Source: Phoronis australis (taxonomy: Eukaryota; Animalia; Phoronida). Taken from it: a DNA stretch of 63,859 bases. The stretch covers positions 124,001 through 187,859 of the forward strand of contig NMRA01000371.1 of assembly GCA_002633005.1 (NCBI GenBank), read 5' to 3'. Shown in pieces: positions 1-63,859 of this stretch. Within the stretch, counting starts at the first letter, position 1. Each line of letters opens with the position of its first letter. The translations under genes were made by a program, and so were the position numbers. The notes under the pieces were generated by a model. The model ran no database searches and was not told the origin of the DNA. It saw nothing but the letters and a program-made list of their open reading frames with translations.

Positions 1-1514
1 TTTGTTTTTGTTTAATGCAACTTTTACGTTTTTTTCGTAAAAAGCATAAAGGTCCATTTTTGATAGCTCTTCGTGCATGTATTTTGAATTTAAATTGCCT
101 CATTGGGCAACTCGGAACCAGCAACTTTAAATACACTGGGAGAAAATGAAGTCTTTGAACTTTTAAACTCTCATATCTTGCAGGAGACTGAGAAAAAAAG
201 ACGTGCTGCATGCAGTACTTTAATCCCTTTTGTTTTATGACAGTTTAACACTTCATCTTATCAAATGACAAGCAAAGATTCATGTCCTAATCCCACAGAT
301 ATCTAATTACTAATAGGCTACCAATCACCCCATTCTCTGAATTTATAATAATCTATGTTGTATGACAATAGGATAAGCAGAAGGTGTACTGGTAATGTTA
401 TTACACTGCTTTCTACACAGCAGCAATCTTTGTAATACTTGACTTGGTTGTAGTGAAAGTGACTGGTGAATAAACAGGAACATGGAGCGAACCTACCAAA
501 TCAATATACTCTAACCGTCACAATGTTACAAAAAGATCAAATAACATGACTTCACCTTGATTAACACAACGATTAACATTTTGACATTCCAAATACCGTA
601 TTCGCCCTAATAAGCGCCACGGGCGCTTAGAAAAATTCGTTTCGGGGCGGTGCTTATTGTAGCCCAAGGCGGTTGAAACCTGGTCTCTGAAACAGGTGAA
701 ATCTTAAGATTTATCAAATGTATGCTCTGTGACGTATCTGTAAGCTATGACAGACTTTCTACAACATTGTGTAGTCACTACTTACACTTTGGTGGCGCTA
801 CAAAAAATGATTGTTGTGCATTGTTGTTTAGGACCAACACCTCGTTCTCAAGCGTAGTGGTGAATTTGTGCAAGTGAATTGCTATCAAACTCTGTCGTTA
901 GATTGTGTTCATTTTACAGAAAATTGTTAAAAACCCAGGGCAAAAACTTGCGGACTGATGCGTCACTGCCTTGCAATCGTCTATATGGCAACTTGAATGC
1001 TTAAATAAAAATAGTTTCAACTCAACACACTACCTGAAATCCTCCTTAACTTTTCCAAACAGCGTCCCTAAGATTTTTTAAGTTCCTGTGGACTCGGGAT
1101 TAGAAGCAGGTTAAGTCCAAATCTGCGCTAGATCGTGCCATCTATGATCGTACCCCGCAACACGAGAAAATCTCCAGACGAACACACATGTTGTCACATA
1201 ACATTTGTTTTGAAGTTCATCTGCGTGTGTGAGTAAACAAGCGCGTGCATGTCACCAGAGTTCATTTGCCAGAGTAAACGCAATGTAACGAGCTAGATGT
1301 GCATTGTATCTAAAGAAATTAGCACAAGCAGTAAAGCAGAACGTGTTTTATTTAGCACTTGTCGGTCTCATCTGCTAAAAACCGCTTGACAATTGTCTCG
1401 GTAAGGCTGATATTAAATTCACTGAGTCACCGGGTGACTGGATTTGTACGTGATAGTCTGACAGTTATTTTCCATAAGTTTTGGGTGAAAGGGTGCGTAA
1501 GCATTCACTGTGAG

Positions 1515-3505
1515 CAGGGCTCGACGCAATTAAAATCGCCAGGTCGCATTTTGCGACCTAGCCAGAATCCCAGGTTGCATTTCCAAAATCCAGCTCGCAT
1601 TCATAAATGCCAGGTCGCAAAATTTTCCCCGCCATTTTTACGCGCCAAAATTGATTTTAGATCATCGAGAAAATATTTAGACTATGCTCTTTCCTGCCGC
1701 GTTAAATACTCACAAATTTCAGATCCCAAAACTGACTTCGTTCATGCAGATGCAGCGTTACTGTTCTTCACGACCGCCATTGAAAGTCTCTGGAGCGCGA
1801 GTCAAGTTCCCGACGTGAAAGTTGAATTAGTGCTCTCTAACTGACACGTGCATTCGGGTAGCTAAGTTTGTGATTTGAAAAGGGAGAAAATGCCCGTTGA
1901 AAAAGTATCCGGGATTTTGCTAGGTCTGACCTGCTACTGGCTGTCATCAAAGTCGTTAAAGATTCAAACTAACTCCGAGGGCAAATTCCCTCCGCTTTTT
2001 GTTCGCAGTCCAAATTTTGCAACTTAACTCATGTTTGAAAAACGTCTGTCGAAAAACATGCGTGAAACGATGCTTTAACCGAATAAAGAATTCAGTGCAA
2101 ATTTCACAACAAAAATGTGGTACTTATGCTGTTTACGTACTCAACAATTAGTTTTCCATGAAGTGAATAGCCTCCAAATAATTCCCGACTCCCTCTGTGC
2201 GAGTTTCCATCTGGTAATGGCAAGTTTGCTCAATACCTTCCAGGTATGGGAAAAATAGGTCAGTCACAAAACGACAAATATGTCACTAGTGTTAACTTCC
2301 TTTCGGAGGTATAAAACAAAGCCGGGATTTGGTTTTTACATATTGAGAAAAGACGTATTTTGAAAACGGAATTTGTTGTGTAAAATAAGAGTGACACACC
2401 ATATAGACTGCGAGTCAATTTTAAACCACGCGCGGTTGTTTGTAGTGCGATATGATGGGCGCTAGCCTAAACTATGGGCGCTTAATTGGAAATTCTCAAA
2501 AGTTNTAGGGTTTAGAGAACATCGACCTCGAGAAACATCGGAACTGGAAAATATCAGTTCTGGGTTACATCAGTCCCGGGGAATATCGTAAAGCATCAGG
2601 TCTTTTATAACCGCCGGAAATCTATGAGTTCATTTTCAAATAAACCATTGGCACCCGGGTGCTTAACAGAGCCAAGCTGGTATACTCTTTCATTTAGGAC
2701 TGCTGCTATTCTCCTTTGATGTGCAGCTTTGAAACGGTGCGCACGCGTGAGTTCACGCACTTGAATTGCTGGAATAGGCCTACACTTTACGTTGGCATAT
2801 TTCGCGCACGTAGCCCCAGAAACAAGTAATGGGGTTTGAGAATTTCTTGGCAACTGAAAGTAAAGATGTGATCATCGTTTGGGGATTAATAGGTTGTCAT
2901 TTTCACTTTGGCTGTCTTATGAGATAAAAGCGAGGCGCACATATCTAAGTCACGATTGTCTTGCCGGGACCACTTGCACGCTAACAACGGGACCGACCAG
3001 TGCCGCAGTGCGATATCAGGGATATTGTCGTGGATATTTGGTAAATATAATAAGGACATCTTAAGCAAAAAACAAAACATATTTGTCCACCACAAAGTTT
3101 GATAAGTTGATCGTTTAAGAATTAATAGAAACACCGCTGTTTTGTGAGGTTTCATCATGTGTTATGTGGCCCGAAACTTTCTTCGGCAAATCCGGAAATT
3201 TGCAAAAGTGGCCGAAAATGTTAGCCAATGAAACGCGTCAAAGATTGATTCTGCATATCCCATGGTCACGCGACTTGCTTACAAGTCATCGGGAGGGCTC
3301 ACCTCAGTTAGTGGTCTTTTGAACTTGGATTTGGCAACAACCAAGTAATGCCAGGTATCTGCCGAGAAGTGTAAAAACTCAGCTCGCATTCGTTGGAAAT
3401 TCCAGGTCGCATTTTGCGACTTGATACGAGCTGACAAAAATCTCAGCTCGCATTTCCAAATTTCAGGTCGCAAAGGCGACCTGCAGCTCGTTATGTCGAG
3501 CCCTG
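1515..3505. mobile_element. Non-autonomous hAT-like element with 5-bp TSD (hAT5-like), copy 1, nested
   Basis: TIR CAGGGCTCGAC...GTCGAGCCCTG; TSD GTGAG at 1510-1514 and 3506-3510; subterminal CAGGTCGCA/CAGCTCGCA repeats. Confidence 0.8.
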
Positions 3506-3750
3506 GTGAGTGGGTCATTTTATCGGATACTTGACTTTAAAAACACCAATTTTGATTAATGAAGCAACCCCTCTTAAAAATAACGCAAATTTTTCACAGT
3601 ATTAAAAAAACTTTCGGAAATTAGTGCCAATATTTATTTCTTGCTGATGCTATGCTACTCGTTGTAAATAGATAGGTCACAAAGACTGTCTGCGATGACA
3701 GGTATATAGCACGTGCTTCCAAGCCAAGTGCTTTTACCACCAAGTTTTTT

Positions 3751-4079
3751 TATTAGTCTTCGATTTGCGGTTTTCATGTGTACAAAGAAATTTGGAATCT
3801 TGTTGAGAGAAAAAACACGGAATCTGCATGGGAAAGATTCAATCCCATAGACAAGTACACTGTGTTTGTTCTGAAAGGCCAGACCATAGTGGGACACATT
3901 CCTCGCCAGATCAGCAACTTTTGCGTTCTTTTTGAAGCACGGTGGAAGTTTGAAGTGTATAGACATGGCTAAATACTGACGTAATGGCGAGGCTGGTGGT
4001 CTAGAAATTCCGCGCACAATGACTTTTGATTTTTTCAGGACTGTCTGATCTTGTTGATAAATTGAAGATGTTACTGTAG
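3751..4079 (+). pseudogene. HIRAN-like domain pseudogene inside the TA-TSD transposon
   Basis: Across stops and frameshifts: SSICGFHVYKEIW...FNPIDKYTVFVLKGQTIVGHIPRQIS...LKHGGSLKC...GGLEIPRTMTF..SGLSDLVDKLKMLL*. Matches the HIRAN pattern (RG.H.Y, N..D..AV.V, VGH.PR). Confidence 0.7.
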
Positions 4080-4733
4080 AAATTTAGCACTGTAGGTAAG
4101 GCATTTTTGCATGTACATGTTCATGGGCTGGGCGCTTATTTCAGCAAAGTCTGAAAACGCGTGGGGGGGCGGTTATAGGGGCATGATATTTATTAGGGCG
4201 AATACAGTACTTGGAAATGACAATCGTACATTCTGTTACTGGTTGATGTTGAGTTACGCACAAGTATACTGTTCCATCTATTGAGAAATGCCTTTGTGGC
4301 TTGTGACTGCAGCAATAACTAAAATAAACTAAATCGATGCATTTCCACACAAGTTTGTTTTGTGACACTTATGATAACAAGCATTTCCCAAAGGATGACC
4401 AAGTTGTCTGCCGCTGCCCTTGGATATATGTACTTTCAAGGCTATGATTTTATGTGGTATTGTCTTTTTGAGTACACAAGCCACATGAAACACTATATTT
4501 CCAACATATCTAAAATGATCACTCAGTTATAATTCCCCAAATATGCATATGAAATAAAATGAATTTTCATACAGCGTACATGCTGTGATGCTGTTTCAAC
4601 ATTTCTTGTTACAACCTCGAAAACGAGGTCAAGGTGACAAATTCGGATACAGCTGGAAATAACCCACCTACACCACGGTGCAAAATATCAACCAAAAGCT
4701 CTTGTTCTCCATTCGACAATCAACTGTACTTAC

Positions 4734-5596
4734 TTATGCAATTCCTTCGACGTTTCGATTTTTTCCTCCTTGACTTAGTGGGCGTCACCTCCTTACGGAC
4801 TACTTTTGGACTGCTTTGCACAAATTCATTGAAATGGCTGTTAACATGACGTTCTAGTAGCACACGTGAAGAAAACCGCTGCCCACAACCATCAACGATA
4901 CATTTAAATGGCTTAGCACCGCTGTGTGTCAACATGTGGCGCTCCAGCCACGAGTAGGAGCTTGATTGTTTCTCGTACACTTTGCAGCCACTCCAGAGAC
5001 ATGTGACCTTCTCCTTGCTCTTCTGTGTTTCCACGTGCCTCTCCCGTATGTGGTCAAGGAGACACGTGACTTCCACTTCCTGTTGACATTTGGTCCACTT
5101 GCAGATGACCAATTCCTGAGATTTTACATTGTTGTCCTCCTGAGTCACAGCTGGCACGGGAGGTGTGTGCTTTGTTGTTATGCAACCATTCAGTGCAGGA
5201 AACTTCCTGCCATTTGTGTCCTTATGGCTTTTTTGAAAATACACACCATTCTTCGTGTGTATCAATCCGTTGTTTAAACTGTCACCACCGAGTTTACTAA
5301 AACCGTTCCTCATACAAGAGTTCAGCAACCCGATCTTTCCATTCTCTGCTTTTGCTGGCTTGCAAAAGTCTTCGCAGTCCTCCCGACTGTGACCTGGAAT
5401 GACGGAGATGGCTTTGGAGTGTTGTAGAAACCTGTCCTTGAGATCATCTGAATTCATGGCGCTTAGTTTGTTGCACTGACAACTGAGTGAGCGGCGCGCC
5501 GGCGAGCTGGGAACGTTGCCATTGGCAATGACTGGAGTGCGACCCATTTTTGGTGAGCACGAACATTCAAACAGCAGCGGAACAGAGGAAAGATGT
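4734..5596 (-). CDS. AEBP2: AEBP2/jing zinc-finger exon (3 C2H2 fingers + basic KR-rich segment); gene probably continues beyond left edge
   Basis: Acceptor ttttgttgcAG|, donor |GTAAGT at 4733. CLWSGCKVYEKQSSSYSWLERHMLTHSGAKPFKCIVDGC...RHVNSHF followed by KSRRKKSKRRR matches the recalled AEBP2 finger 2-3 and basic region. Confidence 0.92.
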
Positions 5597-8500
5597 CTGC
5601 AACAAAAGATCAGTTTCATTATTTCATTTCAATTACTATTGTCATTAAATATTATCACTACTGTTACTTTTATTGTTCTTCTTCTTATTATTGTTATTGT
5701 TATTATTAAACCAGCTATAAACCTTTGTTCCGTCAGAGAAACTTTTGAAATAAATCACTTAACGCTATAAAACTAGTCTTAACTAGTTTCTTACTCAGAT
5801 GAAACTGGTTGTCTGAGACTTGAAAGACCTGACAGTTGGATGCCAGTCGAGACCATGCTCCGCTGCAGTTAAAGTGACTGGTCATGACAAGCAGACTTGC
5901 TGGCCCTGGTCTAAAGCAGTAATGAACTATCAGAGCTTCCTGAGCCCAGAAATCTTCACACAAGGAACAAGCTGAGATCATTTTCATCAATGAAATTGCT
6001 GCTTTAAAGCCTATCTTCAACGGTAACACATGTAAATTTGGTTCCCACAGTATGTTAAGAGCATCACTCTGAACCCACTAGTGCCATAAATTGCCAAATG
6101 TAACGAACTGTTAGGCGTAGTGGCTCATTTTGTCTACGTCACTGCGAGAATCACCTTTTAATTCAAACAGCTGCGAATAACACCCGCACGCAATGGTGTT
6201 CTATTCAGACCCCTATTCAATACAACCTTTTGTTGTTCGTGCTGAGATCTCGCGGCGACGCAACATGGCACGAAAAGGCAGCTTCACTTATCACTTGACG
6301 GGCTTACATTTACGTGATTGAACTCACGTTTTCTTATTTTACTAAGGCTGTGCTAGGACTATCTGGTTAGCCTAATACATCTAAAGTAACAAAATTCCAT
6401 TGACGTTAGGCTTTAATATCTTCCAAACAGCATGCAAACATCTCACATCAAGACAAACGGGCAATAGGACCACTTCTGAGGCAAGAATATCAAAACAAAG
6501 AAAACGCAAGAGGTGAAGAGTGGACATGGTAGATTCTTGTAACACCCACTTTCGGAATATATATATTTTTTTCAAAGCCTTAGTTATTTTTTCTACAAAC
6601 AAATCCTTCTGCCAACCAATTGCTAACTGTATTATACAGAATACACAGAAGATTTTAGATTGAATAATACCCAAATCAAGTCAACAGCATTAAGAAAACG
6701 GTATATTGCAAACATGACGGACACAGCAAAACACCTCTGCGGGATAAGAAAGAAAACGAAAAACTAAAATAAATATTGGAAGAAAAACAAACACCAAATA
6801 CAGCAACCGGCAACAAGGCAGAAAAGTTTAAACCACTAAATTTTTATGTAGCAATCAATAGTCAAATCTTAAACATTGACTTATTTTTCTTCATGTACAA
6901 TAATACAACCTAAAATTAACTACGCTTAAAATAGGTCTACCTATCAGAATGTCTGACATAACTGTTACTTTCATATGTGTACTGGAATTAAGGAAAAACG
7001 TCTATTACACTTCTGATATGCAACTAAAGTTTATTTACCATTTAAATGGTGTAAATTTAGTCAACAACCAAAACAAAGATCGGTCGTGAAAAACTTGTTT
7101 GCTGGATTTTTATTGTGAAACCATCCATGCAAGATATCACCTATAGCGAGTCACTCCTTAACTGTTTACAAGAAAAAAGTGTTGACAAAAATATTGCTTA
7201 AATACAATAATGACATCAAACAGAACTCATGAACAGTAACATAAATTAACATAAATAACATCCACTATAAAAAATGATAAAGCCATAGAAACTACCACAA
7301 GGCAATATATACACCAAATTATGTCATTTCGTTATCCTACTTTACACATGGCATTTCATACTAAACATGTTCAGTTGGTTTTCCCAAACTTACCTTACGT
7401 ACCAATGGGAGAGATGCTTATAAATTACGAAAAGGAATCAGAAAAGAAAAACCATCACTCGCTTTGCATTTCAGTAGTCTACTTCAGAAACCCATGTTTA
7501 GAATATCATTATGAATAAATAAGTCCATGTGAAACCGACTTTTTTCTTGGGGCATTAAAACTACCTAAAAGCCTACCCTAGTCTGTCGTTGAACAGTGTC
7601 ACATAACACTGGATTTGAATGAAGGGTGAGGGCTGACAACAAAAACCTGCAAGACCATACTGGTTCCATCACCCAGAAAGACAAAGTCAACAACAAAACA
7701 GAGCACAATATCAAAATAACTACATGCATTCTTTAAATTTTCAGATAAAATCACGTTTTCAACGAATTTACAGAACAGTGGTTCTTCATAAGTAGCTCCC
7801 TCACTAAGGCATCATCAACCTACTGCACTGGTCAGTAACATTGCAACATAACCATGACGGATATCAACTACTTCAACTGCCTTTTTATCCGCAGGAAACG
7901 CAACATTGTACAATGAGAAAAGCATTGGCAAAAAGATGCTGGAAACTATAAGCACCCACTGTCATGATCCAAAGAGCAGTAGCAAACAGTAAACCTAATC
8001 ACCTGTTCTCTCCTTGTAAACATGTATCAACGGCCACAACATCTACATATGTACATGTACATACACTCAAGAGTACAACTAGTGTACTGAGTGACTTCTT
8101 GAATTGAGCAGAAGGTAAACAGCCAGTATTGTACTTGATAAAACCACAGCAGAGAGATCTAGGGAAAATAATTACTACAGCAAAGGTGATATACTTTCAT
8201 TTGGTCAAGTTAATTGTTGAAATCTTGTTTACAGAGCAACTCATCAATCACCAAGGCAGCAGAAAGACATGAAAGAGAGAGGATTAACATTCTATGGTGA
8301 TATTAAAATACGAGTCAGGATGAACCACTGTAGTATCAAAGAAGCAAGATTGTTCCGAAAAACATTTCCGTTAACTTACCGATATAATCTGATTATGAAA
8401 ACCCCAACATGACACTTGTAAGTCTTGTAACAGTAGACCAGTCACATGAAAATAACTAGCAATATTAGCTTTACAAACCTGCTGTTTTTATCAATTTCAA

Positions 8501-11500
8501 TTTTATAGAAATTGACTGAAAAAGTTCAGAGACCATATACTGTGAGTAAAATAAGCCAAACTGACTAAAAAAAACTTTCTACAAAGACAAAATTGACCTG
8601 ACGATTGATCACCAGGAAACGTGTACTAATGTTGATGATCTACCAGCCAACACAGTAAACTTGATCCTTTATAAATTAGATTTCACAGTCCAAACTACTA
8701 GGTTAAACAATGCTATTCTCCTCCATTGTGCATGGGCAATGCACCATAGGGGGCTGGGGGGGGGGGACTATAGCTCCCACTTTTTTCAGTGCTGCGCCGC
8801 CCATGTTGTGTCATATGTTGGTGACACTTGTAGTGAAATCATTAAAATGATGGACTTCAATACCAACAACACACCCCTTAAGCTTTTAAATGGAGAAAAC
8901 CAATTCTTAAAAGCCAAGACTGCAAAAGTACATCTTGAACTGATGTAGGTAGTAATCATGTTAGTACAGCAGGTCTGTTCCTGCCAGGCTGGAAACCAAA
9001 CAAAGCTAACCACATCATGACCACAAAACATTTTCTGCAATAAAACAGAATCAGGGCTATTATTTCCAGCACAGACTGTGACAGTTCATAGTGGCTAAGC
9101 TTGTCCTGGTCTCAACCTCCCACACTGAAGGGACTTTGCCATTATTTCCCATTAAGGATTTAGTATGGTGGACTAATATTCTTTACAAGCATTTTAGACC
9201 CAATACAAAAGGCGATTTTGACTGGTCTAAATTTGGTAAGATACTACAGTTAGGACGCGTAAAAAGACCGGCGATCTTACCAAAGTTGATCTGATTACGT
9301 AAGCACAATGCGAAAGGTTTGGTCCAGAATATTTCGCTCGACCATCCTAACTTATCCCCAATTCATGCAAGTGCAAAGTTCTTCCCGCTAGGATACTGAT
9401 ATTAGTATATTACCTATGGAAAAGCTGAAGATTTGTCACATGATTTGCCTAGGAAACTTCTGATTTTTGTCCTTGAAAGGTAGCATTTTCCTTGATTTCT
9501 GCAGCATACATTTGCTAATTTTCCTTGTTAGTGTTTTGTAGAACAAAACACCCTAACTTTGTGCCTTAACTGCATTTCCCGATGTTTTTCCAAAGCTTGT
9601 AGTGTGGAAGTGGATCGAGGAATGGCAGTCTTCACAAATACTCTGCTCACATCCGATCCGCCGGCGTAAAAAAGGCTGCTCTTCTGCAGAGCTCGACGGC
9701 TGCCCAACACTGACCACTGTGACCAGGAATCTTACGGACCAGTGAAAGTTACTACCCTGACTGCCAAGTTGAATTGAAAGTTCTGTTTGCAAATTTTGCT
9801 CCCTTCAAACGTAATTTTTCATTTATTAAGCAGTAGCAGTTCAGTTGGGGAGTGCGTGTTATTAATGACAAAGCTGGATACTAGTCACGATATTTATGGG
9901 GAGCGTTCAGTAACTATCTCGCGTCGAGAAATTCATTCAAAATCACATCCCGTCAAAAACACGCAGTGACAGTCTTGTGAAATCAATTCCTTTTTAGCAC
10001 AACACAAGGGTTACTGCACGCGCCCCAGAATTATCGTCTGCATCTCAGCGAACACGGGACAACCGGGAACGGGCAAGTCCGTCGGTGCCATGAAACACAA
10101 CACTCCAGCAAAGGCATCACCCAGCAGTGCAACAATTTGTAATTCAAACTGTGCACATGGATGCTTTCGAACACTATTTAAGTCAACATTTTATTTTACA
10201 ACATATTGACCTACTAATGCGGATGTGGTAACACTATCTCAAGTCTTAGCAAGCCCACCAAAGGACAAAAAATCAGCATTTTTAATCCCATTTTATGGTC
10301 AAAGTTTATGGGTCAATTGAGTTCAACTACTCTACAGTACAAGTAATTCCTCTTGACCTAGAAATTCCTTAATTAAAGTACCAACCAAGAATAGAAATAT
10401 TTCAGACATAAACGGTTGGAGATCCAGCTCTAGTCTCACACAGATGTTGAACTGATGGCAGCAACTTCTTTACTGACCAAAAACAGCAGATGATTGAAAA
10501 CAGCACACATGCAGAACAGTAAGCCAAGGAGGGACCATGGGTAACTGTAGTCCGTTACAATATGTAAACAGAGACAAAAGGAGCCTGGTCAAGTGTAGTG
10601 TTCATGCTGCACCTGATCAGCATGATCACCAATTAGTACGACTATGGTCCTGCTCTTCAGCTATGAAAAAAGGTCAAGGGTAATTCACAGCATTTACACA
10701 CCAATTAACTATAGGGAAGGTACTAGTCACTAACGAGGGTCCCGTATTTTGAGAACCAGTTTTCTCCGCTGAATAATGGGCATTAATTACTGGTCCTTGA
10801 AATCTGGCACCCCTGTAGGTGAGGAGCAGTTTATTGAACAAGACTAGTTTTTTGGAAAACTATTTTAAAAAATGACTTAAAAATGAAATCAACGGCGCAA
10901 TGAGATACCGGATGCATGTCATGCCAGCCTTGTTTGAAGAAGATTGCAACCACGCTCAATAGGTGTCGTCAACTTGTGACGCATGTGCCAATAATTTTCT
11001 AAAAATTCAACTACTTCCAGTACCACTGCCACCAAATGTTGACCTCCTTTCGCAAGTCATTCGAAGAACCGCTCGTCAAACCATCTGTGAGTGGTTCTAT
11101 ACAACTAATGATACACGTTTAGTCCAAACTATTAGAAGAATCACAATTCAAAACTTTATATTTACCTTACACAAAACAATTTTATTGAATCTAAGCTAGT
11201 GTCAATATTTTCACCAAAAAATACATCTCGAAAATGTTCGACAAACAGGTCCTTTTAATTACATAAATAGCATACAATCAAGATATGAATTATAGGACTC
11301 AAGTGAGAAAATTCTAGACTGGAAACCAGCTGGCACCCCAGCATCCTCTGCAAAAGGTCTTAGAATACACTCTACTTGATGCTCTCTTGATTGTTAGACA
11401 AGCACTCTATGTTCCGATCAGAATTTCACAAGAAACTCTATTCAAGTGTAAGAGAACTTATAGACTTATGGTACACACCTAGGGTCCACTATCTTACCAC

Positions 11501-11665
11501 AAGGGCAATAGTAAGACATTGACCTTGTGGTATTCAGCTTATCAAGGGCGACAATGGAACAATAGTGCTTGACTTTTATCCCTGCTTTGAAGGGCATCAG
11601 CATAATTTGTGATGCACTTATTAGCATTTTGGAAATAGTTATGTCAACTGACTTCCATAGTTTTA

Positions 11666-12291
11666 CAAGGTACCTAAACTACATGGCTGACGGACTGCCG
11701 AATACGGTGTCAGACACAAAAAAACACGACTCACGTACCTACTAACACCATTCACTGACTCACATACATGGGATCGGACTCACAAAACACGACCCATTCA
11801 CCCTAAATACACGGACATGGACTTGCATTCACATAGAAACATGGTACACAGACTGCCAAACTCTCCAAGAAAACATGCCAAATACACAGTCACGGACTCA
11901 TCGGCTTCCCAGGTATGTAGCACGAAATAGAGATTATTACTGCGCAGAAAGGAAATTGACCAATCTTCATGTATTTAGCAACACTTTTGCCTACAAAAAC
12001 TTGGTTTTAGTACAAAAATACAATTTGAGCTAACTTTCACAAGAGACAAATATTTCAAGTCATGCTAAAATCAATTTCAAATGTTCTTTTTTACTTAGCA
12101 TCAACTTAATAGTAAACAGGTCACAAACATCTACCTGAATGGGAGTCTGTGATCATGGGGTGAATGGATTATGTTTTGTGTCCAAACTAGTGTATGTGAG
12201 TCAGTGCACGGTGTTTGCAGGTATGTGAGTTGCGTTCTTGCATTCAACACCGTGTTTGGCAGTCCATTAACCGTGTAGTTTAGGTACCTTG
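11666..12291. mobile_element. MITE with long TIRs and 5-bp TSD
   Basis: CAAGGTACCTAAACTACA...TGTAGTTTAGGTACCTTG, imperfect inverted repeat of >100 bp; TTTTA on both flanks. Confidence 0.8.
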
Positions 12292-14265
12292 TTTTAGCTC
12301 AACAAAAACGACCAACTGACAAGGCATGCTTGTTCATAATAACAGCAATGATATAGTTAATCAGGTGTTTCATATCCTTGAACTCATGGAGACATCAAAT
12401 GCAATATAAAAACAGCATACGGCTTCTATTTGAGAAGGAACAAGATAATCAAGATTTTGAAAGTTTTTGAGATCTTCAGAAGGTTGAGTTCCCACCAAAA
12501 TTCTAGAAATTATCTCCTGAACTAAGAAACATAGCTTTCAACACCTACAACTCCCTGAATATCCTTGCACAACACTGAAGCAATCCCAACTTACCGTAAA
12601 TAACAAAGTAACTTTATTTGTAGCTGATTCAGCATGACTCTTAATAATCAACTAACATGTTATGTGAAAATCTTACAACTTGATCAATGAAATTTAATGC
12701 ATTAACTAAACGAAAAAAGCTGTCTACAATAAGCCATCATATCTGAAGCCCAGCATTTTTGTGAAAACCCACTCGAGTTCCAAATGTTTGTTAAGTCGCA
12801 CTGTAAATTAGATCCCTTGTACAAACATGGCCTCAGCTCGACTGAAGTCAGTCTTTCGTTCACCTGCCATAATGTCAATACTGGATAGTCAATAGTAAGG
12901 GGCCCGGCACAACAAAATCGACAACGATATTGTTTGAGTTGTGACAGGGAATTGAGGACAATATTGACTGAAAAGGCAGAGAAATATTCAAAAAAACCTG
13001 TGCTATACTAACTAAAGAACAACTCAAATAGAGTCCATTCATACAATTTCTTGCGCAAGGTCAAATTGTGCAGAAAGTGCGAGTCTGTGAGAACTGACGA
13101 CCACAGAGCATCGCACTATACTTATGATTGCAACAGTGGAGTTATGATAGCAGCCCCTCTAGTCAACAGGTGTCAGAGCAGTGTTAGATTAAGGTCATAG
13201 GATACCTGCAATATCATGGACCGAATTCCTTAACAACTCTTTAAGAATTAACAGTAGACCTATAACAAATGTACATTCTAAAATTTTTAATGATCACAGA
13301 TTCCTTTCACATGCACAAAAATGCCCAGATGTTATAAGATATGCAACAGACATCATCTATACATACAAGAAATGGACCTTTTTAGTATTATTATTTTTCA
13401 GAAACTGCACTTTGGGCATGTGGCGTTAAATAATTGAAATACATAAGCAGAAGTTTGGGCAACCTCCCCACTAAAAATATACTACTAAGAACCCTCATTG
13501 TACACAGATGCTCATCTAATCAAATTCATATGAAGAGCATCTACTGCTGGCACAAAACAGTTCGCAAAACATGTTTCCCAGAAAAACAACTTGTCCAGCA
13601 ACGTCCACCAAGGTAAAATAAGCACACGTTTTATTTGGTCTTCAAATATACATACAAAATGTATTTTTGGTCAACGAAACACTCTATAATGCAATCACAA
13701 GCTGGTTATAGTAAATAAATCCTGTGGCTACATAGTAGGGCCCGATTGTGTTGTGTGCTGGGGCCTTGAGCTTAGCTTGCTTGATGGATGAGGCGGCACA
13801 GGTCAGGCGTGAATATTCGCATATATTTATGGTTTTTTGATAGCTCCTCATACAAAAGTGGAACATTATGGAAACAATTCCTCAAGAGTGCTTCAGAGAA
13901 CTGTATAAAGCATAGTACCTGAGAGTTTCACATGAATCCGAAAAACCATTTCTGAGATATGATGTTCCAAAGTTAGACACATCTATACATTTTTTAGGGT
14001 CCTACATGACCTACAAAAATAAACTTCTTTACGAATTACTAAATTCACTTGCCTCATCCACAACATTGCACACAAACTTGACACAGGAAACTTTTCTGTT
14101 TACTATTAGCACAATTTGTAATCTTGAATGGACACCTCACTGACCCAGTCAAGTGGCATCTGATCCTTGGGAATGACCTATTGACCCAGATAACATGACC
14201 TCCAGACGGGTCCAGGTAGTACAAATACACAGCTGCTGACAGTTCAGACAGTGAAGTCCAGCAAC

Positions 14266-15346
14266 TACGGAGAGCCAAAGCTGAAAAAAATTCCAGGACA
14301 CAAAATTTTCTATTCAAGAATTAAAAGCAGGTCATAACATTAATTTTACTATTCAGGACTAACAAAAAGGAACTCAAAACTTGAATATTCACTTCCTCAA
14401 GAATTAAAAACAGCCCAAAACTTTATTTTCACTCGGCAAGACTAAAAAACAACTCTAGAATAAAATTTATTAAGGCAGGGCCCAAAATTTTTAACGTCAA
14501 GACTAATAATTGATCACCTCAGGACAGATGTTTTATGACGTCAGGATCGAAAATTTATCATGACAGGATTGAAAATTTAACACGCCAGGAATGAAAATTT
14601 CATGCCAGAAAAATTTCATACCAGGAGACCATGTGACCATCCACAAGTAGGTGACCCATCAAAGAGATGACATCGGTACTAGGTACACAAGGGCTATGCG
14701 TTCAACATTTCTTGTTGACGACAGTCACATTATTGTGACAATAAAGCTGAATTTCAGTTGTGCCTTCCACGTTTTATATCACAAGCCAATGTTCATTTGG
14801 TCACACTAGACTCTCACTTCAAGTGAATGAAGTCCACATATTCGTGGTCACATGCTTGTGCATGGACTCGTGGTCACATGGCATGAACTTTTGTCCTGGC
14901 GTGATAAATTTTGTATCCTGAAGTGGTAAGTTTTCCATTCCGGCATAACAAATTCTGGTTTTGAGTACATTTTTGGTCCTNCACAGGCAATATGAATGAT
15001 TGCGTCTGCAGTAACATTGACGACAGTCACATTATTGTGACAATAAAGCTGAATTTCAGTTGTGCCTTCCACGTTTTATATCACAAGCCAATGTTCATTT
15101 GGTCACACTAGACTCTCACTTCAAGTGAATGAAGTCCACATATTCGTGGTCACATGCTTGTGCATGGACTCGTGGTCACATGGCATGAACTTTTGTCCTG
15201 GCGTGATAAATTTTGTATCCTGAAGTGGTAAGTTTTCCATTCCGGCATAACAAATTCTGGTTTTGAGTACATTTTTGGTCCTGCAGATTTTAATTCTTGA
15301 TTAGAAAATTTGTGTCCTGGAAATTTTTCCACTTTGGCTTTCCGTA
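14266..15346. mobile_element. Non-autonomous IS3EU-like DNA transposon
   Basis: TIRs TACGGA(G/A)AGCCAAAG...TTCCAGGACACAAA; TAC...GTA termini; 6-bp TSD AGCAAC at 14260-14265 and 15347-15352; internal CAGGA..AAAATTT subrepeats. Confidence 0.75.
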
Positions 15347-18300
15347 AGCAACACGGACAAAGAAGCCCAGAGAGTTCGCTCCCATACACAAGAATAGCAG
15401 TTTGCATACTCAAGGAAGTTGAGAGACCCCGCTCCAGTGGGTGCCATGTTTGAATAAGAAAATGAAGCCTCCAACAGTGGGATGGACCAACACACACATG
15501 CCTCTTGAAAACAATACCGGGTAATTATTTAATTTTGTCTGAACAGTTACAGTAGTTCAGTTAGATACCTTAACCCCTGTCCACACACAGACTTCCCCCA
15601 GAACAACTTGCACCAGAGCAACTTGTCACACTTGCGACCACAAACACATATTCGATAACTAATGTAAGGTGGAAGTTGTTTCTCTGTGCATGACAATTGA
15701 CAGCTGATGCAAATACATGGAACACCCCTCTGTATATAACCGCCGCTGCAAATTGCTTCTGCCCTGCCCAGGTTTAAAGCCACACAGCGATTAGAAGTGG
15801 CGCACGTTACCCCAAAACAAGCTACCCTGCTTCGACAAGGTGGAGTAAATTGTCACAACTGGGGCAAGTTGCACTAGTTTGAATAGCGTCCAGACAGCCC
15901 CCAAACCTGGTGCCAACTACCTCCAGGAGTAACTTGTTCTAAGTCTGTGCGGACGACACTTCGGACAACAGCCAACTCACAAATTTGACAAAATAGTGCT
16001 AAACACAAGCTTGAGCTTTCAGTATTGATTGGGTGGCTCACTGGAAAATGTCAACACGAATTTCAACATACAAAAAAGAGAACCAAATTTGATTTCTCAA
16101 ATCCATTATGACATCCCAGAACCAAATGCCAATTTTTTGCGATAACGTTGAATCAAAGCTGCCCTCTTGAAAAAATTAAATACTTAGTGTCTATGCACAA
16201 CAGATAATCATTTGAAAATAGAAAGTGCAACCAGTGTCCTTTTGATAACCTTCTGAAACAAGAACAAAATTTCAAAATTAGCTCAATGTATCTTAAACAA
16301 CTAAGCGCATGGTAACAAGAATTTACTTAGACCCTGGCCTACACCTAAAATGTGTTGGTTAACCAGAAGTTCATTGACTGGTTGCCAAATCAGGTTTCAT
16401 CAAACAGGTCAATGGATTATCTTATGCTGGGTTCCTTTAAACAAAGCACACACACTGAAGCTGTTAAGTACCTGGGTTCGAGTCTGAATACCAACTTCTC
16501 ATTTAGACCACTATCAAACTTGTTCTTGACTCAGATTTTGGAATTGAAGCCTCTTGACACAAATGAAACAACACTTACTGCATAAAATGACCCTGATCTG
16601 TTGGTTATTCCTCATTCACTAATGTGGATTGAATGATACAAAGGGTACAATTCGCTTTGATATTATAGCATTTTTTCATTCTGGTATTAGGTACAGGGAG
16701 TATGGTAGTGGGACCTGTTGCATGACTCTAGAGAGGTAATTGATTTTATTATTATAATTATGGTCTTCATTATTATTATAACTATTACTGTTTTGCTATC
16801 TTTAAACCAATCATATTTTCCAGACAAATCAACGACCTTTTGGAATTTTCAACTTCACTTCAGTATGCTCTAAGTAACTTATCAGAAAAGTAAGAAGTAT
16901 TTCACAAGAAATTCATGATAACAGGCCCAACGCAAGAAAAAGGCATGACACCAAAGAAATTATAGTTACTTCCTGACAAAGTAAAACAAATCATATCGCT
17001 ATCCATCACCAGGTAAATAACATTGAGGCCAGAAACAAAAACTTGAGTACAAAATTGATTTTTGCCACCAGCCACTCTATATTCCTGCAGCCATCTTACA
17101 TAGGTGTAGCATGTTTTCAGCTAGTTAAAGTGAGCATTTTCAAGCCATTATTGCCCAGCATGCATAAAAAACATAAAAATATTTGGTCTCTGACAAATGG
17201 CAGGTGAATTAAAACAGAAGGAGTGAAATCAAGAGTTGGATGGATCAAGACACCAACAAATCCTCTGTACAAAAACAGAGCATGCAGTGTTCCTGACCAC
17301 CAACAAAAAGCAAGCACGGAAATGACAGATAAATCCTGCCATTACACCAATAAAAAGTCACTGTATACAATACATTTTTGTCCATAAGCAATACAAGTGA
17401 GAAGGGTCATATACTCATGGAAAATCACCGGCATGAAAGTGTGTGCTGCTGAATACTATATTTGTAAATGTTGTCAGAAAATACTTGTGAATACCTGTGG
17501 TTAATGAATATGGAATATTCCAAAAATATATATTCAAAAAAAGCCCAGTGCTTAAAAAATCGTGTTCTGTAATATAAATTACATTTATCAAATGTAAACT
17601 AATCAACAGTTTCCACAAGTTTATCCCAATACAACCAGTATTATAATATTCATTTTGACAGTATGAAATTGTGCACCCGAGTAACATGACACAAGTGAAT
17701 GTAATGGCATTCATTCTGACAGTATGCAGTTATACATCTGGTAACATGAGAATAAAGCTTTTTACACAATTTCAGTCAAGTAGCATCAAAAAACCAAATT
17801 TATTCTACAAAATTTTCAAGAAAAACCCCCATGAGATGAACATTCCTAAGGTACATGACTCACTTTCACCAACAAAAACAATGGTCTTACAATTGAAGTC
17901 TAAGGAGGTTTACCAAATGTAACCACTATATAAACTCCAGCCTGTCAAACTCCATGGCAACTCCTTTTACCCTTTCCCCCAACTCTTTAAAAGGTGATAT
18001 CACAGTTACCACTAGTTCTACAGATTAAACACCAGGTGGCGTTATTGATTCGCACTATCAACTGAATATGTGAGTTGGATGTTATGACCTCTAGTGATTA
18101 CTGCCATTGGACTGGAGCTAACTGTTCCAACTGCCCAACTCTGCAATATAATCCACCTATCTTGAGAGGTTGAGATGGCGGGAGTTACGCTCTCGCAGAT
18201 TAAGACAGAAACTCTGCAAAATCAGGAGTTGCAGTGTCAGAAAGAAAAGAGACACCAGCCTGATCTCTATCGATTGTAAGATTATGCAAATAAATACACA

Positions 18301-18790
18301 AGTGATATGTGCAGCTAAAATTGTATAACAGGTTTAGCAATACAAGCAAATCAATGGTTCAGGTGATGCAATGTTTGTCCATAGAAGTCTGGGGTCAAAT
18401 GAATTATACAATGTCAGGGAGCCAAGATTCATCTCGGAGAAATAGAAAATTATATAAAGTTTCTGATTTGAGAAAAGGACAAAATGAAATCACTTAATCG
18501 CAAGTCATAACAAAATAATACATGTGCAATGTACTTCATGCTAAACAAAAATGAAGATGACATTAAAAATTTGTATATTCTGATCTATTAAAATCATAAC
18601 GAACCAAATACAATTCAAACTTTAAGGTTACGAAATATCCTGGGAAATGGTAAAATTTGGCTTAATTTAAGACCATTAAATTTTAAGAAATGGCTGGTCA
18701 GATTCAAATAAAAATTTCACTTACGCAATACATAATTCTAGGAATGTTTTTTAAATGCTTCATCATTGCATAAGCAAAAATTGGAATTTT

Positions 18791-19008
18791 TTATTTATAT
18801 CAAAAAATCACGAGATGCACCAATTAAATGATAATTTTTAGAAAGCTGGTTCTGAGATAACATCTTAAACATTTATTTATACCAAATATGAATAATTCTT
18901 ATTTATATCAAAAAATCACGAGTTGCACCAATTAAATGATAATTTTTAGAAAGCTGGTTCTGAGATAACATCTTAAACATTTATTTATACCAAAAATGAA
19001 TAATTCTT
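18791..19008. repeat. 108-bp tandem duplication
   Basis: TTATTTATATCAAAAAATCACGAG... at 18791 and 18899. Confidence 0.9.
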
Positions 19009-22000
19009 CCTTTTCCCCAATGTTTTACTAAAGACATGGTCACATGACCCAATCCATGACGGATTGGATTAATTAAAGTCCACGATTCAATTCTACACAG
19101 ATTGTTACTGTCAAAAAATTTACTTCAACTGCAGTTTTGCACAGTTACACTGTTGCAAAAATACTGCATTGCCTGATTAAAAAAAACAACAAAATAACAT
19201 GAAGTAAACTGAAAAATGCAAAAAAGGCTTTTCAAAGCATTTCCAAGTTGTTGTTTTTTAGCACTGCAAATAAAATTGTATTTCCTAGTTTTTCCAAGTA
19301 TAGTAAGGAAAAGCATCTTGTACAATTGTTGGTATTTCAGATAGAGAATATCATCCTAGTCTTGGCTGCTACAGTAAAATTTCACTATTTTAGGGCACAA
19401 TATTGCAGACAAATGATTTTTCACTTTTCTATTAACGCGAAGTTTACAACATTGCTAAATGCCTTTTAAAAATGAAAAAAGATCAACATTGTCAATTACT
19501 TTTGTCTGAAATTGATGAGATTTAAAAGGCAGACATGACTTCCTTACCTTTCAACAGATACCATCATCCTCATCATATTGCTGTCACATCACATCTCATT
19601 AATATAACAACCAGTTCAATCCAACCATATTAGCATATTGTTAACACCACAGAGATGCACGTAGAAAAAGACAACCTATCTGTTTCAGTACAGCTTCCTT
19701 ACAGCAAAACAAAGGCTAGTTGCACTTCTCCTGCTGTAGCCACGGCAAATGATCCTCAACTTGAGCCTAAACGAAACCATGCCCTCAAAAGTGTCCAGCT
19801 GACCTCTCTGTGGCATGATCACCCCAGAAGACCCCAGACAGCAAGAGAAAACTGCCCTGAGGTCTAGAACAGGAGAAGACGGTCAACCAGACACAGTGAA
19901 CTCTGACTGACCAGTCAGGGCAGGTAACAGCTCAGTTCAAATACACACAGACACACAAACGCACAGGCTTATTCATTGATTTTCTAGCTTGGGGCAAGGT
20001 AGTCGCGAGAGAGCTCGGAAGAATGCACTTCGATTCGCCTGGCAACACGGCATTGTTACTTGCAGCAGAAATACAAACATACCGCTAACAATGCAACTGT
20101 GAATGAATTAATACTGAACACAACAAAATTAAAGTGCACAAGCACAAACCGATGGAAGCCAGGTCAACTAAAAATCAAGTCATTTTTATACATTAGGAAA
20201 CAACATGAAAGATAACTGAAATTTTGCTCTCCTCACTTTCCTAAATACTGAGAAACGTGGCACCAAAATTAATGCTTTCAAATTGCCAATTTCAAGTTCT
20301 GTTCTATTGCCACCATTAGGCACTGTTCCAGAAAATTGAGAGCAATTACATAGCTTGAAAAGTCAAGAAAGGGTAATTTTGGAAATAATTTTATCCAAAA
20401 TTGGTGAGACTCTTTATAATATTTGGCAAAATTTAGTTTTGTCTAGTTAACCGATTGAATTAGCGTTATTATACACCCACACAGCACCACAAGTAGCACA
20501 TGTTTCTAGGGTTGCTTATTGGGTTCATGAAATACGTAACGCAATATCTATGACTGAAATAGTCGAAATTGACACAAAAGTAACGCTACCTCACCATTTA
20601 AATTAACACAAACTAAGCATTTAGTTTTATCCTCTATGATTTTTTTAATAAAATTCCCTCTTCCGTCATATTGCGATATGTCCTAAATTACTGAGATTTT
20701 ATGATACATAAGGGGTGTATTGCATCAACTTGTCATCACAGCACACAAAGAGAACATCTAATATTGGTCGACTTCAAAATCACAAACATAGACTTTTTTA
20801 CCTTATGAAAAACAGTGTATTCTCAACAGGTCTTGACTCAATGCCACACGATGTCAAAATGTCACTAACTAGAAGCCACCACCTGCTTAAAAATTTGATG
20901 GCACTTTCTATTCAAGTTTAGGATTACATGCAGCAATTAAACTATGAGCCTTACTTTGCCATTGGTGCCAAGGGCACTCCCAACAAAGAAGTGTTGAAAA
21001 TCTACTGCATATTACAAAGCATAAAATAAAATTTCGATTCCAACAAACTAATACTTCATTTCCTTCCATTAGTTATTTTTTCTAAATTGTCATTTCAGAT
21101 GGAAGCATCAATAAGAATGGTAAAACTTGTTAGAAATATTGTCTTCCCTTAGCAATACTTTTTAAAATACGTAATTAAATTCAGCCCGACTATCGTACAT
21201 ATAGAATCACACTAGGAGTCTACGAACAAAATCGACACAATGAAAACAATGAAGTGACTATAAGCATACGTACACCTTCGTCCATCAAAGAAAACTAACT
21301 TTTAAATAAGACCTTTTACGCCTTTAAAAGTGAAATATGGACAGCAAGAGATCATCGTAGGTGCATATCCTTGGGATCAGATTTGTAGCAGTTAACACCG
21401 CAAATATAATTTTAAAAAGGCAGCTTTGATTCTGCTGTTACCTATCACTTTGACTAACTACTAAATAAATCACTTACAAATTACAAATATCAATGCAAAC
21501 TCGAAGAGAAATTCTTACCAACAATAAAAAGACATGAAAGAAAAACGCAACATCAGAACTTACTGAATGTCATCTCTGAAATATTTCAAATTTATACACA
21601 AATAAGACTGGCAGTATATTAAAGATGACAGCTTCAAGTATTCATAGTTGGATAACACATTGCAAGGAGGGAAAGTCTGTAGGTTTAGAATTGGACAACA
21701 TTGGCAGGCACTGGGCAGTTTAGTCAAAACAAAAAGAGAACCATGATAACAAAAGTGTAAATATTTACGACTATAAAAATAAGAGGGCCCCAAGGCATTT
21801 TCATACATGCAAAGATCTAATCTTATCATCTTGATACTTTCTACTTTTGTAGCATCATTGCACTTACTAGACTACCTATGGTGAAAGGTTTGAAATGATT
21901 TTTAAAAATATTTTTACTGATTGTAAAAATGTTACCAACTTTTGTCATGTTTTAGCTTAACTGTCTTTTTCAATGTAGCAACAACATGATGAAATACGCT

Positions 22001-24973
22001 TTGTGGCAATAGAGTAGTTGGTGGACAGCATTCTGAATTCTTGTGTGAGAATTTAATGCAGAGTGATTTGCCAGCGACCATCATGCCATCAATTGTCACT
22101 ATTGTGCAGAATGGGAGGATACTCAACCACAAATATCCCAATGTCTCAAAATGTCCCTGAATAAATAAATTGTGTTTTGTCCCCATCAACTGGGCTCACC
22201 TTGCACATGAGAATCAGAAATTGGCTTTTTTCTATGTACGATAATAGTTCTCCAGTTTGGAACACTGAAGAATCGATTAAGTAATTCGCTCAAGGTTGGA
22301 TCTTGTACCAAATTTTAAAAATAGGCAATACTGACCTTCCTAAATACAAGAATGGTGATAATGACAAAAGAAAATTCACCTCGATATTAAGCAATAAAGA
22401 GGCACATGAACACATCGCATTGCTGGATATTTACTATGATTTTATGAACTGCCAAGTATAATTTCAGACTCTGTTGATTCTAAACGCTATGTCTGATATT
22501 TAAGAGACATAATAAAAGCCAAAATCACCCACTTCCCAATCTGCAGAATCAACAAAATGTAAATTTTAGATATTGCTCCAAACTGAAATTTTTACCATTT
22601 GCAAGATGTTTCTTTTTTCAGCATTTGTTGTCTCCCCTAAGCATTTGCAACAAGCATTTTTTCAAAGGTGGTACAATTCAGAACCAAATAAATTCAACAA
22701 GTTACAACAGCAAGGTCTTTTCTGCTTCCAAACTGATTAAAGATTTAAAATGGAATTAACACCACAACAATGGCATGTGTTCATTGTTTCCACTATGAAC
22801 AAGACAGTCATATCAACACACAACTCACAAAGATCTAGACTGAAACCACAAAACCTACATGATAAAAAACAAAGTGCCCCCCCCCTAGAGGGCCCCACAA
22901 TTGACAATGACTATCTAAAAACAAATAGCAGATGTTAATGTGACCCTCAATTCCTCCATCACCTGCCTTTGGGCAACTATCCAGCAACAATAACCATGTC
23001 ACAGATATAAAACGCCAAATGTAAGGATCATAAGATCTAAGACTGAAATGAACCACCAAATTAGAAATATAAATTAATTGATACATCTATTGATAACTTA
23101 ATCGAGTGTTCTCAGCTGACAATAAATCCTGCAATTTACTCACTTAGAATTCCAATACATACAATAAAAAATTGGAAGGGTGCCAAATAAATAAGTCAGA
23201 ACGCAAAATGTAACCAACATAAATGTCAAATATCCAGCAACCTTCAAGACATGGTAAAATGTCCACAAAGCTGAAGAAAAGTAATTGCCAAAACTAACAT
23301 TTTCTCATTTTTTAAAAATATTTGAATGTCATTGTGTATTTGTTGGTGAAAGACGTACAACACAAACTTCAAAAATAATGAAGCAAATTTTTCTAGCAGA
23401 TTACCTTGGTTTAATATTTTGATAAAATAATATTAGACTGTTCCAGGGATATTCCTGACCAGGTTTGAACCTGTCCCTTTGGGTGCACCTGATGATAAAA
23501 AAGGGTGCCTTTTCTAAAAAGATGTGCCCAACAGACTTACTATAATTAAAGTGGTAAACATACGAAACAGAAACCCCAAGGGTAATCGAAATAAGAACAG
23601 AGTCATATTTTACCTAAGTTGACTAGAATCTTGCATTTTTGGAAGACTATTGTGTTTTAAAAGATGCACCAAGAGGCGCACTGCTGCACCCAACTTGTGC
23701 CTTTTATTTTTTCATGCACTAATGGCACAAAGGCACAGTCCAGGAATATCCCTGCTGTTTTGCCATGTTGTATTCTAAATTGAAGAAGCTGTACCGTAGT
23801 TCGCATGGATTTCTGCAGAGGAAATGCTTCAGATGATCACCTCTATAAAAACTATATTTGGAAATTATAAATCCCATGATGGCACAGATGACGGTGCCAT
23901 CCACAACAATGCTGACGACATCACACCACCAAAACAAACCATGGTGATGATAACGGAAATGCCTATACTGACAATCAAGGGTGGCAACATAGGCAGGGTA
24001 TATGAACATCCTGATACTAAAGGGACTGCTAATAACAATAATGAAGCAGTCAACTCAAATGACACCAGCAACATCGCTAGGGTCACCTCGTAGTGATGAC
24101 GGCGCCACTGTCAATGACGACGACACTGAAGTGACGCTGCTACTGATGATGATGCTGCGGATATCAACAAGCATGACACTTCTAACGAAAGTGTCAAAGA
24201 CACCGCAGTCAGACATGCTTATGTTGACGGCACCAAAGATAATAATACTGATGGCAATGAGGGCGAGGATGACGCCAACACCAACAACAATGCTGCAACA
24301 ACGATGCTCCCATAACTGGAACCATGACAATAACACAGAAGTGATAGTGACGTGGACAATGTCACTTTTAATGCCACAAATTGTTGCAACAACTTCATCT
24401 TGGGTTCAGACTGGTTCCATTTTTTATGCATAATAGGAGAACTGAACTTTTGATCATGATTCCCAGAAACTTTGATAAGATGTATTATATATCATCTGAA
24501 CAACTGAAAATTTAGGACATGGAAAATTAAGGGTACTTCACCCAAAACACCACACTTCCTTGAATAAAGTTTCACTTTCTTTCCATTATAAGGCATCAAT
24601 AAGAAATCAAGAAATGTGCAAATTGACTATGGAAAACTGAACCATGATAGCATCCAGTTTAACATTCAGCAGGGATTTTGAAAAAATTTGTATTGAATTA
24701 ATGTCATCAAATTTAAAATGGCTCAGGGTAAGCCTTGAGGTTTGTGAATCAGTACTGCTAGACAAAATTCTGTGAACATTCCCCCTGGCAACTGAAATTA
24801 AGCCCCATCATGTCAAAGGGGTACGGTAACTCGCCTTGTCTCGCTCAAGGTATTCATACAGCTAAACAAAAGAAAATGCCACCAAACACAAAACTTCGTT
24901 CCAACAGTGGCCACTGCAGAAAAATAATTTGCATTGCCCACCAGAGAAGTAAAGAACTGCTGTTACTGACAAA

Positions 24974-25195
24974 TTAATGCTGGTCCTCCGACAAGTTTGT
25001 TCAATAACTAACCATTCCTTGGCCCATTTTAATGCTGGTCCTCCAACAAGTTTGTTCAATAACTAACCATTCCTTGGCCCATTTTAATGCTGGTCCTCCC
25101 ACAAGTTTGTTCAGTAACTAACCATTCCTTGGCCCATTTTAATGCTGGTCCTCCGACAAGTTTGTTCAATAACTAACCATTCCTTGGCCCATTTT
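24974..25195. repeat. 55-bp minisatellite x4
   Basis: AATGCTGGTCCTCC recurs at 24976, 25031, 25086, 25141. Confidence 0.92.
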
Positions 25196-26226
25196 CTACT
25201 CTCTGGACTCAAATTCAAAACTTGACCAACCATGCTGCATGATTAGAGTACAAATACAGTAAGCTTATTCGAAACATGCTATGGAAATGGGTCAATTTTT
25301 TGGTGGATTTTCCAGTTCAGAGATTCGAACCCTGGCCCAGATATTTTTTCATTTGACCATTCAAACGCTTTGTGCTCATTTTAATAAATAGTCCTGTAAC
25401 ATCTGTCAGGTATAAAATTAAGCAAAGACTTTTCATTACTCTATGCTCAGGTACTCACACATGAAGCTTCAACGATTTTCAAAAAAAAAAAAAAACTAGC
25501 TCCTCTGGAATGGTGCATGGAAGCCGGCTGGATATTCGGGTTACTACAAAAGTATACAGCTGAGCTGTAGTCAGCAGAGTTTGTGCCACAAATGGTGATA
25601 TAATAATATACATTAGTAGCAAATACGATAAAACTTTTGCCAAAAATATTTTCTTGAATCTATTTTGCCAGTACCTTTCCAAAACAGTTAACATAAATAC
25701 AGCCACACAGACAGGCATGCAGTCAGTTATCAAGGTCAAAAGACTCATTAATTGGAGTGACATGGATCTCCCTTGTCATCTCAAGAGAAAATAACAGGAA
25801 CAAAGAAAATTCTGACTAAACCCACCAGTAATCTCGGTGAAATCAATGTTTAAACCAAACTAATCTTTCAATGTCCCAGTAGAGTGAAGTAGAGACCATA
25901 TGATTTGTTGTGCTAATCTCAAAAAGCTACATAATGTGAAGACACCATTTTCAATAAAAACCAAGTTTAAAGAGGAAAGCAACCATTTTGGTGTTAAAAT
26001 TAGATGACTGGATATCTTGAAAATACATTTGTCTGTGTTCATTACTGTTCCCCTGGTGTGTTTACTGTCCATGGAACAGTGGGAAGAGACCTAAATGGCA
26101 GGTTCTGAGCTCATTTCCTATTTAACAGTCTAAGTAGATTATTTGTTTCTAATGGGAATGAATGCAGACCCAAGATGTGGGCCCCCTGTTGCCACCCCAT
26201 TTACTATACTTACTAGAGTTCCATAA

Positions 26227-26722
26227 GGGCCTTTCATACTAATGTCGACTTGTCGATGGTTTGGGGAGTTGTGGTCAGCATGAATGCTTAACTGCGGTCT
26301 TGGATCGAAGTTAACAGCTCCAGTTAACATCGCAGTTAACAGGTGGATTTAACAGCACAGCGTCAACGCTGCGGTGTAGTATGAACGGTTAACTTCGGTC
26401 CAATCGAAGTTATCGCCAGGTGCCACTGTTATCGTCAACAATTACATCGTAGTGGCATCACTAATAGCTGCTTATATTTTGCTCTAATAATAACCAAAAA
26501 ATATGTTTAATGTCAATTAGCACATGTAAATGTTCCCTGATTGTCACATTGAAAAAATCTTAGCGCGTAGCGCTACCTTGCGATAACTTCGATGACGACA
26601 GCGTCACCTCCCGTTTACTTCGATGTTCATTAACTACCAAAGCCAGTATGAACGGTCCAGTTAACTGCGCTGTTTACGTTGACGCTCCGCTCAGACCGGA
26701 GTTAAGTCAATATCAAAGGGCC
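26227..26722. mobile_element. ~500-bp MITE (PIF/Harbinger-like), copy 1
   Basis: TIR GGGCCTTTCATACT / AATATCAAAGGGCC; many GTTAAC motifs; inverted homologue at 35804-36297. Confidence 0.7.
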
Positions 26723-26949
26723 TATGGACAGTGCATACACATCAAGGGAGCAGTGATTAGCAAGAAAAATGTCTCTACAAAATAAGCCAAAAACAGTTTT
26801 TTCAGGTCTATATTTTTTGAAAATCAAATTGGTGGGGTGGTACTTTTTCGTTGCTCACTTTTTCAAACAACAGCAACGTGGAGCATTGAAATATACGAAC
26901 GAATGCACCCCAAATGGTGTGCTTCTAGGAGTGCTTATCTGTATTATAA

Positions 26950-28060
26950 AAGTGGCCATTAGATGGCGCAAAGTACGCCGAATCCATCCGAAACGAGAAC
27001 ATATGATTGTTTCTTAATTGAAAGCTATTTACCAAATTTCAAGGAACTTCAGAGAAACAGAACAGAAAAAATGAAATGGCCACAAGGGGGCACAGCGTTT
27101 GTCAGATCCGTCTGAAAGTCGTGGTTTGTTGTCAACATAAATACACTTGCTAAATTTAATAAAGATCCTGCAGTGGGTTTAGGAGATACAGCTATGGGCG
27201 CAACAAAACTGCCACTAGGAGGCGCCACAGTTGTCGAAGTCGTCAAAAAATCATTGTCAACCATCCTCCTCACACACGTATGGCAATTTTCACAATCATC
27301 CTTAGAGTGGTTTGGTTGATAGAGGGACAGACTCAAAACAGCAAAATGGCCACAAGATGGTGCAAAATGCCTCAAACCCATCCAAAAACTGCAATACGTC
27401 ATCGTTTCATTAATAGAAAGTTATTACCAAAATTTCATAAAAATCTGTCAAAGAACTTCAGAGAAACAGAGGAAAGCAGAAAAAAAAGAAATTGCCACTA
27501 GGGGACACAGCAATCGTTAGATCCATTCGAAAATTGTCATTCTGTGTTGTCAACTTCATATAAATACACATGCTAAATTTAATAAAGATCCTGCAGAGGG
27601 TTTAGCACATACAGCTATGGACGAAAAAACTGCCTACAGGAGGCACCACAGTTGTCGAAGTCTTCGGCCAATCGTCAATTGTCCTCTTCACACTAAGAAC
27701 ATAAGTGCCAATTTTCACAATCATGCTAAGAGTGGTTTGGTTGATAGACTCGAAACAGCAAAAATGGCCACTGAGTGGCGCAAAATCTGTCCGAAAATGG
27801 GATGATAGCATCATCTTACTAATTGATACCTATGTGCCAAACATCATGAAAATCCGTAGAAGACCTTTGAAGATACAGAGTTAAACGTAAAAAACTAAAA
27901 TTGCCACTAGAAAGAACACCACTAGTCAAACCCGTCTGAAATTCGCCGTCACTCGTCGTCAGCTTCATAGGAACACATCTGCCAAATCTCATCAAGATCA
28001 TGTAAAGGGTTTTGGAGATACAGCTGCAGATGCCCAAAGATGACAGCAATATGCACCCAC
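26950..28060 (+). repeat. Interspersed repeat of diverged ~135-bp units; relatives at ~56090-56750 (minus) and ~62500-63420
   Basis: Recurrent GCCACTAGG(G/A)GGCGCCACAG and AAATTT(C/A)AT..AGATCC motifs at regular spacing. Confidence 0.7.
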
Positions 28061-31000
28061 ATATTTATATGCATAAAAAGAAGATCCACCGCAGATAAGC
28101 AAAATAATGAAGGATTTGTTCATTTCAGGAAATTGTCCATTTCTAAAAAGCCCCAAGTAACTATAATACAAACCTCACATTCAACTTCACAAAACAACTT
28201 AAAATCAAACAGGCCCTGCACTTCTTAGAAGTGACACGTTGAGTACAAATACTGCTCATACCTGTCTAGAGACCACTTAAAAAGTAATCCAACACTCCGA
28301 GTTCAATCACTTTAATTTATAGCAATATCAGAGCAATTAATTTTATTGTCAGCAAGCAGTGATGCACTTCATATACAGTATTTCAACCTCTACACAATCG
28401 ACATATTTCAGTTTCGGACACAATGTGGCAGATAGGCGAAATTTCTATTTGTCAAAAATGTCAACAAAAATTGCCAATTCACTTTACTTTTAGCACGGTT
28501 TGTACAGCCTAGCTATTACCAAACAATTAGTTAAAATTTTGAGCATTTGTAATAATGTTATTGTAAGCCACTGAAAAATAGAAATATAGGAATATTTGCA
28601 ACTATTTTTGTCCAAATTGAAAAATTTTTATCATACCTAAGGTGATTTTCAATTTTCCAAATAGCAGACAATTCTTCCCAACTTAATGTTACTATAAAGA
28701 ACAGCCTAGAACTTCATTCCAGTAACTACTATCCAGCTAATGACAAGCCACATCTAGAACTTGACAGCAGCAACAGCTGGTGGTGGTGCCTGCAATACAT
28801 TGCTAAATTCTCTATGTACCAAGAAGTGGATTGCAACATTACCTGCTGAGTCCAAAAGCCCTGGAGAGACAGCCTGTCCAGAATGTCCGAAAAAAAACAA
28901 CACGAATATGTCCAGCCAACAAATTTCACTGACTACTCGGTACCAGATGTGGCAAGACCCTGCGTGATTGGCAGAGCGTGTCGAATCAGATGGACACAGA
29001 AGACGGCGGTACCAACTGCCTGGTACAGAGCCATAGTATACTGGGGCAGCATGGGGATTTACAAGTGAGAAAAAGCATATCAGTGACAAGGAAACATGAC
29101 CACAGCTCGCTAATGATAACAGGGATGGCTGAAGTTGGCTGTAAAGGTGCAACACCACCATGCAATTCAAATGAGTGAGTGGCCAGAACCTGGAAGGTCC
29201 AAAATAGCCACAGCGGCCAAAACCACCATTATGGTCCCAATAGGTGCTAGCAATAACCAAACATGCACTAATTGTTGTTAGACAGAACTAAAGATACTTC
29301 AAAGCATCATAACCATCACATTTGGACTTCCACAAATTACAGGAAATTGAAAATAACACCAAAATATCTTACCTTGTATGTCTTGAAACACAAATTGAAA
29401 CCATATGAGGAAGATTGAAGACTTTTCGACAACGTAATCAATATTTTGGAACTTGTGTCAACGACAATCCACAGACAATTTAAGTAGATTATTTTGGCAT
29501 ACAGTGCACTTTTCATTTGATTTTCTAACAGACAGTTTTCAAATCTGGTGTCCAGGAAAAGTCGAGCTGACAGGGATGAAATGCGATTTCTTTCCTTACA
29601 GACATTTTGAAATGCACATTTTAAATGAATCGCTTGAACATTACACCGTAGTGGTAATGTTGACAGCATCATGGTGCTACTCATCCTTTGTGAATCGGGA
29701 AAAAGAATATTTTCGCTATATTGTGTCCTGAACCAAATTTTTGATGCTTGATTTCGAGTTTTAAAAAGCGTGAAATAAATCTTCTTAAAACAATTAAAAT
29801 TAATGCCTTTAGATATTAATTTCGCTAGGTAAATAACCACAAACGACTTTTATTGCCATCAAATCGGTCTCATATTCTTTACCATGACAGGATTCTATTC
29901 AAAACCATCACAGCTTTATAAAAATTGCTTCACTGTTTATTGGGATTGAGCACGGGAACCGTTTATAAGCCCCAAAGCACTTCGGTTAAGAATTCAAAGT
30001 TGACAGTTAAACAGCGGAGAAATGCCCCTTTAATTATTCAGAAACTTAATGTTATAACACCACTTTTGTGTATAACAGGATTACCATGGAACACATGCAG
30101 TAACTCAGTAAAACAATAGCAACTAGGCAGCAGGTAATTTGATGTTGAACAGTAGTACCACCGTATACATAAAAAATCTTTGGAAGGTGTATTAATGGCT
30201 AAACCTTCAACATTGCTCCAAGACTGAACCAGCAAACAACATCTAAGGCAGAAACAAATCAGAGAAAAATTAACAAAAATTTGATATTTTTTCAGTATAT
30301 AATGCCTACAGCGTGTGACGACAAATGGTTGAATGTAAAAGAAACAGAGTGATTCAAATGAGTTTCCGTGTTCCCTTTACTTGTAATGTCACTATGGGTT
30401 AAGAAAATACAGCTTTAGAAAGATCCTGGCCAAGGCAATACAAAAGGCCTCGAAATGATTTCTAGAATTTTGAGATGTTTTGGAAAAATCAGCCACTGTT
30501 TTTCAAACACAAAATTTAATTATGGTAGCTCAGAACTTCTAAGATACCTAGTTCATAATAGTCTCATTATATGCACTTCAAGCAAAAAACAAATTTCATA
30601 TTTCATCCCAACAGTTATTGTTGACAAATTGGCTTCCAACGATGACCACTCGGTGGCCCCCAATGGTGACCAGTTGACCATTCAGCCCTTCATGACAATG
30701 CCTGAGTGAAGAGTCTATAAGACATCTGCTGGAGTTATTGAACTCCAGAATCCATGTGATCATCTGAAGAGCTCCACACAAAGGGCGTCATTTTAACACC
30801 ATCATTATCTCTGAGATCTATTTACCTGTATAAAGGGCAAGGAACAGGAGGGATGTTCAATGATGGTGAGCATGTTGAGATATTGGTAAGAACAGATCAC
30901 ACAAGATTTCCCTAACATCAAAATGAAAAGTTTCCAACACAAGTAAACTCAAGCGAGGATTCCACAGGCTGTCGAGTTGTGGCATTAAAAAGTACATGAA

Positions 31001-33846
31001 GTACCAGAGCTCATCATTTGTGTGTTGCATATACGAGATATCTAGTCAGTCAACGAGTACCATATTATCCCAGTAGTACAAATCACAGGAAGACACAGTC
31101 AAAATACAGTTTTCAGCTGAGTTATGCCCAAGGCGCTTCAATTGGGAAACTCAAAACTCAGAGTGTGTGTTAAGTCAAGCACAAGCATTTAAAAACAATA
31201 ACAATAAGAAAAAGGTAAAACCTAAGAACAACGTTAAGGTGCACTCGGTCACGCAGAGTAAAAACAAGCAGGTTTAACAAAAATGACCAACTCACTTCTC
31301 ATATTTTGCTTCTTTGCCTGGAGATTAATAAGGTATATTGTAACCAAATAAAGACTTGACATACACTATAATGACTAACAGAATATGGTACTACTGGTTA
31401 CTATCTGTATACTGAATACAATACATATGGTATGTTTGATCCCTGAAGCACCGTCTGCTTTTCTTATCACCAACTTTAACTGAATACAGCATAGGAAGCA
31501 ATGCTGGCCTCGTTGCAACTCAGTTGAAACAGGGTGCTTAAATTGGGGAACACGAATACCACGAGGCTAGTCGTTCAGCCGAGCACAGGTGTTTAAAAAC
31601 AAAATTCTCAATGAGTCGGGGTGGGGTTAACCAGGTGGATAATTGGGGTAAATGTGCAAGAGTCAAATTAAACATAGCAGAATACAGGTGTTCCACCCTC
31701 GGAATTCTGCAAGGTGCTCCCGAAACGTGTTCACTGTTCAAAGCGAATTTCAAACATTTTGAGAGCTAAAATTTGCATCAGACAAGCATTCACAAAGACA
31801 TCCGCATTCTCAAGAAAGTCTCGATCATACTTATTGGGAGCGGGCAGTAAACTGAGCATGGCATTGGAAATTTGGAAATTTCGTGGGTGGGCATTTAGTC
31901 CAACATGGGTATGAATAGGGACAGGTATGTTAAGCGGAACAAAAACATAACAGAACATTAAGGACACATCAAGTCCTTCGAAATTAACTGGCTATTAACT
32001 CACATGACGAGAAGACCCACCGGCAACTGTTCCAAATGGGGAGTTGAAGTTTGGGACACGTGAGCCAGTCAGTACAAGTGCCCATTCCCCCTGCCCCATC
32101 TCCAAAACCTTGTCATCAAGGGAATTCTCCAAGACCCCCCTGGTTTCAGATCCAATATGTCACTTGTCTGTATTCAAAGGTGTGTAACTTCTGTGTTGAC
32201 AGATCACATTGAAACAAAGTGATAAAATTACTTGACAAATATAAGTGTATACAAGTACTTAGAGAAGCTTGACTGTCTAATTAAAATATACTTAGCAACT
32301 TGGTAATGCACAAATAAAACTACCCTTCTCATCCTGAAGGTCTGAACACAGCAGCTGTGCAAACACTGAGATCAACCAAAAGCCAGCCCTGCATGGTATT
32401 CAATTCTTTCACAGAAACATCAAGTATTTTTGAAAAATGAGAATGCAGTTTTTCAAGCAATCATTAAACTGAGCAAGTAACTCAGACTATAGTTACTGAG
32501 AATTTCTTTTCTTACCTTGAGCAAAAAAGATTGGTAAACTTGCTGCAGATTTGTCAAGGTTATGTAGGATTCTAGAAAAATGTCCAAATTGGGCAAATTT
32601 CAGAAAATCATATCTCAGAAACGGCTAACGGATTCATACGAAACTTTCAGATATATATGCACTGTTTCTAAAATGTATCACTTTTGCATGAAGGGCTATC
32701 AAAAATATGATATTTATGATCTTTGCAAAAAATTCAAAAGTAAACTAATTAGAAAGGATTATTTACAAAACTGAAACAGCATTTTCGAGATTTTATCTTG
32801 AACATGGTTATCACACAAAATTTGGTAATGTTTTTGATCTCATTGTTTAGGTGTGAATGCACCTTTCTTGTTTGCTAATTTTAACGAAAAAGACAGTGAT
32901 GTTTTACTCAATCAAAGGTATAAAATCAAAAATCAAATGCTCCAGGCTTTCAACTTTCAGAATATGTATAACTTTACTGAGTTCAAATCTACAGTTTTGA
33001 ATATTTTGCTAAAAATGCACACTTGTTGATACGATATTACACATCCTTAAAACATCTAAGCTGCTATATTATTACAGTAATGTACCTTGCAATTACACAA
33101 CAGAATAAATTGGTGTTGATACTGTAACAATGTTACGGTAACATGTTTAAATGTCAAAATTGTAAGGTTCATGTCCTGGATGCAAATAGTCAAAATTTTA
33201 TGAAGTGCAGTTTCACAGTAGCTTTGTAGTAAATATGGCAATTACAAAAGCATGATTTCTCATTGTTTCTTTTTACTTACAAAATTAAGGTTTTGCCAGA
33301 CTTTGTACAAAATAGATACGAAATTATTGTATACATAGAAGTTACAGTTTACATGGTAATTTTGACATGGTAAAAAATTGGCATGACACAAAGCACAGAA
33401 CTTTTGCATGCCAACTCCTGCGTGTTGCTTGTGTATTCTATTATTAGAGCTTGCGACCCGGAGACTAGCCATAAGAGTTTGCACTGTGAATTTCCGGCTG
33501 CCTGCTTGACTGAGTTTTAATCGAGTGTTATAGTTATCAAATCAAGCTCAATTTATTTGCTTCATTTTCATTTTGTTATTTTTGTTCATCAAGCCAGACT
33601 CTTGAGATTGGGTTCCAGATATCCAGCAAATTCTCGGCAAAATTGGTCAACAAACTCAACAAATACATTGTCATTCTGTGCACGCACCGAACTGCAGCCC
33701 TGGCTGGTTGCTAGTCTGACATCTGATATCTTTTCACTTAGTTTCTGAGTGTTTGCTCTGCAATTATAAATGAAAATTTTAGTACCTACTTACAGGTGAG
33801 ATAACGTAACTTTCGAAAAAATTATTTGTAATTGCGTAGCTAACTC

Positions 33847-33884
33847 TGTGTGTGTGGGTGTGTGTGTGCGTGTGTGTGTGTGTG
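33847..33884. repeat. (TG)n microsatellite
   Basis: Imperfect TG run; a second one lies at 35514-35560. Confidence 0.9.
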
Positions 33885-35522
33885 CCTGTGCATGTACATA
33901 TTATAACCACTTTCAATTGTTCCCATAATTCATTTATGCAATTTTTACCCGATGCCCTGATGCCGCTTTTGTTAATTCGATTTCTGAGCAGAACTGTTGT
34001 CTGTAGTACCCGTGAAATGAAAATTAAAAAAATGAAGTATACAGCATACGGTGTACTTGCTAACTACCCCGCTCTTGGCAGACGAGTCCCTCTTTTTCAT
34101 TTTCCCATCGTGGCACACCATCATCAAAATGTCCCGCGACACTGGCTTATCATATACTATTGTAATTTCCCAAGCGACAATGCCATATTTTCCATTTCGA
34201 CCAAAAAATATGGGACAATTCATGGGTTTTAGCGGCATCCAGAGTTTCCCATTCGACTAAAAAACATAAAACACTCTTGGATACTTTTGAGTGTTAAGTC
34301 TCTCGTTCGACAAAGAACGTTATCGGTAAGCCTTTGTGTGTTGCAGTGAACATTTCTTCCTTGCATATTGCCTTAGAATCAGATTTCCTGCTTTTTATCT
34401 CTAAGTTCTGGTTTACAATCCAGTTGCCTCAACGATGCAACAGGTTTTCAAAATAACACTGTCTCTTTGTTATGAATATTGCTATTTTCCAGAGTCCACT
34501 CTCTTTAGCAACATAACAACCGTCAAAATGAGGTCCAATTTCTCTTGTTTACGGTAACATGTATGAGGATCACTAATTTTTACTTCCTGAAGAAATGAGT
34601 TTATTTCTAAAGTTAAATTATGAAGTCTTACACTCTGACCAATGATGCGTAATAAGCAACCCACAATGCATTTCAAAGCTACATAATAGATGTTTGCACA
34701 TATTTTATCTATCCGAAAACTTTTGCAAACTTCCGATAAATAGCTGAAGTATTTAGTTCATTACAATTTTGTAAATATCACTGCATCCTGAATTTTTAAT
34801 GAAGAACATAATTGTATTAAACAGCAGCAAAGATCTAATTAATATATAAACATAAAATTTTGAATGGCTGCCTGACTAAATTCTTCACAGCAACTGTGAG
34901 GGATCTACTCGTGCCTGGACTCACCAAACAACAGCTCACAAACACACATGGACTAGGGGACATGGCTTAAGGACAGTAAAATATCACCAATTTTGAAAGA
35001 AATAATTTTCTCATTTTTCAAAGGCTTTGGTGCAGCATACGTTCAGTGAAAAATAAAATAAAAAAAGCAAAATTTTACTTGTTGGTCGTATTGTGGCCTA
35101 AATTGAACAGATTTTACTGTACTTCTTCCACAAGGTGACGTGAATCAGCATCCTTAAGAGTAGGGTAGCAACAATTGACTTCAACAAACCAGACTTTGTT
35201 TTTGATTATAAAACAAGTTATAATTATGTTTATAAATTCTATCCAATTTCATAACAAAACAAAAAACTTAACCTAATAACATCAAAATATGTGATGAAAA
35301 TTAAAAGTAATTGTAAGCCTCTTTGCCGCCAACAGATGGCACTGTAGAATTTTTCCAGGTGACGTATTTGCTGTTCATGAGTCAATTGTTAGTGAATGTT
35401 GAGACTGTGAGCCACTTTTTGGGGTGTATGCCATGTTTTTTTTTTGAGTCTGGGCATCAGTTAGCATGATCCCAAGCTGAGCCGTGTTTATAAGTGACCA
35501 ACTACATTCACAAGTGTGTGTG

Positions 35523-35554
<32 letters not shown>

Positions 35555-35803
35555 CGTGTGCAGATCTCTCGTAGCTGGCAAACTTGACCAGGCAAAGATG
35601 ATTAGACACAACTTGTACTTGCTCAAAATAAGGGGACAAATTAATAGCTAGATGTCAGTTCACAATTTCTCTTAACACACATCTTTACACCATGTCATTT
35701 TCCACCTCCGTCTTAGGTTGCATGGGATCAAAAGTGTTGTGTAGACGGCATCTAACGCAACATCAAAATTACACTCAGTAATTGAGTAAGCCACAAGTGT
35801 ATA

Positions 35804-36297
35804 GGCCTTTTCATACTGACTCAACTCTGGTCTGAGCGGAGCGTCGACGTAAACTGTGAAGTTAACTAAACCGTTCATAGTGTCTTCGGTAGTTAACAGA
35901 CTTCCAAGTAAACGGTAGGTGACGCTGTTGTCATCAAAGTAATTGCAAGGTAGCACTGCACGCTAAGATTTCTTTTAATGTGACAACTTGGGAACATTTA
36001 CATGTGCTAATTGACATAAAACTTATTTTTAATTTGATTGGTGATTGTTAGAGCAAAATATAAGCAACTAGTAGCGATGGCACTACCCTGTAACTTTTGA
36101 TGATAACAGTGGCACCTGGCAATAAAACTTTGATGGGACTGAAGCTGACCGTTCATACTGCACTCCAGCGTCGACACTCACCCTGTTTACTGCGAAGTCA
36201 ACTGGAGCTGTTAATTTCAATCCAGGACCAAAGTTAACCATTTATACTCACCGCAACTCCCAAAACATCGACACATCGACATTAGTATGAAAGGCCC
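35804..36297. mobile_element. ~500-bp MITE, copy 2 (opposite orientation)
   Basis: GGCCTTTTCATACTGAC...AGTATGAAAGGCCC; reverse-complement similarity to 26227-26722 throughout. Confidence 0.7.
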
Positions 36298-39200
36298 TTT
36301 TGGTAATCACCTTTTTACACAAAATAATTTTAAATATGCAACAGTCGTAAATCACTGACACGCCACCAACTCTGCAACATCTAGTTACAATAAAGTCGTG
36401 ACAAACATGCAAAATATTTAGGAGAAAACTGCAGCCCGTTCCACACCGCAACATATTTGTAAGCGGCAAGTACATGGCATTAAGTACATGGCAGCATGTC
36501 GGAACTCTTGCATGATCTTGTTTCTCTCACAAGAAACTTGCTCTACAGAACACAGATGAGTATTTAGCTAAAACACATCCAGATTTAGCAAAGCCTATAA
36601 AGCTACTTAATGAAACTTGCAAACTCATTGGCATGTAGTTCCATTTTCCACCGAATGAACCATAGTTAAGAATTTCTGCATTTTGTTGTAATGGTTCTTT
36701 CTTTATAGGAGCAAAATCACAAACACTTCTGCAATTATCCAACAATTCAAACACCATTACATGCACATTGTTAACTGCGTGAGCATGAAAGTTGACCCTG
36801 TTTCATATTCCAACAGTATTTGGCCAAGCACCTAATCAACACTCATTGTTAACATGTGGGTTTTTGATGAGCCAAACCACCCTATAAAAAACATTAGACT
36901 GTGGAGTCCATTAGCTGGACATGCGTGATATGTTGAGAATGGCTCTTTGTGCTGGACTGGATGCTATATGACAGAATCAAGACTAGGACCAGCAAATCAT
37001 GTGCTCACCACAAAATTTCGTGCAAGTTTTGTGAGAATCGTGAAAGTCTCCACAAAATATCACAGCACATTTTAAGCTGAGCATGTTGTGTGACTTCACA
37101 GATTTTCACTGGCGACTGACCGGTGTAATTGAACACATCCTCATTATGTTATTACATGATATAAATGTCCATTCTATTCAAATGAAACACCATGAATGAA
37201 CAAAGACAGATGGCACAATTATTTCTTGAAACAAGATAAGAAATTACGGTTATTATATTATCATTGTCAGACAAAAGCAGGCTGCACTGTCACAGATATG
37301 TAATCAAAGTTTTAGTATTTACTATTTAGTAACTCATGTTTCATTGCTGAACAGTGCACTAATATACTAGAATAGATACTCTTTCTTTTTCACTTTGGAT
37401 AAAAAATAAACATATATAATTTTTAAGCCATTTTTCAATGAACAGAATTTATAAGAAAAAATTTATAAGTTGAGTTTTGAATTTCAGGTTCACCAACAAC
37501 ATGGCCGCCAAAGTGAAATGCTAATGAAGTACTTCAAATTCTATGAAGTTGTACGAGAAAACTACATACAGGTCTGTAATTCATGAAACGTTTCAACTTA
37601 AGCAAATCTTTCAACTGGTGAGATTAGTCCTGTGTTCTTAAAAAGCAAAATTAAAGGAAAGAGTATCTTTAAAGCGATTTTCATAAATATAATTTCGTTG
37701 AGAAATGATAGAAAATTGTTTAGCTTCAATGAGTAGCAAAAACAGTAGAAGTTTTATTAGCCATGCACGTGGGCTATATACAAGTCAAATGACAATGTCA
37801 CTGATAAATCCAGCTATGTTGAGCAAGTACTCTTTTTGCTGAAAACAAATGCACAGGGATCATTTTAACTTTGCAAAGCAGGGCCTTCACTCATCCAATG
37901 GGAAAGCTGCCTGTAAGGTATTTTTGAGGTTAAGGGCAAAATCCCGCCTTCCCCTCACCACCAATGCCACTCCATGGTCACCAGCCACCCTACAGTGGCA
38001 AAGCGTCAAGTAGTAAAAACTATCGTTTAGCAGAAATGATTCTAACCCTGTGGCAATATTTAACTCTCCACATCACATGATTATAATAAAACAGGCTATG
38101 GAGAACACTGAATGATGGCAGTGTCTTTTTTCCTAACTGGTCACTATCTTTTCAATCAAGTCACTGGCTATCCAAATGGGTCAGAAGTGCTGGTAAACAG
38201 GTCCCAGAGACACATTAAAATAGGTTATAGAGAACATTGCCGTCAAAAGTAAAACATGACAGTATACATTTTTCATGACACATATGAGATGTCATTCCAT
38301 CAATGGAAATTGGACCACCACTACTTTCCAATGACCTACTAACACAGACACTCAGGTTACTATGCCTGCTATGTATTGCATCCTCATGTAAATTGAATTA
38401 ATTTCTGAAACTTCAGACAATCTTGGGTTTTGATAATCACAAATAATTGTCCTCTGGAAATAACTATGCAGGTTTTCCATGAATGAGTGTCTATGTTTGT
38501 GCATATGTCTGCATGAGGTTTAGATCACTAATGTGTTGAGTTACTGTAATACCAAGAACATAAATTAGAAGTATAATTCCTAAGCATTTACTTCACAGTT
38601 CAGCGAAACAATACCAAATAAACTCAAGTATAGCATTGGTGTTTACTACCTTTCAAACCAACTAAAAAAGGTGGGGTCTAATGTCCAGTCTGTAATTGAT
38701 TTCAACAAAACAAGTTTTAGATTTATTACTTGGTTTTGATCATATGTAAGAGCAAAACTTGCACTAATTTGTTACTATTAAACAGAACTGATGTTTTTAA
38801 TTGTCCGTATATACTAATCAATCAGTAATGCTTTCATTGCTAGAGACGAGGTACATTCCAATGTTTGTATCAGCTGGCAAGTTAGACACCATATCTCCAA
38901 CGAATGTCAGCGCCATACAGGTAGTCGCCATGTAATGGGAATGCTCATTTACACTGATAGACAACATAGTAAACAAAATGTATGGAAACAGTTAACTGTG
39001 AATAAGATTGGATAAAAATACACTACCAAAACAGCAATTATCTCCCTTTTTGTTTTTGTCCTTGATGTGCAAACTATAATGTGCCTGACCAAAAAAGCTG
39101 TGACCTTGGTCGTAAGAAAAATTGGCTGTCAACCAAAGATTTCTAACATATGGCCAAGTATATTGCATTGATAATCGGATTGATTTTAACTTAAGTGCGA

Positions 39201-40127
39201 CAATAAAGGAAAAAACAACAATAAAAAAAGACAAAGTTTATTGACAGGTAAGTCTGAACTTGTTGGGCTTTGGTTTTCAGTATATTCATTATTTTGGCTC
39301 AGAAGTTATCACCACCTCCCGGTGGTAAAAATCGAGTAAACAGGTCCCTCTTGAAAATGGCAGCCAGGAACCAGATTTCACGGAATAACGGACATTGCTG
39401 TAATGCAGTGAAAACTGGTTCAGAGTTGACATTTTCAAGATGGGTCCATTTACTTGACTTATACTCTTCCGGTGATAACTATCATTTGACAAGTTACCCA
39501 TGAGGGCTACCAACAATACCCTACAACAGCTTGGTAAGAAGACCAATTACTTGTTTTCTTGGATTCATAAGAGAACCTGTCTATTAACAGTGATTAATAA
39601 CCAGTATCAATCAACATCAAACTAAACCATTATCAACAAAGACTAACAAAACGAGCTAATTTCAAATACACTTTTCCTAAGGGGGGAGCAGGCAATCCAG
39701 CGCCCCGCCCTCCGAACACCACCAAAAATGTTATAATGACGGCTGTTACAAGCATCTGTCCCTGAGAAAGTGAGGCTGAACCCCTCCCCCAGCCAAAGAT
39801 CCAGGATCTGCCAGTGGCAGTGCCCTACATTTAGACATGGACATGACTATCTTAACAAAAATAATCCAAGTCCTTTAATGCACATACATACAAAGCACAC
39901 CAGCATTATGGAAAAATAAATTACCAATGAGACTAGCATTTTTATAACAAGTTACTCGCAGTTAACACTGGTTACCTTAAGAACTGTCTTCACTCATGGC
40001 TTACTACCTACACTAGGATATCTGTCTTTGTTGCAACTCGTGCTCGTTGGCACGCAAAATGAAACAAAAGAAATTAATTCGTCCGGCCGATTTCTAAGCT
40101 AAAAACGAAAAGCGGTGGTCTACTCAC

Positions 40128-40450
40128 TCTTCCACACTCTCCTGCTTCTCCAATCTTGGTGACCGGCGATTTTTAACAGGGGAATCCTCGCAATTTAAAG
40201 GCCGACCCCTTCGTGACCTTACGCTTACCGAAAGTTTATTCGACTTTTTGGACCCGTTTATGTGAGAAACACGTCCGTTTTTCACAACTTTACCCTGTAC
40301 AGATTTTTTCGATTTTTCGCGAGCAGAGTAACGCTGGTGCTCTCCGTTTATTCTAACGTTTTCGACAAGAACTTCATTTGATTCGTTCAAATTTTCATCA
40401 GTTTCTTTCTTCAAACCGTGAACAATCACCACGCACCCAGCGCCCGCCAT
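40128..40450 (-). CDS. AEBP2: AEBP2/jing first coding exon
   Basis: ATG in CAAGATGGCG context, open frame MAGAGCVV...QESVE, strong donor GA|GTGAGTA at 40127. The 323 nt (phase 2) exon joins in frame (GA+A=Glu) to the phase-2 acceptor at 5596. The linkage is inferred from phase and promoter motifs. Confidence 0.7.
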
Positions 40451-40494
40451 CTTGGTTCAACAATGTGACGTCAAGGTTCAAGGCAGGTCACGTG
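40446..40494 (-). promoter_or_regulatory. AEBP2 proximal promoter motifs (YY1-like, CRE, E-box)
   Basis: CAAGATGGCG over the start codon, TGACGTCA at 40466-40473, GTCACGTG at 40487-40494; locally CpG-rich. Confidence 0.55.
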
Positions 40495-41699
40495 TGTGTG
40501 AGGGGGTTTTCCGCACGAGGTGTTTGTTATTGTTTTTCTTGTCACTGGCTTCTCAAGAGGCCAAACACAGGTGATGAGCAGAGTAAACAAAGCAATGTTT
40601 ACCGTACAAGAGCAATCATAATCGTGCACGTGTGCTTAGTCAAGGTCAGTGTAAGGGCCCTGTCGCAACCCTGTTTGCTTGCTTCAAAAAAAAAAAAAAA
40701 AAAAATCCGGGATAACGGAAACTGCAAAACCGACAAGCGCTGACAAGCGCTACGCAAAGCTGACTGAGAGAAAGTCTAAGAACCTTAAGAATGATGCTGC
40801 AATGCGACATTAGAGGCATTTTTGGCCAAACTACAAATATGTCACACGTCCGACCGTAGTTTCGGAAAGGAGGGGGGGGGGGGTGGGTGCATATTTTGTC
40901 AGATCTTCTATATTATGCTAAAACGGTTAGGTACCAACAAACTCACCCAATATCTACTAGTTAAATAAAAGTCGGGGATTTGAGTGAAATTGCGATTCCA
41001 AAATATTATGTCTTGTCAAAATAAACTTTTACATCAAAAGATATTACATACGTATTTCAGAACAATCTATCAGATTTCCAAAACATGCACTAACAGTTAC
41101 CGAAAATACACCCATGGACGTACTTTTGGGTCCGCCTATTTCCGTAAGTTCCTGGTAAGCACAACTCTGTTACAACTGGTGGTCAGAAAACAAAGAAATC
41201 TAAACTCATGAACTAAAATTTTAAGAACCAATTTTCATTTAGCTATGAGTAACAAGAACACACATGATGTATTCCCATAACAACAATAAAAGACCTACAC
41301 AAGCAAACAACTACGTCTGTGAGGGGCAGTGAAAAATATATTCGTACCTATGTCAATAGGAACCCAAAAGACACATACATGTATGTGCCTGTCACTATGA
41401 ATTCGAAAAACTATACACAAATGCTTGACAGTAAATACATATCACTGCCAATACAAAAATACATAAAAATCTGTCACTAAATCAATACAATACATGCCTC
41501 AGCCAAATGGAAACTAAACAATACAATACATGTTCAAATATATGAACTCTTACATCTTTCGAATACACATGGGTGGAACATCGTGCTTCAGTTATCGTGC
41601 GTTTCATTACGAAACCGCGCTGTGGGAAGAGTACGCCGACTAAAACACCGGGCAGCATATCGTCTTGGCGCGTCACACGTTTATTGTCCTCCAAGGCAG

Positions 41700-43232
41700 G
41701 AGGACGGCTTCGGCCGAGCCGCAACTCGGGCGGCGCAGCCGGGGAACGACCGCAGGAGACGCGTGTCGGGAACCAAAAGCGGGAGGCGAGATTCGGCCGA
41801 GCTGCCATGGGCTGCGCGTGTAGGGGAACAATGGTGGGAGGTAGGCCTCGGCCGAGCTGGAGTAAGCAGCGCGTGACGGGGACCGAAGGAGGAATGCGGG
41901 CCTCGGTCGAGCTGCAGAAGGCGGCGGAGATGCCGGAGTAGGCTACGGGGGGACGCAAGAGCCCGGCGGACTTCGGCTAAGCTTCCGAAAGCAGCGCCGT
42001 CGGGGACAGACGGCTGGAGACGGGCATCAACCAGGCTGCCGCAGGAGGTGCAGACTCGCGCACAGACGGCAGCTAGGCGGGCCTCGGCCAGGCTGCCGAA
42101 GGCAACACAGGCACGGAGCGACTACACTGAGGTACGTACGTGGGAGAGCCTCGGCGGAATACCGGAGCCAGCGCAGGCGTGGTGGCAGGTAGGCGGGCCT
42201 CCGCCGGCCGAGCTGCCGAAGTAAGCGCAGACGCGGACCGATGTAGCGCCGGGTAGGCGGGCCTCCGCCGAGCTGCCGAAGGCAGCGCAGACGCGGACCG
42301 ACGTACCAGGTAGGCGGGACTCAGCCGAGTAGCCGAAGGCGGCGCAGAATTGGAACGACGCAGCGGGCAGGCGGGCCTCGGCCAACGTGGACCGACAAAG
42401 CGGTCAGGCGAGCCACAGCCGGGCTGCCGAAGGCATCGCACTCGTGGACCAGCGACGTACGCGGGTAGTCGGGCCTGGTCCAATCCAAGGAAGGCAGCGC
42501 TGACGCCGGCAGACCGACTTAGCTGGTAGACGGGCCTCGTCCAAGCTGCCGGCGCAGACGCGGGCCGACATAGTAGGTAGGCGGGCCGTGTCAGAGCTGC
42601 CGAAGGCAGCGCAGACGCGGGCCGACGTAGCTGGCAGGCTCGGACAGACGTGGCACGTAGACGGTCATCGGCCTTGCCGCAGAAGGCAGCGCCGGATCGG
42701 ACCGACGTGGCACGTACGCGGCCGTCGGCAAAGCCACCGAAGGCAGCGCCGCCCGGGCTCGGACCGACGTGGCACGTAGGCGGCCCTCGGACAAGCCGTC
42801 GAACTGAAGGCAGCGCCGACTCGGGCCGACGGGGCACTTAGTCGGACCTCGGACAAGCTGCAGGAGGCTAGGCGGGCTCGTGCCGACGTGGCACTTTGGC
42901 GGGCCCAGCCAAGCTGCCGAAGGCAGCGCAGGCACGGCACGACCTTAGCACTTTGGAAGGCCCAACCAGGCTGCCGAAGGCAGCGCAGGCACGGCACGAC
43001 GTTGCATTTGGCGGGCCCAGCCAAGAAGCCGAAGGCCGCAGCGCAGGCAGGCTCCGACGTAGCACTTAGGCGGGCCTCAGCCAAGCTGCCGAAGGCAGCG
43101 AAGGCAGGCTCCGACGTAGCACTTAGGTGGGCCCCAGCCAAGCTGACAAAGGCAGCGCAGGCAGGCTCCGACGTACCACTTAGGCGGGCCCCAGCCAAGC
43201 TGCCGAAGGCAGCGCAGGCAGGCTCCGACGTA
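41700..43232. repeat. GC-rich ~60-bp tandem array with GCTGCC-GAA-GGCAGC hairpin core
   Basis: About 25 units, near-identical at the right end (truncated by N at 43233) and progressively more diverged leftwards. Confidence 0.9.
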
Positions 43233-43739
43233 NTTGGAAAGAATACTTTGTTCGTTTTATTATTATCATGAGGGACATTTGTGTGCCATAAATTATTTTC
43301 GTCACACGAGCCTGTGGGACTTAAGTACATCAGTAGAGGTCTTGGCTCTGTTTTTTGGGTAATTCCTCTTTCTGAGAGTTGGATAAAGCAAAAGAAAACG
43401 AATACCAAGCTCTTTACAACACTATATACTATGTACAAGGTCCAGACGTTTTGTTACTTAGCTTAGAACGTCGTCTGTGAAAACCACACAGCTACAAGGT
43501 GAACACTGCTGACTAATTATGCGCCCACATATTTATATGTGGACGCATTATATATTAGTATTGTAAATATGACATCGTTGGCAAAAGCATTTATTTGTTT
43601 TTGTTTTCTTTTGTTAATTTGGCTAAAAATGAGAATTATCAGTTGGCTATAAGGAAGGTCCATGCTGATTCTGTTGAAGACCATTGTCCATAGTAAAATG
43701 GAACAAGTGATTTCTAAGTAGACTAAGTATAATTGCTTA

Positions 43740-44292
43740 GGGATCTGTTTCATGAAAGTGACTTAAGTCTTAAGTCAGAAATTTGACCTCATGCTCCCAC
43801 TTGGCAGTTGTCAAATAAAGATTTAGTCATGTATTTATCAGCTCATCACTGCCCGAAAATAACTTATACAAATAACATGTACAGATAACACGTACAGATA
43901 GCATGTACAAATAACATATATAAATAACATGTACAAATAACATGTACAAATTACATGTGCAAATAACATGTACAAATAACTGTACCGATAACATGTACAG
44001 ATGACATGTACAGATAACATGTACAAATAACATGTACAAGTAATATGTACAAATAACATGTACAAATAACATGTAAAAATAATTGTACAGATAACATGTA
44101 TAGATAACATGTACAGCTAACATGTACAAGTAACATGTACACATTTTCTCAGTAAGTAACAGTTATGAGTATATTCTCAGGTAGTTTATTCTTTTTTAAA
44201 GCGAGTTTCAATTATTTTTAAAACTTAAAATGTGGAGCTTATAACTAAATTTCTGTCTTGAGTCTGTAAGTCACTTTCATGAAACGGACCCC
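43740..44292. mobile_element. MITE (GGG termini, Harbinger/Zator-like) with internal 13-bp minisatellite
   Basis: TIR GGGATCTGTTTCATGAAAGTGACTTA / TAAGTCACTTTCATGAAACGGACCCC; flanks TTA/TGA; (ACAAATAACATGT)n at ~43867-44142. A shorter relative without the array lies at ~58813-59090. Confidence 0.72.
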
Positions 44293-44496
44293 TGATCAAA
44301 ATTAGATGAAGACATAAGAGTTTTTTGACTGAGAATGTTGGGACTGTTGTCTGTGTACAACGTTATGCAGTGCATACAATGTGTCTGAAACTTCCGTATA
44401 TTTCTTGATCTTCCGGGAAATTGAGAGTGTGTATCTATGTTGTAAGCTGTCATGTTTGTAACCAGTGTATGTGTACAAGATTGACTGCTTCCACTC

Positions 44497-44679
44497 TAAC
44501 TGTACTAATCAATGTATGTATAATGTAATTGTCCAGTTATTCAAGTTGGTTCTTGTCTAACTGTACTAATCAATGTATGTATAATGTAATTGTCCAGTTA
44601 TTCAAGTTGGTTCTTGTCTAACTGTACTAATCAATGTATGTATAATGTAATTGTCCAGTTTTTCAAGTTGGTTCTTGTC
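44497..44679. repeat. 61-bp tandem repeat x3 next to a ZRSR2 acceptor
   Basis: TAACTGTACTAATCAATG...GGTTCTTGTC at 44497, 44558, 44619. Confidence 0.92.
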
Positions 44680-44691
44680 GTTTTGTTTCAG

Positions 44692-44800
44692 GCAATGGCA
44701 GCACAATCTTTGGTTGCAACGCGAAGCTGAGGCTCAAAGAGAGTGGAAATGGAAGAAACAACGAGAGGAGAAGGAGAGGCTGAGACTGGAGGAAGAGGAG
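44692..44800 (+). CDS. ZRSR2: ZRSR2/Urp coding exon (coiled coil; first exon found, not the true first)
   Basis: tttgtttcAG| ... |GTAGGT; 109 nt, QWQHNLWLQREAEAQREWKWKKQREEKERLRLEEEE, resembling ZRSR2 RLHEEWLLREQKAQEEF. Confidence 0.88.
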
Positions 44801-45015
44801 GTAGGTGGCGCTGTTGTGCTTGAGTGGCTGTCGGCTTGAAATAACGTTTCCTATACGAATCCTGCTGAAACTCAGCTTCTATAAGCTGAATTACCAAATT
44901 ATTTGCAAGCGACCTGACGCACGTACCAGGTGTGTGCAGGCCACTCAGGTGGGGCCCATTGCAATACTCTCCTGGAATCATAAGCTTTATTGATTAAGTG
45001 AGCTGAGAAGCTTAA

Positions 45016-45262
45016 GACCTGACTCAAGGGTCTAGCATTGTGCCCCAGTGGGACCTGACTCGAGGGTTTAGCAGTGTGCCCCAGTGGGACCTGACTCAAG
45101 GGTCTAGCATTGTGCCCCAGTGGGACCTGACTCAAGGGTCTAGCAGTGTGCCCCAGTGGGACCTGACTCAAGGGTCTAGCAGTGTGCCCCAGTGGGACCT
45201 GACTCAAGGGTCTAGCATTGTGCCCCAGTGGGACCTGACTCAAGGGTCTAGCAGTGTGCCTC
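45016..45262. repeat. 36-bp minisatellite x~7
   Basis: GACCTGACTCAAGGGTCTAGCA(T/G)TGTGCCCCAGTGG repeated. Confidence 0.92.
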
Positions 45263-45433
45263 GGTGGGTCTCGAACTCACAAACTTCAGAATAGGAATGG
45301 GTCACCCGGTCCACTAGGGCGGCCTGCGCACGTCTGGTACAATGTGTACTGGACTGCCTGCAGTTATTTTTTTATCCCACTAGGGCGTGCTGTCTCCTCT
45401 TGTTTAGCTGAGTTAGTTGTGGTTGTGTTACAG

Positions 45434-45517
45434 AGAAGGATTAAAGAGGAATGGGAGGAGAGACAAAGGGAAGAGAAAGAGAGAGAAGAGAAGGAAGCAA
45501 AGAGAAAAGTTGAACAG
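45434..45517 (+). CDS. ZRSR2: ZRSR2 coding exon (coiled coil)
   Basis: ttacAG| RRIKEEWEERQREEKEREEKEAKRKVEQ |GTGAAG (weak U2 donor); 84 nt, phase 0-0. Confidence 0.88.
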
Positions 45518-45549
45518 GTGAAGGGGCGCCAGTGGTGCTTCTGTGACAC

Positions 45550-45946
45550 ATATCCTCAACTGCAATTGGTTATTTTTCACTGGTTCCTGTGTTTTTACAA
45601 TCCACTGCTATTATGAATGGTATCGTTATTCCATAGAGGGAGATCACGTTTTAGTGCACTATTTCACATGCCTGCGCAATAAGCTCCAGTTATGAAGTGA
45701 CACGCGTTCTAGCGTGTCAGGTTGCTATGCTGGATTTCTGTTTACAAGTTTTTAGCATTCAAGGCTTTAGTCTTACTGTGTTGTGTAAGGATAAGAATAC
45801 AAAATGCAAAACGCTTCATAGGATTTTCGAGAAAGGCTTATTTAGGTTTTTTGTATCCTGAGTAAAATGCATGGGAAACTTCGTATTGTTAGTGTGGTAT
45901 TTCTGTTTGTGATATTGTATTGTTAATAACCTTAACTATTTGACAC
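45550..45946 (+). other. Putative U12-type AT-AC intron nested in ZRSR2 U2 intron
   Basis: 5' ATATCCTC at 45550; branch site ACCTTAAC at 45929-45936; CAC ending at 45946, 11 nt after the branch A. Confidence 0.7.
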
Positions 45947-45999
45947 TCGGACGACATCATGCGCTATGTATACTATGTATACTATTGCTGGTGGGTGAA
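45947..45999 (+). other. Putative poison exon between the two U12 introns
   Basis: 53 nt bounded by U12 signals; in the ZRSR2 frame reads TRTTSCAMYTMYTIAGG then TGA at 45996-45998. Confidence 0.65.
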
Positions 46000-46810
46000 G
46001 TATCCTTGACTGGACTCTCCATTTTCAGTTCATATTCCATTGTATGGTTGAATGAACATCTCCATAGCAACACATGCAGGCACATTAAAGCAACACTCTT
46101 TCCCAATCTTCAACGGGGAGTTTCCCGTTTTCTTCACTAAAGACTGAGTTAAGGTTATGAAGACCATTATCGACATGTCTGTGCACTTAGTAAAATCTCT
46201 AGAAAACTAAGTTTTAGCTCAGTCTGTAAAAGTATATATTTTCTGAAAATAGAAAGCCTGTATTTTTTTACTTTTTACCGTTCAACTATTAATAGGGTCA
46301 TGTGACCGTGTCTTTTGGGTAAAATTTAGCAAAGAAGAAAGATACATTGATTACAAAACAACAGTAACATGATCCAATTTTATGTGACATAATTGTTCAA
46401 AGTGAGGTATCACAAACGCTGTTACAATTTTCGAAAGTATCTTTTCTTATCATTTTATTTAACTTAAAGAATTTTCTTGATAATCATAAAATTTCTATAT
46501 TATGATAGCCCTTCATACACAAGTGGAAAATCTTAAAAACCATTCTTAACAGCATTTTTATAATTACTGGATAAAGCATCGCATGTGAAAGTTTGGTATG
46601 AAGCCAGTCGGCCATTTGTGAGATATGGTGTTACGAAGTCAGTCAAATTTGGCCAGTTCTGTATAACCTTGAGTTCGGCGACTGTTTCTGTAGCTTGTTT
46701 GTGCACATCAAGCTTGGTCTCCATCAGTTTGTGCCACGTTGATGTTTATGATTTTATTAAACTGTCATGCACACTGTTCAGATTGTTCACCAACTTAACC
46801 TCAAGTTCAG
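46000..46810 (+). other. Putative U12-type GT-AG intron nested in ZRSR2 U2 intron
   Basis: 5' GTATCCTT at 46000; branch-like ACTTAAC at 46793-46799; CAG ending at 46810, 12 nt after the branch A and 32 nt upstream of the U2 acceptor. Confidence 0.68.
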
Positions 46811-46842
46811 CTTATTCAGATAAACCGCTGCCACTGTTGTAG

Positions 46843-46881
46843 GAAAGACTCCTGAAAGAAGCCACGGCTAATGAGAAAAAG
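46843..46881 (+). CDS. ZRSR2: ZRSR2 39-nt exon
   Basis: ttgtAG| ERLLKEATANEKK |GTATGA; phase 0-0; corresponds to the short EALQKMLDQAENE segment of vertebrate ZRSR2. Confidence 0.82.
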
Positions 46882-47770
46882 GTATGAGTCTAGTAGCAGA
46901 TCTGGTAAAGACATTTTGTGGGATCGTGTTTTGCATGTCATTCATCTTCAGACATTGACAAGAATGTTAGAATGAAAAATGAGCAGGTTAAGGAAAACAT
47001 GAAGTCTAGTTGAACGTTTGTAGAAAGAATATGTGGTCTGTATTCTGCATCCTATTTCATAAAAGTGACTTTAATAAGAATTAAGGCAGAAATTTGGTCT
47101 TACACTCCCAGTCCACAGTTGCTGTATAAGGGTTTAGCCAAGTAGCTATCAGCGCATCGTAGTCTGTAAAAATGTTTTATAGAAATTATCCCAGTAAACA
47201 GAAATTGTCGGTATATTGCAAGAGACTTTACATTTTTGCTTAAGGAAGATTTAATGAATACTTGTGTGGAGCATAAGACCCAAGTTTCAGTCTTGATTCT
47301 TAGGTCATTTTTCATGAAACAGACGACTGGTGTTGAAAGTTGTGTCATGTGGCGACCCCTGTTATTGACCTCTCAACAGACAGATGATCAGTTTGAATGC
47401 GTTTGCATCTAAGAGTAAAGACTTGTAGGATTCGATGATCCATCATTTGCATTTCCCTGTATGTGTCAATCACATGTGTATGTGTCAGTCACATGTGTAT
47501 GTGTCAGGGCTCGACGTTATTCAAATCACCAGATTGCATTTTGCGACCTAGCCAAAATCCCAGGTTGCATTTTCAAAATCCAGCTCGCATTCTTAAATGC
47601 CAGGTCGCAAAAATTTCCCGCCATTTTTACGCTCCAAAATCGATTTTTTAGATTACCGAGAAAATGTATAGATTATGCTCTTACCTGCAGCGTTAAATAC
47701 TGACAAATTTCAGATCGCAAAATTGAGTTCGTTCATGCAGGTACGGTATTACTGTTCCTCACGACGGCTA

Positions 47771-48264
47771 NNNNNNNNNNNNNNNNNNNNNNNNNNNNNN
47801 NNNNNNNNNNNNNNNNNNNNNNNNNNNNNNNNNNNNNNNNNNNNNNNNNNNNNNNNNNNNNNNNNNNNNNNNNNNNNNNNNNNNNNNNNNNNNNNNNNNN
47901 NNNNNNNNNNNNNNNNNNNNNNNNNNNNNNNNNNNNNNNNNNNNNNNNNNNNNNNNNNNNNNNNNNNNNNNNNNNNNNNNNNNNNNNNNNNNNNNNNNNN
48001 NNNNNNNNNNNNNNNNNNNNNNNNNNNNNNNNNNNNNNNNNNNNNNNNNNNNNNNNNNNNNNNNNNNNNNNNNNNNNNNNNNNNNNNNNNNNNNNNNNNN
48101 NNNNNNNNNNNNNNNNNNNNNNNNNNNNNNNNNNNNNNNNNNNNNNNNNNNNNNNNNNNNNNNNNNNNNNNNNNNNNNNNNNNNNNNNNNNNNNNNNNNN
48201 NNNNNNNNNNNNNNNNNNNNNNNNNNNNNNNNNNNNNNNNNNNNNNNNNNNNNNNNNNNNNNNN
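47771..48264. other. Assembly gap
   Basis: Run of N. Confidence 0.99.
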
Positions 48265-48720
48265 GACAAAATTATGTTTATGACCATTATGCGGACAAAA
48301 TTATGTTGATGACCATTATGCGGACAAAATTATGTTTATGACCATTATGCAGACAAAATTATATTGATGACCATTATGCAAACAAAATTATGTTTGTGAC
48401 CATTATGCAGACAAAAATATGTTTATGATCATTATGCGGACAAAATTATGTTGATGACTATTATGCAGTCAAAATTATGTTGATCATTATGCGGACATAA
48501 TTATGTTGATGATCATTATGCGGACAAAATTATGTTTATGACCATTATGCGGACAAAATTATGTTGATGACCATTATGCGGACAAAATTATGTTTATGAC
48601 CATTATGCAGACAAAATTATGTTGATGATCATTATGCGGATAAAATTATGTTGATCATTATGCGGACAAAATTATGTTGATGACCATTATGTGGACAAAA
48701 TTATGTTGATGATCATTATG
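48265..48720. repeat. ~29-bp minisatellite
   Basis: GACAAAATTATGTT(G/T)ATGACCATTATGCG repeated, beginning at the gap edge. Confidence 0.92.
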
Positions 48721-48724
48721 CCAG

Positions 48725-48864
48725 GCGTGCGTTCAGTAGACGCTAGGACCTAGCTAAAACCTAGTCAAGGTCACGTGTTCTAATTTAAAATGCACGGCAA
48801 TATCTCACATAATCTCGCGAAGTCTTACTTTTTAGCGAGGTCCTAGTGTTACTGAACGGGAGGC
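48725..48864. mobile_element. ~140-bp hairpin MITE inserted in hAT5-like copy 2
   Basis: Inverted repeat CGTTCAGTAGACGCTAGGACCTAGCTAAAA / TTTTAGCGAGGTCCTAGTGTTACTGAACG; absent at the matching position of copy 1 (~3355). Confidence 0.6.
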
Positions 48865-49774
48865 ACATTTCTTCCGAGAAGTGTAAAAACTCAGCTCGCA
48901 TACGTTGGAAATTCCAGGTCGCATTTAGCGATTTGATACGAGCTGACAAAAATCTCAGCTCGCATTTCCAAATTTCAGGTCGCAAATGCAACCTGCAGCT
49001 CGTTATGTCGAGCCCTGTGTGTCAATCACATGGCAATTTCAGTGAATTTCATGACTGTGTACCTTTAAATACAATATTCTTCATACTGCATACTTTTAGA
49101 CACATTCATTACTTGCACACTTTGGTGGCATTGCAATAATGATTGTTGTGTATTGTGGCTTATGACACAATGCCTCATTTTAGCTTCAGTTTTGTAATGC
49201 AAACGTGAAAGCGCGCCTGTTCCAAACATGCAGATCCATTGTAGTTTAGACATAAAACCCTGTTTTCAAGCATAATGGCGAATTCATGCAAGTAGTATAT
49301 GTAGGCAAGAAATGTGCCAGCCAATCAAATATTTGAACTGTTTGACAATGACTCACGAAACGTTTGACACCTGTTGTCAGTTTTTATTCAAAGAAAATGA
49401 CACCTGTTAGCCAATTTACTACTTGCACACTTTGGTGGCGCTGCAAAATTGATAGTTGTGGATTGTTGTTTAGGGCACAATGCCTCATTTTAGCATCAGT
49501 TTTAACAACACAAACGTGAAAGCGCATGTGTTCCAAACATGCAGAACCATTTGTAGTTAGGACACAACACCTCATTTTCAAACATAATAGCGAATTTGTG
49601 CAACAAGGGAATTATGCTTCACTCTGTAACCAACCTTGCTCTATCCAGGTACATCACATGTTTATAATATGGTTTCATCCAACTTTGTCATTTGTGATCA
49701 ACTACCTTTGAAACCAACTCATGCCATAATTGACCATGCCTGTTTGTTTAATCTGTCCCTTAATTAGTCCTTTG

Positions 49775-49895
49775 GCTCTACTAACTGTATATATATAGTG
49801 GTGTTGCTCTACTAACTGTATATATAGTGGTGTTGCTCTACTAACTGTATATATAGTGGTGTTGCTCTACTAACTGTATATATAGTGGTGTTGCT
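49775..49895. repeat. 29-31-bp tandem repeat x4 containing TACTAAC
   Basis: GCTCTACTAACTGTATATATAGTGGTGTT; TACTAAC at 49779, 49810, 49839, 49868. Confidence 0.92.
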
Positions 49896-49904
49896 GTACA
49901 ACAG

Positions 49905-50017
49905 GTTGATGGTGAAGCTTGGCACAATCCCATCGCCCCTGTACAGTACGGTGAAGAGAGGAAAGTGGAACTGTGTCCCTTTTTCATGAAGACTGGCGCC
50001 TGCAGATTTGGTGAGAG
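49905..50017 (+). CDS. ZRSR2: ZRSR2 exon, start of CCCH finger 1
   Basis: acaacAG| VDGEAWHNPIAPVQYGEERKVELCPFFMKTGACRFGER |GTAAGA; 113 nt. Confidence 0.93.
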
Positions 50018-50099
50018 GTAAGAGCAAGCACCTATTAGCAGGGCTTGGAATTTTCCTATTTTAAGAGGATTTCCTCTTTTTGGTTTCAATTTCCTCTTA

Positions 50100-50916
50100 G
50101 GGCTGTTCCAGCAAAATCTGTATGGGAGGGGGATAAGGCACTTTTATTTCGTACCCACCACCCATATTTTTCATTTATTTGTCCAACCCATAATCCATAA
50201 TTTTTTAATTATTTGTAATAGGTTAAAATATAAATACCAACACTTGCAAACAAATTGCCTCCAGGAGGACCTGTTAATAACTTAGATGATTGACAGACAA
50301 GAACTAGTTGTCTTGTCCAATATTGTCAAAAACTAAAGTAACCTGTGAGCAATACTTTTGGCAGCCACCAGGTATCTCTGTTCACCATGTGTCTATAATT
50401 TCAATGAACATTTTTTCAATTATAAGGGTCTATGAAACTCAAACTGTCTCCACGAACTCTTTTCTACTTATATGTCAAGTGAATTTTGGAACTTGTTTAT
50501 CTTACTCCTCATACTTTTTATTTAAAAATCATCAATTTTCTTATTATGTGTTAACACCAGTTTAGTGTTGCATAACTTCAGTAGGACTGCAGACAAACAG
50601 TTGGCTCAAATCAAGTTGCCCATGACTTGATTAATGGCTTAGTGAACATATTGCACTCTTTTCACTGGCAATATGGTTTTTTTTTGTATTGGGGATAAGT
50701 TAGATTTATGCCAATTGCATTTGTTTGAGTTTTGGCAGCTGAAGTAACCAACCTGTCAACATTAACAGGTCAAAAAATACCACCCATTTCTAATGCATCA
50801 CTTCTTACAGGAACGACCACCCATAATTTGAGTTTTTTTCTGAAGACCACCACCCATGAATTTTTATTTCTACTGCCGTCCCCCCCCCTCCCACATGGAT
50901 TTTACTGGAACAGCAC
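50100..50916. mobile_element. MITE with TTA TSD (Harbinger/Zator-like), nested in an older CAGGGCTTGGAA-ended element (50039-51061)
   Basis: TIR GGGCTGTTCCAGCAAAATCTGTATGGGAGGGG / CCCCTCCCACATGGATTTTACTGGAACAGCAC; TTA on both sides. Confidence 0.75.
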
Positions 50917-51193
50917 TTATTTATTTCCAGTTTCCTCTTTCTCATTATTTTGACTTAATTCAGGTTTGTAAATTTTTCTAACACATAAGGCAATTGATTT
51001 GTGGAATGATACGTAACTTGGAAAATTTTCCTCTTTTTGTCATTGGTCATTCCAAGCCCTGTGTTGGAGAACTTTTTGTGAGAGTTGAGCTCAGTTATTT
51101 GTCTTTGTCAAAAAAATGTTGAAGATAAACAAGAATATCACATTCATATCACTTGACTGTGTATTCAATGATTGTTGGTGTGTATGCTTCTAG

Positions 51194-51300
51194 GTGTTCA
51201 CGAGGTCATGATTACCCAGAATCCAGTTGTACACTGCTGTTTCCTGGCATGTACGCCCACTTTAGTCTGGAACAAGCTCTGCATGATGAATATGACACAG
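51194..51300 (+). CDS. ZRSR2: ZRSR2 exon, end of CCCH1 / start of UHM-RRM
   Basis: cttctAG| CSRGHDYPESSCTLLFPGMYAHFSLEQALHDEYDT |GTAGGC; 107 nt, phase 2-1. Confidence 0.92.
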
Positions 51301-51303
51301 GTA

Positions 51304-51518
51304 GGCATCTGATATATATAGGCATCTGACATACAAGTTGGCATCTGACATATACAAGTTGGCATCTGACATATACAAGTTGGCATCTGACATATACAGG
51401 CGGGCNNNNNNNNNNNNNNGGCATCTGACATATACAGGCGGGCATCTGACATATACAGGCGGGCATCTGACATATACAGGCGGGCATCTGACATATACAG
51501 GCGGGCATCTGACATATA
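51304..51518. repeat. 21-bp minisatellite starting at a ZRSR2 donor
   Basis: GGCATCTGACATATACA(AGTT/GGCG) repeated; short N run inside. Confidence 0.9.
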
Positions 51519-52223
51519 TGATACTCTTCTTGTGCTCACATCAGGGTTGTCTACTTTCTTTGTATCAATGTTGGTTATTTGTTTTAACCACTATTTTTGG
51601 ATTTGCATAAGTTGGATCTTTGTTTAATTTGGAAAAAGTTCCATGGATTTTCTAGTTTGTACACGAGGCTCTTCATATAAGTTGGATTTCACCTTTACTT
51701 GCCCAAAATCCCTTGATCTGTTTGGAGCTGACTTGTGGAGTCTTTGTCTGTATTGTTATCACCCAACAAGAACTTGTCGCATGGCATTGTTGATTTCTTG
51801 GTGGCTTCTGCTACCAACTTGTAAAGCTCTGGAATTTCACATTCTCTCCCCCTCCCTCTCCCCCTCCCTCTCCCTCTCCCCCTCCCTCTCCCCCTTCATC
51901 CTTCCTACCTTTCCACCCGTACCTGCCTCTCTCCCCCCTGCTGGTATGACGTCATGACGAGGGTTGGCGAATCTGATTTAGTCAGCGAATGTGATTGGTT
52001 GACTAAGTCTCAATATACGATCGTAAGAAGTGTCTAGATGGAAAAGCTCCGAGCTTTCATTTGTTTAACGATCACCTGCTGTCCTGATATGATCCATATG
52101 ATGAATCAATTGGAATCTATGTCCAAGACTTGGTGCACTTGTATAAATGGCTTCTATCTCCTACAAAAGCCTCTTGAGTTAAAGATTGTCAAGTTTAGTT
52201 TGACTTGTTTGTTTCTGTTACAG

Positions 52224-52386
52224 ATTTCAACCTTGAGTATGAAGACACTGAAATGAGGAAACACTTTGATGACTTCTATCGGGACATTGTTCCTGAGTTC
52301 AAAAAGATAGGTCAGGTGCTACAGGTAAAGGTGTGTCGAAACTATGAACCACACCTGAGGGGCAACGTCTACATACAGTATCGCAG
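52224..52386 (+). CDS. ZRSR2: ZRSR2 exon, UHM-RRM
   Basis: ttacAG| FNLEYEDTEMRKHFDDFYRDIVPEFKKIGQVLQVKVCRNYEPHLRGNVYIQYR |GTGAGA; 163 nt. Confidence 0.95.
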
Positions 52387-52748
52387 GTGAGAGTTTGGGA
52401 TTATTATTTTGATATCACATGCTTCAAAAATCTTCAGAAGCAAATTCCTGGCATTCAGCTGTTCAACTTCATGGCTCACATATATTATTTTATTTACATT
52501 AGGTGTGATCTTTAAAATTTAATCAAATCTGTTCAAATCATGTTAGATTTTATGGTAGGTTCAGTCAAGTCTCTCTCCCATTTCTTTGCACTAAGTTATA
52601 TTGGAACAAATGAATGTGCAGGACAGAACCTAAGTCTTGTATCTATGACAACAACTATGTGAGTGTAAGGTCAAATGGATGTTCTTGACATTAGTCACCT
52701 GATTTCCTGTTGTGTGGAATATTGTAATCACTGTCTGTGTTTGTATAG

Positions 52749-52858
52749 GCCAGAGGAAGCTGATGAAGCATTTGTCAAGTTCAACGCTCGCTGGTATGGA
52801 GGACGCCAGCTCAACTGTCAGTATACACATGTAGATAACTGGAAGGCTGCTATTTGTG
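52749..52858 (+). CDS. ZRSR2: ZRSR2 exon, end of UHM
   Basis: gtatAG| PEEADEAFVKFNARWYGGRQLNCQYTHVDNWKAAIC |GTAAGT; 110 nt; contains the UHM RW(Y/F) motif. Confidence 0.95.
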
Positions 52859-53393
52859 GTAAGTCATACAAAGCCGGGTCCTGCTTTTTACAAAAGGGAG
52901 GTTCAACTAAAACATTAAGAGAATTCCATGTCACCAGTAATGATTAGAAAACCTATACTGATCTCATGTGGCTAGTGGTCTGTAGAAATGAAAAAATAGA
53001 ATTTGTCAATTCCCCAGTGGTTTGTATTTGCAGCTCTAGCTAATGAGGAAGTTGCGGACCCCAAACCCCAGGCACAGGTACTTAGGTCAAGCTGAAACCA
53101 TAAATTTCAAACTGGAATAAATCCAGTGAGCCGTGGCGAATCATCCTGTTCAAGCACTCAATGAACAAACACTGTGGTGTTATTTTGTGTAATTAGGATC
53201 ACTAAGTCGCCATATTAAACGACCAAAACAAAGGGTTCCACCCCAGAACATTATCTAAAACACCACTCTTCAAATGTAGCACTGCATCTGACATGAATAA
53301 TTGGATTGTAATTAGTTCAAAAGGTCAAACCATTTTAAGTTGTGGCAGGAGGGTTATTCACTTTGAAAAATTAAGAATTTGGAAAAGATACTG

Positions 53394-53588
53394 ACTGTTG
53401 AATGAGGTGCCTCGAGTACTGTTGAATGAGGTGTCTTGAGTACTGTTGAATGAGGTGCCTTGAGTACTGTTGAATGAGGTGTCTTGAGTACTGTTGAATG
53501 AGGTGTCTTGAGTACTGTTGAATGAGGTGTCTCTACTACTGTTGAATGAGGTGCATTGAGTACTGTTGAATGAGGTGCCTTGAGTACT
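53394..53588. repeat. 24-bp minisatellite x8
   Basis: TACTGTTGAATGAGGTG(T/C)CTTGAG repeated. Confidence 0.92.
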
Positions 53589-54175
53589 ACAGCAGTGACT
53601 CATCCTTACTGGTAAACTGAAAAGTACCCCATATGGACCTACTTTATTCAAGGTTGAATACTAAGCTTGCACAACCTTGCTAGTAACCAGGTACTGTCGA
53701 AGTTTATTGTCGCTAATGAATGAGCCATGGGATATGTTTATTTTTATTGCCCGTTGATTAGAAGATTAGACTGTGTTATGCAAGTTGCTTAAGGCAGTCA
53801 GCTTGAATTACACTGCTACTGACCAAGAGGTCTATTTAGCCTTGCAATCGTCTGTATAAAAGGAGTAAGGAAGTTCAAGGTTGGTGATAACTATCAAATA
53901 ATGGGATGTACCATTCAGTTTGTCTTAAGGTGGTCAAAGGGAGCTGTGTAGAGTAGTGGATTGATCTTCATGTGAAGGATGTCCTGGCAAAAGAAGGCTT
54001 AATTTTTCAAAAAATTTGAAATAGCAAATTAAGACTGAAGAAATGTACATAACAAGTGTTTTCCTGCTGTCGTAGGGTTTTTCTGTTACGGTTCATTATA
54101 CCATTGTATCCTCTGAACAACACTGAAGAACTGTGCAGCCTCTTATGCATCATAAAAAGTGCTTGTTCATTTCAG

Positions 54176-54771
54176 GTTTGTATTTTTCGAAAAGATGTCC
54201 GAAAGGAAAAAGTTGTAACTTTCTCCATGTTTTTCGAAATCCTGGCAATGAGTTTGGTAACTATGGACAGTTTAACCGCGGCCATAATAACCATCATGGA
54301 AACAGAAACTATAATGACATTAACCGGGAAAGACGACCTAGTGCACGAAGGTCACGATCTAGGGAAAGGTCAAGTAAGAGGAGGTCGCGATCAAGATCTC
54401 GAGAGAAATCACGACGGAGAGAAAACTCTGTTGAAAGATCACGGAGGTCACGGTCGAGATCCAAAGACAGGTCACGCTCAAGGAGCAGAGAACACTCTAG
54501 GAGGAGGATAAAGGTTAGTGGTCATAGGTCACGACACAGGTCACGATCAAGATCAAGGGAGAGGGAGAAAACTCCAGATTGTGATGGTAATGGTGACAAT
54601 TCGGATGGTAGCTCTGATAGCTACAGGAAGAGGAAAACAAAAAAGAAACACAAGAAACATAAAAAACACAGTAAGAAAGGTAGTCCTGTTGTGAAAGACA
54701 AAGAAAACTCACTCACAAAACATGAAATTGAAACTGCACCACAAAGTGAAAATGAGGACAAAGTGACGTAA
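54176..54771 (+). CDS. ZRSR2: ZRSR2 last coding exon: CCCH finger 2, RS domain, Lys/His-rich tail
   Basis: tttcAG| GLYFSKRCPKGKSCNFLHVFRNPGNEF...RSRSRERSS...KKKHKKHKKH...stop TAA. Confidence 0.95.
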
Positions 54772-56759
54772 AGAGATAGGGACATTGTGGAATTCTTGTT
54801 AAACCATGTAGTGATGACAAACAGGTGGGGTACATGATGAGGTGGTCTTAGGATGTTAACCAAGGTGAAATCTCTGCTAAATGAGTAAACATCCTCTCAT
54901 GAAGACTGCAATTTCACGCATTTTTGGTGTTAGTAATGACATTGTCAGATTTTAGACGGTATTAACACACATTCTTCCAGGACTGCAGGTTTATAGTGAA
55001 CCAAAGTTGGTCATCCCAGTGGTTAGCAGGGAACGTGGGATTGTGAGGTCTATGGCCGAAGTCATTTTGGTTCTTGACAAAATGGTGTTGAAATCTTCTC
55101 CACCTGTGTTGTCATTAATTGGTCACAAATTTTATGGTTGATAGCTCTGACAAGAGAAAACAATTACTTAATTTTTAATTTTAATTTAGGCCTTAATCAC
55201 AGTGGTCACATATTTGATTTGTTGACTTGTTGAAAGGAGTGACGACTTATGGTAAAGTTGCGCCATTTTCAAATTCCAAAGGAACAAATTCATTTTTGGA
55301 CTAATCTTGCTGGACAAAACTTTTGTAGTGTCTGAATTTGATGGATCTCCAAAATTTGCCTTTTCACTGTTGTCTGAATTTGGTGAGATAAATCTCAAAT
55401 AATTTTAAGTTGACATGTGTATGAGGAGGAGAGATTCGTTTGTCGACAAGACGTATTTTTGTCTCATGCAAAAGAGAAAAGAATTGTTAATATGTACACT
55501 TGATTTTTCGCCTGCTGAACCCATTCGTGTCACTCAAACCTGGACAATATTTGCCTGATACTTGTTTCTGGCAGCCCTTATCAGGTTTTGTTGAAACAAT
55601 TCCCATCAATTGTTTCTGCCTCGCGTACTGCACAAAATGAACATAATGCTTCAAAGGTGCTGTGATGGAAATATTCCGGTAAACCACATGATGAAAAGCT
55701 GTGAGTAAAGCGTGGAATATCCTCGTCACTTATGTCAATTTTATACTTGTGGAGTTAGTCTTAAAGCCATTTCTAGTCTCTTAAGGTTACTAGCGTGTGT
55801 ATGATGTGAAGATGCGACATCGAAAGAATAGTTTTATGCAGCCAGTTACATACTATATACACCTTCATAATGTACTAGTGGTCGTATATTGCTATCATGT
55901 CTGTCCGGTGTTCGCAGCTGTATCTCCCAAACCCCTTGAAGAAACTCTGCGAAATTTGGCTAGTATTTTGCCAATGAACACGATAGTGGATGATGATTTT
56001 TGAATTGATCCAATTGTGATTTTGTCTTCTTGTAAATGTTTTTACGTTTGTCTCTTAATCTTTCGAGTTCCTCAATGAATTTTCATGAAATTTGTCAAAT
56101 AAGTACGTGTTAAGATCACGACTTTGCATTTTTGGATAGATTTGACATATTCTACTCAACAAAGTGTCCCAGTCTGTTTATTTGGCGTCCTGTCTGACTA
56201 CTAAACTGCTAAAAAATTGGTGTAGCATGACTGAGCTTTTAGGACGGTCCAGCTACTGTAGCACCCCTGGTCGCACTTTTTGCGTCTGCTGCTGTATCCC
56301 GTTGTGGGATCTTTGTGAAATTTGCCAAGTGAATTCCAGTGAATGTAACAGCAGGTGATGACTTGAGACATTTCCAACTACAGCTATGCCCCCAAGTGAC
56401 CATTTTATTTATTTTCATTTCTTCTGTATCTTTAGATTTCCTTTGACAGATTTTTATGAAATTTGGCCAATAGGTTTCAGTTTTGACAACTTTATTTTCG
56501 GACAGATTCGACATTTTCTACGTCACCATTTCAGTTATGAAGTTGTCAGTGTTTGCCCCTCCTTCTGCCAAACCACTCTAAGCATCATGAAAATTGAAAA
56601 ATGGTTTTTACTCTTAAGGGTACAGCTGACGTTAGTTTTTGGATGAGTACTGTGGACCTCCACAGTGTCATTTTTTTTGTGACTCAATAACTACCAAGTT
56701 ACTTGATGGATCTTTGTAAAATTTTGTATATGTTCCTATTCACATAGATTTTGGTAGTC

Positions 56760-57704
56760 CATAGGCGGATTTAGGGGGGGGCCTTGGCTGCTGCAAAAAA
56801 ATAAAACAGCAAGAGCGTACTAGGGAAATGTTGAGTTTATTAATTAACCCCGGTAATTAAAATTATACGGCTAAAACAAGATTTAAATGTGTGCAATTTT
56901 AGTGTTGGGGGGGGGGGGGATTCAATTTCAAGTGTCAAATTCGGAACACGACGCAATCGTAACGGAACTATGGCGAAGTATAGGCTCTCCCGCGATATCT
57001 CAGGCGACCGGCAGTGGCTCTGGGCACTACGACTCCGTTTCCGTCGTCTGCTCCACTTTGCAATGAAGAAAATTACTTCATTTTTTTAAAGAAAATGGAA
57101 TCTGAGTGATGGTGAAAAAACAGAAGCTGCTGGTAAGATGTCAATTTTAATCAAAGCCTTAGTGAATCACTCAGAAACTCATAATTCTCTTTGTCGAACC
57201 TTAACTTAAGACGATTTCCAAAGCAATCGCGTCATTATTGCCAACACAAAAAACGTATTTGGTCTTTTGGACAATTGAAGACTATTTTAAATACAACAAA
57301 TTTCTTACGAACTGATTGCACAAAATATAAAACATGTAATAAGCATTACAAAAAGGAGGTTTCGCGTGCAAACGCTGTGGACCATAATCAAGGTCTCTTA
57401 GTATTAAATTAGGAGTTAAGTTATGGTGGTGCAGTGGTAAAGCATGGCTCTATATCCGCCAGGTCGTGAGTTCGAGTCTGCTACTTGCAGTTTTTCCTGG
57501 TTGACTCCATCGTGTTTTTTTTTGCCTTTTTTGCTCGGATAATACTTCGGGAATCGAGGAAAATGTTTGATTTTTAGAGGAAAAAAACGAAAAATTTCTT
57601 GGGCGGGAGCGGAGTTTGCCTCCCCCCATTCGGTGCTATACGCATCTACAATCATGCTTTGAGCAAAATGTTGGCCCCCCCCTTGTGATATCCTAGATCC
57701 GCAG
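56760..57704. mobile_element. Degenerate hAT-like non-autonomous element
   Basis: Ends GGCGGATTTAGGGGGGGG / CCCCCCC...CCTAGATCCGC; CpG-rich interior; no TSD resolved. Confidence 0.45.
57418..57495 (+). pseudogene. tRNA-derived Pol III-type sequence (pseudo-tRNA / SINE head)
   Basis: A-box TGGTGCAGTGG, D-stem GTGC/GCAT, B-box GTTCGAGTC, then TTTTT; acceptor and T stems imperfect. Confidence 0.5.
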
Positions 57705-58567
57705 TTTTGTTTTTCTTTGTTCACTTCAATATGTTTTCATTATTTTTGTGTTTTTGTTGTTGGCCTCTCTTTCTGCTAAAGCCCTTGAAAAATCATAATG
57801 AAAGGTGTATTCCTATTGAGGAGAGCATAGTAGAGTCCTTGCCTTGCACCCTTTAAAGGCTGATATTGATCCGTCTAGTGGTTATGTTTAAAATAAGAGA
57901 TAATCTTTTGTATCTTGACTGTATGTTATGCACATGGTTGCGTGCATGTCAATGTTGCTGCGAAAGTAGTTAAGATGATGTTTTGTAATACATTGTGTTT
58001 ATTTTCTACTTGCCTTGTAGAGTTCAAAACAAGGATTAAATCATTTACATATTACTAAAAATTGGAACCCAATTCATCCATATCATCATATTGACAACTA
58101 TCATTATACTTAAATCCCATAAGAATATCTTTGTTTACTTACACAAAATTTTCTTTTATTTCCCAAACCTTCCTAAGGATGGCAGTGCAATCACTCACAT
58201 TCAGTTACAACAAAGTATCGTCTCATTCAACACAAACACATGACATAACTACAAACACATGCTGATGTGAATTACAATAAAGAATATGCAAAAGTAAATC
58301 CTAAAAGGTCACATAACAAATTTCTCCTGCACCCGAGATCTACTTTTATATGCGCCCGGACTTAAGAAATTAGTGTGTACAACATTTGTTCAAACCAAAC
58401 AAATGAAACTTTATATGTTCAGCCATATTGAAAAAAAATCAAGCGCGTTTCAAAAGGTGGGTGTTAGTTACAAAAGACTGCACACGCACACACTGATCAT
58501 ACAGGAGCAGTTGGTTACCATGACAACAACAAGTGCGGGTGACCACGGCAACAGTTTATCCATAGTG

Positions 58568-58621
58568 TTAACTGGAAGTAAATCCCAACTCTTCCAATAT
58601 TCCCTTTGGTTCCTCCGACTC
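58568..58621 (-). CDS. AP1S: AP-1 complex sigma subunit, terminal exon B (ESEEPKGILEELGFTSS*)
   Basis: Acceptor ttttgttttaaccctcAG|, phase 0. Resembles recalled vertebrate AP1S1/2 ends (ESPRSVLEEMGLA / EAETPRSVLEEIGLT). AATAAA at 58155-58160 on the minus strand. Confidence 0.68.
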   Translation of the reverse strand, partial: ESEEPKGILEELGFTSS

Positions 58622-60330
58622 CTGAGGGTTAAAACAAAACATATTCAGTGAGGTTTTACCAATGCCAAATCTTGACAAGGCCAAGCTAGCAACCCCAGGG
58701 TCAAGCATTGCAGTACACCTTTACTTTTTAAGTATTTCTAACTTTAATGTTCCTTAATGATACTAAACCGGCTGACACGATTGAGACGAAACATGCATTT
58801 GCTTTTGAGTCTGTGGTCCGTTTCATGAAAAGTTGACTTAAGACAGAGATTCAGTCTTGCACTACACACAATTATTTCTTAAAACAACTAAAACAATCTC
58901 ACCTGAACAAAAAATGCCAAGTCACTGAGAATGTACACATGACTGCAAGCTATTGAGATAATTTGTATAATTTTTTCTAGATTGAGACCCGCTCCTTAAT
59001 TACTTGGCTAAACTTTATCCAGTAACTGAAGAGGGAGTGTAGTACCAAATTTCTGTCAAAGTCTCGAGTCACTTTCTTGAAATGGACCCCCCCATACTGG
59101 AATTCAATTTTTGTCCTCACAAGTTCAAAAACTGGAATTGACATGGAGAGGTAAAACCACTTCATACTTCTCCAATAGCAGCGAACACAATGCATAAAAA
59201 TAATCACAGATGCAGAGACATGACCTTGACATGACCTTGAGGTTTACCGCTGGGTACGAAAATAAGACTAGTTACAACACTTGAATGTGTGAAAATCCAA
59301 CAAGATGGATTCTCACCAATCATTTTGTTAGAAAATAAGCTGTTGTGTTCAGTTCTGCTAGAAGTGAAATGATTAAAATGAAGCTGTTACATTGATAAAG
59401 GACAGTTTTTTTCTGGCCTTGAAAACACTTCCATTAAAGTTACAAGTAAGTTTTTTAAAAAGTATCATTTGAGTGCATTTCAACAGAGTGTTACAGAAGG
59501 AAACCATTTCATGCAAAATTGTTAGTAGAGGTTGGACTGATACAGTGCAAGGAGAAAATAGGTCACTGATTGGGTATGAGTTGAGGCAATTCATGTACAG
59601 CCAACATCCAGTTAACAGCTGATGCGGACTGTTACAGTCCATGTCCTAGTAGGTAATAGTACATTTTAATATCCCTCAGAAAAAGAAAAATTTTCTTCAT
59701 TGGGCAATTTTGTGTAGCACAATTGTGAAAAAATAATATTTGGAAAAAATGTTCATTTTATGTGTTTTGCCAACAATTTTACCCAGTCAGAGAAACATGC
59801 AAGAAGGAAAAACATAACACGACTGAAAGAAAACAGAAAGTATGATAAAAATCATCGCAATAATCCCAATCCTAAAAAGAGCAAAAATGAGAAATTAGAA
59901 ACGCAGCAGAGCACAAAACAAGACAGACATAAATAAAACTATAGGTAGTTAAATGTATACAAAACAACGGGGTTTGGTGATTGTTAAAGCCAACTTGATA
60001 AAACCAGCATGGAGTGCTATTGAATGGAACTCTTATCATGAGCTGAAAATGCAGCTCACTTGAAATAACACAAAGCACTGAGTATTGATAAGAGATGCAA
60101 TACAACCTCCATTATCAATTCCTATTAGCTACATAATGGTTGTAAAATACAAATATGGACAGATTCCGAAGGGAAAATCAGGTTATAAATATGCTGTCCC
60201 ACTGTCCATATAATCTGATATACCAGACGGATCAGTGTCATGTGACCACTGATGCAGTCTTCCTCTGGTATCTTCATCTATCAGACTGACATGTCTTTAC
60301 ATGTTTTCATGTACTGCACTGTCTACTCAC

Positions 60331-60405
60331 TTTGTTTACACAATCCACAGATTTCCGCAGCGTGTAACTTAACAAATCAAGAAGCGCGACATCTGACACA
60401 AGGAG
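60331..60405 (-). CDS. Candidate 75-nt cassette exon of AP1S (LLVSDVALLDLLSYTLRKSVDCVNK)
   Basis: cttttcattcaaacAG| ... |GTGAGTA, phase 0-0, no stop; no homology recognised. Confidence 0.45.
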
Positions 60406-61555
60406 CTGTTTGAATGAAAAGTGATATAACTTGGCTATCCGAGCAACATCACGTCATATCGGAAATCATGGTACTGTGTTTTACCCAACCAGAGGAATGG
60501 AGAATCAGTGGGCATATACGGTAATAATAAAACGTATTCCCAGGTTGTTTTAAAAGATCAGTTTTCCTTTTCAAAATAATACTGAGGTAGTAGTTTACTG
60601 AAGCTCCCCCTGGAGGTAAAACTGACAACATATTTCTAATAGCGGAGTATTTTTACAAACGCTGAATAATACAGAGACATGTTATTCATTCAATTCCAAT
60701 TAAAATGGAAAGTCTTCATCGATATAATTTAATATTGGGCATCACAAAATGTTAAAACACAATATGTTGTATTCAAAACCTCATGAAAGCAACACAGCTC
60801 CAAAATATTTAAAATCTTATCCATAAAAAATGTAATGCACGTCTAAACAATTCTCAATATTGAAAATTTTGCATAACAATGTAATGAAAGTGAGAACAAT
60901 TTTCTACCGGTAGGAAATTGTTCCAGGCACTAGTTGTACCCACTGTCTAAAAGTGGTAAATATAAGACTATGGTCATTACCCAGCACATAGGAGACAACC
61001 TGATAACCCGTGGCCAGGCAACCATTTTACGGTAGAGACAACAGCCCAAGCAGGGCAGGCATATATTTTACAAAAATCAAATGCTTGATAATAAGTCACA
61101 ATGATTGAGCGATGGGGTTTACGTCGTATCAGGAATTGATCTTACGACTTATGACTAACAGCAAGTTCCCAGTGGGACGTTGTATACACAAGTTTGTCGT
61201 TTACAAACACACTCGGCCATAGATGGGAAAGTGTATCTCCTAGTAAAGGCGAATTCTCACAAAATCAATACAACACAGAAACATCTTAGCGTAAATACAT
61301 CTTTTCTAAAAACTTCCCTAGTGTTGGACAATAAATAAATTTCCAGGCTCGAAACTGAACTTAACCCCACATCGTTTCAAAAAGCAACCACACGTAAACG
61401 GCGCACACAGATATTTATGGTTTATTACAACCCTTTTCATCTACACAACTGAAACTAAGAAAGCTTTGGCGATGAAACATGAAATAATGTAGTTGACTAA
61501 CTAAAGCAAAGTAACAGACTATTTGACTACAGTAAACCAGCATGCAATCAGTTGA

Positions 61556-61600
61556 TCAGCCAAGGCCGGTGTCTTCGAAGAAGCCTTGAGGGGTTTCATC
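61556..61600 (-). CDS. AP1S: AP-1 complex sigma subunit, terminal exon A (DETPQGFFEDTGLG*)
   Basis: Pyrimidine-rich acceptor ttttacgcttcccAG|, phase 0. The peptide closely resembles the recalled C-terminus of fly/nematode AP-1 sigma (ETPQGFFEDHGLG). AATAAA at 61421-61426 on the minus strand. Confidence 0.8.
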   Translation of the reverse strand, partial: DETPQGFFEDTGLG

Positions 61601-63774
61601 CTGGGAAGCGTAAAATGAGAAAAGTTTGCTAGTGAAGAAACACATACACAGCACAGCCTTCGAAGCCGACTGGAAAAAAGGTTTTGCTTCATCCTAGCTT
61701 CTGCAGAAGAATTTTCACTTTTGCGAACTTTATATATTATTGTCAAGGTGAGAAGGAACAAATTTCACGTTTTTCTTGTCATGTGACCTCTGACCTCAAA
61801 TGTTTATGCAATACGAAAGCTGTAGTGAATCAAAATTTAACTTCGTATTTCCACACACAGAAACTTGATGAAACAAAAGTGACTAAAGACACAAACAACA
61901 CAATACAGAAGAAGTCACAATTTAAAGACAGCAGATGACATAACAATTCACCTGCTTATAGAGATGTGTCAGAAACATTCTACAAAGCCACAGTTTAAGA
62001 GAATGAATATTGGCAAGTCGTATATCCGCTCTTCAGCACAACTGCCCTTCTTTTGATGGCACAAAACTCAACTTGACAAAGTATACACAAATGCTTCTTT
62101 TGCGAATGCATCACACAATCAGCCACAAACCTGCATTCCATCCAGGAATCAACCTTTTGATTTAGACCATAAAATTGATCTCAACTTGTTCCTTACAAAG
62201 ACAATCTCTTGAAATCACCTCAAATTTGACTAAAACAATCGAGACCAATTTCACAACATTAAGTGTTTTAAATCAAAAAGTCTTTTGTGACAGAAGGTGG
62301 GTTTGTATGGAAGGTGGGTTTGTAGCTGGTTTAAATGACGAGCTCACGTTGGCAAAATCTTGTCCATCTGGAACACTCATGCAAAATGCCAACATAAATG
62401 ACCAGTGTATACTATTCAAGTGCTTGACAAACAAGAGCAACACAGACGGTTGGTATGCGCCCTCCATGTCTATCGCAAACGGTTAACATATAAGGGACAT
62501 TAATTTTGCTACTCAAATACTTCCACGCAAGTCGGATTCATTCGAATATCAACACCAGTTGTGCTCTCCTCATGAAGGACATGCACATTAAATTTCATGA
62601 GGATCCATAAAAGACATTGGTAATCATTAAGGTAGACGCAAGGACAATTTGCCACCAGGGGGCACCCGAGTAGTCACATCAATTCAAAAACCAACACTAG
62701 CTGTCACTTCCTCTAGAGAACCAATGTTCCAAATTTCATGAAGAAACGTTAAAGAACTTGAACTGGATAGACAGCCAGTGGAGAAGACAACACACATTGC
62801 CACAAGGGAGCACCACAGTAGTCAAATCCATCTAAAATCAACACCAGCTGTGGTACTGAGGCAAGCACACAAAAAAACTGCCGCTACGGGGCACAACAGT
62901 AGTCAGAACTGTCAGATAATGTACCACAGCCATAATCTCCTCAATTAGATCACAGTTCCATTGAAGAATTTGATAAATATTGAGGGAAACACTAAGAACT
63001 AAAAGTGTCACTAAGTGACATCACAGTAGATCTATGTGAAAATAAACGTCAGCCATACTCCCCTCAACATGAACCCATCTGCAAACTTTCAAGACGTCTC
63101 TGAAACAGTTTGGCAAATAGGGAGGCAGGTGCCAAAAAAAGGAAAACAAATGGCTGCTAAGGGACACCACAATATTCGGCATGTCTGAAAATCTGTTAGC
63201 CATGCTCTCCTTACTGTGAACACATCTGCCAATAGAGACATGGATGCCAAAAACACACGCAAACAAAACAAAATTGCCTCTAGAGGACATCAGTAGCTGG
63301 ATACGCCCACCACAGGTTGCTGTCACCTGTTAATATGAACACACCTGAAGAAGATCCTGAAATGGGTATCGGAGATGCAACAGGATATGCGACACAGAGA
63401 TGACAATAATGTGCACTCACATTATGTAGATGTGGGCGCATAAAAATTAAGATGTCCTAAACACGAATGACAATCAAAAGACAGGGAACCATACAGTTTA
63501 ATTGTTTCCAAATAACTGGCAGTGTTACACTTGATGAGATACCTGTGTTTCCAGGGATCAAATTTCTTCACTGACTTCTTAAGAATTAGGAGACCCATAA
63601 AAATATCCTTGATGACCACAGAATCTTTTTAATGTTCAAAAAGTATTGCTCAGATGTTCATAATCACATACTTGCATTTTCTGGAAGAACCAAAATTTTT
63701 CATGGAGATGGACTATAATTTTCCACAAACATGAATTTTTTGACACGAAATCTGTCCGGGATCTCATCTTAAGA

Positions 63775-63859
63775 CCCTCTACCCCTACAGTTCTCCCTCT
63801 GCCCCTACAGCTCCCCCTCTACCCCTACAGCTCCCCCTCTACCCCTACAGCCCCCCTCT
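63775..63859. repeat. 20-bp minisatellite at right edge
   Basis: CCCCTACAGCTCCCCCTCTA repeated. Confidence 0.88.

Follow-up and report, generated by a model that had tools for sequence, protein, structure and literature searches.

ZRSR2 (also URP), a recurrent blood-cancer gene, encodes a 3′ splice-site factor of the minor spliceosome. In the phoronid Phoronis australis, a single U2-type intron of this gene contains two U12-type introns that flank an internal exon, and here we compare this nested cassette with the closest described systems and with the same intron in other animals. The window, meaning the whole stretch of DNA that was analysed, comprises 63,859 nt. Published work is cited as far as the accessible text of each source extends.

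ZRSR2 acts at U12 acceptors (PMC8329584, PMC11347168). Beyond a proposal for the fly, we found no account in the accessible literature of how ZRSR2 level is controlled; in reviews, feedback counts as demonstrated only for SNRNP48 and RNPC3, and the fly Urp U12 intron is regarded as a recent gain without parallel. Fly Urp (dUrp, CG3294) has one GT–AG U12 intron with U2 sites 29 and 30 nt upstream, yielding proteins of 314 versus 456 aa; the U12 form is stabilised 1.4–1.8-fold in NMD mutants and the site is absent outside Diptera (PMC2831892). The fly intron is described as shifted and as the first known de novo minor intron (PMC3564746, PMC3291851), is listed elsewhere as U12-inside (PMC8329584), and has been suggested to mediate feedback (PMC3584512, PMC6865273). 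The window concerns the same gene, and in both cases the U2 splice is productive, the U12 splice leads to a premature stop (a prediction for the window) and the U12 donor follows the U2 donor by about 30 nt (29 nt in the fly, 32 nt in the window). However, the fly has one GT–AG U12 intron that is shifted relative to the U2 intron, whereas in the window an AT–AC intron and then a GT–AG intron lie wholly inside it, around an exon; moreover, the fly site is called Diptera-specific, whereas the cassette spans cnidarians to molluscs. An earlier note on this DNA mentioned a layout of two U12 introns within a U2 intron for insect Urp, which is contradicted by the accessible text on the fly gene, in which the U12 intron is single, and shifted rather than nested (PMC2831892, PMC3564746).

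Three further kinds of system invite comparison. SNRNP48 and RNPC3 (PMC8329584, PMC3584512) resemble the window in combining a minor-spliceosome gene, conserved U12 5′ splice-site motifs in non-coding sequence and unproductive RNA. Their USSE consists of donors in tandem that are not themselves spliced and that activate a U2 acceptor upstream, whereas the window donors lie 450 nt apart and each has its own branch point and acceptor; counterparts of the window donors are spliced in contigs L002 and L003 of a relative, and the cassette does not have the form of a USSE. For the nested introns of SRSF10 and prospero (PMC8329584), the major and minor spliceosomes compete for one region, and in SRSF10 an internal exon decides the outcome; there the U12 sites lie outside and are productive (SRSF10), whereas in the window they lie inside, are doubled and are predicted to be unproductive. 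The twintrons of PRMT1, NCBP2, CTNNBL1, CUL4A and SPAG16 (PMC3564746, PMC8329584) hold a U12 intron inside a U2 intron, as does the window, and the U12 form of PRMT1 carries a premature stop, as predicted here. Unlike the window, these genes have, in the accessible text, one U12 intron each, a vertebrate range and products that are not minor-spliceosome components.

No description of a double-U12 ZRSR2 cassette was found in the literature covered; Hafez and Hausner 2015 and Fouquet 2011 fell outside this scope and could hold one. The cassette is undescribed in the accessible text of PMC13550442, PMC10639083, PMC7367187, PMC11874965, PMC10853781, PMC2952598, bioRxiv 10.1101/341917 and PMC8299061, the last of which reports, on Fouquet 2011, 19 splice variants of maize Rgh3.

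The ZRSR2 gene in the window

The window gene is ZRSR2/URP: it encodes a CCCH finger, a UHM, a second finger and an RS tail, and its named matches are ZRSR2 proteins. A tree of 55 core sequences places it among molluscs (97/97), its top identity is 68%, to P0049 (by its accession presumably a chiton), and its UHM resembles U2AF35 structures. In human numbering, we take the exon before the cassette to be exon 5 and the outer intron to be intron 5. The coding exons located are as follows.

44692–44800, plus strand: ZRSR2 coding exon, coiled-coil region; first exon located, with splice motifs and an open frame
45434–45517, plus strand: exon before the cassette (IKEEWEE exon), with sense RNA reads
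46843–46881, plus strand: 39-nt coding exon after the cassette (ERLLKEATANEKK)
49905–50017, plus strand: CCCH zinc finger 1 exon (Pfam PF00642, E=1.9e-07)
51194–51300, 52224–52386 and 52749–52858, plus strand: UHM/RRM domain, three exons
54176–54771, plus strand: last coding exon, zinc finger 2 and RS region, with weak Pfam CCCH matches

A tblastn search of the window with mollusc N-termini found no ZRSR2 exons upstream of 44692, and a one-base gap at 43233 may conceal the first ones. The sequence at 41790–43232 is a GC-rich tandem array of 55–57-nt units with long open frames on both strands, which ends at a one-base assembly gap; further upstream, 40127–40456 on the minus strand is likely the first exon of a divergently transcribed gene and starts MAGAG.

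The 39-nt exon is skipped in frame in the vertebrate ZRSR2 models P0023, P0024, P0038, P0046, P0068 and P0102; since the outer intron precedes this exon, its boundaries are common to vertebrates. Many assembly-derived fish- or amphibian-like ZRSR2 proteins (P0043, P0051, P0057, P0058, P0061, P0062, P0082, P0093, P0099, P0100) start just past the cassette junction, and coral ZRSR2 proteins do likewise. Such starts could mean alternative splicing in vertebrates, and clustering and length bias could account for them too.

Two U12-type introns nested in one U2-type intron

The outer intron can be divided into five consecutive parts, given here after the whole.

45518–46842, plus strand: outer U2-type intron, 1325 nt; weak CAG/GTGAAG donor; junction agrees with homologous proteins
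45518–45549, plus strand: 5′ segment, 32 nt; exonic if the first U12 donor is used; matching-donor read-through in contigs L002 and L008
45550–45946, plus strand: nested U12-type intron A, AT–AC, 397 nt; donor ATATCCTC, branch ACCTTAAC at 45929–45936, CAC terminus
45947–45999, plus strand: internal exon, 53 nt; TGA at 45996–45998 in frame
46000–46810, plus strand: nested U12-type intron B, GT–AG, 811 nt; donor GTATCCTT, branch ACTTAAC at 46793–46799, CAG terminus
46811–46842, plus strand: 3′ segment, 32 nt, between the second U12 acceptor and the U2 acceptor; TAG at 46840–46842; U2-type branch motif inside

Every motif of the ordered U12 set that the earlier note described lies where it was placed, and the branch-to-3′ end distances of 11 nt (after ACCTTAAC, to AC) and 12 nt (after ACTTAAC, to AG) are those it gave. 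Both distances fall within the 10–20 nt of U12 branches, for which a polypyrimidine tract is unneeded. The AT-type donor of intron A lies at +33 of the outer intron, and the termini of both nested introns are matched by subtype (AT with AC, GT with AG). The donors have the extended RTATCCTT-like form and depart from the U12 consensus at two of nine positions (ATATCCTCA) and at one (GTATCCTTG), these being counts of mismatches to the consensus rather than PWM or intronIC scores. The U12 intron examples in Table 1 of PMC7367187, in its accessible text, agree with that consensus.

Removal of 45518–46842 gives the full-length ZRSR2 frame. Removal of both U12 introns gives a product longer by 117 nt (32+53+32) with in-frame TGA 45996 and TAG 46840, in agreement with the earlier calculation, while a skip that joins 45549 to 46811 adds 64 nt and shifts the frame to a stop. 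Every U12 product examined stops before the zinc fingers, as had been claimed, and TGA 45996 precedes six later exons, which makes it a premature stop well upstream of later junctions. The U2 product is implied by full-length homologous proteins, and the U12 products are known from relatives only. With U2 and U12 site sets at one gene position and both U12 pairs within 45518–46842, the locus has the arrangement of sites of a spliceosomal twintron as defined in the accessible text of PMC3564746. Folding of the RNA of 45500–46050 indicates no special structure (z=+1.45), and Rfam has no matches across the window.

Two complete, type-matched U12-like introns in series are found in none of 40,000 dinucleotide shuffles of the outer intron and in none of 612 overlapping tiles of the remaining window; one such intron is found in 228 of the 40,000 shuffles. 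Further plus-strand matches to ATATCCT[TC] lie at 12372, 12559, 21365, 55717 and 63603, with no paired branch motif in range. The last ZRSR2 intron contains, at 54060–54115, a possible acceptor (..TCGTAG) followed 29 nt on by GTATCCTC; the true acceptor lies about 70 nt further along, and the matching stretch of six other loci has no GTATCCTC-like donor. The pair is probably a chance occurrence. The U12-like motifs that occur in the last intron of the insect loci L040/L041, and those of L065, are remote from splice sites, and we regard them as chance.

A proposed negative-feedback switch

We propose, at a probability of about 0.68, that the cassette is a negative-feedback switch, through which an active minor spliceosome would draw ZRSR2 pre-mRNA away from the productive U2 splice. 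Binding of U11/U12 30–60 nt downstream of the weak U2 donor would outcompete U1: when U1 won, the cassette would be skipped, and when U11/U12 won, a stop-containing RNA or a stall would follow. The stop-containing form would be subject to NMD or would encode the coiled coil only; alternatively, a stall would leave the intron partly retained. ZRSR2 has a role in recognising U12 3′ splice sites, and a rise in ZRSR2 would therefore lower the amount of productive ZRSR2 mRNA, closing a negative loop. Two minor introns in series would provide two chances of capture and an exon bounded by U12 signals on both sides.

Precedents for this feedback logic are SNRNP48/RNPC3 (PMC3584512) and the AS-NMD of fly dUrp (PMC2831892 supplement). 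Several observations count against the switch, among them the lack of listed junctions at the cassette in the RNA of this species, the degenerate first donor of corals and the motif-free arthropod intron, all described below. A CC in the branch favours minor-spliceosome use (PMC11347168), and the second branch lacks this CC in the window (ACTTAAC) and in most relatives; in fly U6atac mutants, CG3294 probes are without significant change in the accessible text of PMC2952598. Stops are expected by chance in 117–223 nt of non-coding sequence, so their presence is no proof of selection for decay.

Conservation of the cassette in other animals

A scan around the zinc-finger-1 exon yielded 79 loci. 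Thirteen intron sequences were scored: that of the window, those of 11 loci in which both ends are present, and that of L012, which is without the donor end; L011 (the same intron as L009) and L002 (whose exon was missed by the pattern) stand outside these 13. The control consisted of 346 tiles of other sequence on both strands, from which L001, L011, L013 and L014 were excluded as likely copies of the intron. The earlier note had proposed that the nested motifs be sought in the same intron of relatives. Under a comparative rule that was relaxed (GTATC[CT]T, CTTAAC) after positives had been seen, the full four-motif order is present in 5/13 introns (window, L012, L021, L024, L052) and 0/346 tiles, and a module of branch plus GT donor in 10/13 (those five, L071, L074 and the corals L009, L010 and L078) and 4/346. 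Since L009 and L078 come from one species and the members of the pairs L024/L052 and L071/L074 are related, the module represents about six lineages. Three of the four control matches to the module (L049, L050, L051) are this same intron, in contigs without the upstream exon.

The order and geometry of individual signals are also shared. Of 12 rows that include the U2 donor, 6 have ATATCCT no more than 70 nt from it, against none of 33 rows with RTATCCT for the intron after finger 1. The donor-then-branch order of intron A is the same in L012, L021, L024, L052, L071 and L074; among the six AT-donor loci in which branch 1 is present, AC follows as the terminus in five, the exception being L021, which has no AC there and AT at 12 nt. 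After branch 2 the terminus is AG. Branch 2 was not found in L071/L074, and it occurs alone upstream of the next exon in the partial loci L014, L022, L030, L033, L034, L036 and L048. Between L024 and L052 only three blocks align at E<1e-9: from the U2 donor to the first U12 donor, from branch 1 through the exon to the second donor, and from branch 2 to the acceptor.

Segment lengths vary. The 5′ segment of relatives measures 29–59 nt (134 nt in L074), the 3′ segment 29–97 nt and the internal-exon counterparts 42–83 nt (127 nt in L002/L003). The 32/32-nt spacing to which the earlier note drew attention is present in the window, but its symmetry is unconserved; neither this symmetry nor the in-frame 117 nt is kept in relatives, and both were rejected as conserved traits and are incidental. 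Stops occur in all five both-U12 products computed (the window and four relatives). The weakness of the U2 donor, also claimed earlier, is borne out as a conserved lack of +5G, which is missing from all nine distinct rows of the cassette intron, whereas the intron after zinc finger 1 has it in 22 of 27 (Fisher p=2e-5, rows non-independent).

Tree placement identifies L008 and L010 as stony corals (99/96), L007 as a sponge (98/94) and L001 as a gastropod. L033, L049 and L051 form a clade near Lingula and molluscs, probably annelids, to which L024 and L052 were assigned by exon likeness and not by the tree. L012 is a bivalve (75% to Mactra), and L002 groups with P0139 (100/100), whose accession we take to be a scyphozoan jellyfish; L055, L071 and L074 are unplaced, and the ESM Atlas gave L055 no placement. 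In corals the first U12 donor is degenerate (GTATCCG/C). The 167-nt sponge intron carries a single strong AT donor, at +37, and its branch motif is no more than weak; the 83-nt intron of L054, the sole arthropod intron seen, has no U12 motif. Because corals, a jellyfish-like cnidarian and, with one donor, a sponge carry it, the cassette is older than bilaterians and predates the cnidarian–bilaterian split. The earlier suggestion of an ancient bilaterian circuit underestimated the age.

Splicing in transcript contigs of relatives

The evidence for junctions is drawn from assembled contigs, all of them from other species. L002–L006 are contigs of one cnidarian-like species, 98–99% alike, with later introns spliced. 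L003 corresponds to L002 minus exactly 231–1602 (1372 nt), from GTATCTTT to CCTTGAC..CAG; in L003, compared with L002, the counterpart of the second nested intron has been excised precisely at its U12 signals. In L002, the upstream exon plus 37 nt is joined to the internal exon, and L003 has at that junction an intron end with TTCTTAAC 11–12 nt upstream and no AG, which fits branch-directed choice of a U12 acceptor (the donor of that intron is absent from the contigs). The counterpart of the first nested intron is likewise removed in this species, and the doubly spliced L002/L003 frame runs into TAG. The nested sites are conserved and are used as splice sites in a relative.

Other contigs add to this picture. 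Coral contig L008 has an 81-nt insert at the junction, with read-through of the donor and TGA at codon 12; the insert then matches the internal exon of L009/L010 and is followed by the next exon from an internal donor. L055 resembles a form with the first intron out and the second kept, in a loose alignment. Among 29 contigs with the after-finger-1 junction joined, a comparison subject to assembly and length bias, those of cnidarians, the gastropod, L055 and L015–L020 that are long enough have no open frame here, and the insect-like L060/L061 keep one through the cassette junction. The public gene models P0004, P0135 and P0139 carry extra sequence at this junction. In L015–L018 (an unplaced animal), frameshifting inserts of 50–53 nt occur at the same junction, before the short exon, and in L015 TTCTTAAC precedes the acceptor of the next exon; these inserts may be another form of the cassette.

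The contigs bear on a second account, the main rival to diversion, in which the locus is a sequential, inside-out twintron: the major spliceosome would act on the 117-nt remainder after both minor introns had been taken out, and minor splicing would license or delay productive mRNA instead of poisoning it. The remainder retains the GTGAAG donor, the AG and a CTTAT branch motif that lies 32 nt from its end, remainders are of spliceable size in all relatives (totals of 135–223 nt), and L002, L003 and L055 look like partly spliced intermediates. In L008 and L002–L006, however, the acceptor of the next exon is consumed by another internal donor, giving stop-containing products with later introns spliced, and a conserved weak U2 donor close to a U12 donor suits competition better than sequential removal. 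We consider the sequential account improbable and favour diversion by the minor spliceosome.

RNA reads of Phoronis australis

Reads from three RNA runs of the species (18–19% of each) were mapped to 45300–47200. Depth is 0–7, with reads on the sense strand only outside repeats and spread through the outer intron, and at this depth no U2 or U12 junction at the cassette is listed in the three runs. The sole joint listed is a 69-nt GA..TA skip at 46340–46410 in X3, which is probably allelic. X1 reads close to the first U12 acceptor continue into the intron. Short dispersed repeats at 46212–46262, 45320–45374 and 47074–47110 draw reads from elsewhere on both strands and distort depth in and beside the intron. 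Within the first nested intron, 45818–45916 shows many allelic differences and indels in X1 reads; among the X1 variants listed, which come from few reads, none affects branch 1, the acceptor that follows it or the second donor.

The lack of a junction in the reads of this species, the absence of the cassette from the one arthropod intron and the degenerate first donor of corals could be read as signs of a neutral relic, or of chance U12-like motifs, with no regulatory role. Set against this reading are the shuffle and tile controls, the footprint conservation, the exact U12 junction in L003 and persistence across phyla in non-coding DNA. We judge it highly improbable and close to refuted; the nested U12 cassette in ZRSR2 is real.

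In X1 and X2, the sense depth of the outer intron is like that of the flanking exon, and the first 128 nt of the next intron have zero reads, a hint of retention from reads too shallow to inform on splicing. This pattern agrees with a detention switch, likened to RNPC3 nuclear retention or USSE-type binding, in which U11/U12 would mainly block the U2 splice, the intron would be retained and U12 splicing would be a minor side path; L001, L009 and L010 also retain the outer intron despite spliced neighbouring downstream introns. The read numbers are tiny, however, and L010 and L011 retain other introns too. Detention also sits poorly with the conservation of branch points and matched termini and with both nested introns having been seen removed. 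Detention as the main mode is unlikely in our estimation, and the diversion of pre-mRNA from the productive U2 splice stays our preferred reading.

Relation to fly Urp and evolution of the cassette

In two insect ZRSR2 proteins, the cassette junction and the end of finger 2 are 193 residues apart, which exceeds the approximately 150 left in the fly, so the fly intron most probably corresponds to a later one. In the two insect proteins, the intron that precedes finger 2 falls at aa 305–309; the fly short form has 314 of 456 aa. Judged by protein lengths only, the fly U12 intron very probably occupies another position than the window cassette, most likely before finger 2. In 18 rows of the intron before zinc finger 2, some of them not true introns, the first 100 nt contain no U12 donor. 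The ZRSR2 cassette would work like dUrp but is not the dUrp element.

These comparisons lead us to lean, if only slightly, towards a history in which early animals braked ZRSR2 by means of minor introns hidden in one major intron, seen as a U12 donor in the sponge and as a double-U12 poison-exon cassette from cnidarians to molluscs; at least some insects would then have lost the brake and flies rebuilt it in another intron. If so, the ‘only known de novo minor intron’ of the fly would be a replacement for an ancestral sensor. More hidden cassettes would also be expected, since nested introns are invisible to annotation-based catalogues of minor introns. According to its accessible text, intronIC (PMC7367187) scores only annotated introns of the longest isoform, and nested minor introns of this class are therefore missed by such tools. 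A cassette shared across phyla in the same intron recasts the fly Urp case as a likely re-invention and opens minor-spliceosome homeostasis to direct tests in cnidarian and mollusc models.
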